NCBI GenBank assembly: GCA_964534625.1
Contig: CAZHRF010000001.1
Location: 64,001-128,000, forward strand
Direction of reading: 5' to 3'
Origin: an uncultured archaeon
GTDB taxonomy: Archaea > Asgardarchaeota > Heimdallarchaeia > Heimdallarchaeales > Heimdallarchaeaceae
Length of the DNA: 64,000 nucleotides
The notes beneath the pieces are model-generated. The model did not search any database. It saw only the letters and a program-made list of their open reading frames with translations, and was not told where the DNA came from. Shown here in pieces: positions 1 through 64,000 of the stretch. Numbering within the stretch: the stretch's first letter is position 1; every line of letters starts with the position of its first letter. The position numbers and the translations under genes were made by a program.

Positions 1-561
1 GGTAGTAGAACACACAGTGGTTCAAGAGGGGCTTTTGTACCTCAAGCCAGAGGTGGGCATAAAGCACATCCTCCTAAATCAGAAAAAAAGATTATTGAAA
101 AAATAAATCGAAAAGAACATAGGTTGGCTATTCAATCGGCTATTTCTTATACAGGTCACAAAGATCATGTTATGAACCGAGGTCACAATTTTGAAGAAAA
201 TGTTATCTTTCCTATAATTGTAGAATCCAAAGCTGAGGAAATCGAAAAAACAAAAGATGCGGTACGCTTATTAAGAAATTTAGGTTTATATCCTGATTTG
301 GAAAGAGTAAAGAAAGGTAAAAATGTACGTGCTGGAAAAGGAAAATTAAGAGGAAGGAAGTATAAAATTCCTATTGGACCACTCATTATAGTGGGAGAAG
401 AAGACTGTCCCTTGATTAGAGCTGGAAGAAATATACTAGGAACACAAGTATTGCCTCTCAAAGACATTAATACTGAAGTCTTAGCTCCTGGTACCCATCC
501 TGGTCGTTTAACTGTGTGGACAGAAAATGCAGTAAATTTATTGAATGAAAGATATAGGTGA
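1..561 (+). CDS. rpl4: 50S ribosomal protein uL4 (5'-partial; frame is open from base 1)
   Basis: Frame 1 reads GSRTHSGSRGAFVPQARGGHKAHPPK... into RAGKGKLRGRKY and LAPGTHPGRLTVWT, typical archaeal L4 motifs; followed by L23 and L2. Confidence 0.97.
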   Translation, partial: GSRTHSGSRGAFVPQARGGHKAHPPKSEKKIIEKINRKEHRLAIQSAISYTGHKDHVMNRGHNFEENVIFPIIVESKAEEIEKTKDAVRLLRNLGLYPDLERVKKGKNVRAGKGKLRGRKYKIPIGPLIIVGEEDCPLIRAGRNILGTQVLPLKDINTEVLAPGTHPGRLTVWTENAVNLLNERYR

Positions 562-566
562 TACTG

Positions 567-827
567 ATGGATCCATACAAAATAATCAAAAAACCGTTAA
601 TAAGCGAAAAAGACTTTGAGTTAATAGAAAATGAAAATAAATTAGTAATACTAGTTGATCTTAAAGCTACAAAAGGACAAATAAAGGAAGCTATGGAAAA
701 ACTTTATGATGTTAAAGTATTGAAAGTCAATACTTTAATAACTCCAAGAGGAGAAAAGAAAGCTTATGTTAGACTTAGTGATTATGATGATGCAGCTGAC
801 ATTGCCTCCCGTATGGGATTATTCTAA
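567..827 (+). CDS. rpl23: 50S ribosomal protein uL23
   Basis: KPLISEK, ENENKLV, VNTLITPRGEKKAYVRL; GGTGAT Shine-Dalgarno at 557-562 favours ATG 567 over GTG 558. Confidence 0.97.
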   Translation: MDPYKIIKKPLISEKDFELIENENKLVILVDLKATKGQIKEAMEKLYDVKVLKVNTLITPRGEKKAYVRLSDYDDAADIASRMGLF

Positions 828-840
828 CGTGGTGATATAA

Positions 841-1581
841 ATGGGTAAAAAGATTTTAGTACAAAGACGTGGTCGTGGAACATCACAATTTCGCGCAGCA
901 TCTAACAAGAAGAAAGGAAGTGTAAAATACAGAAAAATATCAAAACTTGAATATTCAGACAAACTGACTGGTATTATCACTGATATTGTACATGATCCTG
1001 GTAGAGGAGCACCTGTTGCAAAAGTACTGTTTGAAGACGGATTAAAGAAAATTATTCTCCCCTCTGAAGGCATAAGAGTGAATCAAAAAATCTTTTATGG
1101 GGCAACTTCTGAGATTGAAGTGGGTAATACTTTACCTTTAAAATTTATCCCTGATGGAACGCCAGTTTTTTGTATTGAATTGACACCTGGTGACGGTGGT
1201 AGAATTGTTAGGTCAAGTGGGGGTTATGCTACTATCTTAGGTAGAGGTAAAGGGAAAGTTTCATTACAGTTATCTAGTGGTGAAATAAAGCCCATCCCAG
1301 AAAGATGCAGAGCTACTATCGGTGTTGTAGCTGGTGGAGGAAGGACTGAGAAACCTTTCGTAAAGGCTGGAAATAAACATCATCTTATGAAGGCAAAGGG
1401 GCATAAATATCCTCGTGTTAGAGGGACTGCTATGAATGCTGTGTCACATCCTCACGGTGGCGGTGCTCATCAAAGTCCACCCCGATCAACAACAGTTTCA
1501 AGAAACGCCCAAAGAGGGCGAAAGGTTGGTCTTATAGCAGCAAAACGAAGTGGTAAAAGAAAAGGTAGAAAGAAGCAATAA
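841..1581 (+). CDS. rpl2: 50S ribosomal protein uL2
   Basis: MGKKILVQRRGRG, HDPGRGAP, VRGTAMNAVSHPHGGG. Confidence 0.98.
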   Translation: MGKKILVQRRGRGTSQFRAASNKKKGSVKYRKISKLEYSDKLTGIITDIVHDPGRGAPVAKVLFEDGLKKIILPSEGIRVNQKIFYGATSEIEVGNTLPLKFIPDGTPVFCIELTPGDGGRIVRSSGGYATILGRGKGKVSLQLSSGEIKPIPERCRATIGVVAGGGRTEKPFVKAGNKHHLMKAKGHKYPRVRGTAMNAVSHPHGGGAHQSPPRSTTVSRNAQRGRKVGLIAAKRSGKRKGRKKQ

Positions 1582-1644
1582 GGCTTTCAATTTTTCTCTT
1601 TTATTTTTACTACGTTAAATGTTAATCCCAACGGTGAAATTAGT

Positions 1645-2388
1645 ATGAATATTGTGGAAGAGTTTAATTCAATTCAATTTATATTTAAAGAAGAACAAAA
1701 TTTTGAGAATTGTATCTTGCTTAATGGATGGCATGGTATTGGTGAATGTGGTTTTATTTCTATGAGTCATTTGGTAGATAAATTGAAGGCAAAGAGAATC
1801 GGTTTTATAATTACTGATAATTTACCTCAATTTATTACAGTTAAAAAAGAAACCATTACTTTCCCTTTTGAAATTTACAGAAAAGATAATGTGGTTATTG
1901 TACTACCAATATTTGAGCCAGTAAAATCTGAACATCAAACTTTTACTAGAACACTAGTTCAATGGTCGATCAATAGAAAGTTCAATAAAGCCCTTTTAGT
2001 GGGGGGACTAGATAACAGATTAAAGGATAAAACGTCATTAAAGATTATATGTACAAAATCTTTTAAAAATAAATATCCGTTAGTTGATCTTGAAATCCTA
2101 GAAGAAGGTCTTTATGTTACAGGACCACTAGCTTATATGTTATTGTTTTATGAACTAGAAGATTTTCCTGCCATAGCTATATTACCATATTCTGAAAGAT
2201 CTAGACCAGATCCAATTGCTGCTAGTATAGCTATAAAACAAATTAATGCATTACTTAATCTTAATGTCAACGTTGATGAGCTATTAGAAGAAGCAGAAAG
2301 AATAGAAAAAGAAATTGAATCTTTATTAAATGCAAGAAAACAACCAAAAGAACAAGAAGAATCAAAAGACAGAGGTATGTTTGTATAA
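1645..2388 (+). CDS. PAC2-family proteasome assembly chaperone (PbaA/PbaB-like)
   Basis: GWHGIGECGFI, LVGGLD, TGPLAYML, RPDPIAA, VDELLEEAERIE; C-terminal MFV resembles an HbYX motif. Confidence 0.85.
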   Translation: MNIVEEFNSIQFIFKEEQNFENCILLNGWHGIGECGFISMSHLVDKLKAKRIGFIITDNLPQFITVKKETITFPFEIYRKDNVVIVLPIFEPVKSEHQTFTRTLVQWSINRKFNKALLVGGLDNRLKDKTSLKIICTKSFKNKYPLVDLEILEEGLYVTGPLAYMLLFYELEDFPAIAILPYSERSRPDPIAASIAIKQINALLNLNVNVDELLEEAERIEKEIESLLNARKQPKEQEESKDRGMFV

Positions 2389-2411
2389 AACATCAAATAC
2401 TCTTCTTTGAT

Positions 2412-2531
2412 GGGTTGGTAGTTCAGTGGATAGAAAAAAATTTGGTTGTTACCAGTTTTCTAGAATGGTTGCCTCCGGTGAAATTCGGGGAAAGCAACAG
2501 GTCGCCCGTTCAAATCGGGCCCAACCCGCCA
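2412..2531 (+). tRNA. tRNA-Arg(CCG) with two introns (about 30 nt in the D-arm, ~2433-2462; 14 nt at 37/38, 2479-2492), CCA encoded
   Basis: Acceptor GGGTTGG/CCAACCC+G+CCA; anticodon stem GTTGC/GCAAC; T arm GCCCG-TTCAAAT-CGGGC; BHB helix CTCC/GGGG gives loop CT-CCG-GA; D-loop AGTGGATA with A20. Confidence 0.88.
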
Positions 2532-2534
2532 AAT

Positions 2535-3650
2535 TTAATAACCATATTTATTTTCTTCGTTAATTTCTTCTTTAAACTCTTCTGCAATCTGTAACTTTCT
2601 ATATTCTTCAAACTTTTCTTTTGTCTTTAAAATGTTAATAATGAGAACATCCAAATCTTTAGCAAAATTTTTTATACCATCCATGTTTTTCGTAGAAAAA
2701 GTATATTTTATGTCATATTTTTCCTTAACATAATCAACATCTTTTATTGTCAGAATATCTGTCTTATTTAATGTTTTTATGGTGGGTACTTCAGGATATT
2801 CGTTTTGAATATCTTTCAAAAGGTTTAATTGCTCCTCCTTTGATAATGTTGTATCTTTACTAAAATCAAAAATAAATACTATAATGTCTGCTATATATCT
2901 TATAGTTGCAATGCTTTTTTTTTCTATCAAATTTTTCTCGGAAAATGGACGATCCAATAATCCTGGCGTGTCCACTATTTGGGCATTCCCAAATAGTAAT
3001 TTTCTATGTCCAAATATAACTTTCTTTGTAGTAAACGGATATTCTGCTATTTCCGGAGTGCCAGATGAAATTATATTGATAAGTGATGATTTACCCACAT
3101 TAGGTGCACCAGCTATTACAACAGTTGGAACGCTTATATCAAAATCCGGAACTTCTTTCAATTTTTTTATAATGTATATTAGATATTCAACATCTGATCC
3201 TATTTTTTTTAATAAAGATACAAATCTTCCACCAGCTTCTCTCCTTATTTTAGCCATGTTTTTTGGGTGTTTTGTCTCAAAAATCTGTTTAATAAGCTCT
3301 AGTTCTATTTTTTTAATTTGTTTTGAAATTCCATCGATCCTTCCAAGTATATTTTTTACTCTGTCAATATCTGCGATTAGATCACATAACTCCACGTAAA
3401 ACTTGTGTAGAGTATCAATAGACGGAAATTGTTTGACAATTATATCTAATTTTTGAGTCATTTCCTCTGCTAGTATTTCTATCCTTTGATGTTCAATAGT
3501 AGCAATTTTTTCTTCTCTTGACATTCCCTTTCTGATAGATTTTGGTTTGTGTTTGTTCACTTTTGCAAAAGCATAATCTATTATGAGTGGGATTGGCGTA
3601 ATAAATTGAACATTTTTGAAGGGATTCCTTCTATATATCTCTCGATCCAC
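2535..3650 (-). CDS. NOG1-family GTP-binding protein
   Basis: NPF N-terminus, helical domain with FPSID..FY, GAPNVGKSS, YPFTT, DTPGLLDRP, NKTD. Confidence 0.92.
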   Translation of the reverse strand: MDREIYRRNPFKNVQFITPIPLIIDYAFAKVNKHKPKSIRKGMSREEKIATIEHQRIEILAEEMTQKLDIIVKQFPSIDTLHKFYVELCDLIADIDRVKNILGRIDGISKQIKKIELELIKQIFETKHPKNMAKIRREAGGRFVSLLKKIGSDVEYLIYIIKKLKEVPDFDISVPTVVIAGAPNVGKSSLINIISSGTPEIAEYPFTTKKVIFGHRKLLFGNAQIVDTPGLLDRPFSEKNLIEKKSIATIRYIADIIVFIFDFSKDTTLSKEEQLNLLKDIQNEYPEVPTIKTLNKTDILTIKDVDYVKEKYDIKYTFSTKNMDGIKNFAKDLDVLIINILKTKEKFEEYRKLQIAEEFKEEINEENKYGY

Positions 3651-3660
3651 TTAAATCACA

Positions 3661-4770
3661 TTATATTTCAATTAAAGATTTATCAATCTCATGTTCAAAG
3701 TAGCTTTCAATATCTTCTATAACTTCTTTTCTTTTGGTCATATATTTATCTTGATATTCTAAAATCATATTGATTAGTTTTGGCTTACAATCTAATCCAC
3801 ATATGACATCACCATTTTTACATTTTTTCTTGATATCATTGAGTTTTTGATCATCTGTGACAAACAAATATTTGAACCAATCATATACAGTACAAATCTC
3901 AGGAACACCGCCTAATTCTCTCTGTTCTTTTATTGTTGTTCTTCCCCCCGTAAAGGCTGACATTACCTTCTCTCTTATCTGTTCCTTGGTATCCCTAAGG
4001 TAAATGCAAGTTTCAGGTATCGAAGACGACATTGGACCACCTGTTAATCCCTTTAGATATGTTGTGTAAAGAGATGCAGGGGCGTTTATCTTTCTTTTTC
4101 CTGCAATATCTCTCGTAAGCCGTATGTATACATCTTGATCTAATCCTATTGGTACTACTACTGGAAGATTAAAGTCAACAGTTGGTTGTAAAATGTGTGC
4201 TGCTTGAATACAAGAATAGAATATAGCACCTGGATTTTCATCCCCCTCAAAACCAAAAGCGGATTTAATTGTATTATACGTGAGATTTGTTGAAAACTTA
4301 AGAGCTAATTCATAAATTTTATGATCCTTACTCGAAATATATCCGTGAGTTTTCTCTGGATCGAACCCAATTGAAAAAATATCTATTGCATTTTCAATTG
4401 CAACTTTATAAGTACTTCCTAGATCATTAACTTTATTGAAGACATATTTTTCATCATCAGAAAATGGGATAAAATAATGGCAGTCATATTTTTTTTGTAA
4501 ATATTTAATTAGTTTAAATACAACTAGATGTCCAAAGTGTAAATCGTTAGATGGCCCTCTTCCACTTACTATGGCCCAACTTTTACCTTCTTCGGTTATA
4601 TCTAGTATTTTATTGAAATCCCTGTGGGCAAACACAATGTTTCTTCTAAACATGTAATAGTCTTTCCCAATTCGCTGTGTAATATCAGAAATATTAGAAA
4701 TACCAAATTCTTTTAGAATTGCTTCATAATCTGTTCTTTTTTCAATATCACGGACCTTATTTTCTGTCAT
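3661..4770 (-). CDS. trpS: Tryptophanyl-tRNA synthetase (archaeal/eukaryotic type)
   Basis: SGRGPSNDLHFGH, DDEKY, PIGLDQD, AFTGGR...EQRELGG, C-x-G-x-x-x-CG-x-x-CK; KMSKS loop reads PMSSS. Confidence 0.92.
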   Translation of the reverse strand: MTENKVRDIEKRTDYEAILKEFGISNISDITQRIGKDYYMFRRNIVFAHRDFNKILDITEEGKSWAIVSGRGPSNDLHFGHLVVFKLIKYLQKKYDCHYFIPFSDDEKYVFNKVNDLGSTYKVAIENAIDIFSIGFDPEKTHGYISSKDHKIYELALKFSTNLTYNTIKSAFGFEGDENPGAIFYSCIQAAHILQPTVDFNLPVVVPIGLDQDVYIRLTRDIAGKRKINAPASLYTTYLKGLTGGPMSSSIPETCIYLRDTKEQIREKVMSAFTGGRTTIKEQRELGGVPEICTVYDWFKYLFVTDDQKLNDIKKKCKNGDVICGLDCKPKLINMILEYQDKYMTKRKEVIEDIESYFEHEIDKSLIEI

Positions 4771-4972
4771 TTTGTCTTCATTTAAAGTATATGTGTTATA
4801 TATATTATATTTTTGTTAAGAAATACATATTTTGAGTATTCATCTCTTTTAATGTTAATTATCTTGAACTAAACTAGTATATATATGTCAAATGATAGAT
4901 GAATTTAATTTTGCCTTTTTTCCATACCGACTTGTACAAATAATTTATAAAATTTGTATGAATGTTCTATCA

Positions 4973-6424
4973 ATGAAAGATTGGACGTTAATATATGATA
5001 AAATAGCAAAGCATGCCATTGACGTCATTTCTAATTTTGATGATATTATACTTGGATTTAATGTTAATGTTGATAAAGTGATATATATTAGCCCAGCTGT
5101 ATTAGATGAACTATTATTGGAATTAGAAATCGAAAAGAAGGGATTAATGGACTCCTTTGATAAAGTTCCTGCTAAAATTTCAACCCCTATGGATTTAATA
5201 TTTTGTTTGATAAATTCAATTAGTAAAGGAATAGCTGATGAAAAATTAATAGTTTCTGATGATCTCAATGAATGGATCGAGAACCATTTTATAATCGAAG
5301 AAAAAAAAATAGGTGGTCAAGCGGGAATTATGGCAAATATGCTTTCTGATATCGGATTAAAAAATATTTTAATTAGCGTTCCAGCTTTTCAAAGAGAACT
5401 TAAACCTTTATTGAACCCCAATATAAAAGTAGGAGTGAGAAAAAATGGTTCCTGTGCAATGAGACCAATAAATGAGATGAATTTTGAAGATCAAGGGAAT
5501 CTTAGTCATTATATATTCGAGTTCAAACAAGGCAAATATCTTTTTGATTATATCGATTGTAAGCGTGATAATCGTTTTATTGCTTCTTCAGATCATTTGA
5601 ATACTACACTTAAGATTAATTCAGGATTTAAATATTGTAGCAAACAAAATATATCCGTTTTTAAACTAGCCATTATTTCTGGCTTTCATTTAATCAACAG
5701 TGAGAACAATAAGTATAGTAATTATAAAAGTCTGTTCTCCAATGTAGAGCAATTGTTAGCTGTATGGAAAAGAAAACATGCCTGCCTTCTTATTCACCTA
5801 GAATTAGCGGCTTTTTCTGATGATTTACTAAAGTCTTTTGTGATCAATAGGATTTTTCCGAGAATTGATTCTTTAGGATTAAATGAACAAGAATTGCTAT
5901 CATTGTTGATACATTTCGATCGCGAATTGTACCAAGAACTTCGCAATGAAATGAACGCGATTAATTTATTCAAGGGATTACATAAGTTATGGAAATCGTT
6001 TCCTAAAATAAGGTTCCATTTACATTATTTAGACTTTTATTTGGTCCTCTCCAAATCCATTACAAAAGATTTATTGATATATAGGCGAAATTCGTTAGTA
6101 TTTGCGGCACTTATGGGGTACCAAAAAGCAAAAACGGGTTCTATTAAATCATTAGATGATTTGAGGTGTTATCCCTCTAAAGTGTCTTCAAAAGGTTGGA
6201 AACACCTAACATCTTTGAATGAATATCTTTTGTCCTATTATAATGGAACTTGTTCTTTAATTGATGACGGTTTTTTCTATACTAAAGAATTTGCATTAAA
6301 TGCTATACCTACTGTTATGGTTAAAAAACCAAAATCTTTAGTAGGCTTAGGTGATACCATCTCTCTTTCTTCAATATTAGCAGAACAAGCATTTAAGTAT
6401 CAACCTAAACTCAAAAAAAATTAG
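4973..6424 (+). CDS. ADP-dependent glucokinase/phosphofructokinase
   Basis: GFNVNVD, GGQAGIMAN, NRFIAS, IHLELA, SLGLNEQEL, VGLGDTIS. ORF track starts at 4892; TATA-like TTTATAAA at ~4944 favours ATG 4973. Confidence 0.9.
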   Translation: MKDWTLIYDKIAKHAIDVISNFDDIILGFNVNVDKVIYISPAVLDELLLELEIEKKGLMDSFDKVPAKISTPMDLIFCLINSISKGIADEKLIVSDDLNEWIENHFIIEEKKIGGQAGIMANMLSDIGLKNILISVPAFQRELKPLLNPNIKVGVRKNGSCAMRPINEMNFEDQGNLSHYIFEFKQGKYLFDYIDCKRDNRFIASSDHLNTTLKINSGFKYCSKQNISVFKLAIISGFHLINSENNKYSNYKSLFSNVEQLLAVWKRKHACLLIHLELAAFSDDLLKSFVINRIFPRIDSLGLNEQELLSLLIHFDRELYQELRNEMNAINLFKGLHKLWKSFPKIRFHLHYLDFYLVLSKSITKDLLIYRRNSLVFAALMGYQKAKTGSIKSLDDLRCYPSKVSSKGWKHLTSLNEYLLSYYNGTCSLIDDGFFYTKEFALNAIPTVMVKKPKSLVGLGDTISLSSILAEQAFKYQPKLKKN

Positions 6425-6499
6425 GTGTTTAAATACCGTTATATCCTAAATATCTTAAGGGAAATAGACATAATCAAATGAAAAAAAGAATATTTTCTA

Positions 6500-7882
6500 A
6501 TGGATGTTGTTCAAGTGGATAATAAAGAAAATACTGATGTAAATAAGGTTGTATGGAACCAATTAGGCGACAAAATTGGGATGTTCGTATTTAAATTAAA
6601 AAAAAAGAACTTATGCAACTGTAGAAACATATTAGAGAGACTATCATCTAAACATATCCCTTTTTCTCTGCATTTTTGTGATAATGAAATACATTTGGTA
6701 ATCTATATAGAAGATTTAGAAAAAAGAAATGGTAATTCAGAACAAATCAATAAAAAGATTATTGAAGAATTTACCGAATCATCCTTTGCTGCACAAGTAT
6801 ATGCGCATGATTTTTTTAAACTAAAACATAACAAAATATCTATAAGGGAAAATCTTATTGAATTAAAGACAAATAAGCAGAAATCAATGCTTTTTTTTGG
6901 TTACATACTCCAAAAAACTAATGAAAAAGTACAAAATATTACCCAGAAATATAAACAATTTTATGAATTGGTCAACAACACAGGAAAATTTAGTTTTGTA
7001 CTTTCCCAGAGTTCAGAAAAAAACAAAAATAATACTAACTCATGGTCTTTTTTTTTCTATTCAACTAGTTATAACTATAAAGAATTGAACAATTTAAAAG
7101 ATTTGTTACACAAGGTGTTTAGTTTAGCTTCTGTTAACTTAGAATGGGAATTAAGACAGTTAACTTGTAGTGAGATAGAGTCACATTATGCTAGTTTTTG
7201 TTATTATAGGCCTTGGATAAAACATAAAGGAAATATCCTTGAAATAATTGATAGTATATTACCAGTTAAAAAATTAAGTCGTAAAAATGAATTATTAGTT
7301 GATAAGACGCACATAAGTCATCAAATAAAACAACCTTTATCTATTGATATTAAATCACCTTTACCTTCTGTTAAAACTTTATTTCCAGAACAATTTGAAA
7401 AAAATAGAAAAGAAGGAGCTCATGATTCTGTAGTCTTAGATCATGTTCCAGATGTTTTGACCACAAGAAATGAGCTTAAAGCTGAAAAACCCGATTCAAA
7501 TTCCCAAATATCAATGAATCCAAGATTGTTCATAAAAAAATTTTTTATCAAACTAAATTTCAAAGAAACTTCTATTTTTGAAGATAATTTTGATTTTGTA
7601 TTAAGGAAAAATTCTTTTTACATTTTAGTAAAATCTTTTGAGCTAGGACTGACATTAGATGATGCCCATAAACTCGTATCAAGACTTGAATTCATAAAAC
7701 GGTTCCAAAACAAGTTTCTATGTATAGTTGTAACTGATAAAATAGAGAATGAAATTCATGAGTTCTTTAAAGAATATAATATACTTTTAATTGAGAATAA
7801 TCTATGCTTATCCAAAGAATATTTTGAAGACAAATTGTATGATAAATTATTATACTCTAATCTTCCCGCACCTATAATGTAA
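6500..7882 (+). CDS. Hypothetical protein with a C-terminal restriction-endonuclease-like (Mrr-cat-like) fold, probably inactive
   Basis: 460-aa ORF; C-terminal FDFVLRKNSFYILVKS...LCIVVTDKI...NILLIE pattern resembles PD-(D/E)xK/Mrr domains. Confidence 0.5.
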   Translation: MDVVQVDNKENTDVNKVVWNQLGDKIGMFVFKLKKKNLCNCRNILERLSSKHIPFSLHFCDNEIHLVIYIEDLEKRNGNSEQINKKIIEEFTESSFAAQVYAHDFFKLKHNKISIRENLIELKTNKQKSMLFFGYILQKTNEKVQNITQKYKQFYELVNNTGKFSFVLSQSSEKNKNNTNSWSFFFYSTSYNYKELNNLKDLLHKVFSLASVNLEWELRQLTCSEIESHYASFCYYRPWIKHKGNILEIIDSILPVKKLSRKNELLVDKTHISHQIKQPLSIDIKSPLPSVKTLFPEQFEKNRKEGAHDSVVLDHVPDVLTTRNELKAEKPDSNSQISMNPRLFIKKFFIKLNFKETSIFEDNFDFVLRKNSFYILVKSFELGLTLDDAHKLVSRLEFIKRFQNKFLCIVVTDKIENEIHEFFKEYNILLIENNLCLSKEYFEDKLYDKLLYSNLPAPIM

Positions 7883-8094
7883 TCTATGATACGCGCAATC
7901 TAATTTTTTTATTTGAGAGATCCATAATGTTTTTAAACCATTCATTTTGTTCCGCATTGTGTTAATAGAGCTAAAAGTGGAACCTACTTTCTGTGGTAAA
8001 TCAAAAGTTTTTTAATAAATTCTAAAACCATGAAAATAAGAGTAAATAATTGATTTATCTTATAATTAAGAAAAGTTAGGATTGTGTGATTATA

Positions 8095-8538
8095 ATGACC
8101 GGTAGTAAAAGCCCAAAAGGAGAATTTGCAGCAAGAAAATTACAACAGAAGAGAAAACATTTTAGATGGAAAGATATTAAATATAAAAGGAAAATGCTTA
8201 GACTGGATAGAAAGGCGGATCCATTAGAAGGCGCTCCAGCAGCCAAAGGTATTGTAGTTGAAAAATATGGCGTTGAAAGTAAACAACCTAATTCCGCCTT
8301 ACGTAAATGTGTTCGTGTTCGCTTAAACAAAAATGGAAAGCAAATAGGTGCTTTTGTTCCTCATGATGGAGGGCTCCTATATATTGATGAACATGATGAA
8401 GTTATTCTTACCAGTATTGGTGGTTCAATGAAAGGAGCAAAAGGTGATCTGCCTGGAATTAAGTGGCAAGTAACTCACATTAATGGTGTAGGAATTGAAC
8501 AAATCGTTTTAGGTCGTAAACAAAAACCTCAAAGATAA
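8095..8538 (+). CDS. rps12: 30S ribosomal protein uS12
   Basis: [43 protein letters not shown]; GTGAT SD before ATG 8095. Confidence 0.97.
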
Positions 8539-8689
8539 AAACCTCTTTATTTGTTTCTTTACGATGGTCTTATATAGACCTATCTTCTTCTACTATTATA
8601 GTCGGTATAATCCGTACTGAGTAACATTACATGTAATAAATGTAATAATGCTCAATCTTAATACATTATAAAATAAAAAGGCGATAATT

Positions 8690-9106
8690 ATGAGTGAAAG
8701 TGATATTGAAGCTGTTAGAGCCACACAGTTAAAAGCAGGAAATCATATTGTTAAGGATGGAGATATTTATCTAATTCGTGAAACGGAGAAGTCTAAAGCT
8801 GGAAAACATGGCCATGCTAAATGCAGAATAAAAATTGAAAACATATTTACTGGTAGTAGAACGGAAATTACTGTACCTGGAGACACAAAACTGCAATCCC
8901 CAATAATTGATAAACGCACAGCTCAAGTTCTAAACATTACTAGTGATAGTGTTCAATTGATGGATATGGAATCTTATGAAACTTTTGAAACTATACTTCC
9001 CACTGAAGAAGAAATTAGAGAAGATCTCAAAAAAGGTGAACCACCCGTATATGTTGAATATTGGAGAGTCATCGGTAAAAGACGAATTATGCGTATAAAA
9101 CCATAA
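8690..9106 (+). CDS. eif5a: Translation factor aIF5A
   Basis: Hypusine motif KAGKHGHAK; PIIDKRTAQV, VQLMDMESYETFE. Confidence 0.96.
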   Translation: MSESDIEAVRATQLKAGNHIVKDGDIYLIRETEKSKAGKHGHAKCRIKIENIFTGSRTEITVPGDTKLQSPIIDKRTAQVLNITSDSVQLMDMESYETFETILPTEEEIREDLKKGEPPVYVEYWRVIGKRRIMRIKP

Positions 9107-9138
9107 GTTTTTATGTTTTTATTTTTCTTCCTGTTTTT

Positions 9139-9215
9139 GGGCCGATAGATCAGCCTGGTAGATCGCGACGTTCGCAACGTCGAAGCCTCGGGTTCAAATC
9201 CCGATCGGTCCACCA
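9139..9215 (+). tRNA. tRNA-Ala(CGC), CCA encoded
   Basis: Acceptor GGGCCGA/TCGGTCC with G3:U70; anticodon arm CGACG-TTCGCAA-CGTCG; T arm TCGGG-TTCAAAT-CCCGA. Confidence 0.97.
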
Positions 9216-9307
9216 AAGGCAGTTTCAGATATAAAATGCGTTTTTGTCGATACTTTTATTAAAATGTAAACTATCAATAATATAGATAAAAAAACAGAGG
9301 AATGTAA

Positions 9308-10681
9308 ATGAAGAACTCCTTAGATTTTGTCAGGACAATTAGGGACCCAATTTATGATGAAGTTAGATTGACAGAAATAGAAAACAAAATTATTGACACA
9401 CCTATATTTCAGAGATTACGTTGGATTAGTCAATTATCTGGTGTTAAACACGTTTATCCATCAGCTGTTCATACTAGACTAGCACATAGTATTGGGGTTA
9501 TGCACTTAGCTGGTAGGTATGCAGAAGAAGTGTTTAAAAAACATGAAGATGTGGCATATAAAGTTCAAAAAATACGGCTAGCGGGATTGCTTCATGATAT
9601 TGGTCATGGTCCTTTCTCCCATCAATTCGATGATATTGTTTTCAAAAAAGTTTATCCTACTATACCTCATGGTCATGATCATCACAGAGATATTATTATC
9701 CAGTCTGATTTATTAGTAGATTTAATTGAAGAATTTTGTAATACAGAAGAACTTATGGCAATTTGGAATGGAACAGATAACTTAATGCACCCTCTAATTC
9801 AAGGAGCACTTGGAGCCGACAGGTTAGATTTTATGTTACGCGATTCAACATTTGCAGGAACATTGCATTTTGGCATTATCCCAGTAAGTAGAATTATAAA
9901 TAACACAACAATATATGAACATCAAGCCAGAGATGCAATCCATTATAATTGGAAAGTTTTGGATGATATTTATTCGAGTCTTATAGGTAGATTCTTTGAG
10001 TACAAAAACGTTTACTTTCATAAAGCATCACGTGCTGTAGATATAGCTATACAGGCGTTTTTAGAAGAAGCAACTGAACCATTAGAGTTAATTGAACGAA
10101 CTACTGATTTAACAAAGTATACGTATTTAAATGAATATACCTTATTGGGTGAAATATTTACAAGTTCTCGAGAAGAGTTAAAAAAAGCTAGAATAATAGT
10201 TAAAGATTTATTTGATAGACGACTATATAAAGCCGTTTGGGAAAAAATTATTGATGAAACTACTGCAACTGAACTGGGGATCACAGTAGAAGATTTGTGT
10301 AACCTAACAGCTCAGAAGTCATTTATCAATAGAATCCAAGAATATTGCAATAATAATGGTGTTCAACTAAAATACAAAATGAAAATTGATTCTACCTACA
10401 AATTATCTACAATAAATGAAGAAGAATTCCAAGCATCAAATATTTTTATTTATGATCCCTATGATAAAATAAGACCAGGTACAAAATCTTTTACACTGAA
10501 TGATGCTTTAAATACAACTCGATATATAGCTAATTTTTCGGGTCCCAAAGCTTATAATTCCTTATTTAAGCTGGTAAGGGTATATGCACATCCTGATGAC
10601 GCTAAAATTGTCAAAAATATTTGGAAACAAATTCAACCTGAAAAAGATCAGAAAAAAGACGTATCTTTAACTTCTTACTAG
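9308..10681 (+). CDS. HD-domain phosphohydrolase (SAMHD1/YwfO-like dNTP triphosphohydrolase family)
   Basis: IRDPIY, FQRLRWISQL, VYPSAVHTRLAHSIG, LLHDIGHGPFSH, ADRLDFMLRD, VYFHK. Confidence 0.88.
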   Translation: MKNSLDFVRTIRDPIYDEVRLTEIENKIIDTPIFQRLRWISQLSGVKHVYPSAVHTRLAHSIGVMHLAGRYAEEVFKKHEDVAYKVQKIRLAGLLHDIGHGPFSHQFDDIVFKKVYPTIPHGHDHHRDIIIQSDLLVDLIEEFCNTEELMAIWNGTDNLMHPLIQGALGADRLDFMLRDSTFAGTLHFGIIPVSRIINNTTIYEHQARDAIHYNWKVLDDIYSSLIGRFFEYKNVYFHKASRAVDIAIQAFLEEATEPLELIERTTDLTKYTYLNEYTLLGEIFTSSREELKKARIIVKDLFDRRLYKAVWEKIIDETTATELGITVEDLCNLTAQKSFINRIQEYCNNNGVQLKYKMKIDSTYKLSTINEEEFQASNIFIYDPYDKIRPGTKSFTLNDALNTTRYIANFSGPKAYNSLFKLVRVYAHPDDAKIVKNIWKQIQPEKDQKKDVSLTSY

Positions 10682-10929
10682 TATAATTTAAAAATTGACA
10701 CATAGCGAGTAGTTTAGTTAAATTATACTTGCATTCTTCAGTTTGAAATGGAATTTCATTTTTTTAATCATTTCTTTTTTCTTCCACTACCTCTCTTTAT
10801 TGTCCAAATTTTTATTAGAAAATTACAAAAAAATCGTACTTTTTATCTAAAAAGTAAATAAGAATAGAGAGATACTGAAATTATACTATGAGTCACAATT
10901 TGGAATAGTTTTAGTTAGAATCTTTAATT

Positions 10930-14837
<3,908 letters not shown>

Positions 14838-15009
14838 TTAATCTTTCTCCAAAAAACTTTGATTCTCTCCACTAACCAAATCAATTACTCTCAATTGATT
14901 TCCCTTCCGTCTTGATAAAAAGGTTTTGATTTTTAACTAATGTTTTCTTTTTGATCTAAACTTAAAGGGTATTTTAATTATATGTATTTTAATTAAAAAT
15001 TAGTAAAAG

Positions 15010-15121
15010 TGGCGCCCGAGCCGGGATTTGAACCCGGGTCGAGGGAGTTTTGCGTCCCTTGTCTGCGGTCTCGCAGGGGTCTTGACAGTCCCCCATCATG
15101 GCCGAGCTAAACTACTCGAGC
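15010..15121 (-). tRNA. tRNA-Asp(GTC) with 35-nt intron at 37/38 (15048-15082), CCA encoded
   Basis: Reverse complement GCTCGAG...GGGGA-CTGTCA[intron]C-TCCCT...CCGGG-TTCAAAT-CCCGG-CTCGGGC-G-CCA; intron holds a CTGCG/CGCAG hairpin. Confidence 0.93.
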
Positions 15122-15343
15122 TTTTTGGTAATTTTGCTTTTTTTGTGCTATTTTTATGAGAAACACTTTCCCATTTAAACTTGTCGTTTTTGAACAGCTT
15201 GGTGTATTTACTTTTATTTAAATAATATATTCTAAGAGTCTTAACTTTCATTTCATCAACTGTTTACTCTTTGATGGAGAAACGAAACTTGGTAAAGAAG
15301 CATATATTATTAAATTAGTTTTTATACATGATATTGATGGCTT

Positions 15344-15820
15344 ATGACAAAAGCAAAGATAAAAACTAATAAAGGACTAATATTTATTGGATTTTTTGAC
15401 CAATCAACACCTAATACTGTGAAAAATTTTGTTGTTTTAGCTAAATCCCATTTTTATGATGATGTAACTTTTCACAGAGTAATTCCCAATTTTGTTGTAC
15501 AAGGTGGAGATCCAGATGGAACTGGGCGTGGAGGCCCAGGTTATACCATACCCGATGAATTCGCCAATGATAAACAAAAACATACCTTGGGCGCTATCTC
15601 CATGGCTAATACAGGTGAACCAAATTCAAATGGCTCACAATTTTTCATAGTTTTGAATCCTGATAATTGTAAACATTTGGATAACAAGCACACAGTTTTT
15701 GGACAGGTAATTGAGGGAATGGAGACTGTAAACAAAATTGAGCAAGGAGATAAAATCTTAAAAGTAAATATTATCGAAGAAAGTGATTTGATCAAAAATC
15801 ATCAGTTAACAAGATTGTAA
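15344..15820 (+). CDS. Cyclophilin-type peptidyl-prolyl isomerase
   Basis: FHRVIPNFVVQGGDP, SMANTG, GSQFFI, HLDNKHTVFGQV. Confidence 0.95.
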   Translation: MTKAKIKTNKGLIFIGFFDQSTPNTVKNFVVLAKSHFYDDVTFHRVIPNFVVQGGDPDGTGRGGPGYTIPDEFANDKQKHTLGAISMANTGEPNSNGSQFFIVLNPDNCKHLDNKHTVFGQVIEGMETVNKIEQGDKILKVNIIEESDLIKNHQLTRL

Positions 15821-15916
15821 TTTCTTACATTTTTTAAATCGATATATATGTAAACTGTTTTTGATTTTAAACCCTTTAGATAGCGTAGGGGTAGATGTAA
15901 AAAATTTTGAGACATA

Positions 15917-16038
15917 TGGTGGCTCGGAGGGGTTTCGATCCCCTGACCTCAAGATTTCCCATCCGAGGTTCTAGACTGGAACTAGCCCTTTTAATCAAGA
16001 TTATGAGTCTTGCGCTCCACCGTCTGAGCTACCGAGCC
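15917..16038 (-). tRNA. tRNA(CAT), elongator Met (Ile2 not excluded), 46-nt intron at 37/38 (15956-16001), CCA encoded
   Basis: Acceptor GGCTCGG/CCGAGCC+A+CCA; anticodon stem CAAGA/TCTTG; BHB helix CTCA/TGGG; T arm AGGGG-ATCGAAA-CCCCT; lacks initiator A1:U72 and the three G-C anticodon pairs. Confidence 0.9.
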
Positions 16039-16068
16039 ATTTTATTTCACTTTTTTCCACATGAAAGT

Positions 16069-16614
16069 TTATTCTTGTTTTTTAGTTAAATATTTTTGTA
16101 TCAAATCATGTCCTTTTCCTATTTTGTTTCGACAAGGAATAGGAAAACGTGTATTGGCTCTCTTTAAAGCTTCTACTGCATGGTCATAGAACCTTGCATA
16201 TGTCCTTATTGTAACTAGTTCTTGTCCCTCTTTTACTCTGGCAGCTCTATCAGTTGGTTTTCCAAATGATAATCTCATACCATCCTGGATACGATCTGCT
16301 CCAGCCACTGCCATCATTTTATTTTCTCGTAATATATGGTGTGGTTTAACTCTTATAGTCATATGGTAGTTCTTTATTCCAACTTTTTTCTGTAAATATC
16401 GGTTTACTGCCATTCTTGCGGCTTCTAAAGCCGTATGTCTAATTTGGCAGCTTTCATCAGCTGTCAAATGGAGGTGAACAGGAAATGTTTCTTTTCTGTT
16501 CCCAGAATCATAAGCTCTGATTCTTGAATCTGGTGCTCCTCTTACGTATTTTTTTGTTCTAGTATATGCAGGACCTTTTACTCGTCGATAACATCTAGCT
16601 GGTCTTTTACCCAT
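16069..16614 (-). CDS. rpl10e: 50S ribosomal protein uL16 (L10e)
   Basis: GKRPARCYR, ALEAAR, RENKMMAVAGADRIQDGMRLSFGKP; GGTGAT SD favours ATG 16614 over GTG 16623. Confidence 0.97.
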   Translation of the reverse strand: MGKRPARCYRRVKGPAYTRTKKYVRGAPDSRIRAYDSGNRKETFPVHLHLTADESCQIRHTALEAARMAVNRYLQKKVGIKNYHMTIRVKPHHILRENKMMAVAGADRIQDGMRLSFGKPTDRAARVKEGQELVTIRTYARFYDHAVEALKRANTRFPIPCRNKIGKGHDLIQKYLTKKQE

Positions 16615-16647
16615 AATTATCACCTAATTTTATCTTAATTAATATCA

Positions 16648-17223
16648 TTATCTTGCAGAAAGGGCTATCCTTTCTAGTTCTTGTTTCTTTCTAACAGCAG
16701 AGCTATTTGAGTCTCCTGAGGCTGCCAACATTAATTCTTCGGATACTATTTCTTCTGCTGATTTTACATTATTGAAACTCTTTTGTATTATAGCAATTGA
16801 AAGATAACGGAGTGCAATATCAACCCTGCGAAGAGGTGCAATGTCTACACTACTGTGTTGTACAACACCACCATAAGTGATCCTTGTTGTTTCCTCTCTT
16901 GGAGCAGCATTACATATCGCATCAACTAATATTTGAATTGGATTTTTATCCGTTCGAAGATGTATTATTTCAAAAGCAACTTTAACAATATTGATTGCTC
17001 TTAACTTCTTTCCAGCATTTCTCTCTCTTCTCATGAGCTGATTGATAAATCTCTCAACAATATTCATTTCAGCTTTTTTAAATCTCTGGTCTTGATTTCT
17101 TCCGCCAGAATGAGGATAATAGATTGGTTTCAGTGATATATATCTTTGTAAACCCAAATCATTAATTTCTACATCCTCAAAGGACCATTTACCAAATAAT
17201 TTAATTGAATCTTCTTTGCTCAT
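16648..17223 (-). CDS. rps7: 30S ribosomal protein uS7
   Basis: KLFGKW, PHSGGR, NAAPREETTRI, VDIAPLRRVD, ELERIALSAR. Confidence 0.97.
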   Translation of the reverse strand: MSKEDSIKLFGKWSFEDVEINDLGLQRYISLKPIYYPHSGGRNQDQRFKKAEMNIVERFINQLMRRERNAGKKLRAINIVKVAFEIIHLRTDKNPIQILVDAICNAAPREETTRITYGGVVQHSSVDIAPLRRVDIALRYLSIAIIQKSFNNVKSAEEIVSEELMLAASGDSNSSAVRKKQELERIALSAR

Positions 17224-17268
17224 TTTACTGTCCTCTTCTGATATTTAGCCAAACCCGATGATATTTAA

Positions 17269-17298
17269 AAATCTAATGTTGAAAGACCAACTTTAGAT
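17269..17298 (-). terminator. Hairpin plus T-run between the PAP2 gene and the rps7 promoter
   Basis: Minus strand ATCTAAAGTTG-GTCTTT-CAACATTAGAT followed by TTTT just after the PAP2 stop. Confidence 0.35.
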
Positions 17299-17307
17299 GT
17301 GAAAAAG

Positions 17308-18306
17308 TTAAAGTTTCATACGTTTAATTAGCCATGGAGCAAGTAATATGATTGTGGGTCCAAGAAGTGCATAACGAAGAATGTCTAAAGTGATTTCTAA
17401 CCATGGAACATGTACGATTATAGTTCCAAACAATATTTTTAATCCAAAATATATGGTTGAAAATGTAAGCATTGCAATTACAAAGCGAAGAATGTATTTC
17501 CACCACTTGTCAGTCTTTGTATCATAGTTTACAAAATGTTCTTCAACAGAATATGATAATGTAGCTGTAGCAAAAAGCGTAAGATATTTGATATTATTTA
17601 TAAAAGTTTCATGATTATCAATTAATAGCGTAAAAATAACAATAAAAATACTGAATAATCCGATAATTATTAAGAATTGATATTGAATTTTCATTTTTTT
17701 CATATAATTTGTAACTGGTTCTTCAAAAAGAACATACAAACCTAAGATAATTAATCCCAGTCCCAGTCCCATTAAAACATCTGTAAACCAATGAACTTGA
17801 AGATATATTCGTGAAAAACTCACCAAAGCTATTAGTAAAACTAGAGCAAGATTTATCCATCGTCTCTTAATCATTGTTATAAGTGTTCCAAATAATGTTG
17901 TTGGAAGTTGTGTATGACCACTTGGAAGACCTGGATCCGTTGCATTAACACGATAGTGTCGAGTACTATCTGGTCTAGGAAGATTGAAAGCATACTTTAA
18001 ACTCGTATTGATGAATGTTGAAAAAAATAGAACAAACATTGCTCTGAACCCTTTTTTCTTATTCCATATATAATAAAGTGATAACAAAATAAAAACATAA
18101 GATAAAAATTCGCCAATATTTGTGATGTAAAAAAACACCTCAGCGAGAAAAGTAGTCCTATTATTCAACAAGTAGTCAGAGATAAAAAGATCCAATTGAT
18201 TTCTCTCAGGGTATGAACTATAGACAATAATGAGTGATATAATAGAAGACATTAATCCAGTAATTATAAGCGTGATTCCGGCTTGTTTTTTATTCATAGA
18301 AAACAT
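17308..18306 (-). CDS. PAP2-family membrane phosphatase
   Basis: K-x6-RP (KYAFNLPRP), PSGH, SRIYLQVHWFTD; multiple hydrophobic helices. Confidence 0.9.
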   Translation of the reverse strand: MFSMNKKQAGITLIITGLMSSIISLIIVYSSYPERNQLDLFISDYLLNNRTTFLAEVFFYITNIGEFLSYVFILLSLYYIWNKKKGFRAMFVLFFSTFINTSLKYAFNLPRPDSTRHYRVNATDPGLPSGHTQLPTTLFGTLITMIKRRWINLALVLLIALVSFSRIYLQVHWFTDVLMGLGLGLIILGLYVLFEEPVTNYMKKMKIQYQFLIIIGLFSIFIVIFTLLIDNHETFINNIKYLTLFATATLSYSVEEHFVNYDTKTDKWWKYILRFVIAMLTFSTIYFGLKILFGTIIVHVPWLEITLDILRYALLGPTIILLAPWLIKRMKL

Positions 18307-18337
18307 ATCAAATACTCATAAATATATTTTTTGTGCG

Positions 18338-19477
18338 TTATTTATCAAGAATATTAACTACATCGATAAACTTCTGAATATCCTTTTCTGTATTAAAAAA
18401 ATGTGGTGATACTCTTATACCGTTGAATCTATTAGCACAGCTAATAGCTTTTTTTCGTAATAACAAAATCATTTCATTGGATTTAATCTTTTTTGGTATA
18501 AAATTGACAATTCCACTTATTTTATCTGATTCAATTGGTGATTGTAGTTCATAATTTTTATCTATGAGATTATCAAGTAACATTTTTACTAAATTTTTGA
18601 TATGTCGTTCAATTTTTGCTACTGAGATTTTCTGAATAAGCTTTATGGAATTATCTAAACCAAAAATATTAGAAAAGGCTGGATTCCCGATTTCAAATTT
18701 TCTACCGGTATTAGCAAATGTTTTATTTTTTAATGCATAACTATCCAAGGGGTCATAATTCAACCAACCTCTAAAAGGCGGATCTAGTTGTTTTGCTATT
18801 TCTCTCTTCACATAGAGAAAACCGACCCCTAATGGACCGACTAACCATTTATGTCCCCCACAGGCAATAAAATCAGCTTTAATTTGCTTGTTATCAAATT
18901 CTAACGCACCAATACCTTGGATTGCGTCAACTAATACCTTACAGTTATAATCGTGAGAAACTTTTATTATTTCTTTTAAAGGCATTTTTGCTCCACTAGA
19001 GTATTGAACAAATGAGATAGTTACCAATTTAGTACGATTAGATATCGCCTCGTTCACTTCTTCTGGAGTCACATAGCCTTTTTTGGCTTCAATTACTTTC
19101 ATTTTTGTCCCATATTTATCACATATGGCTTCCCATGGTGTATAATTGCTCGGGAATTCTAAATCACAAAGAACGATTTCATCTTCTTTCTTCCATGGTA
19201 AAGCATAAGCAATAGTATTAATCCCTTCTCCCGTGTTTTTTAAAAAGGATATTTCTTGTTTTTGCACATTAATTAAATCTGCAACAGTTTTTCTTGCTTG
19301 TTCCATATTTTTTAACCAGCTATCATATCGCTCCTCTCCATATCCTGCTCTTTCGTGCAAAAAAGTATTAATGGTCTGAATTGTGGAGACAGGTAATGGA
19401 CTTGTTGCCGCTGTGTTAAGATAAGTCATTTTTTTTGTTATTGGGAATTCTTTCTGGGTTTTTTCACTATTAATCAT
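18338..19477 (-). CDS. Class V PLP-dependent enzyme (cysteine desulfurase-like, without the SufS catalytic Cys motif)
   Basis: YLNTAATSP, VDAIQG, GHKWLVGPLG, FEIGNP, IRVSPHFFN; no RxGxHC loop. Confidence 0.85.
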   Translation of the reverse strand: MINSEKTQKEFPITKKMTYLNTAATSPLPVSTIQTINTFLHERAGYGEERYDSWLKNMEQARKTVADLINVQKQEISFLKNTGEGINTIAYALPWKKEDEIVLCDLEFPSNYTPWEAICDKYGTKMKVIEAKKGYVTPEEVNEAISNRTKLVTISFVQYSSGAKMPLKEIIKVSHDYNCKVLVDAIQGIGALEFDNKQIKADFIACGGHKWLVGPLGVGFLYVKREIAKQLDPPFRGWLNYDPLDSYALKNKTFANTGRKFEIGNPAFSNIFGLDNSIKLIQKISVAKIERHIKNLVKMLLDNLIDKNYELQSPIESDKISGIVNFIPKKIKSNEMILLLRKKAISCANRFNGIRVSPHFFNTEKDIQKFIDVVNILDK

Positions 19478-19508
19478 TTTTATTCTATATTAATATATAT
19501 GATATGAT

Positions 19509-20435
19509 TCATATTTTTTTCGTCTTCTCTCTTATTGAAATTATAACAATGGAAAAGAAGACTAAAATTCCTCCAGTAATTGTCCAAATCGTTGGGATTT
19601 CAGTAAATAAAATGGCTTCTAAAACGAAAGCGACCAAAACTTCAATAAGCATTAAAATACTACTTGGTCCTGCTTCAATTTGTTTAAGCCCATACGTATA
19701 TAATCCAAATGCAACAACAGTACAGATGATAGATAAATAGCATACAGCTAATACAGACTCAAAAGTGATTTGTAAGGATATTTCCCTAATTGAATATTGA
19801 AAAAATACAAAGGGTAAACATGATAATAGAAAAAGAGTAGTCCATAAAAGTGTAACAGAGAAAATGTCAAAACTTGAATGCTTTGGATTTTTATTCAAAA
19901 AATTCTTTGAAATAATGATATATGCTGTCCAAGCTAAACTTGAAAGAAGAATGATTAAATCTCCCATTATAGTACCCTTACTTAATTGAGAGAAGTTAAG
20001 ATTAGTAGAAATAAAAAAAACCCCTGAAACACCTATTACTCCACTAATTAAAACGGACCAATGATACTTCTCTTTAAGTACTAAAGGTGAAAAAATTGGA
20101 ACTATGATGACATAAAAATTTACAAACAGTGATGCTTTACCAGCTGTTGTGTTTTGTTGTCCAATAAACTGAGATAGAAAAGCTAATGCATTTATTAATC
20201 CTATAATTATTACATCCTTCTTCAGAAGTAGTTTTTTTATTTTTTGTATTCTAGATAAAAAGAACGGTGTTAAGATGATAACCGCAAGAGAAAATCGAAA
20301 AAAAACAAAAAGGACGGGAGTAATATATTCTAATCCCCATCTTACTGCAATAAAGCTTGTGCCCCAAAGAATTGCAGCTAAAACTATCAAAAGTAGTGGA
20401 TACATATTTGAAATCTGATCATGATTAACCGACAT
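19509..20435 (-). CDS. EamA/DMT-family transporter
   Basis: ILWGTSF, FFRF, TTAGKASL, LKEK, GDLIILLS; two repeats, about 10 TM helices. Confidence 0.9.
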   Translation of the reverse strand: MSVNHDQISNMYPLLLIVLAAILWGTSFIAVRWGLEYITPVLFVFFRFSLAVIILTPFFLSRIQKIKKLLLKKDVIIIGLINALAFLSQFIGQQNTTAGKASLFVNFYVIIVPIFSPLVLKEKYHWSVLISGVIGVSGVFFISTNLNFSQLSKGTIMGDLIILLSSLAWTAYIIISKNFLNKNPKHSSFDIFSVTLLWTTLFLLSCLPFVFFQYSIREISLQITFESVLAVCYLSIICTVVAFGLYTYGLKQIEAGPSSILMLIEVLVAFVLEAILFTEIPTIWTITGGILVFFSIVIISIREKTKKI

Positions 20436-20491
20436 AAGGGTATTTTTCTCCCTATGAGTTTATATACTAATCTCTAACTATATTAATTAGT

Positions 20492-21439
20492 ATGTCTAGA
20501 AACTTGTTACCATTATTACTATTAAAACATATGGGGATTATCAAAGGGAACACACAATTCCAGAAATTAATGTTTTTATTAAATTTTGAGTACAATGTAG
20601 ATACAAGATATGTCTTTGAGCCTTGGAAATATGGTCCTTATTGTGAAATCTTATCTCAAGATGTAGACACATTAACAGAATATGGTTACATTTATCATGA
20701 GAAAAAAGAACTAACAGAAGGAGAAAAAATTAATCGGTATCAGTTGACTGAATATGGCGAACAATGTCTTCTTGAACATGAAATCAATCAATCTGTTGAA
20801 TCAATAATTGAAGATTTATGTCAAAATTTCGGAAATTTAGCATTAAGAGCATTAATTGAATATATATATGAAAAATATCCAGACTATACAATAAAGTCAG
20901 AAATAAAAGACGAATATTGTCATCCCAATCCAAAGCTTTCTGGCTTTAAACCCGCGAATGAGTTGATAATGAAGCCAACAATCAGTCCTTCATTTGTTGA
21001 TTGGTTGGAGGATGAGTTAAAAGAAACCAAGGAGAGATTGAATGTTGTAGACGCTCCTGTTTTTCAAAATGAAGCAGAGACCCCAGTAGATGAAATCATA
21101 TTATCGATGCTTGATATCGCATATGAAGATCTAAATGAACAAGCACAAAATATTACTACTGAAATAGCCATACATGACTATGAAGAATCTGGTAATATAA
21201 ATAATCAAATCTATTTTATCTTGGAAATGATTCATGAGATGCTAAATGCATTAACAGAAAATGATATTATTGGAGTATTCACGGAATTTGCTAATATTCA
21301 AACAAATATGCAAATGCTGCATGAAAGACTAGAGTTGCACGCTTTATCGTTAAAATCTGCATTAATAAGAAAGGTACAAGAGTTCATGGGTGAGGTAAAT
21401 TACTTACTTGAGAGTATAGACAAACTAATTATGTTATGA
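20492..21439 (+). CDS. YwgA/SocA-Panacea-like winged-helix protein fused to an acidic helical C-terminal domain
   Basis: GNTQFQKLMFL, FEPWKYGPY, YQLTEYG, LIEYIYEKYPDYTIKSEI; second half D/E-rich and helical. Confidence 0.65.
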   Translation: MSRNLLPLLLLKHMGIIKGNTQFQKLMFLLNFEYNVDTRYVFEPWKYGPYCEILSQDVDTLTEYGYIYHEKKELTEGEKINRYQLTEYGEQCLLEHEINQSVESIIEDLCQNFGNLALRALIEYIYEKYPDYTIKSEIKDEYCHPNPKLSGFKPANELIMKPTISPSFVDWLEDELKETKERLNVVDAPVFQNEAETPVDEIILSMLDIAYEDLNEQAQNITTEIAIHDYEESGNINNQIYFILEMIHEMLNALTENDIIGVFTEFANIQTNMQMLHERLELHALSLKSALIRKVQEFMGEVNYLLESIDKLIML

Positions 21440-21449
21440 TGTTTAAAAA

Positions 21450-21516
21450 CACTCCCCCAAAAGGTTAGGGGGGTGAAAATGTCCCCCTTCTCATAGAGAG
21501 GTTGATTGGTTTTTTT
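21450..21516 (+). promoter_or_regulatory. GC-rich alternative hairpins followed by a T-run upstream of the LAGLIDADG gene
   Basis: CACTCCCC(21450-57) pairs with GGGGGGTG(21468-75); the G-run can alternatively pair with TGTCCCCC; then CCTTCTCATAGAGAGG and TTTTTTT. Confidence 0.5.
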
Positions 21517-21533
21517 GCAAGAGAAGCTGTACT

Positions 21534-22610
21534 TTGAAGATGTGGATCATGAAAATGGAAATGAGTGAGGAACAAAAAAGATTGGTCAAGCTGTATATGG
21601 GTAATTTGATGGGTCTCAAACAAATAGGTTTTCAAACAAATCAAGATCCTAGGACATTTAAGAAGAAAATAACTTCACTAGGTATAGAAATACCTTATCC
21701 TGGTTCTATCTGGACAAAAATGAAAAAACATATTGAAGGAGCCTATCTTAATTCCATACCTTATTGGTTAATAGAAGTTATTTCTGGAATCATGTTAGGT
21801 GATGGAAGTATGAGATTACAGAGTAAAACTTTTTTTCACCCAAATCATCCAACATTAGAGCATTATAAAGTAACAATAAACTTGTTAAATGAAATACAAG
21901 AAAAGGTAAAAGAGGGTTTAAGCTTAACGAAAACTGATGTAAGGGAATGGAATAAAGGCATTCAGACTATTAGATATATAAATACAGCAAACTTAAGGAT
22001 GCACAAATCAATCTTGGAACTAGAATGGGTAAAAGTATTAGCTAAAATATTCAATGAATACTTTCAGATTCAGCCTTTTGTAAAAAAAAATTTAACTAAA
22101 TCAACAAAATGGTCATGTGGGTTTGATACTTCATCTAGTGTACAACTATTTAAAATCTGGAAACAATGGTATAGAGTTGAAGGAGACAAACAGTCTAAAA
22201 TCCTACCAAATATCGTTAAAATAACGCCAAATGTGCTTCTACATTGGTATGTTGGAGATGGATATTATTGTAATACAGATATATCCTTATGTTCCCACAA
22301 TTTTACATGGAAAGAACAAGATATGTTAGTTTGTTTATTGAAAGAACAAAATATAAAAGCTACAATAAGAGAAAAAAGCGGTGTTTATTATGTCGGAATA
22401 TCTACAAAAGAGAGTAATAAAGAAATTTTCTTTGAGTACATAAGGCGAGCAAAATTTTACAAACAAGCAAAAAAACTGTTCCCACATAAATTTAGTGCAA
22501 AGATAACGAAAAGAAAGATAGTAAAAAAAATGAAAATTGAACATCCAGAATATTTTAAGAATAGTCCTGAAATAAGAAAAAAAATATTGATAAAACTTTC
22601 AGAAATGTAA
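21534..22610 (+). CDS. Free-standing two-motif LAGLIDADG endonuclease (I-SceI/LAGLIDADG_2-like) with N-terminal HTH
   Basis: Motifs ISGIMLGDGSM and LLHWYVGDGYY, SHNFTWKEQDML; N-terminal KLY..MGLKQIG...RTFKKKI..LGI HTH. True start is probably one of the ATGs at 21540-21561. Confidence 0.78.
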   Translation: MKMWIMKMEMSEEQKRLVKLYMGNLMGLKQIGFQTNQDPRTFKKKITSLGIEIPYPGSIWTKMKKHIEGAYLNSIPYWLIEVISGIMLGDGSMRLQSKTFFHPNHPTLEHYKVTINLLNEIQEKVKEGLSLTKTDVREWNKGIQTIRYINTANLRMHKSILELEWVKVLAKIFNEYFQIQPFVKKNLTKSTKWSCGFDTSSSVQLFKIWKQWYRVEGDKQSKILPNIVKITPNVLLHWYVGDGYYCNTDISLCSHNFTWKEQDMLVCLLKEQNIKATIREKSGVYYVGISTKESNKEIFFEYIRRAKFYKQAKKLFPHKFSAKITKRKIVKKMKIEHPEYFKNSPEIRKKILIKLSEM

Positions 22611-22631
22611 AAAATTAAGAAAGAGAAAAAA

Positions 22632-25343
22632 TCAGTTTTTCTCATATTTTAAAGTAGCGTGTGCAGCAGCTATTCGAGCACTAGGAACTCTGAAAGGAGA
22701 ACAACTGACATAATCCAAGCCAATTTTGTAACAAAATTCAATTGAACGAGGATCACCGCCTTGTTCACCGCATATACCTATTTCTAATTTTTCATTTGTT
22801 TTTCTTCCATCTTTTACGCACATTTCCATTAATTTTCCGACACCTTTTTCTTCTATTGATACAAATGGATCTCTTTCAATTAATCCCATTTCCATATACT
22901 TTGAAATAATTTTTCCCGCATCATCTCTGCTGAACCCTAGTGTCATTTGATGTAAATCGTTTGTTCCAAACGAATAGAAATCTGCTCCTTTTTCTCCTCC
23001 CGCTATTTCTGCACTTGTTAGCGTCGCTCTTGGTACTTCAATCATTGTTCCTATGAGATATTTGAATGTTACTCCTTCTTCTTCAAAAACCTCTTTAGCC
23101 ACGTCTTCTATATATTTTCTTTGGTTTTTAAACTCTGATTCAAACCCTATTAAAGGGATCATAACCTCGGGATATACGTCCTTCCCTAGTTTTTTCACTT
23201 TAGCAGCAGCTTTAAAGATAGCTCTTGCTTGCATTTTCGTAACTTCGGGCATTGTAATCCCCAATCTACATCCCCTAAGGCCAAGCATTGGATTCTGTTC
23301 ATGCATATCTCGAACTATTTCTAGTAGTTCATATTTTTCTTTTAATTCTTCTCTTGATACTCCTTCTAGACGTTTCTCATATATCTCAATAAGTAACTCT
23401 TCTTGTTTTGGTAGAAACTCATGCAGTGGAGGATCAATTAATCTTATGATCACTGGTTTTCCTTCAGCAACATTGAATAATCCTTCAAAGTCTTTCTGTT
23501 GAATTGGTTCTAATTGATCAATGTGTTTTTGTCTTTCTTCTTCTGTTTTAGCAAGAATCATTGATCTCACTATATCAAGTGCTTCAAAAAACATATGTTC
23601 TGTTCTACAGAGACCAATACCCTCTGCACCGAAATCTAATGCTTTTTGGAATTGATCTGCTTTATCCGCATTTGCTTTTACACCAATTTTTGCGATATCA
23701 TCTGCCCAATCCAAAATTTTTGACATACTTTCAGGTAATTCAGCCGGGGTTGTTGGTAGCTCACCTTTATAAATGGTACCATCTGTTCCGTCGATAGTAA
23801 CCCATTCTCCTTCTTTGATCAATAAACCATTACCTTTTAATTGGCATGTTTCAATATCAATCTTTATTCCCCCTCTCTCACTTCCGACAATACATGCTTT
23901 ACCGATCTGTCTTGCCACAATCGCTGCATGAGATGTTAAACCACCTTTTAATGTCAAAATACCTTTAGACGCGGCCATACCATGAAAATCTTCGGGAGTT
24001 GTTTCAACGCGAACTAAAATTGTTTCTTCACCTTTTTTAGCTGCTTCTTCAGCTCTATCTGCATCAAAGTACGCCTTACCAGAAGCAACTGCAGCTCCTG
24101 CTGCTAAACCAGTTCCAAGTAGTTTTTTTTCTAAATCTTTCTTTATTTCTTCACTTGATTTATAGGGATCAATTTCTTTCCAATTCAAACTTGGAAACAA
24201 AGAATTATCAACATCCGATGGTAAAATGCGTTGTACAGCTTCTTTTTTAGTGATTAGTTCCTCTTGCACCATGTCATAAGATATATTACCCGCTGCAATA
24301 CCTGTCCTTTTACCAGAACGGGTTTGAAGCATATAAAGTGTTCCTTCTTCAATAGTGAATTCCATATCTTGCATGTCTCTATAATACTTTTCAAGATCCT
24401 TTGCAATAGTAATTAGTTGCTCATAAACCTTTGGCATGTCCTCTTTAAGATTCTCTATCTCTTCTGGCGTTCTAATTCCTGCAACAACATCTTCACCCTG
24501 TGCATTGATTAAATATTCACCATAAACTTTCTTTTCACCTGTTGATGGATTGCGGGTAAAAGCCACACCTGTTGCTGATGAATCGCCTTTATTCCCAAAA
24601 ACCATGGTTTGAATATTAACCGCTGTTCCTAAATCGTGGGGAATATCTTGATAATTCCGATAATCTATAGCTCTTTTATTATTCCAGCTATTAAAAACTG
24701 CTCTAATAGCCTTATCTAGTTGATCACGTGGATTCTGTGGGAAGTCTTCTCCCAGATGTTCTTTGTAAATGGATTTATTTATTTGTACAAGTTTTTTAAG
24801 CTCTTCTGCAGGGATCTTAGCGTCAGATTCGACACCAATTTCCTCTTTTACTTTTTCAAGTTTCTTCTCGAAATGAGCTTTTGATAGTCCCATAACAACA
24901 TCAGCAAACATGTAAATGAACCGTCGATAACTATCGTAAGCAAATCTAGTATTATTTGTAGATTTGGCTAATCCTTCAACGGAAACATCATTTAAACCTA
25001 AATTTAGCACAGTATCCATCATACCTGGCATACTAATTGCTGCACCAGAGCGGACAGAGACAAGTAATGGGTCTTCGTTATCGCCTAATGTTTTTCCAAT
25101 TTGTTTTTCTAAGGCTTCTAATGCATCATCTATCTGTTCTTTTAATCCTTCTGGATACTCATTGTTGTTGTCTAAAAAGTGCAAACAAGCTTTGGTTGAA
25201 ATCACAAATCCAGGAGGTACGGGTAATCCTATAGAGGTCATTTGAGCAAGATTAGCTCCTTTTCCTCCAAGTAGGGATTTCATACTAGCGTCTGCTTCGC
25301 AAATATTTTTTTTAAAGAATTTATATACGTATTTTTCACTCAT
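22632..25343 (-). CDS. ppdK: Pyruvate, phosphate dikinase
   Basis: LLGGKGANLA, LLVSVRSGA, GGLTSHAAIVAR (phospho-His), GLCRTEHMF, SFGTNDL, GICGEQGG, YVSCSPFRVP. Confidence 0.97.
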   Translation of the reverse strand: MSEKYVYKFFKKNICEADASMKSLLGGKGANLAQMTSIGLPVPPGFVISTKACLHFLDNNNEYPEGLKEQIDDALEALEKQIGKTLGDNEDPLLVSVRSGAAISMPGMMDTVLNLGLNDVSVEGLAKSTNNTRFAYDSYRRFIYMFADVVMGLSKAHFEKKLEKVKEEIGVESDAKIPAEELKKLVQINKSIYKEHLGEDFPQNPRDQLDKAIRAVFNSWNNKRAIDYRNYQDIPHDLGTAVNIQTMVFGNKGDSSATGVAFTRNPSTGEKKVYGEYLINAQGEDVVAGIRTPEEIENLKEDMPKVYEQLITIAKDLEKYYRDMQDMEFTIEEGTLYMLQTRSGKRTGIAAGNISYDMVQEELITKKEAVQRILPSDVDNSLFPSLNWKEIDPYKSSEEIKKDLEKKLLGTGLAAGAAVASGKAYFDADRAEEAAKKGEETILVRVETTPEDFHGMAASKGILTLKGGLTSHAAIVARQIGKACIVGSERGGIKIDIETCQLKGNGLLIKEGEWVTIDGTDGTIYKGELPTTPAELPESMSKILDWADDIAKIGVKANADKADQFQKALDFGAEGIGLCRTEHMFFEALDIVRSMILAKTEEERQKHIDQLEPIQQKDFEGLFNVAEGKPVIIRLIDPPLHEFLPKQEELLIEIYEKRLEGVSREELKEKYELLEIVRDMHEQNPMLGLRGCRLGITMPEVTKMQARAIFKAAAKVKKLGKDVYPEVMIPLIGFESEFKNQRKYIEDVAKEVFEEEGVTFKYLIGTMIEVPRATLTSAEIAGGEKGADFYSFGTNDLHQMTLGFSRDDAGKIISKYMEMGLIERDPFVSIEEKGVGKLMEMCVKDGRKTNEKLEIGICGEQGGDPRSIEFCYKIGLDYVSCSPFRVPSARIAAAHATLKYEKN

Positions 25344-25676
25344 AATAATAGGCACCTGTTTGGTTTCCTTATTAAATAATAGTCAAATCAATCTCGGAGT
25401 ATTTGTTTTTTAATATTATGATTCATTTCATTTTTATTTACAAATATTACATTACGTATGTTAAAACTGTATTGGCTTTTATTAATTGAAAGTATTATCA
25501 TTTAACCATATTTCTTTCGTAAAAATATTTCTTTATGCGGTATAATAACTCTCGAGTTTATAGGAATGCGTAACCAAAGTTTTAGATATAACTTCTTATA
25601 TCTATTAAAAACATCTCTTCCAATTATCTCTATATTAAGACAATATTTAACAAACTAGTAAATTTTAGTATATTTA

Positions 25677-26489
25677 ATGCATGAAAAATTAATATTACTA
25701 ACAAATGACGATGGAATTAATTCGCTTGGCTTACAATCTCTCTATGAAGTTATAAAAGACAAGGGAAACACCATATGTGTCGCCCCCGTATCACCTAGTT
25801 CTGCTGTATCCAAATCCTTAACTTTTCATAAACCTATTAGATATAGCAAATACACTTTTCCTGATGGAAAGAAAGGGTATAGTACCACAGGTTCGCCTGC
25901 AGATAATGTTCTCGTTGGTATACATTTATTGAAGAAAAAACCGGATCTTGTAGTAAGTGGCATTAATTATGGTGATAATTCATCGATACATTCAATGCTA
26001 ACTTCTGGAACTTGTGCAGCGGCATTTGAAGCTTATTTTAATAAGATACCCGCTGTGGCCTTTTCAACCTCTCTCTCTCATGATTCACAATTAATTGAGC
26101 AAAAGGGTATTGATTTCAGTAAATTTGCAATGGTGTCTGGTGCAATAGTTGAACTACTACTTGAGATTGAGTGGCCCATAGGCTTAGCTTTTTTAAATGT
26201 AAATTTTCCCGCTACAATAAATTCTGAAACAAAAGTACATGTCACGTATCCGACTTTATATAAATATGATAACTATATGGTACAGAAAGATGATCCAAGG
26301 GGTCTGCCCTATTTGTGGCTTTGGGGTGAGCGCAAGACAACTTTTCCCGAGGGTAGTGACACATGGGCTGTTGTTCAGAAGAAAGGAATTAGTGTAACAC
26401 CTATTTCATTAAATTTACATGACATTACTGACCAATCACAAGGTTTAGCTTGTTATATACAAGAACATCTCGATGATTTACCTTTATAA
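25677..26489 (+). CDS. surE: 5'/3'-nucleotidase SurE
   Basis: ILLTNDDGI, GSPAD, DLVVSGINYGDN, SGTCAAA, LNVNFP, SVTPI. Confidence 0.95.
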   Translation: MHEKLILLTNDDGINSLGLQSLYEVIKDKGNTICVAPVSPSSAVSKSLTFHKPIRYSKYTFPDGKKGYSTTGSPADNVLVGIHLLKKKPDLVVSGINYGDNSSIHSMLTSGTCAAAFEAYFNKIPAVAFSTSLSHDSQLIEQKGIDFSKFAMVSGAIVELLLEIEWPIGLAFLNVNFPATINSETKVHVTYPTLYKYDNYMVQKDDPRGLPYLWLWGERKTTFPEGSDTWAVVQKKGISVTPISLNLHDITDQSQGLACYIQEHLDDLPL

Positions 26490-26554
26490 TAGTTTATAGT
26501 AGATTATTTTTGTATCGTTCACTTTAAATAATAATAGCTATAGTGTGTGTGCAT

Positions 26555-27946
26555 ATGGATCTTCAGAACAGAGAGTACCAAACATATATTCAGAAAGAAA
26601 TAAAGAACCATGTGAAAAAGGACCATAGTGTTATACTTGAATTAGATTGTGGTATGGGAAAACGTGTTATAACTTATAATTTACTTACAAGGATTTTTCC
26701 AGACAAAAAAATAATTGTTTTTTTACAAAATTATTCTTCTCTACAAGAAACATTACATTATCTAGAAGAAGAATATGGTGGAGTTAAGGGTTTAGTAGCC
26801 ATACAGAGTGGATATAATTCTGACTATAGGAGAACATTAATACAAAATAATAGAGTAATCCTTTCATTACCAATTGTTTTCAATAATACATTAGAAAAAT
26901 ATCCTAAAATTATTAATGATTTGGACATTGTAATAATAAATGAAATTGACCAAATTATTCGAAGAGTATCTCAAAAAAATGTTCTCTGTGTGCCTTGGAA
27001 CAAATTAATTCCAAAGTTGAAGCATATAAAATTTATAGGTATGAGTGGAACATTACGTGACAATCATACAATTTTTGATGATGATCAACTCAAAATAAGA
27101 AATGAATTGAAGACACTACGTGACGTATTACCCAATGCTAAACTGATTACAATTGAAGATTTTATTGATACGGATTTAAAAGAATATATTAGAAATACAG
27201 AGGTGCATTTAATACCTATTCAAGATAAGAAAACCAAAGCGGTTTTGCTTTTTTTAACTGAAGAAATAAAAAAGGTAAAAACACAAATAATGGCGGATTT
27301 AGAAGAATATGCTCCACATCAACTTAAGAAAGCAAAAGAGAACTTTTATGGAAATTTGGGTTTATTTGATATCGAGACAGAATTATTACAAAAAATAAAT
27401 CGATTGTTGTTGCTTAGAAAGTATGTCTATTCTATGCCCGTTAAGAGTTATACCAATTATCTAAATCGATTTGGTTTTAACAATCAAGTTACAAGTGGAT
27501 TGACACACAGAAGTGGTAAAGAGCTGGAAATCATGAACATAGTAAACCAGCATAAAAAAAGTGCCATACTGTGTTCATATCTATCAACGGTTTATTCGTT
27601 ATCTGAATTAATCGCTGAACAACAAATAAAAACATTTATCGTAACAGGTAAGATTAGAAATAAAAATGAAGTGATTAATAATTTTAAAGAAGCAAAGAAA
27701 AAAGCTGTTTTATTAATGTCTCCAGTTGGAGAACGAGATATTGACATACCAGATACAGATGTTCTAATCGTGTTTGATGTGGTGAACTCAGCAAAGACAA
27801 TTTATCAAAAAATCAAACGGAGTCGAGGGGGAGATGTTTATATCCTTTTTTATGATGAAACACCTGAACGTTCAAAGGTTAGACGAGTAGTTAGTAAAAT
27901 TGTTATTAGATATCCGTGGTCTACTATTTTTTACTCAAAAAATTAA
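26555..27946 (+). CDS. Superfamily 2 helicase-like protein (Hef/FANCM-like) with degenerate ATPase motifs
   Basis: Q motif REYQ, motif I LDCGMGKR, II INEID, III GMSGT, V VGERDIDIP, VI YQKIKRSRG; helical insert between RecA domains. Confidence 0.7.
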   Translation: MDLQNREYQTYIQKEIKNHVKKDHSVILELDCGMGKRVITYNLLTRIFPDKKIIVFLQNYSSLQETLHYLEEEYGGVKGLVAIQSGYNSDYRRTLIQNNRVILSLPIVFNNTLEKYPKIINDLDIVIINEIDQIIRRVSQKNVLCVPWNKLIPKLKHIKFIGMSGTLRDNHTIFDDDQLKIRNELKTLRDVLPNAKLITIEDFIDTDLKEYIRNTEVHLIPIQDKKTKAVLLFLTEEIKKVKTQIMADLEEYAPHQLKKAKENFYGNLGLFDIETELLQKINRLLLLRKYVYSMPVKSYTNYLNRFGFNNQVTSGLTHRSGKELEIMNIVNQHKKSAILCSYLSTVYSLSELIAEQQIKTFIVTGKIRNKNEVINNFKEAKKKAVLLMSPVGERDIDIPDTDVLIVFDVVNSAKTIYQKIKRSRGGDVYILFYDETPERSKVRRVVSKIVIRYPWSTIFYSKN

Positions 27947-28044
27947 ACTTCTTTTAATAGAAGTCGTTATTCATAAGCTTTTTATTGGCTAGAAAAGTTT
28001 GGTTACAAGGACAAATAATTTTTATATATTCCGGGATGTTATAA

Positions 28045-31000
28045 ATGAGTAGTAAACTAAATAATAAAAACACAAATGTCCGTTGGACCATCATGAATTC
28101 AATGTTCAAAGAACTTGGTCTTGTACGACAGCATCTTGATTCTTTTAACAATTTTATTGAAAGTGGTCTAAAATCTGTTCTTGAAGAGATAGATGTGATA
28201 GAACCCGAAGATTCAGAATTCTATGTTAAATTAGAAGAGGTTGAAATTGAAGACCCAACCGTTCGTGAAGCAGATGGTTCTCAAACACCTTGTTTCCCAA
28301 TGGAAGCAAGAATTAGAAATCTGACTTATGCTTCAAGGTTGAACTTGATTATGACTCCTGTTCATCGAGATCCAAATACGGGAGTTGAGACTCAGAGAGA
28401 AACAACAAAAGTATTTATAGGTTATCTTCCCATCATGTTGAAATCAAGTAAATGTGTTCTAAGTAATTTTTCAAAAGAACAACTAATTAAATATGGAGAA
28501 GATCCAAAGGATCCTGGCGGTTATTTCATAATAAATGGTAGCGAACGAGTAATTGTGACACAAGAAGATCTGGCGCCTAATAGAATACTCACAGAAAGAT
28601 TAACAAAAAAAAGTAACATAACTTCTGAAGCAAAAGTATTTAGTGTGCATCATGGTTTTCGTGCTCCTGTTACTGTTGAGCATACAAAAGATGGACAATT
28701 AAGAGTAAGTTTCCCAAGTATGCCAAGAAAAATTTCTCTTATTTTGTTAATGAGAGCATTGGGAATTGAGAGAGATGATATGATTGCAATGGCTGTTAGT
28801 CCAACTCCTGAATTACGTTCACGGATAATGTCTATTTTGATGCGCGAATCATCTGAAGTAGACACAACAAAAGATGCTCTCGATTACATTGGAAAGAGAG
28901 TGGCTGTTGGTCAAACAAAAGAATATCGTATCAATCGTGCCATGCAAGTACTTGACAAATATTTGCTTCCACATCTTGGAAGTGATGAAGAGTCTAGAAT
29001 AAAGAAAGCGTTTTTCTTGGCAAGAATGGCACAAAGATTACTTGAATTAGAAGAAGGATTAAGAGAACCTGATGATAAAGACCACTATGCAAATAAAAGA
29101 TTAAAATTAGCTGGTGATTTGCTCTTAATGCTATACCGTGTGGCATTCCATGCTCTTTGTAGAGATATTAAATATCAATTAGAGCGAGTAACGGTGAGAG
29201 GTAGAAAACCAAATCTTAAAACAGCAGTACGTGCAGATTTAATAACTGAAAGATTAAAACATGCTTTAGCAACGGGTAATTGGACGGGTGGAAAATCAGG
29301 TGTCAGTCAGCTGCTAGATAGAACAAATTATATGTCTGCCTTGAGTCATTTAAGAAGGGTTGTAAGCCCATTAAGTAGAAGCCAACCCCATTTTGAAGCT
29401 AGAGATCTTCATCCAACACATTTTGGTAAAATTTGTCCAAGTGAAACACCAGAAGGACCTAATTGTGGTCTAGTCAAAAATTTAGCTTTACAAGCTTATA
29501 TTAGTGTGGGTATTAATCCAAATCTGATTGAAAAAGTAATAGTTGATGATCTGGGTGTTCATAAAATAGAAGCAAAAAATCTAACCTCACCAAATTCTCC
29601 ATTCGTTAAATTATTGGCAGATCCTAATACTGCTAAAGTTTTTTTGAATGGTAGTTTCTTAGGTGTGATAGATGATTCCAAAACATTTGTTAATAGTTTC
29701 ATTGAAAAAAGAAGAAAAGGAGAGATTTATCATGACGCAAATATATCTAGTTTTGAGGATACTCACGAAATAAATATAAATTGTGATGCAGGAAGAGTAA
29801 GAAGACCATTGATTATTGTTGAAGATGGAGAATCCCGATTAAAGAAAGAGCATCTGAATTCAATTGCTAATGGTAAATGGGTGTGGACAGATCTCATAAG
29901 AGATAGAGTTATTGAATATGTAGATGCAGAGGAAGAAGAAAATCTACTGATTGCAATTGATGAAAATAAAACGAATCGTGATACAACCCATATGGAAATT
30001 GTCCCAAGTACAATGTTGGGTATTTGCGCTTCCTTGATACCTTTTCCAGAGCATAACCGTTCTGATCGGAATGTGTATGAAGCAGGGATGGCAAAACAAG
30101 CATTAGGGTTGTATGCTGGTAATTTTAGATTTAGAGTTGATACAAGAGCTCACATTTTACATTATCCACAAAAACCTATTGTTAAAACACATGGAATGGA
30201 TCCCATAGGATTTGAAGATAGACCAGCCGGACAAAATTTTGTGGTTGCGTTACTTTCATATGAAGGTTATAATATGGAAGATGCATTATTGATAAATAAA
30301 GCAGCCATAGAAAGGGGCTTGGGTAGAAGTACATTCTATCGTACTTACGATGCCGAAGAAAGAAAGTATCCTAATGGACAAGAAGATACATTCGAAATAC
30401 CAGATGAAACAGTAAGAGGATATAAGGATGAATCTCAATATGTACATCTCGGTGAAGATGGGATAATAGAACCAGAAATAGCAGTTGATGGCAGTAGAGG
30501 CGAAGTTCTTATAGGTAGAACGAGTCCTCCCAGATTTTTAGAAGAATATACGGAATTTGATGTTCCTCCACAAAATCGAAGAGAAACAAGTAAAGCAATA
30601 AGACACGGAGAAAAAGGGATTTCTGATTTAGTTATTCTGTCTGATACAAATGAAGGAAATAGACTCGTTAAAGTAAGAGTTAGATCAGAAAGAATACCAG
30701 AAATTGGAGATAAATTTGCAAGTAGACACGGACAAAAAGGGGTTATTGGTTTGATTGTACCACAAGAAGACATGCCATTTACAGCTGAGGGGATAACCCC
30801 CGACATAATTATCAATCCTCATGCAGTACCAAGTCGTATGACAGTAGGACATCTTATGGAGTTGTTGGCTGGAAAAATTGGTTCGCAAAAAGGGACTTCT
30901 ATGTACGGTACAGCTTTTAGCAAAACGACCCCAAAGCAACTACACGATGAGCTGAAAAACCTAGGTATGAACCCATTAGGACGTGAGGTCATGTATGATG

Positions 31001-31443
31001 GAAAAAGTGGTAAAAAAATAGAAGGAACAATCTTTGTTGGATGTCAATTCTATCAAAAATTACATCATTTAGTACAAGATAAGCTACACGCCAGAGCAAG
31101 AGGACCAATTCAAATGCTAACTAGACAACCTACAGAAGGACGAGCTAGAGAAGGCGGTCTAAGGTTTGGTGAGATGGAACGGGATTGTTTAATTGGGCAT
31201 GGAACATCAATATTACTTAAAGAAAGATTATTAGATGAATCAGATAAAACAGAAGCCCTAATTTGTTCCAAATGTGGATTTTTAGCAATGTATGATCGAA
31301 ATAGAGATCGTTATCAGTGTCCTGTATGCAAAGAAGAAACAACGGTTTCAAAGGTTGTAATAAGTTATGCATTCAAATTGTTAATGCAAGAACTGATGAG
31401 TTTGGGCATTGCTCCACACATACAACTAGAAGACATAGCCTAA
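28045..31443 (+). CDS. rpoB: DNA-directed RNA polymerase subunit B (undivided Rpo2)
   Basis: GGYFIINGSERV, ETPEGPNCGLVKN, GYNMEDA, GDKFASRHGQKG, GGLRFGEMERD, C-terminal zinc ribbon. Confidence 0.99.
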   Translation: MSSKLNNKNTNVRWTIMNSMFKELGLVRQHLDSFNNFIESGLKSVLEEIDVIEPEDSEFYVKLEEVEIEDPTVREADGSQTPCFPMEARIRNLTYASRLNLIMTPVHRDPNTGVETQRETTKVFIGYLPIMLKSSKCVLSNFSKEQLIKYGEDPKDPGGYFIINGSERVIVTQEDLAPNRILTERLTKKSNITSEAKVFSVHHGFRAPVTVEHTKDGQLRVSFPSMPRKISLILLMRALGIERDDMIAMAVSPTPELRSRIMSILMRESSEVDTTKDALDYIGKRVAVGQTKEYRINRAMQVLDKYLLPHLGSDEESRIKKAFFLARMAQRLLELEEGLREPDDKDHYANKRLKLAGDLLLMLYRVAFHALCRDIKYQLERVTVRGRKPNLKTAVRADLITERLKHALATGNWTGGKSGVSQLLDRTNYMSALSHLRRVVSPLSRSQPHFEARDLHPTHFGKICPSETPEGPNCGLVKNLALQAYISVGINPNLIEKVIVDDLGVHKIEAKNLTSPNSPFVKLLADPNTAKVFLNGSFLGVIDDSKTFVNSFIEKRRKGEIYHDANISSFEDTHEININCDAGRVRRPLIIVEDGESRLKKEHLNSIANGKWVWTDLIRDRVIEYVDAEEEENLLIAIDENKTNRDTTHMEIVPSTMLGICASLIPFPEHNRSDRNVYEAGMAKQALGLYAGNFRFRVDTRAHILHYPQKPIVKTHGMDPIGFEDRPAGQNFVVALLSYEGYNMEDALLINKAAIERGLGRSTFYRTYDAEERKYPNGQEDTFEIPDETVRGYKDESQYVHLGEDGIIEPEIAVDGSRGEVLIGRTSPPRFLEEYTEFDVPPQNRRETSKAIRHGEKGISDLVILSDTNEGNRLVKVRVRSERIPEIGDKFASRHGQKGVIGLIVPQEDMPFTAEGITPDIIINPHAVPSRMTVGHLMELLAGKIGSQKGTSMYGTAFSKTTPKQLHDELKNLGMNPLGREVMYDGKSGKKIEGTIFVGCQFYQKLHHLVQDKLHARARGPIQMLTRQPTEGRAREGGLRFGEMERDCLIGHGTSILLKERLLDESDKTEALICSKCGFLAMYDRNRDRYQCPVCKEETTVSKVVISYAFKLLMQELMSLGIAPHIQLEDIA

Positions 31444-31461
31444 TTCATCTTTTTTTATTCT

Positions 31462-31890
31462 TTATTCTTGTTTAATATTTTTTATTCGTTCTAAGATCAT
31501 ATTATTGTATTCATTTGAACTGATCTCTATAGTTCTAAATATATTAAGTTCTTCTGCCAATATTTTTGCTATTAGATGATAACAATATTTGAGTTCTTTT
31601 CTATTTATTACTCGAATTTGAAAGTCATAGCATTCACAAAAGTTAGAGTCAATAATTAAATAAGGTTTTTTTGATCCTTTAACCTCCCAGATGTGCTGAT
31701 TTTTTGAGATGATTAATTTCTTGACGCCATTTTTTTTAATCACTTCAATAGCTTTTTCCCCTCTCAGACTAAAGGCATCAATAATTTCATTTTCCAGTAT
31801 TTCTGTTAATCTTTTTTCTTTTTTAAGATAAAAGAGTGATTTCTTCATATTTTCTTCGTCAATATCCTTTTTTGACATATTTATAACCAT
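31462..31890 (-). CDS. SWIM zinc-finger protein
   Basis: RGEKA...VKK...WEVKGSKKPYLI...FCECYDF...CYHLIA (CxC-xn-CxH). Confidence 0.8.
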   Translation of the reverse strand: MVINMSKKDIDEENMKKSLFYLKKEKRLTEILENEIIDAFSLRGEKAIEVIKKNGVKKLIISKNQHIWEVKGSKKPYLIIDSNFCECYDFQIRVINRKELKYCYHLIAKILAEELNIFRTIEISSNEYNNMILERIKNIKQE

Positions 31891-31983
31891 TTTAGTTAAG
31901 TATACTAAAAATATGCAAAGTTAACTATATAAGTTAACCTTGACCATAAATTATCATCAATTGAATGATGTATCTATGAAAGA

Positions 31984-32448
31984 TCATTGTTTAATAATTA
32001 CATCCAAGTTACCAAACTGGCGTTGAACTAACTCCTTAACTTTCTTAATGTTTTTCCCATTTCGCCCTATAGCTCTGCCTTTATCAATATTACGAACAGA
32101 AACTAGAGCCACCTCTCCCGATTTTCTTTTTTCGATTGATATATCTTGAATTTTTATTGGTAAAAAACAATTTTTAATGAATTTTTTAGGATTACTCGAA
32201 TATTCTATTACTTCTGCATCTTTTGCAATAAGTTCTTTGAAGCGGTTAATATTAGAACCCCTCCTCCCTATTGCAATCCCTGCTTGTCCTTCTTCTACAA
32301 CAAATATTACTTTGTTCTCTTCATCATCAACAATACAATCTCGAACCATTACGTTTACAATACCTTGTAACATAGTTATATATTGCATTTCGTTATGAGA
32401 TAATTTAACTCCAACCATTTTATCAGCCTTAATTATGTTTCCTGTCAA
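31984..32448 (-). CDS. nusA: Archaeal NusA
   Basis: Two KH domains: GIAIGRRGSNI and GRAIGRNGKNI; DCIVD, IEYS. Confidence 0.95.
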   Translation of the reverse strand: MTGNIIKADKMVGVKLSHNEMQYITMLQGIVNVMVRDCIVDDEENKVIFVVEEGQAGIAIGRRGSNINRFKELIAKDAEVIEYSSNPKKFIKNCFLPIKIQDISIEKRKSGEVALVSVRNIDKGRAIGRNGKNIKKVKELVQRQFGNLDVIIKQ

Positions 32449-32628
32449 TTTAGTTGTATCTTATTGACTGTACACTATTCTTGATTTTTTTCAAGTAGTA
32501 TAGTTTGTTTATGAAAGTATATAAATTATACGCAAAATATGTGCATTTATAGCTCATTATATTTTGGTATTGATATCCCCAATGCTTTCATGGTGTTTAA
32601 ATAAAAGAATAAAAACGATTTTATCCTT

Positions 32629-32928
32629 TTAATTTTCAATAACGTCTAGAATATCACTGTCTCCTGTTTCGATAATTGCTAGAGTAGAAATGAAATGTGG
32701 TCTTCCACACGCAGCACCTAAATCTAATGAAGATCCTTGATATTTTAAGACGGGTATCTCAGCCAGTTTGGCATATCGTTTTATATCTTGTTCAATATCA
32801 ATTGGGGCATTATTAGCAAGAATTACTAATTTTGCTTTTTTATTCACTAGTGCATTACTTGTTGTTTTTACACCAAATGTTGCTTCACCTGTATCTACAG
32901 CAATTCTTATGCTTCTATCAACATTCAT
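32629..32928 (-). CDS. rpl30e: 50S ribosomal protein eL30
   Basis: AVDTG..FG, KAKLVILANNAP, LGAACGRPH, GDSDIL; ATG 32928 preferred over TTG 32961. Confidence 0.95.
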   Translation of the reverse strand: MNVDRSIRIAVDTGEATFGVKTTSNALVNKKAKLVILANNAPIDIEQDIKRYAKLAEIPVLKYQGSSLDLGAACGRPHFISTLAIIETGDSDILDVIEN

Positions 32929-33084
32929 CTGATTACACCGATAATCTTTATTGAAGCTCAAAAATCTAAAGAGTTATTAAATATTATTACTATTGTGTAA
33001 TTCCATAACTTACAATGAATATATATACTGAAAAGGAAAAAACTAAAAACCTTTATTTTAATAGAGTATATAGTACATAAAAAA

Positions 33085-33990
33085 GTGATTAAATTGGTTC
33101 ATAAGTTCACAGTCGAGTTTCCTGAAGATATTTGGAGAGAAATAAAAGAAAAAAAAGGTCCAGGTTCTATTAAGGACTTTTTGATACGTTTAATTAGGAA
33201 AGAGTTCGAACTACAAAAAATAAAAACGTTTATTTTAGCGGGAGGTGAGGGGGCTAGGCTCAAACCATTAACAGAATCAATTCCAAAAGCTCTAATACCT
33301 GTGGGTTATAAGCCATTATTAGAACATAATATTGAACTACTTGAAAAAAATGGTATAACTGATGTTATATTATTAATTGGAAAGTTGGGCAATAGAATAA
33401 TGAAATATTTTGGACAAAAATGGAATACTGTAGATATAAGTTATGTAAGTGAATCTACTCTGTTAGATACTGCGGGTGCAGTAGAAAATGCTAAAAACCT
33501 TATTTCAAACACGTTTATAGTAATGAATTCCGATATATTAACAAATGTTAAAATATCTGAGATAATTCAAAGCCATAAACAAAATAAAAATGAATGCATA
33601 GCAACTGTTTGCGGAATCAATATTGACAATTATTCTCAAAAAATTGGAAACCTTGAAGATAAAACAATGTTTTCAAATTATGGTATTTTTGAAATTGAAG
33701 AATATGATGGCAATAGGAAACGCGTTGTTAACTTTGATGAAAAACTTTCGAAAAAACAAAAAGAAGGATATATTGATATGGGTATATATGTGTTTGAACC
33801 AGAAATATTGACGTATTTAAAAGATTCAAAAGAGAAATCATTATCTCGTGATATTATACCTCTGTTAATAAAACAAGAAAAAGTGAATGCTTTCATCAGT
33901 CCTAATAATGTTTACTGGATCGATGTAGCTAGGCCAGAACGATGGTCAAAAGCATGGGATGCTCTTTTTTCAGGTGCTATTGAGCCATAA
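33085..33990 (+). CDS. Sugar-phosphate nucleotidyltransferase with N-terminal ribbon-helix-helix-like domain
   Basis: ILAGGEGARLKPLTESIPKAL, NSDI, FDEK, WIDVA; preceded by KFTVEFPEDIWREIK...SIKDFLIRLIRKEF. Confidence 0.78.
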   Translation: MIKLVHKFTVEFPEDIWREIKEKKGPGSIKDFLIRLIRKEFELQKIKTFILAGGEGARLKPLTESIPKALIPVGYKPLLEHNIELLEKNGITDVILLIGKLGNRIMKYFGQKWNTVDISYVSESTLLDTAGAVENAKNLISNTFIVMNSDILTNVKISEIIQSHKQNKNECIATVCGINIDNYSQKIGNLEDKTMFSNYGIFEIEEYDGNRKRVVNFDEKLSKKQKEGYIDMGIYVFEPEILTYLKDSKEKSLSRDIIPLLIKQEKVNAFISPNNVYWIDVARPERWSKAWDALFSGAIEP

Positions 33991-34045
33991 TCTTTCCCAA
34001 TCGTCTTAACAAGGGATTTCACGAAAAAAAATTATAGGTGAAAAT

Positions 34046-35149
34046 ATGTCTCATCATGTATCAACAATCAAACATGCGATTGAAAGAACAAAATATAAAC
34101 AGAAAATAGCGAAAGAATATGATTTACCTGTGGAAAGTATATTAGATCTTAGTTGTGGAGATAATTTGTTCATCCCTCCAGATTTTATTAGACGTAGAAT
34201 TATCAAAAAAATAAAACTAATTGATCCAAGAGACAATTATCCGTTTGACTATTACTCCTTCGTAGATGAATTATCTAGATTTCTTGGATTGAATAAAGGT
34301 TGTATATATCCCGGTTTGAGTCATAACCAATTAATTTTTAGAATACTGTCCGTGTTTAAGAAACCATCTAATAAAATTATGCTTTTAATACCTGATAAAG
34401 ACACATATTATTATATTTCAATGAGCTTAGGCTATGATCTCATGTATTATCAGTTAGAACCTAACTACAAATTATCGCCAAATGAGATACTGTCTGAAGT
34501 GAAACGAAAAAAACCGGATATTATTCTTTTCTCTTCTCCTCATTTTCCAATTGGTAATCAATTTGAAGAAGAAGCCATATTAACTTTTTTAGATAGTATT
34601 GATATACCAGTGATAGTTGATGAAACATACGTAGAATATGGGACATATAGTTTAGTAAATCAAATAGATCGTTTTGACAATTTAATTGTTATCAGAACAT
34701 TTTCAAAAGCATGGGGATTAGGTTCATTCTCTTGTGCTTATCTTGTTGCCTCATCTCCCATAGTAGAACGTATAAAAAACAGCTATGTAATTGAAGAAAT
34801 TCCTCCAATAAATCTTTTAGTAACTAATTCATTATTGAGGAATCCATTCCAATTAATAGAATATATTAATGAATTCATAAATGAAAGGAAAAAAGTCATC
34901 AATTATTTAAGAGTACTGTCTGGTATTAAAGTATATCCTAGCGATTCTAATTTTATTTCATTAGAAATTAATAAAAACATAACTAAATTTACTGATTATT
35001 TTTTGAGTAAAGGAATTATAGTCAGAACAGTTAAAGATTCAATTTTGGGAAAAAACTTAGATAACACACTTTTTGTAACCTTAGGTAATAGTAAAATAAA
35101 TGAAAGATTTACTATCTCTTTAGTTGAAATATTGGAGGCATTAGCATAA
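34046..35149 (+). CDS. HisC/CobD-like class I/II aminotransferase homolog, degenerate active site
   Basis: VDETYVEY, IRTFSKAWGL, YPSDSNF; PNNPTG replaced by PHFPIG. Confidence 0.75.
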   Translation: MSHHVSTIKHAIERTKYKQKIAKEYDLPVESILDLSCGDNLFIPPDFIRRRIIKKIKLIDPRDNYPFDYYSFVDELSRFLGLNKGCIYPGLSHNQLIFRILSVFKKPSNKIMLLIPDKDTYYYISMSLGYDLMYYQLEPNYKLSPNEILSEVKRKKPDIILFSSPHFPIGNQFEEEAILTFLDSIDIPVIVDETYVEYGTYSLVNQIDRFDNLIVIRTFSKAWGLGSFSCAYLVASSPIVERIKNSYVIEEIPPINLLVTNSLLRNPFQLIEYINEFINERKKVINYLRVLSGIKVYPSDSNFISLEINKNITKFTDYFLSKGIIVRTVKDSILGKNLDNTLFVTLGNSKINERFTISLVEILEALA

Positions 35150-35159
35150 ATTTGTGATT

Positions 35160-35660
35160 TTACTTCTTTTTGTAATACTTTCGTTTTACGGGGCTTCCGC
35201 ATTCAATACAAACCTGAACCTTTCTATGATAAGTAGTAGAGCAAACACTACATTTCCAATAATACTGTCGTTTTGTTTGAATGTTAAATGACGTTCCCTC
35301 AACACATAAATTATTAATCTTGCAGACATTTTGAATTGCAAAATCATCTGATAGTATAATGAAATCATTATAATCGAGAGAAAGAGCAATTATTTGAAGG
35401 TCATAGTTTGATAAAGATGTAAAATCCCCTGTTTTTTTAGCCATTTTTTTTGCTTTTTTCAGGCTCTTTTTTGTTGGTTCGACCAGTTGTACGTGATTCT
35501 GTTCAATTAGAATTTCCAAGGTAAATTTGGCTTTTTTAGATTTAATCTCTTCATAAATGCTAGAAGGCACAATGAAATTTTTATTAGAAAAGTATTCTAA
35601 ATTATTTGGTAAAACATGGATTAGTACGGTAGAATCAACAATATAGTGTTTTTTCATCAA
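35160..35660 (-). CDS. nob1: Nob1 endonuclease (PIN domain plus zinc ribbon)
   Basis: VDST, EEI, TGDFTSLSNYDLQIIAL, SDDFAIQNV, CSVC...CIECGS. Confidence 0.9.
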   Translation of the reverse strand: MMKKHYIVDSTVLIHVLPNNLEYFSNKNFIVPSSIYEEIKSKKAKFTLEILIEQNHVQLVEPTKKSLKKAKKMAKKTGDFTSLSNYDLQIIALSLDYNDFIILSDDFAIQNVCKINNLCVEGTSFNIQTKRQYYWKCSVCSTTYHRKVQVCIECGSPVKRKYYKKK

Positions 35661-35777
35661 GGTATCACAACCATTACTGAAACAGCCTTTAGTTTTTAAA
35701 ACTATTTCTAACTAATATATTCGTTTTTGTCTATGACATTAGCGTTTGTTTCCATGTTGAGTAATTAAAATATAAAA

Positions 35778-36938
35778 TTAATCCTTTTTGAGTTTTGAAA
35801 TAAAAAATCCTGCGGTTTTATGAACACCAGGGATAAATCTGAGAACAGGAAATGTAAAATCTGCTTTAATCGAACCCATGGAAGAATATGGGACTGAGGG
35901 TTCAACCACTTTTAGGTTAAGCTTATTTTGAGCAAACATTATTACTTCTTCATTTTCTTCTGGCGTAATAGAACAAGTGGAGTAGATAATGGTTCCATTT
36001 TCTTTCAATCTTTCATTACATGCAGTTAATATTGCTTTTTGATAGTTTGCTATGTCTTGTATTTGTTTCTTATTCACATCGAAATGTAATCTCGGTCTAA
36101 CACCTAAAGCACTACAAGGAGGATCAACTAATATTTTATCAAATTTTGGTAAATCTTTTGTTATTTTAAGTATATCTCCAACAATACAACTAATATTTTG
36201 AAGCTTCAACTTTTTTATTTTTTCTTTCAACTTAGAGAGTCTATTTGAAGAACGATCAATGGCAATAATTTTTGATTGATTCTGGGTTATTTCACTTATA
36301 TGTAGTGTTTTCCCTCCCGGTGCTGCACAAGCATCAAGAATCGTGTCACCTTTTTTTGGCTCTAAATTGAGACTAACGAGATAAGATGGAATACTCTGAA
36401 AGTATGCGGAGCTATTTTTAATTTTTTTATCGTTTTTACTTGGGACTTGATAAGGTGATTTGATGTTTTTTACTGCAATACCGTGCTCTTTTGAAGATAT
36501 TTCTACATGATTCATTAAAGTAAATCCTTCAGCAACAAAAACCTTGTTCTGGCTTTGAATATTGACAATAGTTCCTTTACTGATTTTACTAATCCTTTTT
36601 ATTCCTGGGACAAAAAGATCTGCCCCTTGATAAATCATTTCGGATGCAATATTATCTACTGTTATTGTTTTAATATTATTGTCTTTCTTAATTTTAAATG
36701 GACCTTTTGGCTTAATTACAAGTAGATTGTTGAACTTTTCATTTATTCGATTCTTGAATCCTTGTTTCTCAAATTCTTTGGAAACATTATCTATTAAATC
36801 ATAATCTGAATAAAAGTGCAATGTATAGTCGGTCATAGGAGTTATTATTGCATCAAAGTATATTGAAGCTAATTTTTCACCAAGTGCTGAATGGAGATAC
36901 TTTTTTGCATTGTTTGTAATGTAAGGCTTAGTACTCAT
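35778..36938 (-). CDS. PUA-domain RNA m5C methyltransferase (RsmB/NOP2/NSUN6-like)
   Basis: PUA (GADLFVPGI), DACAAPGGKT, DPPCS, YSTCS..EENE, GFFISKL. Confidence 0.9.
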   Translation of the reverse strand: MSTKPYITNNAKKYLHSALGEKLASIYFDAIITPMTDYTLHFYSDYDLIDNVSKEFEKQGFKNRINEKFNNLLVIKPKGPFKIKKDNNIKTITVDNIASEMIYQGADLFVPGIKRISKISKGTIVNIQSQNKVFVAEGFTLMNHVEISSKEHGIAVKNIKSPYQVPSKNDKKIKNSSAYFQSIPSYLVSLNLEPKKGDTILDACAAPGGKTLHISEITQNQSKIIAIDRSSNRLSKLKEKIKKLKLQNISCIVGDILKITKDLPKFDKILVDPPCSALGVRPRLHFDVNKKQIQDIANYQKAILTACNERLKENGTIIYSTCSITPEENEEVIMFAQNKLNLKVVEPSVPYSSMGSIKADFTFPVLRFIPGVHKTAGFFISKLKKD

Positions 36939-37005
36939 TATAATCTGTCTTGATTGATTTGTTTTTTCATGTCTTATTTGATAGTCGTGACAAATGATGA
37001 ACTAA

Positions 37006-37087
37006 TGCGGGGAGAGAGAGTCGAACTCTCGAACCACTAAGGACTAGAACCTGAATCTAGCGCCTTTGACCACTCGGCAATCCCCGC
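37006..37087 (-). tRNA. tRNA-Leu(CAG), CCA not encoded
   Basis: GCGGGGA/TCCCCGC+A; anticodon arm CTAGA-TTCAGGT-TCTAG; long variable region; T arm GAGAG-TTCGACT-CTCTC. Confidence 0.95.
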
Positions 37088-37202
37088 TTGTTTAAACACC
37101 AATTGTTATACATTTTATATTTTTTTGCTTGATGTACATTCTACTGAAAATACAAGACATTTATTAAGAAAAAGTAAGATAATATATTAGAAGGAGAAAG
37201 TA

Positions 37203-38468
37203 ATGAGGTTAAGAGATTATCTGAATTTTATTCAGAAAAAAGATTTACTCGTTGACATAGAAAAACCAGTTAAAAAAGAATATGAAATCAAAAAATATCT
37301 GTATAAATATAAAGATAAAACGGTTTTCTTTTCCAATGTAGAACATTCAAAATATCCGTTGGTGGGAAATACTATATGTTCTAGAAGACAGCTTAGTTTA
37401 ATATTAGGATCAAATAATATCCATGATGGTTTTCAAAAGAAAACACAGAAATTTTACGCCAATCAAAAAACAAGTATCAATCATCTGTCGGAAGAAAAGA
37501 TGGATTTATCTGAGCTTCCCATACCCAGGTTTTTCAAATCGGATGGAGGCTTTTATTTAACCTCTGGAATTGTTTTTGCTAAATTTCCTGAATCCGAAAG
37601 TACGAATGGAAGTATTCATCGTATTATGATTAGATCAAATAATAAAGGAACCATAAGACTTGTTCCAAGGCACCTTTATAAAATTTTTAGAGAAAATAAA
37701 AATAAAAAAGAAGACACCCCAGTTGCTATAGTCGTTGGATATCATCCTCTTATTGCCTTAGCTTGTTCAAGCCCTCTCTCTTTTAATAAATCGGAAATAA
37801 CTATCGCTAATTCATTATTAGATGGGACTCTAAAAACAATGAAGTCTCCATATTATAATATTGAAATACCTTCTTCAGTAAATTTTGTTCTTGAAGGGAA
37901 AATATTAGCAAATGAAAAAGAAAAAGAAGGACCTTTTGTTGATATTACAGGTACGATAGATGAAATAAGAGAGCAACCTGTTTTACAGTTTGAAAGGCTA
38001 TATGTTAATGATAGCAATGCAGTTTTTCAAACGGTTTTACCAGCTAATAACGAACATTATATTTTAATGGGTTTTCCTCGGGAAGTAAAAATATATGAGT
38101 ATGTATCCCAAATTGTACCCGAAGTTCACGATGTTTTGTTGTCTAATGGTGGATGTGGATGGCTTCATGCTATAGTATCCATAACACCATTAAAAATAGG
38201 CGATGCGAAAAATGTTGCAATGGCTGCATTTGCTGCACATTCGTCCTTAAAATGGTGTACGGTCGTAAATAAAGACATTAATATTCATAATCCAGAAGAA
38301 GTAGAATGGGCAAAAATTACCCGAATGGGTAAGGGGGATATTGTTGTAATTAATAAAGTAAGGGGTTCATCTTTAGATCCCACAAAAAATGAAGATGGTA
38401 CTTCTATTAAAGTAATATTTGATGCTACAATAAAAACGAAAAATGAGTTACATAAAAAAATTGCATAG
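37203..38468 (+). CDS. UbiD-family prFMN-dependent decarboxylase (candidate anhydromevalonate-phosphate decarboxylase)
   Basis: DGGFYLTSG, SIHR, RHL, EGPFVDITG, GGCGWLHA, GSSLDP, DAT. Confidence 0.88.
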   Translation: MRLRDYLNFIQKKDLLVDIEKPVKKEYEIKKYLYKYKDKTVFFSNVEHSKYPLVGNTICSRRQLSLILGSNNIHDGFQKKTQKFYANQKTSINHLSEEKMDLSELPIPRFFKSDGGFYLTSGIVFAKFPESESTNGSIHRIMIRSNNKGTIRLVPRHLYKIFRENKNKKEDTPVAIVVGYHPLIALACSSPLSFNKSEITIANSLLDGTLKTMKSPYYNIEIPSSVNFVLEGKILANEKEKEGPFVDITGTIDEIREQPVLQFERLYVNDSNAVFQTVLPANNEHYILMGFPREVKIYEYVSQIVPEVHDVLLSNGGCGWLHAIVSITPLKIGDAKNVAMAAFAAHSSLKWCTVVNKDINIHNPEEVEWAKITRMGKGDIVVINKVRGSSLDPTKNEDGTSIKVIFDATIKTKNELHKKIA

Positions 38469-38481
38469 TTGGCTGTGTTTT

Positions 38482-38826
38482 TTACATAATTTCATCTTGA
38501 ATTTTTTTCCAAATACTGTTAAGCATTTTCTCTTCAGTTATGTTAAGCGATATTAAGACCATTTTACCTGTTACTTTTGCAATTTTTTCACCAATCATAC
38601 GTAAAAAGTAATCAAATTTTGATCCAACAAGAAAGACAGTAGACGGAGGGATAGTGTCCGAGCCGGGAACGGAAAGACTTGTAGTTCCCATCTTAGGCGT
38701 ATCTATGTAGATATACAACGATATACCGTTAGTGAATTCCAAATAAGTAATTTCTAAATCGTGTTCCTCAATTTTGAGAATTTTAATGTGTGATTGATCA
38801 GGCATGAAACCACATTCTTCTTTCAC
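38482..38826 (-). CDS. PAC3/PAC4-like proteasome assembly chaperone candidate
   Basis: beta-rich FTNGISLYI...KMGTTSLSVP...STVFLVG..FLRMIGEKIAKVTGKMVLISLNI pattern. Confidence 0.55.
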   Translation of the reverse strand: MKEECGFMPDQSHIKILKIEEHDLEITYLEFTNGISLYIYIDTPKMGTTSLSVPGSDTIPPSTVFLVGSKFDYFLRMIGEKIAKVTGKMVLISLNITEEKMLNSIWKKIQDEIM

Positions 38827-38951
38827 TTTTAAACATTTTTAGTTCATCTATGCACATTTTGTAATTTTTTATTTTTCTGTCAGGAAAAAAGGAGTACAAA
38901 AATACAAAAATCAATCAAACTTGTTTTGTATTAATAATACAACCAAATTTT

Positions 38952-39896
38952 TCATGAGTCGAAATCTTCGTCTAGTGAAAAGTTTTCATAAAACTTTCTA
39001 AGACGGTTTTTTGTTTCCATATCTTCAATTTGTTGCAACTCAAAAGCTAATAGTAAATTTGAAGCTAATATATTTACTGTAACGGGTCCACTTCCACCAG
39101 GAACAGGAGAAATATAACTCGCCTTTTGTTTTACGTTATCAAAATCAACATCACCTGTTAGCTTCCCCTCTTTCATTGACACTCCAACATCGACAACAAC
39201 AACTTGTTCTTTTACCATATCTTCTTTAATTATATGAGGAATCCCTGTTGCACTAACCAAAATATCTGCTTTTTTTGTATATTTTTCTAATGGTCTAGAT
39301 TTTGAGTGACAAATGGTTACAGTAGCGTTTTCTTTTAAAAAGAGGAATGAAAGGGGTTTACCAACAATAATACTACGCCCAACTATAACAACATGTTTAC
39401 CTACTAGGGGTATATTATAATATTTAAGCAAAGCAACAACACCTAATGCTGTTGGAGGAACAAGTCCTGGATGATGTTCAACCCAAGAGTAAATGTTATG
39501 AGGGGAAAGACCTTCAACATCTTTCTCTGGGGCAATTTTTCTAATTATTTTCTTTGCATGCATATGATTTGGTAATGGTAATTGAACCAAAATACCATCT
39601 ATTGCGGCTTGATTGTTGTGTTCGATAATAGTGTCGATAATTTCTTTTTCTGTAGTATCCTCTGAAAAATGTTCAACTTTAGAATTTATACAAAGATTAG
39701 AAAATACTCTCTCTTTCATTTTTAGGTAAGAAAGAGATCCTGGGTCATCGCCAACTAAAATAGTTAATAGAGAAGGTAACCGATCATAATCTTGCCTGAA
39801 TACTTTGCACCGTGTCTTGAGTATTTTCTCGCTATAATTTGTCGAGAATTCTCTACCATCCATAATTATGGGATATTCGTGATTTTTTTCTTGCAT
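38952..39896 (-). CDS. folD: Bifunctional methylene-THF dehydrogenase/cyclohydrolase
   Basis: LVGDDPGS..Y..K, GILVQLPLP, EKDVEG, GRSIIVGKP, SPVPGGSGPVT. Confidence 0.95.
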   Translation of the reverse strand: MQEKNHEYPIIMDGREFSTNYSEKILKTRCKVFRQDYDRLPSLLTILVGDDPGSLSYLKMKERVFSNLCINSKVEHFSEDTTEKEIIDTIIEHNNQAAIDGILVQLPLPNHMHAKKIIRKIAPEKDVEGLSPHNIYSWVEHHPGLVPPTALGVVALLKYYNIPLVGKHVVIVGRSIIVGKPLSFLFLKENATVTICHSKSRPLEKYTKKADILVSATGIPHIIKEDMVKEQVVVVDVGVSMKEGKLTGDVDFDNVKQKASYISPVPGGSGPVTVNILASNLLLAFELQQIEDMETKNRLRKFYENFSLDEDFDS

Positions 39897-40000
39897 GATA
39901 TTGAATCAAATGTATATAATATAAATATTAACTTAGTCGCTTAAATTAAAAATCTATAAACGTGAAATCAACTTAAAAAATAAGATAGTTTTAATTCGTA

Positions 40001-40618
40001 TTAATCTAACCCAACTTCAATGCGCCTTTTTTCTACGCTTTTTATTAGTTCTTTGGCAAAAGTAACAAAAGCTTCTTCAACTTTTTCTCCTGTTTTTGCA
40101 GAAGTCATGAAGAAAGAATCTTTTGATAATCCAATTTTGTCAACTATTTCGTATATTTCCTCCTCTGTAACTGCTATTTGTTCTTTCAAATCACTTTTGT
40201 TACCAACTAAGAAATATAACACATCCTCTTCGACTCCCCCTAACCCTCTCTTCCATTCTTTAATTGCTTCTAAGGTATCCTCTCTTGTTAGATCAAAGAC
40301 CAAAAAGCATCCTTTAGCCCCCCGATAAAACTTTTCTCTAACTCCACTAAAACGTTGTTGACCTCCAATATCGCTAATAAGAAATAGTACTTCATCTTCG
40401 TCTATAAATAATTGTTTACTAAGAATATCGACACCAATAGTTATCATATAGCTGCTCTCAAAACGATTATGAACATAACGAGAGATCAGGGAACTTTTCC
40501 CTACACCTGGTGATCCCAGAACAATAATTTTGAAGATATATTTCCTTCCCTCTTTTTCTCTTCGTTCTTCTTTGATTTTACGAATATCATCCTTATTCAT
40601 TGGATTTTCCCCTTTCAA
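40001..40618 (-). CDS. Rab-like small GTPase (Ras superfamily)
   Basis: FKIIVLGSPGVGKSS, TIGVD, DIGGQQRF, FYRGA, VFDLT, GNKSD, TSAKTG; no C-terminal Cys. Confidence 0.92.
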   Translation of the reverse strand: MKGENPMNKDDIRKIKEERREKEGRKYIFKIIVLGSPGVGKSSLISRYVHNRFESSYMITIGVDILSKQLFIDEDEVLFLISDIGGQQRFSGVREKFYRGAKGCFLVFDLTREDTLEAIKEWKRGLGGVEEDVLYFLVGNKSDLKEQIAVTEEEIYEIVDKIGLSKDSFFMTSAKTGEKVEEAFVTFAKELIKSVEKRRIEVGLD

Positions 40619-40640
40619 CCTTGATAGTAATTACTTGGAT

Positions 40641-41060
40641 TTAATTCTTTCTATTGTATTTTATATTGAAATTGGAAAGAATATTTTGAGCATCATCATT
40701 TTGTAGTTTTCCTTGAGGGGGAAATTTTAAAATTGCATCATTTGGGTGTCGCGGGATTATATGAAAGTGTACATGAAAAATCTCTTGACCTGCTGCTTTT
40801 CCATTGCTTTGTAGAATGTTATATGCTGGTGCGTCCACAGCTTCTTTTATACTAGAAGCAATTGAAGGTAATTTTTGTAGAAATATTATTTCCTCTTCTG
40901 GTATTTCGCTTAAGTCAGTGAAATGCTTCTTTGGAATATAAAGGGAATGTCCTTTTGATACAGGATTTATGTCTAAAAAAACCTTGATTTTTTCGTCTTC
41001 ATACAACGTATAGCTAGGTATCTCACCTGTTATTATTTTACAGAAAATACAGTTATTCAT
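40641..41060 (-). CDS. HIT-family hydrolase
   Basis: CIFCKI, LDINP..GH, GQEIFHVHFHIIPR. Confidence 0.95.
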   Translation of the reverse strand: MNNCIFCKIITGEIPSYTLYEDEKIKVFLDINPVSKGHSLYIPKKHFTDLSEIPEEEIIFLQKLPSIASSIKEAVDAPAYNILQSNGKAAGQEIFHVHFHIIPRHPNDAILKFPPQGKLQNDDAQNILSNFNIKYNRKN

Positions 41061-41091
41061 AATGAAATTATATCTTCCAAATAAAAAAATC

Positions 41092-41532
41092 TTACTCTTC
41101 TTCTTTAGACTTAATATAATATGTCCTAAATTCTTGAAATATCTGTTTATAGTTCTTATGATTCATAAATTCAACTAATTTGATTATTACATTAATAGTT
41201 TTTTTGCTAATAATATGTTCGATTTTACATGCATCCTCGGTTGCCAAATCTTCATCTAAACCAAGTTTAATGAAAAATTGTTTGATTGTATTATGTTTCA
41301 TTTCTAAATCCTTAGCAATTTTTAAACCATCATTTGTTAAATATACGCCCTTATACTTCTCGTATTCAATCAATCTCTCATCCGCGAGTTTTTGCATCAT
41401 TTCAGTTACAGAAGCAAGACTACTCAATCCTAGGGCTTCTTTTATGTCGCTTACTTTTACTATATTTTCTTCGCTTGTACTGGTGATTTCATATATTGTT
41501 TCAAGGTATTCTTCTATTCTTACTGTACTCAT
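41092..41532 (-). CDS. DtxR/MntR-family metal-dependent regulator
   Basis: EEYLETIY, SVTEMMQKL, YKGVYLT..G, KH, DACKIEH. Confidence 0.92.
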   Translation of the reverse strand: MSTVRIEEYLETIYEITSTSEENIVKVSDIKEALGLSSLASVTEMMQKLADERLIEYEKYKGVYLTNDGLKIAKDLEMKHNTIKQFFIKLGLDEDLATEDACKIEHIISKKTINVIIKLVEFMNHKNYKQIFQEFRTYYIKSKEEE

Positions 41533-41650
41533 GTTGTTACCTCTATACTAAAGATACATCTACTATATTACAATAAACATCAAAACCTTTATGTTTTTTG
41601 TTATAGAGTTAAAAGTACGTCCTATTATTCCTTTATATTGCAAAAAAATA

Positions 41651-42526
41651 TTATTGCTTGTTCTGTTTAGCAAGAATTAACTCGAATACTCTCTTACTTG
41701 GATATTTAATATTAATAAGTTTGAGCTGCTCCACATCTTCAGAAAGTTCTGAAGTGAAATTAACGATTGAATAGGAGTCCTTTGTCTCTGGTATGAATTC
41801 AACCTTTGTTATTTGATCCCAATCTAATTCCCTTTTAACATTTCCCAGACGATTTTTGACTATAACCCCTTGTGGTCCGATTTTAAAAATCGTTTTTTCC
41901 TTTAATAGAGATTGAATGACTTTAAATAATAAATACAATGTGGTCACTATGAGTTGGACATAACCTATTGTTGAGGCAATTAATGCTAAGGTAAAGAATG
42001 AGTGCTCTCTAAAAACTGATAAAACTAGAAACATATAAGTAATGATACTTGGATAAGTAGAAAAACTAATAATTATGAATTTAAAGAATCCTTTTTCTTT
42101 AAATATTAAATTTGAACTTTTTTGCTTAATACTGGTTCTTAGATTCCATTTGAAATCCGAAAGGTAAGACACTGTTTCCATTTTAATTATTGACCCTACG
42201 ACTATAGTTGTGGATAAGACACTATGATAAAAAGAAAACTGTAAATATAAGTCCTTTATAATGCTGTTTGTCGATAGAATGAAAATTGGTGTGAGTAATA
42301 TATAACCAATCATAAAAACACCAAGAATAAAAAGAGCGTCCCATTGGTATGAAAAAATCACTATGACAAGCGAAAATATAAACAGACTAATTATCAATCC
42401 CAAGTAAATATATTCTACTGGTAATTGAGCAAAAACACGAAACATTGTTATTAAGAAAGTTGCAAAGATAGTAGCAAATATGATTGCTAAAATATTCTTC
42501 CTAACTCGATTTGACAAATTAACCAT
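41651..42526 (-). CDS. Multi-pass membrane protein with C-terminal PH-like beta domain
   Basis: About 6 hydrophobic helices, then FKIGPQGVIVKNRLG...LDWDQITKVEF. Confidence 0.5.
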   Translation of the reverse strand: MVNLSNRVRKNILAIIFATIFATFLITMFRVFAQLPVEYIYLGLIISLFIFSLVIVIFSYQWDALFILGVFMIGYILLTPIFILSTNSIIKDLYLQFSFYHSVLSTTIVVGSIIKMETVSYLSDFKWNLRTSIKQKSSNLIFKEKGFFKFIIISFSTYPSIITYMFLVLSVFREHSFFTLALIASTIGYVQLIVTTLYLLFKVIQSLLKEKTIFKIGPQGVIVKNRLGNVKRELDWDQITKVEFIPETKDSYSIVNFTSELSEDVEQLKLINIKYPSKRVFELILAKQNKQ

Positions 42527-42535
42527 AAAAATCCT

Positions 42536-42817
42536 TCAATTTTCTTCTAGTTTGGGTGGGCTTGGCTGTAGTTTATCCCTATAAACTATCGCAAGATAGA
42601 CAGACAAACCTACTATTGCAATCCATGTTTCAATTGCATATAAACGTCTAATAGTCATTTCCTCTCTAGGCACTGTTGTGGCGGATCTAAAAAGGATTCC
42701 ACTATTTCCTCCATACGTGTTAATAATAAATACTTGATACGCTCCATAAAGTATTTGGAGAATAAAATTTATGATTATTACTATATGCAATATTTTCCAT
42801 GTGTTTGTTTTTTTCAC
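42536..42817 (-). CDS. Small two-TM membrane protein, hypothetical
   Basis: Two hydrophobic helices; RRLYAIETWIA segment; co-oriented with neighbours. Confidence 0.65.
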   Translation of the reverse strand: MKKTNTWKILHIVIIINFILQILYGAYQVFIINTYGGNSGILFRSATTVPREEMTIRRLYAIETWIAIVGLSVYLAIVYRDKLQPSPPKLEEN

Positions 42818-42868
42818 GTATATAAATGATTTACATTTATTTTAAAACTTTGTATTGTTCAAGGTGTA

Positions 42869-43927
42869 TTATTTGTGTTTCTTGATACCTTCATCAATTT
42901 TGATTTCAAAAGTCTTTGCGCCCCTATTCTTTAAAGCTTCTTTGATTTTAGCTTTTTTGGTAGGAGCAAATATGAGGAAACATCCACCATGACCACTACC
43001 TAACAATTTACAAGCTTGTGCCCCATTTTCATTTGCAATTTTAACATACCTTTTCATTCTAGATGTGACATTATCAAAAAAGTTTTCTTGGAAGTGATGA
43101 TGTCTATTAATCAATTCGGCAAATCTATGCTCATCAAATAAAGGTTTGTTTAACAATTTATAACCTGCCCTAACTATATCCCTAATCCCTAGTATCCCTA
43201 ATAAACGTTTCAACTCAAGTTTTGGATATCTGTGATACAAACTTTGAGTTTTGTTAAAAGGATAAGATACTATATCAAATGTTCTATCATTTCTTTTTAC
43301 AAATTCAATTCCCTTATATATCTGTTGTTTTCTTTTCTTTATGCTATAAACCGTTTCTTTACTCTCCAGCGTATCACATATTAATAACCCTTTAATATTA
43401 TTTGAAAGGTTTTTCCAATAAATGGGCTTCCGACATACAATATATAACAACTGCCCTATGCTAGTTGCAAAATGATCCATCATACCTCCTGCTTCATTTA
43501 AACTAACAACTTCTGCTTCATAGGCGCGTTTTGCGATTTCTTCTTTAGACGAACCTGTTTTAGTTATGTAATCAAACAAAGCTATAAGCGCAGAACATAA
43601 AGCGGAGGAAGAAGACAATCCTTTACCTATTGGTAAGCTAGAATAAATAGATATTGTTGCTCCAAAATTATCTGGAAATTTGTTAAAATACATGTTAAAT
43701 GCTGATTTAATATAATCCCTTTTGTGTAATTCTTGTCTAGCAAACTTGAATTCGTAATTTTCTTGTTTATCTAATAGGTTAACATGAATAGTGCTGTGAT
43801 TATTTATTAAAGCTTTAATGTGAACTCTTCTGTTGATTCCAGCTACTATAGATTCAAGTCCCATATAGTCTACATCTTCACCGAAAAGACAAATCCTTCC
43901 CGGTGCACTAAAATGGATTTTATTCAT
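42869..43927 (-). CDS. GHMP kinase (galactokinase-like)
   Basis: APGRICLFGEDVDY, PIGKGLSSSSA, GMMD, KLLGSGHGGC. Confidence 0.88.
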   Translation of the reverse strand: MNKIHFSAPGRICLFGEDVDYMGLESIVAGINRRVHIKALINNHSTIHVNLLDKQENYEFKFARQELHKRDYIKSAFNMYFNKFPDNFGATISIYSSLPIGKGLSSSSALCSALIALFDYITKTGSSKEEIAKRAYEAEVVSLNEAGGMMDHFATSIGQLLYIVCRKPIYWKNLSNNIKGLLICDTLESKETVYSIKKRKQQIYKGIEFVKRNDRTFDIVSYPFNKTQSLYHRYPKLELKRLLGILGIRDIVRAGYKLLNKPLFDEHRFAELINRHHHFQENFFDNVTSRMKRYVKIANENGAQACKLLGSGHGGCFLIFAPTKKAKIKEALKNRGAKTFEIKIDEGIKKHK

Positions 43928-43930
43928 TGA

Positions 43931-45259
43931 TTAATCCCATTTTTCTTGATATTTTTTAACTTTTGCAACTAACTTCGGATAATTTATTGTTTTAAAATCT
44001 CCATCTTTGAAAATAATTTTGCCATTTATCATTGTCAACCAAACATCTTTACCTTCTGCAGAATAGACAAGATGTGAGATTGGATTATACATTGGTAGAG
44101 CATTTACATCAGTTATATCTATTAGTGCTAAGTCTGCTTTCTTATTGGGTTCTATAGAACCTATCTCTGATGCCCAGTTTATCGATTTGGCTCCTTCTAT
44201 CGTGGCCATTCTCAGTGTTTCATTTGCAGGAAGTGCCTTTTCATTTAAGTGTTTTAATTTTTGTAAAAAGGTGGCTAACCGCATTTCTCGAAACATATCT
44301 AAATTATTATTACATGGGGCACCATCAGTTGCTAAGCTGATTTTTACTCCCATCTTTTTATATTTCACTACATCACAGATGCCTGAAGCAAGTTTAGCAT
44401 TACTGCTAGGATTGTGACTTATTCTAGTGTCTGTATTTTTGATTAACTGATATTCTTCATTGTCTAACCAAATACCATGGGCTAATATTGTATCTTTTCC
44501 TAGTATATTTAATTCTTTTAATTTCCTGATATAACTCATACCGTGAACTTGTTTCACTTCTTTGCATTCTTTTTTGTTTTCTGATGCATGTGTATGGATC
44601 ATTATATCCTCATACTCATTTTTTATATTGTTCAATTCAGTCATGAGATTTGCCGAACAAGAGAGAAGAAATCGGGGATTCAATGAGTATTTTATTCTTG
44701 CTTCCACTATATTGTGAAATTTATTGATATGTTTATGTAGATTAGAAACAATCTCTTCCGTATCAGAAATCATATCATCAGGAAATCCAACGTTCAAATC
44801 CATTAACATTCTACCAATTCTGGTCCTAATACCTGTTTGAATGGCTGCTTGAATGCCCTTCTCGCTATCATGCGTTGTAAGCAAATCATTACACGTTGTT
44901 GTCCCTGTACGAATCATTTCAGAGAAACCAACTAATGAAGATGTATAGACCTCGTCAGGACTAAAGTTACACTCTCCAATTAATACAACTTTTCTTAACC
45001 AATCTAATAAGGATAGGTCATCGCCTTTGCCTCTCAAAAGGGACTGAACGCTATGGGCGTGCGTGTTAACAAGACCTGGGATGAGGATTTTATTTTTTCC
45101 CTCAATAATTTTACCAGCAGAATAATCTTGATGAATCCTTCTTTTTGTACCAACATCAAGGATTTTATCACCTTTAATATAGAGCGCACCATCTTTAATA
45201 ATCTGGTTCTTTTCATTGCAAGTAACAATATAATCAGATTCAATAACTAGTTCGTTCAA
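43931..45259 (-). CDS. Amidohydrolase (MTA/SAH or 5'-deoxyadenosine deaminase-like)
   Basis: PGLVNTHAH, HTHASE, LAHG, HNPSSNAKLASG, ATDG, GSIEPNKKADL. Confidence 0.88.
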   Translation of the reverse strand: MNELVIESDYIVTCNEKNQIIKDGALYIKGDKILDVGTKRRIHQDYSAGKIIEGKNKILIPGLVNTHAHSVQSLLRGKGDDLSLLDWLRKVVLIGECNFSPDEVYTSSLVGFSEMIRTGTTTCNDLLTTHDSEKGIQAAIQTGIRTRIGRMLMDLNVGFPDDMISDTEEIVSNLHKHINKFHNIVEARIKYSLNPRFLLSCSANLMTELNNIKNEYEDIMIHTHASENKKECKEVKQVHGMSYIRKLKELNILGKDTILAHGIWLDNEEYQLIKNTDTRISHNPSSNAKLASGICDVVKYKKMGVKISLATDGAPCNNNLDMFREMRLATFLQKLKHLNEKALPANETLRMATIEGAKSINWASEIGSIEPNKKADLALIDITDVNALPMYNPISHLVYSAEGKDVWLTMINGKIIFKDGDFKTINYPKLVAKVKKYQEKWD

Positions 45260-45326
45260 TGCAATACAAAAAAGGGCATTAGATTAATAAATCCTTTTCT
45301 GTTTGGTAATATAGAAGTGAAAATCT

Positions 45327-45986
45327 TTGAACAATCCCGAATTAACTACTCTGACAGATGAGATGAAAAAATGTGTTGCGTGTCATTTAAAAGATAGTCG
45401 AATCAATGTCGTTCCAGGTCTTTACGGAGAAAAAAATGGTTTATGTTTTATTGGAGAAGCACCGGGTTATAATGAAGACAAACAAGGAAAACCATTTGTG
45501 GGTAGATCAGGTAAATTACTTGACAAGATGATGCATCTAATTGGTTATTCAAGGAAAAATGTGAGTATACTGAATGTAGTTAAATGTAGACCTACCACTG
45601 TTGATGGAAATAACAGAACACCAAAAGTTACAGAGGTAAGATTTTGTGCAGAAAAATGGTTATATAAACAATTAGAATTGTTATCACCAAAATTATTAGT
45701 GACATTGGGTTCTATTTCTCTGAATCTGTTCTTTCCTTCAAGTTCAGTCACAAAGATGGCTGGTACGTTAAGAAAAATTTCCAATGATTATTTTGTTTTT
45801 ATTACTTATCATCCTGCTTATTTACTTAGACGGCAAACTCAGGACTTACTTAATGAATATGAAACCCATTTTAAACAGATAGCAGAATTGATGAAATTCG
45901 ATCAAATAAAGGATGATAGTTTTTCTGAAGATTTTGTTCTAGAAATAAATAAAAAACAAAAAAAATTGACTGATTATTTTAATTAA
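45327..45986 (+). CDS. udg: Family 4 uracil-DNA glycosylase
   Basis: CxxC, IGEAPG..E, PFVGRSG, NVVKCRP..NR.P, TYHPAY. Confidence 0.92.
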   Translation: MNNPELTTLTDEMKKCVACHLKDSRINVVPGLYGEKNGLCFIGEAPGYNEDKQGKPFVGRSGKLLDKMMHLIGYSRKNVSILNVVKCRPTTVDGNNRTPKVTEVRFCAEKWLYKQLELLSPKLLVTLGSISLNLFFPSSSVTKMAGTLRKISNDYFVFITYHPAYLLRRQTQDLLNEYETHFKQIAELMKFDQIKDDSFSEDFVLEINKKQKKLTDYFN

Positions 45987-46034
45987 GAGCCAGTAAGAAT
46001 TATATTTATATTCTCTAACTTTCTTTATGTTTTT

Positions 46035-47417
46035 ATGGAAAAAAAACTATCTTTATTTGGTACTGCAGGGATAAGAGGGTTATTTGGAAAAAAAATAACA
46101 GCAGAATTGGTAATTAAAATCAGTCAAATTATCTCGGATATGCATCCTAATAAAGGAATGGTGGTTGGACATGATGCGCGGACCTCTTCAGAAACCCTTG
46201 CACAATACGCTAGTGCTGCTTTAAGTATTTCTGGTTCAAAAGTATATAACTGTGGATTGTGTTCTTTTCCCGTAATCGCAAATCTAACTTTAAAGAATAA
46301 TCATAATATTGCGATATATATTACAGCTAGTCATAATCCTCCTGAATATAATGGTATTAAACTTTTAATAAATGGAAGAGAGTTTACAAAATATGAGCAA
46401 GATTTGATCGAGAAACAATTGGATATCTTCAAAAAAGAAATAAACATAAAACATGGAAAGTGGTTTCAGATTATTTCTCAAAAAAGTATTGATGGAACTT
46501 ATTTCTATAAAAAAAGAATTGAACAAATATTTAATATAAAGGGAGATAAAAGGGATATAGTGATCGATTGTGCCAATGGGCCAATGTCTCTCTTATCTCC
46601 TCTTCTACTTTCTGAATTTGGATATCGAGTTATATCACTTAATGCACATGTTGATGGTTCTTTTCCCGGTAGATTAAGTGAACCAGTTCCGGAAAATCTC
46701 TCTTTGTTGATAGACACATGCAAAAAAATCAAAGCTATAGGTGTGGCACAAGATGGAGATGGTGATAGATTCTCATTAATTGATGAAGATGGAACATACA
46801 TAGAACTATCAAGGATAAATGCACTATTAGCAAAGATAATGCTTGAAGAATGTGGTCCAGGTACTATAATACTTAGTATTGATTCGTCAACAACTATTGA
46901 TAAAATTGTTAATGATAGACATGGAAAGATAATTAGGACTAATTTGGGTGAGTTGCATACAAAAATAATAGATTTCATAGAAACAGATAAAAAAATAATT
47001 TTTGCAGCAGAACCATGGAAACCAATATTTCCTGAATGGGGAATGTGGATTGATGGATTATATGGTTTACTCAAGATTCTTGAATACTTGGAACGGAAAG
47101 ACATGCGCTTATCTAAAGCGATGGACGCGATACCACAAAATTACTGTAAAAGATTCTCTTATCGTTTGAACAAGGAGGAAATAGACAGAAAATATGAAAA
47201 GTGTAAGTATGCTATTAAAACTTATTTAGATGATGAACAAAAGAAAATCTTGAATTTTGATGGATACAGATATGATATGCAAGATGGAACATGGATACTC
47301 ATTAGAAAATCTGGAACTGAACCAAAAATTCGATTATATCTTGAATCACCAAAAAAGGATAGATTCCAGTGGATTAATACCTTAGTTAGTAGATTAGAAC
47401 ATATAATAAACGAATGA
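46035..47417 (+). CDS. Phosphohexomutase (phosphoglucosamine mutase / PMM-PGM)
   Basis: FGTAGIRG, ITASHNP, DGDGDR, IRKSGTEPKIR. Confidence 0.9.
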   Translation: MEKKLSLFGTAGIRGLFGKKITAELVIKISQIISDMHPNKGMVVGHDARTSSETLAQYASAALSISGSKVYNCGLCSFPVIANLTLKNNHNIAIYITASHNPPEYNGIKLLINGREFTKYEQDLIEKQLDIFKKEINIKHGKWFQIISQKSIDGTYFYKKRIEQIFNIKGDKRDIVIDCANGPMSLLSPLLLSEFGYRVISLNAHVDGSFPGRLSEPVPENLSLLIDTCKKIKAIGVAQDGDGDRFSLIDEDGTYIELSRINALLAKIMLEECGPGTIILSIDSSTTIDKIVNDRHGKIIRTNLGELHTKIIDFIETDKKIIFAAEPWKPIFPEWGMWIDGLYGLLKILEYLERKDMRLSKAMDAIPQNYCKRFSYRLNKEEIDRKYEKCKYAIKTYLDDEQKKILNFDGYRYDMQDGTWILIRKSGTEPKIRLYLESPKKDRFQWINTLVSRLEHIINE

Positions 47418-47429
47418 GTTATTGGTCAA

Positions 47430-47539
47430 AAAAGTTGTAAAGAAGGAATTAAAAGCAATTTATCTAATAAGGCTGGTTATAAAGAAAAGTTGTAAAGAAG
47501 GAATTAAAAGCAATTTATCTAATAAGGCTTGTTATAAAG
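47430..47539. repeat. Tandem duplication, 2 x 55 bp, one mismatch
   Basis: AAAAGTTGTAAAGAAGGAATTAAAAGCAATTTATCTAATAAGGCT(G/T)GTTATAAAG at 47430-47484 and 47485-47539. Confidence 0.95.
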
Positions 47540-47622
47540 AGAAATATTTAGAAAGCATCTTGTATTACTTTTTTTGTTAACAATAATGCTGTGCTGGTGA
47601 TTATTTTTTTTGTTACACTTGA

Positions 47623-48273
47623 TCAGAACAAAATTAGTTTTCTACCTTTGCAGTAGGGGCATCCACTAGAATAACAACGATTACAAAAAGCTCTTCCACA
47701 ATTTGAGCACTTTCCTACTGCCACTTTTTTACATGTTTTACAGCGTTTCGCAAAAACTCGTGATGCAGACCGATAAATCACAAAAGAAACAAACCCCCCT
47801 GCAGCAATACTACCGATAACGATTATAGTTGTAATAATTATACTTCCAATAGAATTACCACTTTCTTCTCCTGAAGGAGTATATCCATGCACTTTATATA
47901 TCTGAAGATCCATATAATATAATGTTTTTCCTGCAAGATGACCGTATTCAGGATCATTTTGGCTAAATCCTTCATCGGGTGGAATTTCGAGTCTGTAAAT
48001 TTGTCCAAGTTTTAGTCCTATAATACGTTCATATAATCCTATTGGCCTCACAACATCTGGAACCACACGTTGCTTTTTAGGTTGTGTTTTACTAAAAACT
48101 TCAATTATTTGTGGGTCTTCACCAGCTCTAAGTACATATCCATATTCGATGATTTCACCTGATTCTACGCCCTTTTCTGGAGTGTAAGCAGATACACTTA
48201 GAAAGACCATGGGTACAAAAACAACAAACGCAATTAAACACAAAGGGATAATTTTGCGATTCATTGTAAACAT
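47623..48273 (-). CDS. Type I membrane protein: signal peptide, FKBP-like domain, TM helix, cytoplasmic Cys8 zinc finger
   Basis: RKIIPLCLIAFVV..VSA signal; IGLYERIIGLKLGQIYRLEIPPDEGF resembles FKBP; TM IIITTIIVIGSIAAGGFVSFVIY; C2C-x7-C2C-x4-C2C-x4-C2C. Confidence 0.65.
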   Translation of the reverse strand: MFTMNRKIIPLCLIAFVVFVPMVFLSVSAYTPEKGVESGEIIEYGYVLRAGEDPQIIEVFSKTQPKKQRVVPDVVRPIGLYERIIGLKLGQIYRLEIPPDEGFSQNDPEYGHLAGKTLYYMDLQIYKVHGYTPSGEESGNSIGSIIITTIIVIGSIAAGGFVSFVIYRSASRVFAKRCKTCKKVAVGKCSNCGRAFCNRCYSSGCPYCKGRKLILF

Positions 48274-48469
48274 GAAAAAATGTAAAAATAAAAATTTATC
48301 GAATGGCGAGGATTGGATGAGTTATTTTTTAAAAAAAATAATAAGATTAGTTTATAACCTTTTAAAAGAAAATTAATTAAAGTATGTAATTAGCTAGTTG
48401 TTAAATACTGAAATATGATGGAGCGAAGAGTTTTTTAACAGAAAAAAAAGACAAATCTTAATCTTAAAA

Positions 48470-48554
48470 GCTAGGATAACCAAGCGGTCAACGGTGGTGG
48501 TCTCGAAAACCACTGGCTTTAGCCTCGGGGGTTCAAATCCCCTTCCTAGCTCCA
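48470..48554 (+). tRNA. tRNA-Ser(CGA), CCA encoded, U73 discriminator
   Basis: GCTAGGA/TCCTAGC+T+CCA; anticodon arm GTGGT-CTCGAAA-ACCAC; variable arm GGC-TTTA-GCC; T-loop TTCAAAT. Confidence 0.95.
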
Positions 48555-48703
48555 TAAAACTTCTAGTAATACAAGTATTCATTTTACTTTATTTTAATGG
48601 AAAAGAGATTTTTATAGACATTACTGGAAATAATCTTCTTATTTTATTAAAAATAATTTTATTTCAGTAAGTTTTTATTATTGTTCTCTTTTTTGACATA
48701 TGG

Positions 48704-50146
48704 GTGTTTATTATGAATGTTTCCACATTTCGTGTTCGTAGTATTTATGACATCCCGATCATAGAACTATTAAGGGATGAATTAGGTTATAAAATTGTAC
48801 AAGCAACAAAAGAACAAGCTGATCTTTTTGGAGTAAAGGAAAACTTAGATCCCTATGATATTGAGATTTCTGATATTTTAGGTGGATATGGGGTTTCTAT
48901 TGAAGCAGAGGAAGAATATGTAGATGCGATAATGGGCGTTTTTGTTGAAAAAATTCCTGATGTTATTGTTATGCAGCATCCAATTCAAATTCATGCGACA
49001 TATAATGGTCGAATTGTGCATGTTAATTATGATAAGAAACTTTGTATTGTTGACATTGGGGAAAGTATAACTGCCATTATGTTCGATAAACAGTTTCGTA
49101 GAGGTGAAAAGGTCGTCGTCCAGATAAAACAGTTAAATATTCTACAAGATAAATTACCTATTTGTTCACCTATTATACATTTTCCTGGACAATTTGTTAT
49201 TTTGGAACGTGATACAAACTTTGTTCGTGTTTCAAGAAAATTACCTAAAGAAGAGCGGGATCGATTATTTGAACTTGGGAAAGAATTAAGACCAAGAAAT
49301 CATGGGCTTATTATGCGTACTAGTGCTGCAACGGCAGAAGAAACAGAGATACAAACAGATATTGAAAGATTAGTCCAACAATCACAAGAGTTGGATTTTA
49401 TTATATCTGGTTCTTCATATGGACCGGGTATTCTTCAACCTGGTGATACTGTAGGTCATGTCTTATTTGTGAAGGAAGCTAAAGAAAAACTAGATAAAAT
49501 TAGAAATGACATAACTCCAACTATTCCTAATTATCATTGGTTTATGTCCTATTCCCCACAGCTAAAATTAACCACAAACTTTGCAGAAAGGATATCTTCT
49601 GAGATAGATAATAATATTTTATCGACCCTTTTAAAAGAAGTAATATTGGAAAAAGATTTTGCGGAAAATTCCTTACTATCTATTCAAGAGTATAGGTTAA
49701 CCTCTCCACCTATTGAAAGAATTGTTGGACAGATTAGCTGGAAGAATAAAATACTAGCTGCTAAACGAAGCTTTCGTTCCTCTCGAGGAACCCATTATGC
49801 GCTTGAAAAAGACATCTCTTCAGGAGATACTTCCATATTACTAACAAAGTCAGGTAGCTGGACAATACATACAAAGATAATTAGAGATGGTAATAATATA
49901 GGAGAACACATTAAGTTGGTTACACCTGTCGAATTATATAGTGATGGTTTCATTCGATACATTGATCTAGGAGTAATGTTAATCAAGCAAGAAGATTCAG
50001 TTAAAATAGTAGAAACAGATGTACTATCTTCTTTAGTAGAGCAAGACATAATATCAAAAACTTTTAAACAAAAAGTTGATGCCATTTTAGCAAAATGTAA
50101 GGATCTCCTAGAAGAAGGCGAGGAATATGTTATAATAGAAAAATAA
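48704..50146 (+). CDS. FAU-1-like AU-binding ribonuclease (RNase E/G-like S1 region plus DUF402-like C-terminus)
   Basis: RVRSIY..LL...GYKIVQAT, VVVQI, RVSRKL, GLIMRTSA, TPVELY..IRYIDL. Confidence 0.75.
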   Translation: MFIMNVSTFRVRSIYDIPIIELLRDELGYKIVQATKEQADLFGVKENLDPYDIEISDILGGYGVSIEAEEEYVDAIMGVFVEKIPDVIVMQHPIQIHATYNGRIVHVNYDKKLCIVDIGESITAIMFDKQFRRGEKVVVQIKQLNILQDKLPICSPIIHFPGQFVILERDTNFVRVSRKLPKEERDRLFELGKELRPRNHGLIMRTSAATAEETEIQTDIERLVQQSQELDFIISGSSYGPGILQPGDTVGHVLFVKEAKEKLDKIRNDITPTIPNYHWFMSYSPQLKLTTNFAERISSEIDNNILSTLLKEVILEKDFAENSLLSIQEYRLTSPPIERIVGQISWKNKILAAKRSFRSSRGTHYALEKDISSGDTSILLTKSGSWTIHTKIIRDGNNIGEHIKLVTPVELYSDGFIRYIDLGVMLIKQEDSVKIVETDVLSSLVEQDIISKTFKQKVDAILAKCKDLLEEGEEYVIIEK

Positions 50147-51066
50147 TGGAGATTAAAGTGGAAAAACATTTTATTGGTTTTAGATGGGACGCATCAGCTG
50201 CTCCTTTTCATTTTTTTTTATATCGAGATTTACAAAAACAAAAAAAAAGCTTTGATTTATATCCGATAAATGATTCTAATCAAATAACTATTGAACTAAC
50301 CGATAAAAAAAGATGTATAGGCCATAGAATAAACAAAGAAGAATATTATTTTTGCTCCAACTCAATAGAAGATCCAAAGAGTAAACGATGTTATCATTGC
50401 GAAATGGAGGATTTTCAGCGATGCTTTTTATTTTGCAATGGGACTAAACCGTTTGGAAATTGTTCTAATAAAGCTGCATATGAATTCTGCAGAGACAATA
50501 CTTGTTATGTTTACCTAGCTTTAGTTGCCAATCAAGTAAAAGTAGGGGTCTCTTTTAATCCTTTAAATCGATGGTTAAACCAAGGTGCCGATTTAGCTAG
50601 TGATGTGTTTCAAGCAAAAAATGGGTTTGAAGCAAGAGTGATAGAAAAGAACATATCATCAGAGTTCAGCATAACTCAGAGCATAAGAGTAAAGGAAAAA
50701 ATACGCTTTTTGGATCAAGATTATCAAAACAAGAAATCTCTATATGAAAAATTATTGGGAGAAGTAAAGTTGTATATTAGAAATCAAGCCTACAAAGGCA
50801 GTAGAATAATTGAAGACAAAGTGTATGGCCTCTCCAATTATTATGGTGAGATACCAAATTTAAAGATAAGACCAATTTTCAATAATATTAGAAAGAGTAA
50901 AATGATAACAGGCAAAATCATGGGTATGAAGGGTAGTTTACTAGTAACAAAAAACAACAAAAGTGTTTATGTAACTAATATCAAAGATATCTTTGGTTAT
51001 GTAATTCGTTTGTCAAACGATGAAACAACTATGATGGGACAACGTTCATTAAGGGACTTTTTTTAA
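50146..51066 (+). CDS. DUF2797-family protein
   Basis: Cys-rich N-terminus, YVYLA...KVGVS...RWLNQGA, ARVIEKNI, GKIMGMKGSLL. Confidence 0.75.
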   Translation: MEIKVEKHFIGFRWDASAAPFHFFLYRDLQKQKKSFDLYPINDSNQITIELTDKKRCIGHRINKEEYYFCSNSIEDPKSKRCYHCEMEDFQRCFLFCNGTKPFGNCSNKAAYEFCRDNTCYVYLALVANQVKVGVSFNPLNRWLNQGADLASDVFQAKNGFEARVIEKNISSEFSITQSIRVKEKIRFLDQDYQNKKSLYEKLLGEVKLYIRNQAYKGSRIIEDKVYGLSNYYGEIPNLKIRPIFNNIRKSKMITGKIMGMKGSLLVTKNNKSVYVTNIKDIFGYVIRLSNDETTMMGQRSLRDFF

Positions 51067-51112
51067 TTCTTTAAGTACAGAATAATTTAAATTATACGAT
51101 TCCATTTATCAT

Positions 51113-51352
51113 TTGACCTTTATGAGTGACTATGAAGAAAAAAATATTGAATGTATTCTTACAATATTAAAGAAACAAAGCCCTGCTACAACTAAAGAGA
51201 TTTTAGCATTACGAGATTTGTTTCCTGAACTTTGTTCTGGTTGTAGTTCTGGTGGTGATGTTGTTCTAGCGGGAAAGCAACTAGTAGAAATGGGTAGAAT
51301 AGAGAGGAAATGGTCAAGTTCTGGTTTTGTTTGGTCATTAATAGAAGATTAA
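51113..51352 (+). CDS. Small winged-helix-like protein with CxxC
   Basis: ILTILKKQSPATTKEI...CSGC...LVEMGRIER...FVWSL; fills operon gap (ATG likely 51122). Confidence 0.6.
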   Translation: MTFMSDYEEKNIECILTILKKQSPATTKEILALRDLFPELCSGCSSGGDVVLAGKQLVEMGRIERKWSSSGFVWSLIED

Positions 51353-51365
51353 GATGTGATTTATT

Positions 51366-52628
51366 ATGGTAGTATGGTCAAAAATTAGAAAAGATTTCCC
51401 AGTTTTAAATGAGCTATATGAAGGTAAACAATTAGTATATTTTGATACAGCTTGTATGGCATTGAAACCAATTCAAGTATGGAAGGAAATTGAATATTAT
51501 TATAAGTATTTAGGTGCATGTGGTGGAGCTGGGAGATCTACTCATTGTTTGGGTTCTGAAACTAGTTTGCTAACAGAAGAAGCACGAAATAAAGTGTCTA
51601 ATTTCTTGAATGCAAAAGGATCACAAGAAGTTATATGGACACGAAATGCAACAGAAGGTTTGAATCTTCTTGCAAATACAATAAAAATGGAAAAAGGTAA
51701 TAATATTGTTACAACAACTCTGGAACATCATAGCGGGATGTTACCCTTTTATGAGCGGTGTCAAAGAGATGGTTACGAGTTTAGGTTAGTAAAAGCACAA
51801 GAAGATGGTACTTTTGATATCACTGCTTTTGAAGAAAAAATAGATGGTAATACAAGGTTGGTTTCGTTGGTTCATACTTCTAATTTAACAGGTACAATTG
51901 CTCCTTTAGAACAGATTGTAGAGATTGCCCACGAAAATGGAGCATTAATTGTTACTGATGAAGCGCAATATGTTCCTCATCATAAACTGGATGTTCAGAA
52001 GTTGGATATAGATTTTTGTGTGATCAGTTGGCATAAAGCATTGGGACCAACTGGAATGGGAACATTATATGGAAAATATGATTTATTGGAGGATTTAGAT
52101 ATGTTTCTTGTTGGAGGCGATGTAATAGAAGATGTTGTTTATATGAACAATCAAATTAAACCGAAGTATCTTCCACCACCACATAAATTCGAAGCTGGAT
52201 TACAAAATTATGCGGGAATGTTGGGGGTTGGAGCTGCAATTGATTATCTACAGAAAATAGGTATGAAAAATATTGAACAACGAGAAAAAGTTCTTATTAA
52301 AAAACTCTTGCAAGGTATAATTGACATAGATAAGTTTGAGATAATAGGTACAAAAAATCCCAAAAAACGTGGATCACTTGTCTCTTTTAGGCCCATTTCC
52401 GATACCGTAAACCATAACGATATAGCAATGTATATGAATGAAATGTTACCTCATCATAGAATCTTGATGCGTGCAGGTGCTCATTGCGTCCACCCATTTC
52501 AATATCAACTTGGAATGAATCCAGGTAAGAGTGAAGGAACAGTTAGAGCCTCATTATATATCTATAATACATTACATGAAATTGACATTTTCTTAGAATC
52601 TCTTGAAGAGTTCGCAAGAGTAATATAG
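51366..52628 (+). CDS. sufS: SufS-type cysteine desulfurase
   Basis: IRKDFP, VYFDTA, EHHS, DEAQ, HKALGPTG, FEAG, catalytic RAGAHC, VRASLYIYN. Confidence 0.88.
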   Translation: MVVWSKIRKDFPVLNELYEGKQLVYFDTACMALKPIQVWKEIEYYYKYLGACGGAGRSTHCLGSETSLLTEEARNKVSNFLNAKGSQEVIWTRNATEGLNLLANTIKMEKGNNIVTTTLEHHSGMLPFYERCQRDGYEFRLVKAQEDGTFDITAFEEKIDGNTRLVSLVHTSNLTGTIAPLEQIVEIAHENGALIVTDEAQYVPHHKLDVQKLDIDFCVISWHKALGPTGMGTLYGKYDLLEDLDMFLVGGDVIEDVVYMNNQIKPKYLPPPHKFEAGLQNYAGMLGVGAAIDYLQKIGMKNIEQREKVLIKKLLQGIIDIDKFEIIGTKNPKKRGSLVSFRPISDTVNHNDIAMYMNEMLPHHRILMRAGAHCVHPFQYQLGMNPGKSEGTVRASLYIYNTLHEIDIFLESLEEFARVI

Positions 52629-52651
52629 TAAAAAGATATTAACCGCATAAG

Positions 52652-53602
52652 GTGAAGGAATTGGATAATGCATTAGTAACAGGTGGTTGTGGTTTTATTG
52701 GATCACATATCGTAGATGAGCTAATAAAAAGACATTATTTTGTAACAGTAATAGATGATTTAAGTGCGGGAACTAATCTAAACTATCTACAACCCTATAT
52801 TGCTAGTAATAAAGCAGATTTCTTCAAATATGATATTAGAAATTATGAGGAGATAATAAAAATAGATAGGGACTATAAATGTATGTTCCACTATGCTGCT
52901 CAACCCGATGTAAAAATAAGTGTAAATAATCCAAGATACGATTTTGAAGTAAATATAGATGGAACTTTCAATATATTAGAACTTGCAAGATTAAAAGACA
53001 TTCAACAAATAGTTTTTGCTAGTTCAGCAGGAACAATATATGGCGAACCCGATGTTTTTCCGACACCTGAAAATTATCCACTTAGACCTATTAGTAACTA
53101 TGGGGCAGCCAAAGCAGCAATGGAAATGTATTGTTCAAGCTATTCTTCATTGTACGGATTAAGTATCGTTAGTACACGATTGGGTAACGTATTTGGACCT
53201 AGATCTACTCATGGAGTTATGTATGATTTTTATCATAAATTAATGGTTAATCCGAATAAATTGACCATACTAGGTGATGGAAACCAAACAAAATCTTACC
53301 TATATATTGATGAAGTAATAGACGCTACAATGATTTTATTTAAAAAAATGAAAAAAGACTATGAGGTTTATAATGTGAATTCAGAGGAACCAATTACAGT
53401 AACTGAAATTGCTTCCGAAATGTGTTCGGTTTTGGGATTAAATGAGGTGAGGTTTGAGTATACTGGGGGTAAACGAGGTTGGAAAGGTGATGTTGTCTAC
53501 ATGTCAAGTGATACATCTAAACTAAAAGAAGAAGGCTGGAAACCAACAATAAATACTAAAGAGGGCATTCAACGATATATTGAATGGTTAAAGGGAAAGT
53601 AA
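52652..53602 (+). CDS. NAD-dependent epimerase/dehydratase (UDP-glucose 4-epimerase-like)
   Basis: VTGGCGFIGSH, FASS, YGAAK, NVFGPR, GDGNQTKSYLY, GWKGDV. Confidence 0.9.
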   Translation: MKELDNALVTGGCGFIGSHIVDELIKRHYFVTVIDDLSAGTNLNYLQPYIASNKADFFKYDIRNYEEIIKIDRDYKCMFHYAAQPDVKISVNNPRYDFEVNIDGTFNILELARLKDIQQIVFASSAGTIYGEPDVFPTPENYPLRPISNYGAAKAAMEMYCSSYSSLYGLSIVSTRLGNVFGPRSTHGVMYDFYHKLMVNPNKLTILGDGNQTKSYLYIDEVIDATMILFKKMKKDYEVYNVNSEEPITVTEIASEMCSVLGLNEVRFEYTGGKRGWKGDVVYMSSDTSKLKEEGWKPTINTKEGIQRYIEWLKGK

Positions 53603-53744
53603 AGGAAAAGTAAAGAAAGGAAAATCCTATTAATAGCTTCATTTTTTTATTCTTAAACTATATTTGTCAGATGAGAATATTTTTGATTGACATGAATTAA
53701 AGAAAAACAGACAAAAAATTGTAAAAAAAATGGGGTGAAAAGAA

Positions 53745-54008
53745 ATGACAAGAGAAGATTTGAAAAAAATAGAAACAGCTATTAAACTATTGGAAAGGTT
53801 AAGTGAAGATGCATCTGTACCAAGGAATATACGCCGAGTAGCGTCAGAATCACTAGAAATCATTTATGATGAAGATCCTGAAATGAGTATAGCAGTAAAA
53901 GCAAGCAATGTAATAGAAAATTTGGAAGAATTAACATATGAACATAATTGTCCAAGTCATGCAAGGCAAATTTTATTTGATATTATTGTAGAACTTGAAA
54001 TATCATAG
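53745..54008 (+). CDS. UPF0147-family protein
   Basis: LSEDASVPRNIRR, NCPSHAR, ELE. Confidence 0.85.
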   Translation: MTREDLKKIETAIKLLERLSEDASVPRNIRRVASESLEIIYDEDPEMSIAVKASNVIENLEELTYEHNCPSHARQILFDIIVELEIS

Positions 54009-54057
54009 AAGGAGCTATATTCTTTTATTATATTTATTTTAAATTAAACTAAAAATA

Positions 54058-54189
54058 TCCCACTATCGACTGTTGTTCACGGTCTCTGGTGAGATTGGTA
54101 AGGGCTATAGAAATGTATCCTTCTCTCAAATTTACATACTTGAATTAATTTACTAGGCATATATTGACATGAAGCTCTAATTTCATGTC
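54058..54189 (+). ncRNA. Candidate structured RNA between convergent genes
   Basis: Hairpins GACTGT/ACGGTC (54068-84), AAGGG-C-TATA-GAAA-TGTA-TCCTT (54100-22), GACATGAA/TTCATGTC (54166-89) before a T-run. Confidence 0.3.
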
Positions 54190-54208
54190 TTATATTTTTT
54201 TATTCTAA

Positions 54209-55429
54209 TTAATCAATATCTTTCTTCACCTTTGTACCTGGTAATAAAAGACTACCCGCTTTTATTTTTCTTCCAGGAAATATTAAGGTGTTTACTCCTA
54301 ACTCACATGCATCACCAATAATTGCCCCGAGTTTTGTATATCCAGAAGAAACTTCTTTATTATTAATAAAAACCGAAACCTTGCCTTTTGGTGTTTTTGT
54401 ATTTACTGTCATAACTCCAGTAGACATAATAGTACCTTTGCCAACAATACTATCGCCCACATAACACATACGATATATTTTTGTTCCTTCAAATACAACA
54501 GAATCTTTTAACTCACTTCCAAAACCAATAAGTGAATTAGCACCAATTGCTGTATTATTTCTTATCAATGCATTATTGCCAATGTAAGAATTAGGTCCTA
54601 TATATACTGGCCCATTAAGAACTGTTCCTGAAGATATTTTGGTATTTTCACCAATGATGACTGTGTTTTTAAGAACAACATTAGCTTCTATTTCTACATT
54701 GTTGGCAATTCTTGATTCTGTCAATTTAGACAGTAGCATCCGATTTGCTTCAAGTATATTCCATGGTTTCCCAATATCTATCCATTCTTTTTCCCAAATA
54801 GCAGCAATTATTTTGTCTCCTTGGGCAATACGCGAATTGAGCGCTTTAACTAGACTATGTTGCTTCTTAATTTCACTAAATATTGAAGTATTTAAGATAA
54901 AACAACCAGCATCAACATAATGTGAGTGCGAATCATCTTTTTCATCAATTGTACATCCAACTTCTTTGATGTGTCCTGTATAGTCGATGTTGACAACGCC
55001 AAAGTCTCCGGTATCTCCTTGTAAAGTAAGTGACATGGCCATTTCTGCTTGTGTATTCTCAAGTGCATTCAGAACCCGCTTAATTAATCCCTTCTCTGAT
55101 ATAATATCACCAAATAAAAGGAGAAACTTAGATTCATTCTGTACATATACTTCTGCCGCCAATAAAGCGTGTTCAATTCCCTCCTTGTTACCTTGATCTG
55201 CATATTGGATGTTAATATTAAACTCTTTACCACTCTTAAAATAAGAACGGATTTGTTCTCCTTTGTAGCCTGTTATTATTAAAATCTCGTTAATACCCGT
55301 TTCCTTAAGTTCTTCAATGATGTATTGTAAAATAGGTTTTCCTAGGAGCTTAATCATAGGCTTCGGTCTTGTATCCGTTATAGGTTGAAGTTCATTTCCT
55401 CTACCACCTGCAAGAATTACTGCCTTCAT
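54209..55429 (-). CDS. glmU: Archaeal bifunctional sugar-1-phosphate nucleotidylyltransferase/acetyltransferase (GlmU-like)
   Basis: MKAVILAGGRG..LQPITDTRPKPM, WIDIGKPW, hexapeptide beta-helix, YVGDSIVG, KLGAIIGD; adjacent to glmS. Confidence 0.82.
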   Translation of the reverse strand: MKAVILAGGRGNELQPITDTRPKPMIKLLGKPILQYIIEELKETGINEILIITGYKGEQIRSYFKSGKEFNINIQYADQGNKEGIEHALLAAEVYVQNESKFLLLFGDIISEKGLIKRVLNALENTQAEMAMSLTLQGDTGDFGVVNIDYTGHIKEVGCTIDEKDDSHSHYVDAGCFILNTSIFSEIKKQHSLVKALNSRIAQGDKIIAAIWEKEWIDIGKPWNILEANRMLLSKLTESRIANNVEIEANVVLKNTVIIGENTKISSGTVLNGPVYIGPNSYIGNNALIRNNTAIGANSLIGFGSELKDSVVFEGTKIYRMCYVGDSIVGKGTIMSTGVMTVNTKTPKGKVSVFINNKEVSSGYTKLGAIIGDACELGVNTLIFPGRKIKAGSLLLPGTKVKKDID

Positions 55430-55564
55430 TTTATTTCTAACCCTTTTATTTTTCTTGTTGTTAATATATGTATGCATGCTTAATGTGTTTCACTTGATTT
55501 TACTCAAAAAAGGTATAAAAATGTTCTCTTTTCTTCTTATAGATACCCTTATTCATGAATTTTT

Positions 55565-57391
55565 TTATATAACAGTAACACTTTTAGCTAGATTACGTGG
55601 TTTATCTGGATCATATCCCCTTTTTACTGCTGTGTAATATGATAATAGCTGTAGTGGAACCACATATCCTATTGTACTAAATGTTTTTGAATATCCTTTT
55701 GGTATCTCGAGTGTCCAATCTGCTAGTTCTTTCATTTTCTTATCTCCTTTTTCTATTGTTGCTATGATCTTCCCCCCTCTTGCTTTCATCTCCATTATAT
55801 TACCAATTATTTTATTATTTGAGGCATCATTAGGTGCTACAAAAACTACAGGATAATCATCCTCGATTAAGGCAATAGGCCCGTGTTTTGATTCACCTGC
55901 GGGATAAGCCTCACAATGGATGTATGATATCTCTTTCATTTTGAGGGCCCCCTCCATTGCTGTTTGGACATTTATGCCCCTACCTAAATAGAAACTGCTA
56001 TTCTTCTTTGCAAACCATGTAGCTATTTGTTTTGTTTTTACTTCATTATCTCTTATTATTTCACTTACGAAATTAGGTATTTCGTTGAATTTTTTTCTAA
56101 GTTTTTTATACTCAGAATCTAACAAATTACCTGTTATCTTTCCTAATTCAATACCAATGTCCCACATGGCTAATGTTTGATTAATATATGTTTTGGTGGC
56201 AGCCACCCCTATTTCGGGACCTGCATGAATATAAACAACATCTTCCGAATAGCGAGTTATAGTACTTCCAACAACATTAATAGTGGACATTATAGTTGCA
56301 TTCTTTTTTTGTGCAGCTTTTAACGCTTGTATTGTGTCCATGGTCTCTCCACTTTGGGAAACAGCGATTAATGCGGTATTATCATCAATTAGTGGTTCGA
56401 TTATTTCATATTCTGAAGCTACAATAGATTGAGCAAGTTTTTTCCCGTGTTTACGTATTAGATATTCTCCTGTAAGAGTTGAATGATAAGCTGTACCAGC
56501 CGCTAAGAAAAATATTTTATCAACTTCATTGATTTTTGATGCTATTTTATTTACAGTAGGTTGTTTGATACGGATATAATTGGAAAGTACGTTGGGTTGT
56601 TCGTGAATCTCTTTAAGCATAAAATGGGGAAAACCTCCTTTTTGTGCCATTTCTGGCTTCCAAGATACCGTATATGGTTTTCTTTTTATAACTTGATTAT
56701 TATGTAAATTGATTATTTGGTAGCTATCTGTAGAAATTTTTGTGAATTCATTATCCCTGAGTAGAATAACATGCTGAGTATGAGTAAGAAAAGCCGGTAT
56801 GTCAGATGCAATGAACATACGTTCATCATTTACACCTATCACCAATGGACTATCTTTTTTTGCGCAATAAATGTGGTTTGGTTCATGAGTTGAAATAATT
56901 GCAACAGCAAACGCCCCCTCAATCCTGTTTAAAGCCGCCAAAACTGCTTTTTCAAAAGAGAGCCCTTTTTTTTCCATCGTATATTCTATTAAATGTGGTA
57001 TAACTTCCGTATCTGTGTCTGATTTGAAAGAATGACCATTTTCAATCAATTCTTGTTTCAATTCTTGGAAATTTTCAACTATACCATTATGTACAACTGC
57101 TATTTTATTATTGGAATCAGTATGAGGATGTGAGTTTTTCTGATTGGGTTTTCCATGAGTTGCCCAACGTGTATGACCTATTGCTATAGTTCCGTAAATA
57201 TTTCTAATTTGCGTTTGTTCAACGACTTCCTTAATTTTTCCTTGATCTTTAACAATTGACAACTCCCCATTCTTGATGGCTGCAATACCCACACTATCAT
57301 AACCCCTATATTCAAGTTTAGTAAGTGAATCAATTATTTGTTCCCCAATACGTGTTTCTGTTTTCTGGATTATACCAACGATTCCACACAT
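55565..57391 (-). CDS. glmS: Glutamine-fructose-6-phosphate aminotransferase
   Basis: MCGIVG, LEYRGYDS, GHTRWATHG, SQSGET, ESKHGP, PRNLAKSVT. Confidence 0.98.
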   Translation of the reverse strand: MCGIVGIIQKTETRIGEQIIDSLTKLEYRGYDSVGIAAIKNGELSIVKDQGKIKEVVEQTQIRNIYGTIAIGHTRWATHGKPNQKNSHPHTDSNNKIAVVHNGIVENFQELKQELIENGHSFKSDTDTEVIPHLIEYTMEKKGLSFEKAVLAALNRIEGAFAVAIISTHEPNHIYCAKKDSPLVIGVNDERMFIASDIPAFLTHTQHVILLRDNEFTKISTDSYQIINLHNNQVIKRKPYTVSWKPEMAQKGGFPHFMLKEIHEQPNVLSNYIRIKQPTVNKIASKINEVDKIFFLAAGTAYHSTLTGEYLIRKHGKKLAQSIVASEYEIIEPLIDDNTALIAVSQSGETMDTIQALKAAQKKNATIMSTINVVGSTITRYSEDVVYIHAGPEIGVAATKTYINQTLAMWDIGIELGKITGNLLDSEYKKLRKKFNEIPNFVSEIIRDNEVKTKQIATWFAKKNSSFYLGRGINVQTAMEGALKMKEISYIHCEAYPAGESKHGPIALIEDDYPVVFVAPNDASNNKIIGNIMEMKARGGKIIATIEKGDKKMKELADWTLEIPKGYSKTFSTIGYVVPLQLLSYYTAVKRGYDPDKPRNLAKSVTVI

Positions 57392-57489
57392 CTTATATCA
57401 CTAAATATTGCACATTTAACATTTTATCTGATTTTGAGTTAAATCCAGTAAATGATTATTCTCTCTTTATTTAAACTTTCTGTTAAATC

Positions 57490-58614
57490 TTATTGCAATA
57501 GGTCGTTTTGGATATCTTTTACTGTATGTTCTTTTTTAAGGATATCTTTAAGATTATCAATACTTGATGTGGTTGTGGGATCAACTTCATAAAGAATTGC
57601 AAGATAAATACTAATAAAATCAATGAGATAGGTGAGACTTAATTGTCTAGCCAATCTTGATTTACCCTTAGGCTTTATTTCAATAGTGAATCGAGCGTAT
57701 TTTTTTACTGTTTTTATTGTTTCTTTTATACGGATTTGAATCGATTTTGAAATTACCGTGTCAACTAAAAATATAACCCCCATATCTTGACGGGCAGTTA
57801 TAGGGTCATCCCATGCCACGATACCATTATGATTTTGCTCTGGAATACTTTCAGCAATAGCGACAAGTTTAGTATTTTCGTTGAATTGACATTTAGCTCT
57901 ATAAGCAATGGCTGTGGAAAGATTGTGACCTATTATATGAGGAATTGTATTAAATAACTTATTAGCTATTTGTTTTGCTTCATTAGAATCAGTAGTGGAA
58001 TCGGGTTCATACACCTTAGAAAGATTATAGAGTACATTTTGACTTTCTTTCAACTCTGAAGATAAATCTGGCAATAATGAAAATCGTTCTAAAATCGTAA
58101 TTAGTGTAGTATAGATAAGTGGTAATGCAGTACGAGGAGGTTGACCTTGGCGCAACTGAAAGAATGGTATTCCTAATGCTGAAGAAAATTTAGACAATTT
58201 TCCATTGGATGAAACTGCTATAGTTTGTGCACCTCTTGTAAGAGCATCTTGAAAACAAGCAAGAGTTTCTTCTGTATTTCCTGAATAACTCACACAGATA
58301 ACTAAAGTTGTGTCATCAACAAAATTTGGTAAAAAATAGTCCCGATTTACAATAACCGGAATAGATAATGTATCATTGAAACACGAAATGAGATAATCGC
58401 CTACAATAGCTGAACCACCCATACCCGCTATAACTATGGACGTAGGATCACGATATCTGATTTTGTTCATTTTGCATTTAATATGTGATGGAATATCAAC
58501 TGAAATGGCTAGTTTTCGTGCTTCTTTGATGAGTTTTGACCAATTACCCATAACTCCAAGTTGATCTGATTTATCAACTCGGGAAATTAGTTCTATATCA
58601 TCAAGATTAAGCAT
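57490..58614 (-). CDS. Bifunctional phosphoglucose/phosphomannose isomerase
   Basis: GMGGSAI, SYSGNTEET, PPRTAL, QFNENTK, PEQNHN, VDP. Confidence 0.92.
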   Translation of the reverse strand: MLNLDDIELISRVDKSDQLGVMGNWSKLIKEARKLAISVDIPSHIKCKMNKIRYRDPTSIVIAGMGGSAIVGDYLISCFNDTLSIPVIVNRDYFLPNFVDDTTLVICVSYSGNTEETLACFQDALTRGAQTIAVSSNGKLSKFSSALGIPFFQLRQGQPPRTALPLIYTTLITILERFSLLPDLSSELKESQNVLYNLSKVYEPDSTTDSNEAKQIANKLFNTIPHIIGHNLSTAIAYRAKCQFNENTKLVAIAESIPEQNHNGIVAWDDPITARQDMGVIFLVDTVISKSIQIRIKETIKTVKKYARFTIEIKPKGKSRLARQLSLTYLIDFISIYLAILYEVDPTTTSSIDNLKDILKKEHTVKDIQNDLLQ

Positions 58615-58722
58615 AAAGAAAGCAATAAATAATGTTATTTATATATTACTGATAACTCATCTAGGTAGCCTTTTTCAAATTAGATTTATCATGAGGTGAT
58701 AAAATTCGAATTAGAAAGAGAT

Positions 58723-58800
58723 TGGTGGGGAAGAGCAGACTTGAACTGCTGACTTCCTCGGTGTAAGCGAGGTATCATAACCGAGCTAGATCACTTCCCC
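58723..58800 (-). tRNA. tRNA-Val(TAC), CCA encoded
   Basis: GGGGAAG/CTTCCCC+A+CCA; anticodon arm CCTCG-CTTACAC-CGAGG; T arm AGCAG-TTCAAGT-CTGCT. Confidence 0.96.
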
Positions 58801-58904
58801 AAGTATTATATTCCTTTTTTATTCTTTTAATTTTAAATTTTTGGTTAACTGTTTTTCTTTGTTTTTCTTTCGCTTAATTTATATATATTAGTTTACTTTT
58901 CTTC

Positions 58905-59711
58905 ATGGTGTTTATGTCAACAGCTCCCGACGTCAATATATTACTTAAGTCACTAGGTTTAACTGTCTATGAGATTAAAACCTTTAAAGCATTACTTGAA
59001 GCGTCTTCATTAACTGCTGATCAAATACATGTTGTAACAGATATTCCTACTCCTAGAATTTACGATACAATTGATAGTCTAGAAAAAAAAGGATTAGTGC
59101 GTGTTATACCTGGAAGACCAAAAAAGTTTGAATGTATTGACCCAAATATTGGATTGGATAATTTTTTGTCTCAACTAAAAGAGGAATATGAAAACGATCT
59201 AAAAAAGATTACAAAAACCACAAATACACTAAAAACAGCATTAGGAAGTTCTTATTATGAATCACATTATAAGATCCAACCTGATGAACTTTTACAAGCT
59301 TATTCTTCGTTAGATGAAATGCAATTAAAAACATCTAACATAATTGAGACCGCAAAGGAGGAAGTGTGTGTTTTTACTAATGTTTTTTATTGGTTTGATG
59401 AAGTGAAGATTGCAATAGAAAAAGCTCTTTCTAGATCTGTTTCTGTTCGCGTTATTATGAGTATGTTAGATTCAAAATCAAAGAAAATTGCCTCTCTCTT
59501 AACTCAAATGGGCGCTAATGTGCGTGAATTACCTGAAGATAGTTTTTCAATTCGAGGAACACTGGTTGATCAAGAACAAGTTGTATTTGTTATCTGGGTG
59601 ACGCCAAAATCCGATGAAAAATTTATTTACAGACCACATTTTTCATCAAATCCTGGTATAATTGAACTTTTTTATAATAATTTTGAGTATTTATGGACTA
59701 AAGGTAATTAA
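58905..59711 (+). CDS. TrmB-family transcriptional regulator
   Basis: LGLTVYE, IPTPRIYDTIDSLEKKGLV, GRPKKF; C-terminal PLD-like effector domain ending FEYLW. Confidence 0.92.
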   Translation: MVFMSTAPDVNILLKSLGLTVYEIKTFKALLEASSLTADQIHVVTDIPTPRIYDTIDSLEKKGLVRVIPGRPKKFECIDPNIGLDNFLSQLKEEYENDLKKITKTTNTLKTALGSSYYESHYKIQPDELLQAYSSLDEMQLKTSNIIETAKEEVCVFTNVFYWFDEVKIAIEKALSRSVSVRVIMSMLDSKSKKIASLLTQMGANVRELPEDSFSIRGTLVDQEQVVFVIWVTPKSDEKFIYRPHFSSNPGIIELFYNNFEYLWTKGN

Positions 59712-59712
59712 A

Positions 59713-60489
59713 TCACTCTTTAGTCATAATTTCAGCTACTCTATAGGAGATTTGAGCGCCCAACTTTACTCCTTTAAGTAGACCTCCGATCTCAGGGATT
59801 AAGCCATCTGCTCTTGTGCCCTCTTTACATATTAGTCTGTATTCTAATAATCCAAGACGTTCAATAATCTCAATATCTAAATAGTGATTGGTTTGTTTTA
59901 ATGCGTCCTTTATCATAGTTTTTGTTGCCCCACAGACGATTAAACACTCTTTAGCTTGTATAAGTGGATTTTCTAACCAATCAATTGTTTCTGGTGCTAA
60001 CCTAATTCTCAATTTTCCTCCCAGAACTTTCTTTTCAGTTATTTCAAAAAGCATAGGTAAATTATCAACAAATCCATAGGCATATATTATTTGTCTGGTA
60101 GAAACAGTTTGTCCTTGGGCCAATTGGTCTCTCATCTCATAAAGAGGGAACAAGGCATCAATTGGTTCTCGAGTGGTTCTAGCACCAACTTCGACAAAAA
60201 TTCCAAAACCTACCTCTCCAGGTCGTTTTAATCTACCTATTATTTTTTGACCTATTTCTATGTCACTTATACTTTGAATGGTACCATGATACTGAATTAA
60301 ATAGTTGGCTGCAATAACCTCGTCGTCTCCTTCTAAATATACTTGAGCAAAATTGTTTTTTGTAAAAGACACTTCTTTAATATCTACATTTAATTCCTTA
60401 AGTTCTTCCCTGATGATGTATTTCAGAGACTTGGCTATATTTTGAGTAGGGAGATTATATGCCTTCTCTAATAGAATTATATTTTTCAT
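59713..60489 (-). CDS. DUF2110-family protein
   Basis: EGDDEVIAANYL, VGFGIFV, GFVDNLP, ERLGLLE, CKEGTRADGLIPEIG. Confidence 0.8.
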   Translation of the reverse strand: MKNIILLEKAYNLPTQNIAKSLKYIIREELKELNVDIKEVSFTKNNFAQVYLEGDDEVIAANYLIQYHGTIQSISDIEIGQKIIGRLKRPGEVGFGIFVEVGARTTREPIDALFPLYEMRDQLAQGQTVSTRQIIYAYGFVDNLPMLFEITEKKVLGGKLRIRLAPETIDWLENPLIQAKECLIVCGATKTMIKDALKQTNHYLDIEIIERLGLLEYRLICKEGTRADGLIPEIGGLLKGVKLGAQISYRVAEIMTKE

Positions 60490-61039
60490 TGTAATTTACA
60501 CCATCCTTTTTTATGGTTCTTTTTCCTTTCCTTTGAGGAATAATTTCTATATTTGCATTCGAAAATTTCTTCTTTCTAGCTTTTCCCTCTGTAATATAAT
60601 CAAGAAAAACAGCTAGAGCGGCCACTTCACTATGTGGTTGGTTTCCAATAGCTATATTATAATTAGATAATTGATAAATTTCTGCTGGAACCTTTGATCC
60701 ACCCAATATGATTAATATTTTTTTTTCATTTGAAAGTTTAGTTTTGATTTCTTCCAAACTCTCTCCCAATTCAATGCCAAACATAGTTAAATGGATGATT
60801 ATTCCACTACTTTGTTTCCATTTCTTAATTATACCAGAGTGTTTTTTAGTATAAGTAACCCTAAATTTCCCTCCCCACTCTTTGTTTATTCGCATCAAAT
60901 TAGATTCTATATTCTTGTCCCTCATTCCCGTATAGACCATATTACTTGCACCAAAAGCTCTAGCTGTCAGAGCAACATGTGTTGTCATTCTTTTATCTCT
61001 CGCAATTCTGTGACCCAATCGTAAAATCGTGGCTTCCAT
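60455..61039 (-). CDS. trm56: tRNA (cytidine56-2'-O)-methyltransferase
   Basis: LRLGHR..RDKRMTTHVALTARAFGA, HLTMFG, KVP, NQPHSEVAALAVFLD. Confidence 0.95.
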   Translation of the reverse strand: MEATILRLGHRIARDKRMTTHVALTARAFGASNMVYTGMRDKNIESNLMRINKEWGGKFRVTYTKKHSGIIKKWKQSSGIIIHLTMFGIELGESLEEIKTKLSNEKKILIILGGSKVPAEIYQLSNYNIAIGNQPHSEVAALAVFLDYITEGKARKKKFSNANIEIIPQRKGKRTIKKDGVNYNEKYNSIREGI

Positions 61040-61395
61040 CAGTTGTATTAAATTCTTAATTCACTTAAATATAATGATAAACGAGTAGTCGATAGAAGTT
61101 TCTTGAACCTCTCTAATTTGTAAGCACCGTATATAGTTTTGTTTTTACGTTTTAATAGGGGTTTTCTAATATTCGTTCATAATTTTTAATCCTTTAATTC
61201 TCTTGGTATAATCGCATAGTTTGTGCTTTCAATCTAATTATGTGAATAGTGTTATTATATTTATTGTTAGTTATTGTTCTATTTTCTTTTACTTCCCTAA
61301 TGAGACTCCTTGTATCTCCGTCTTTGTCGCTCAAAGTTACAAATATAAAGTCTTTTATAGTCCCCGATAGTAACTAATATTGAGAAAACTCAAAG

Positions 61396-62598
61396 GTGTC
61401 GACACTGTCTAAGGATAATTATTCTCATGAGAGGGATGACAATGCGTATTTGGTATCATATACCCACCATCTGGAACGTCAAGCAAGACAGCTTGAAACA
61501 GAAAAACAAATGCTTGATTCAGAGCGTTTAAGATTACAACGTGAGCTAAACAATCTTAAGATTGAATTAGAAAGGCTACGTACTCCACCATTGTTCCTAG
61601 GCTATATAATAGCTGTTCTTAGTGATGAAACTGCTATAGTAAGAAGTACAACGGGTCCTAATCTAGTAGTTGCTGTATCAAAAAAGATTGATGTAAATAA
61701 GTTAAAACCTGATACAAGAGTGGCACTTAATCAACGCACTTTTTCGATAGTTAAAATACTGCCTTCATCATTAGATCCTGCAGTACAAAAAATGGAATTG
61801 ATAGAGAAACCAGTTGAAAGGTTTTCCGATATTGGGGGGCTTGATCAACAAATACAAGAAATAAAGGAAACTGTAGAATTACCACTTACAAAACCTGAGT
61901 TATTTGAAAAAATTGGCATAGAACCACCAAAAGGGATTCTCTTACATGGTGCTCCTGGTACAGGCAAGACCTTACTGGCAAAAGCAGTTGCAAATGAAAC
62001 AAATGCATCATTTATTCGGTTAATAGGAAGTGAACTTGTTCAAAAATTTATTGGAGAAGGTGCCCGATTAGTAAGAGAAATTTTTGAATTTGCCCGATTA
62101 CACTCACCAAGTATATTATTCATTGATGAACTTGATGCTATTGGGAGTAAAAGATTAGATTTAGCGACCAGTGGAGATCGTGAAGTTCAACGTACCCTTA
62201 TGCAAATACTAGCCGAACTAGATGGATTCAACGCAAGGGGTGATGTGAAGGTCGTTGCTGCCACAAATAGAATTGATATATTAGATCCTGCGCTATTAAG
62301 ACCAGGAAGGTTTGATAGGATAATTGAAATCCCAATCCCAAATAATGAAGCAAGAAAAGAAATATTCAAAATTCATACGAAAAAGATGAATATATCTGGT
62401 AAGATGGATTTCGATAGGCTCGTTAAAATATCTGAAGGGGGAAGTGGAGCTGACATCAAAAATATTTGTGTTGAAGCAGGAATGTTTGCAATTAGGAATG
62501 ATAGAGATAAAGTAATTTTTAGTGATTTTGAGGATGCAATTAGAAAAATAATTGGAGAAAAAGAAAAAGCTGTGATTAATACAACTGGTTTTATTTAA
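61396..62598 (+). CDS. pan: Proteasome-activating nucleotidase
   Basis: N-terminal coiled coil, OB fold, [30 protein letters not shown]. Confidence 0.96.
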
Positions 62599-63175
62599 CT
62601 TTGTTCTCTTCTATTATCTCTTTCTGCCTGTATAAACCTCTTGTAATGGATGAATTATAGCCAAACTTTCCCCCTAATTTGTCAATAGCTTGTTGAACCC
62701 CAATCTCTTTTTCTCCTGAGGTAAGCTTATCGGCAAAAGAAACAATGATTTCTTCTAAATTCTTTGGTGTATAATTTTGAATGGGTAAGTTAAGTTTTTT
62801 AGCTTCGCTCTCTGTAATACCTGTACCAATGTGGTTCTTAACAACATTTATAACCCTTCTGTCAATTTTTTCTTTTTCTAAAATTTGAGCTCCTTTTAAG
62901 CCATGAGAGATAGAGTGAGTTAATGATCGACCTATATCGTGTAATAAGGCACCAGCCATTATGATGTTTTTATTTATGTTATTTATGTCAGAAGAAATTT
63001 TAAGTGCTATTTCTGCAACTTTTTTACAATGTTCAATGACATTTGGAGGTGTGTCATATTTCACTAATATATTTAGACACTCTTTTTTACTCGGTATATG
63101 TCCATCGATTTCTTTATGCATTTTTACACTTACGCCTTCATTTTTACATTTATAAATTCTTATATGCTTTATCAT
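62591..63175 (-). CDS. HDIG-type HD-domain protein (TIGR00295-like)
   Basis: [33 protein letters not shown]; true start probably ATG 63121. Confidence 0.85.
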
Positions 63176-63266
63176 CGGAAAAATATCTTTTTAATTATTC
63201 TTTTTCGTGGCTGAAGAATAATGTTTTTGAATTTGTATCCTATGTTTAGTACAAGAACCTTTTAAG

Positions 63267-63812
63267 GTGATTAAATTGGCAAAAACCTATAATTGTGAAA
63301 TGTGTGGAGCAGAAATTCAAACAAGACCAATACAAATTAAAATTGAAGGTGCCCAATTGTATGTTTGTCCATCTTGCTCAAAACATGGCAAAAGGGTGCA
63401 AACCCCATCTCCTTCCAAAAAAATAAGTGTTGATCGTAAAAAGAAAAGTGCAAAAAGGACATCTATCTCAAAAGTACCAACCTCTTCATCAAATAAGCAC
63501 CGCTATTATAAAAGGAAACAAGAAAAAGACTTGATATCCAACTATGGTGAAATAATTAGAAAGGCAAGACAAACAAAGAATATGAAACAAAAACAAGTAA
63601 CCGCTAAAACAAAAATTTCACTTCCTGAATTACAAAGTATAGAAAGTGGAAAAATTAGACCAACCGACGAACAAATAGATTTAATTGAAAAATTCTTTAA
63701 TATAAAAATTACTGAAAACGTAGCAAATGTTGATCCAAAAGAAGTAAAGAAAAGAAAATCTTTTCAGACACTAGGTGATATTGTCGTAATAAAAAAGAAA
63801 AAAGAGGATTAA
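63267..63812 (+). CDS. mbf1: Archaeal multiprotein bridging factor 1
   Basis: CEMCG..IEGAQLYVCPSC zinc ribbon, YGEIIRKAR HTH, IESGKIRP, TLGDIV; start probably TTG 63276. Confidence 0.93.
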   Translation: MIKLAKTYNCEMCGAEIQTRPIQIKIEGAQLYVCPSCSKHGKRVQTPSPSKKISVDRKKKSAKRTSISKVPTSSSNKHRYYKRKQEKDLISNYGEIIRKARQTKNMKQKQVTAKTKISLPELQSIESGKIRPTDEQIDLIEKFFNIKITENVANVDPKEVKKRKSFQTLGDIVVIKKKKED

Positions 63813-63882
63813 TTATCAATCTAATAAAGAAATCCTAGATGAATTTTTCACTTTTCTTCCCTGTATATTATCTATTACCAAA

Positions 63883-64000
63883 TTATAGCATTTGTTCTTT
63901 AGCAAAATTAGTAGCAGGTACAATATCTAGTCTAGATCCTATCTGACTAAGAACCTCTTCTGCTTCTTTAATTGGTAGCTTAACTGTATAAAGCCTTTTT
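63883..64000 (-). CDS. C-terminal fragment of an unidentified gene running off the window
   Basis: Open frame KRLYTVKLPIKEAEEVLSQIGSRLDIVPATNFAKEQML* with protein-like composition. Confidence 0.4.
   Translation of the reverse strand, partial: KRLYTVKLPIKEAEEVLSQIGSRLDIVPATNFAKEQML

Follow-up and report, generated by a model that had tools for sequence, protein, structure and literature searches.

The ppdK locus and its convergent neighbour

The window analysed here is a stretch of 64,000 nucleotides from a Heimdallarchaeial MAG (genome G000). Within it, a gene for a putative homing endonuclease (21534..22610, plus strand) converges on ppdK, the gene for pyruvate, phosphate dikinase (22632..25355, minus strand), which is considered below as its host and target. 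The ppdK gene is intact, scoring 1261 bits against TIGR01828 (cut-off 843) and retaining all three Pfam domains. The convergent stop codons of the two genes flank a spacer of 21 nucleotides (22611..22631), the distance given in the original prediction for this locus. On the ppdK strand the spacer is rich in T, and an equivalent pyrimidine-rich spacer lies downstream of ppdK in all relatives; it is probably a terminator region shared by the endonuclease gene and ppdK.

The left flank is occupied by a Panacea/SocA-like gene (20492..21439, plus strand) with a weak match to PF13274. In about 15 genomes without an endonuclease gene, a homologue of this gene directly faces ppdK at a distance of about 30-50 bp. 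Because the two genes adjoin where the endonuclease gene is absent, the Panacea-like gene is, judged from gene order, an ancestral neighbour of ppdK that lies outside the element, and a role as partner or antitoxin of the nuclease was ruled out. The region between the Panacea-like gene and the endonuclease gene (21440..21533, plus strand) contains a TATA-like sequence, TTTAAAAA, at 21442-21449 and a G/C hairpin. A structured leader or attenuator had been proposed here, but the 121-nucleotide leader (21440-21560) folds no better than shuffled sequences (z = +0.67) and the upstream regions of other copies are unrelated to it, so that this proposal was dropped.

The endonuclease gene belongs to neither an intein nor an intron, as had been predicted. 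It is a separate ORF, delimited by stop codons at both ends and antisense to ppdK, and has no Intein_splicing match; it lies beyond the ppdK stop codon on the opposite strand, and an Rfam scan of 20400-25500 (E <= 0.1) returned no intron match, which sets it apart from genes encoded in group I, group II or archaeal BHB introns. The same genome does contain a true intein, in ribonucleotide reductase, and that intein scores for Intein_splicing. A paralog count showed the endonuclease gene to be single-copy in G000. Its GC content equals that of its neighbours and thus gives no hint of a foreign source.

The 21534..22610 frame, the longest ORF by ORF list and translation, encodes 358 amino acids when counted from a TTG codon. 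The probable start is the ATG at 21555, which gives 351 amino acids; it was chosen because a database twin is 351 amino acids long. The protein matches PF03161 (LAGLIDADG_2) with 66.8 bits, well above the curated Pfam cut-off of 25, in an alignment that begins at residue 150, and a profile search of the PDB aligned both of its motifs with I-SceI chains (E = 2e-7). The two acidic motifs noticed originally are thus intact: the motif 1 core LGDG (21795..21806, residues 88-91), with Asp90, and the motif 2 core VGDG (22251..22262, residues 240-243), with Asp242, so that each LAGLIDADG helix ends in an acidic residue. The first Asp is retained in 15 of 16 aligned family members, and the second, with its Gly, is invariant in all 16, at an identity of about 45%. 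Asp90 and Asp242 are the predicted catalytic acidic residues. An AlphaFold2 model (mean pLDDT 92.4) has the pseudo-symmetric alpha-beta-beta-alpha-beta-beta-alpha double domain, and its best Foldseek matches are I-SceI and I-WcaI, with TM-scores of 0.68-0.72 when normalised to the target.

The model also contains the two additional modules that had been proposed from the letters of the sequence. Three helices (residues 12-23, 28-35 and 39-47) form an N-terminal HTH-type DNA-binding module (21567..21674, residues 12-47, plus strand), which is the best-conserved block in the family alignment. A Pfam search with the N-terminal 89 residues and the C-terminal tail, which is basic, gave no match at E <= 1. 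The whole protein nevertheless aligns by hhalign, with 99.9% probability, to a relative linked to ahcY that carries HTH_23/HTH_28 repeats at its N-terminus; residues 12-47 align to approximately 196-234 of that protein, directly after its best HTH_23 match (156-182). A two-helix insert (21855..21971, residues 108-146, plus strand) follows the first strand of motif 1, within the first LAGLIDADG half-domain, and is also kept in the ahcY-type relatives. From its sequence and modelled structure, the protein is best described as a monomeric, I-SceI-like double-motif LAGLIDADG_2 protein with an N-terminal HTH.

Occupied sites, empty sites and replaced gene ends

Among relatives from the same family, 4 of 24 carry the endonuclease gene; a second family has one carrier out of 12 genomes, and the whole set of 400 Asgard genomes contains 7. 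Searches did not detect the gene in about 80% of the close relatives that keep ppdK. All full copies with sufficient flanking sequence converge on the ppdK 3' end, while the far flank varies among a Panacea gene, an NAD synthase gene, a HEPN-like ORF, a CHAT fragment and a membrane ORF. The empty-site alleles sought in related genomes are the ppdK/Panacea pairs described above, and the locus is thus polymorphic for presence or absence of the gene at one fixed site, with intact empty alleles. In G000, L055/L058 and L056 the insertion holds the endonuclease gene alone, and no integrase or transposase was found within the inserted segments.

How old are these insertions? G000 has no close gene-less relative, and its copy is 42-54% identical to the homologues on which the case for mobility rests; in a comparison based on pairwise identities and a ppdK tree, endonuclease divergence roughly follows that of the host ppdK. 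The two copies in closed Heimdallarchaeum genomes look vertically inherited: the endonuclease gene is not embedded in a stretch of raised identity, and a signal of recent transfer between these genomes was rejected for that reason. In this pair, dN/dS of the endonuclease is 0.31, and dS is 0.069 for the endonuclease gene against 0.141 for ppdK, the lower value reflecting just 14 synonymous changes. Because the endonuclease tracks ppdK divergence and the Heimdallarchaeum copies appear vertical, descent over a long time accompanied by losses would explain much of the distribution.

One genome, however, appears to have gained the gene recently. In the ppdK tree, G020, which has the gene, is nested among G010, G003 and G006, which do not. 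Its insertion measures 2,085 bp, with flanks that are 95-97% identical to those of the gene-less relatives, and a 23-nucleotide stump of native ppdK is left at the far junction. Relative to all three, the last ~190 nucleotides of ppdK in G020 have been replaced, although the kilobase before this tract matches at about 99%. In the direct comparison with G010, identity is 82% over the segment of the last 46 codons and 98% over the 600 nucleotides upstream, and the mismatches per 100 nucleotides, counted back from the stop codon, run 25, 13, 2, 2, 0, 1 and so on; between two gene-less ppdK alleles the corresponding series is 1, 2, 1, 2. Flanking target sequence has therefore been co-converted with the insertion. 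A weaker signal of the same kind is seen in bin51, with a ppdK tail that is 80-82% identical against 89% for the upstream 600 nucleotides. Since ppdK also carries recombination blocks that are independent of the insertion (G010 versus G022), ordinary homologous recombination could have introduced the cassette into G020 with no nuclease involved. The original prediction would have been undone by a gene that was single-copy, syntenic and vertically inherited; the first two descriptions do apply, but the G020/G010 pair is incompatible with exclusively vertical inheritance.

Displaced stumps of ppdK mark where the insertions entered. The stump comprises 42 native codons in L056 and 41 in G039, which belongs to a different family and has a native-type tail, and the two begin at, or one codon past, the codon that specifies the catalytic Cys in the GICGEQGGDP motif. 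This region is the predicted insertion site. In the window it corresponds to the point where the Ile861 codon meets that of Cys862 (22770..22775, minus strand), placed there from the stump boundaries and the start of the G020 tract. The stumps are diverged copies of the gene end, with about 73% nucleotide identity. From homology with the other copies, we infer that the last 46 codons of ppdK in G000 (Cys862 to Asn907; 22635..22772, minus strand) are an element-borne replacement 3' end. The earlier statement that no host gene is interrupted thus holds on the surface, since ppdK is full-length, but relatives point to a masked entry about 46 codons before the stop. In G000, a search of 21440-21533 for a ppdK stump gave just an 8-nucleotide match at chance level (E about 0.9), and the Heimdallarchaeum genomes and G011 likewise yielded no stump.

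Carriers and non-carriers also differ at the predicted site itself. The Cys-Gly codons read TGTGGT in none of 9 carriers but in 16 of 24 non-carriers (Fisher p = 0.0009, with kinship ignored); 4 gene-less alleles have TGCGGT, as does G000.

Similar arrangements are found on other genes. Distant relatives of the endonuclease (27-31% identical) are placed likewise on an aldehyde dehydrogenase gene and on ahcY. The relative linked to aldehyde dehydrogenase has a stump of 39 codons whose boundary falls in the conserved GxGRE motif, and thus has the same architecture as the ppdK copies. At ahcY, three intact copies and one truncated copy occur among 22 genomes, truA/ahcY empty sites are present, and a comparison of G057 with G063 uncovers a second replaced-tail tract, a diverged ahcY tail of ~270 nucleotides; this locus shows the same patchy, empty-site, replaced-tail pattern. 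The endonuclease family as a whole forms at least 54 clusters at E <= 1e-30.

Alternative explanations for the patchy gene

Could the gene be a relic passenger? In that case the endonuclease would no longer be, or would never have been, the driver; the cassette would simply occupy a recombination-prone spot between ppdK and the Panacea gene, gained by uptake and homologous recombination and lost by deletion. The scaling of endonuclease divergence with host divergence, the missing local transfer signal in the Heimdallarchaeum pair and the other mosaic blocks in ppdK all argue for such a history, as do the differing cargo adjoining the gene (a weak HEPN-like ORF, a CHAT fragment) and the truncation of one ahcY-type copy. 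It is difficult to see, however, how a passenger would keep its catalytic Asp pair and HTH across copies that are about 45% identical, with a dN/dS of 0.31, or why, from locus to locus, it would always be paired with the same conserved gene's 3' end. Moreover, the breakpoints fall at one catalytic-motif codon in two families and again in a conserved motif in the aldehyde dehydrogenase relative, and breakpoints on conserved motifs are not what one expects of a passive hot spot. We consider the passenger explanation unlikely. Nor do we favor the possibility, raised originally, of a domesticated regulator, a WhiA-like protein that controls ppdK or acts at its terminator and is retained there for that function. 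The combination of an HTH with a LAGLIDADG fold and the constant position beside ppdK fit this idea, and WhiA does appear among the fold matches, as a weak hit at rank 9. But WhiA is not known to retain the catalytic acidic residues, carries its HTH at the C-terminus and is, as far as is known, universal in its clade, whereas the present protein keeps both Asp residues, carries its HTH at the N-terminus and is encoded by an optional gene, not detected in about 80% of the searched close relatives that keep ppdK. The catalytic loss and universal vertical conservation of a WhiA-like class were thus not found. In addition, the recent insertion in G020 arrived with a foreign ppdK tail, and paralogous branches sit on unrelated genes (ahcY, aldehyde dehydrogenase). 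Considering that the gene is optional, catalytically intact in sequence and moves with flanking DNA, domestication is very improbable.

Integrase-type elements, which restore the 3' end of a tRNA or protein gene from attP, classically leave a duplicated target-gene 3' end beside the insertion, and the ppdK insertions share with them an element-borne gene end and a partial copy beside the insert. The gene might then belong to a larger island, integrative or defensive, that an integrase or transposase moves, with the duplicated ppdK end as an att-like repeat, and the defence-like neighbours (the Panacea gene, the weak HEPN match, the CHAT fragment) would fit such an island. We give this explanation hardly any credence: the minimal insertions hold nothing beyond the endonuclease gene, the inserted segments are free of recombinases, the repeats have diverged to about 73% nucleotide identity with no identical att cores, and the replaced tract in G020 is a gene-conversion gradient. 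Compared with these alternatives, the endonuclease is probably the engine of a free-standing homing element that supplies a substitute ppdK 3' end. The empty sites, the patchy but site-constant distribution, the replaced tail and the stumps all support the original suggestion of a free-standing mobile endonuclease that acts on a neighbouring conserved gene.

A proposed tail-replacing cassette and its counterparts

The homing element would be a mobile cassette of ~1.2-1.3 kb, consisting of substitute last ~45 codons of ppdK, the T-rich spacer, the antisense endonuclease gene and its own promoter region. The enzyme would cut a cassette-less ppdK at, or close to, the sequence coding for the catalytic Cys in GICGEQGGDP, and repair of the break by recombination with a cassette-bearing allele would copy the cassette in. 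The recipient ppdK would be kept whole, now ending in the cassette's substitute tail, while the native tail would end up beyond the insert as a stump that is no longer translated. In a further round such a stump could provide the downstream homology arm, and it would later be eroded or deleted, as may have occurred in this window. Carrier alleles would probably be protected from further cutting by the synonymous differences in the Cys-Gly codons. What we infer from these patterns is the cleavage event, its precise position, the mechanism of immunity and present activity of the G000 copy.

I-SceI and I-WcaI, endonucleases of mitochondrial rRNA group I introns, are the top matches in both sequence and structure and share with the present protein the LAGLIDADG_2 (PF03161) domain, both acidic motifs and a pseudo-dimeric single chain. 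Unlike them, the present gene lies outside introns, in an archaeal chromosome, antisense to a protein-coding target, and its product adds the N-terminal HTH, the two-helix insert and the basic C-terminal tail. Homing endonuclease genes are thought to require an intron or intein when they reside inside essential coding sequence, since the host would otherwise be killed, and free-standing ones have been documented mainly from phages and organelles. In our literature search, invasion of protein genes with a spare gene end, free of introns and inteins, was not found described for archaea. Wu et al. (2022) reported an endonuclease-like gene in HeimM2, which lies between a 16S rRNA gene and a tRNA gene and is a different gene; their paper mentions neither ppdK nor LAGLIDADG (PMC8813620).

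Two known systems come closer in strategy. The free-standing Seg and Mob enzymes of T4-type phages practice "intronless homing", in which a nearby conserved gene is cut and its flanking sequence co-converted, with self distinguished from non-self by sequence differences in the target gene (PMC13565253). The present gene resembles these in its free-standing position between conserved genes and in flanking co-conversion, and differences within the target gene may likewise tell self from non-self. However, Seg and Mob are GIY-YIG or HNH nucleases of phage genomes, and they involve neither a displaced target stump nor a substitute gene end. In fungal mitochondria, endonuclease insertions duplicate or replace the 3' end of a gene, as in Allomyces macrogynus atp6, Phlebia radiata atp6 and cox2, and Ophiostoma rps3 (PMC4019555). 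There, as here, the inserted DNA brings an alternative C-terminal end that continues the host reading frame, and the native end comes to lie downstream. The fungal cases are nonetheless organellar and involve intron-derived or in-frame-fused ORFs, with LAGLIDADG_1 and GIY-YIG domains in Phlebia (PMC4019555), whereas the present element resides in an archaeal chromosome with a convergent endonuclease gene that has its own promoter, and its family repeats the strategy on aldehyde dehydrogenase and a similar pattern on ahcY.

More tentatively, and with rather less confidence than for ppdK alone, these elements may represent a sizeable family of self-contained "tail-swap" homing cassettes in Asgard archaea, a third route besides introns and inteins. 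Such cassettes would colonise the codons of catalytic motifs in protein genes of essential type and use the displaced tail as a homology arm; branches would be tuned to ppdK, ahcY, aldehyde dehydrogenase and probably further genes, and could perhaps carry cargo. Because mitochondrial I-SceI-type enzymes are the closest relatives to have been characterised, and fungal mitochondria share the trick, a family of this kind, if real, may bear on the origin of organellar LAGLIDADG elements. If cleavage holds, archaeal chromosomes would have one more mechanism for gene-targeted mobility and local gene conversion, it could explain mosaic 3' ends in conserved genes used as phylogenetic markers, and it would provide a set of new HTH-extended meganucleases with long targets that can be inferred. 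The alleles compared here appear to be natural "before" and "after" states, from uncultured Asgard archaea, in the invasion of a housekeeping enzyme gene at its catalytic-site codons by a free-standing LAGLIDADG gene, with the damage offset by a substitute end.

The endonuclease and its surroundings

The original prediction placed a LAGLIDADG endonuclease with N-terminal helix-turn-helix (HTH) helices and a helical insert at 21534-22610 (+), outside any intron and beside ppdK (pyruvate, phosphate dikinase), and each of these features was recovered. The protein matches Pfam LAGLIDADG_2 (PF03161, 66.8 bits against a cut-off of 25), and a 16-member family profile matches I-SceI in the PDB (E = 2e-7) with the catalytic motifs aligned at both cores, LGDG (aa 88-91) and VGDG (aa 240-243). 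The PF03161 match is confined to aa 150-295 because the insert parts motif 1 from the remainder. The frame would encode 358 aa if started at TTG, but the database entry of identical sequence is 351 aa long and the start is therefore placed at ATG 21555. A confident AlphaFold2 model (mean pLDDT 92.4, pTM 0.87) has I-SceI and I-WcaI as its closest structural matches (target-normalised TM-score 0.68-0.72), to which are added three extra N-terminal helices (aa 12-47, the family's most conserved block), a two-helix insert (aa 108-146) and a basic, helical C-terminal tail. The HTH assignment comes from hhalign, which aligns the whole protein with a relative found beside ahcY whose N-terminus has Pfam HTH_23/HTH_28 matches; aa 12-47 align to residues ~196-234 of that relative, just past its best-scoring HTH_23 match (156-182).

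The convergent neighbour is a full-length ppdK at 22632-25355 (-) (TIGR01828, 1261 bits against a cut-off of 843), with 21 nt separating its stop codon from that of the endonuclease gene, as predicted. No Rfam family was found in 20400-25500, and thus no recognised intron. The GC content of the endonuclease gene is unremarkable. In the window's own genome (3.37 Mb, 89.8% complete, 120 contigs) the gene is single-copy, and the sole further PF03161 match is an ordinary intein in the ribonucleotide reductase gene (G000:C17:33474-36938), a standard LAGLIDADG_3 intein with Intein_splicing and LAGLIDADG_3 matches. The structured leader that had been proposed upstream found no support. A G/C-run hairpin (CACUCCCC...GGGGGGUG) plus a T7 run does lie in an AT-rich stretch at 21450-21516, directly past the stop codon of a Panacea/SocA-like gene, but its fold is statistically ordinary and the other copies do not conserve it. 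This may be the terminator region of the Panacea-like gene.

A fixed insertion site at the ppdK 3' end

Of the 40 relatives searched, the 24 from the same family include 4 with a full-length homologue and the 12 from a second family include 1, at 42-48% identity; across the phylum, this endonuclease type is present in 7 of 400 genomes. Homologues bear the names Candidatus Heimdallarchaeota and Heimdallarchaeum. All full copies with sufficient flank converge on the ppdK 3' end (genomes G020, G011, G039 and bin51, two closed Heimdallarchaeum genomes, and metagenome contigs L055, L056 and L057). Contig L058 stops within the endonuclease gene and has its Panacea-side junction in common with L055. 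On the side away from ppdK the neighbour varies. The window, L055 and L058 have a Panacea-like gene there and Heimdallarchaeum has NAD synthase; G020 has a 246-aa open reading frame with weak HEPN-like matches, bin51 a CHAT-domain fragment and G011 a long, membrane-like open frame. In the last case the endonuclease frame is open upstream, with no stop, into ~500 aa of membrane-like sequence (L007:349-2898 (-), G011:C167), giving 849+ aa, and the recorded product P0018 has 970 aa; its length may reflect chance read-through, a true fusion or an overlooked internal start.

The search for empty sites was also successful. In ~15 genomes of the family without the endonuclease gene, a homologue of the Panacea-like gene faces ppdK directly across a pyrimidine-rich spacer of ~30-50 bp, whereas in the window the distance is 1,192 bp and is occupied by the endonuclease gene. 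The Panacea-like gene is thus the ancestral flank rather than a partner of the nuclease. That gene (20492-21439 (+)) encodes an acidic helical tail and keeps its convergent position next to ppdK in ~15 related genomes; no toxin gene adjoins it in the stretches examined. On the ppdK tree the carriers are dispersed, requiring at least 3-4 changes.

The clearest view of an insertion comes from G020, a carrier nested among the non-carriers G010, G006 and G003 on that tree. G020 and G010 are 95-97% identical across >10 kb, except for a 2,085-bp insertion in G020 that contains the weakly HEPN-like frame and the endonuclease gene. G020 retains the native Panacea-ppdK spacer at the far junction, and with it 23 nt of the native ppdK end (...TLKN-stop) as a stump; the functional ppdK has another ending (...TLRNK-stop). 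Counted back from the ppdK stop, mismatches per 100 nt between G020 and G010 run 25, 13, 2, 2, 0, 1, 0, 0..., compared with 1, 2, 1, 2, 1, 0... for G010 and G003, both of which lack the gene; identity to G010 is 82% in the final 120 nt and 98% in the 600 nt before them. Since the G010 tail resembles other non-carrier alleles (95-99%), G020 is the recombinant. Its Panacea side has only background divergence, right up to the junction. This is the pattern that would be expected of homing with flank co-conversion. Similarly, bin51 differs from G016 and G014 by a 1,670-bp insertion (CHAT fragment plus endonuclease gene), with identity of 80-82% in the ppdK tail and 89% in the upstream 600 nt. The differing cargo, which lies between native flank and endonuclease gene in both (L043:11336-12076 (-), weak HEPN-like matches at E about 0.01, in G020; L047:3501-3914 (+), a 137-aa C-terminal CHAT-domain fragment, in bin51), suggests that defence-type genes hitch-hike.

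Stumps in other carriers locate the site. In L056 the gene order is Panacea, an intact 42-codon ppdK stump, endonuclease gene, ppdK; the stump begins with the catalytic Cys (TGC) of GICGEQGGDP, ends at a native stop codon and the native spacer, and matches the working tail at ~73% of nucleotides. G039, from another family with a longer ppdK tail, has a 41-codon stump starting at GEQGGDP, of that family's own tail type, and the replaced tract of G020 starts a few codons upstream of the Cys codon. Together these place the cassette at the Ile|Cys codon junction, ~46 codons before the ppdK stop, which corresponds to 22772/22773 in the window (ppdK on -). Read in this way, the cassette consists of a replacement ppdK tail followed by the spacer, then the endonuclease gene in antisense and a short leader that bears a promoter; TATA-like boxes occur in the L056 leader.

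Further recombination blocks exist in ppdK. For example, between G010 and G022 (loci L022 and L019), both without the endonuclease gene, the mismatch count per 100 nt reaches 18 and 17 in the stretch 100-300 nt from the stop, and 24 at about 900-1000 nt. These mosaic blocks may be scars of past invasions or may reflect general recombination.

Relatives at other target genes

Distant relatives (27-31% identical, 540-550 aa, several N-terminal HTH repeats) are homologous over their whole length (hhalign probability 99.9%), and are likewise free-standing, each converging on a conserved enzyme gene at its 3' end. An exhaustive profile search gave 54 clusters, formed at 50% identity, with E <= 1e-30 and 460 with E <= 1e-10; in many of them the N-terminus is longer. 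At an aldehyde dehydrogenase locus (L052, genome G070), a 550-aa multi-HTH relative at 3437-5089 (+) lies between the working gene (5097-6641 (-)) and an upstream 39-codon stump (3196-3312 (-)), which is 87% identical to the working tail and has its boundary in the conserved GxGRE motif. Immediately beyond the stump lies another aldehyde dehydrogenase gene, 29% identical.

The ahcY type was surveyed in one genus (22 genomes, L129-L149, the genus of G057). The usual layout, found in about a dozen genomes, is truA facing ahcY; in 3 of the 22 the endonuclease gene separates the two. Mismatches per 60 nt from the ahcY stop between the carrier G057 and its close non-carrier relative G063 run 16, 23, 17, 16, 8, 4, 3, 2, 1, 1..., and it is the G063 tail that resembles other non-carriers. 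A fourth genome (G059, L140) has a truncated copy that keeps only aa 30-316, which looks like the decay that the homing endonuclease life cycle would predict. The wider family shows a comparable pattern at these other target genes, aldehyde dehydrogenase and ahcY.

Probable homing, persistence and candidate self-protection

What the data show are the fold and motifs, the polymorphism at one fixed site, alleles that are empty, a tail that has been co-converted, stumps sharing a boundary, and recurrence of the pattern at other target genes. The element in the window is a genuine, intact free-standing homing endonuclease element, and it is probably active or recently active. According to a 2026 review (PMC13565253), free-standing homing endonuclease genes are known mostly from phages and distinguish self from non-self by how the sequence of a neighbouring conserved gene differs. 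The substitute ppdK tail recalls insertions in fungal mitochondrial atp6, cox2 and rps3 that provide an alternative C-terminal coding end (PMC4019555). We found no description of the ppdK-type family or of a tail-swap mechanism in the literature on Asgard LAGLIDADG proteins and on intronless homing in archaea; the publication of the circular Heimdallarchaeum genomes (PMC8813620) notes a single endonuclease-like gene, a different one adjoining the 16S rRNA gene.

Between two Heimdallarchaeum species, dN/dS is 0.31 for the endonuclease (18 non-synonymous and 14 synonymous changes) and 0.037 for ppdK, and the catalytic residues are nearly invariant in the family, which points to a maintained protein under looser constraint than the housekeeping enzyme. 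Endonuclease divergence broadly parallels host divergence, and the pattern in the Heimdallarchaeum copies looks like vertical descent; the element thus appears to have moved between related populations, persisting for long periods and being lost at times.

In the proposed scheme, the enzyme would cleave cassette-free alleles at the GICGEQGGDP codons, and repair from a carrier allele would copy the cassette into the cut allele, along with any neighbouring cargo able to hitch-hike. The substitute tail would preserve ppdK function, and the displaced stump would supply homology just downstream of the break. The stump would erode later, with 23 nt left in G020 and none in L055, bin51 or the window, whose genome has no close non-carrier relative. 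Carriers would be shielded by synonymous differences. The Cys-Gly codon positions are a candidate for such a self-protection determinant, no more: TGT GGT is found in 0 of 9 carrier alleles and 16 of 24 non-carriers (Fisher's p 0.0009, for alleles that are phylogenetically non-independent).
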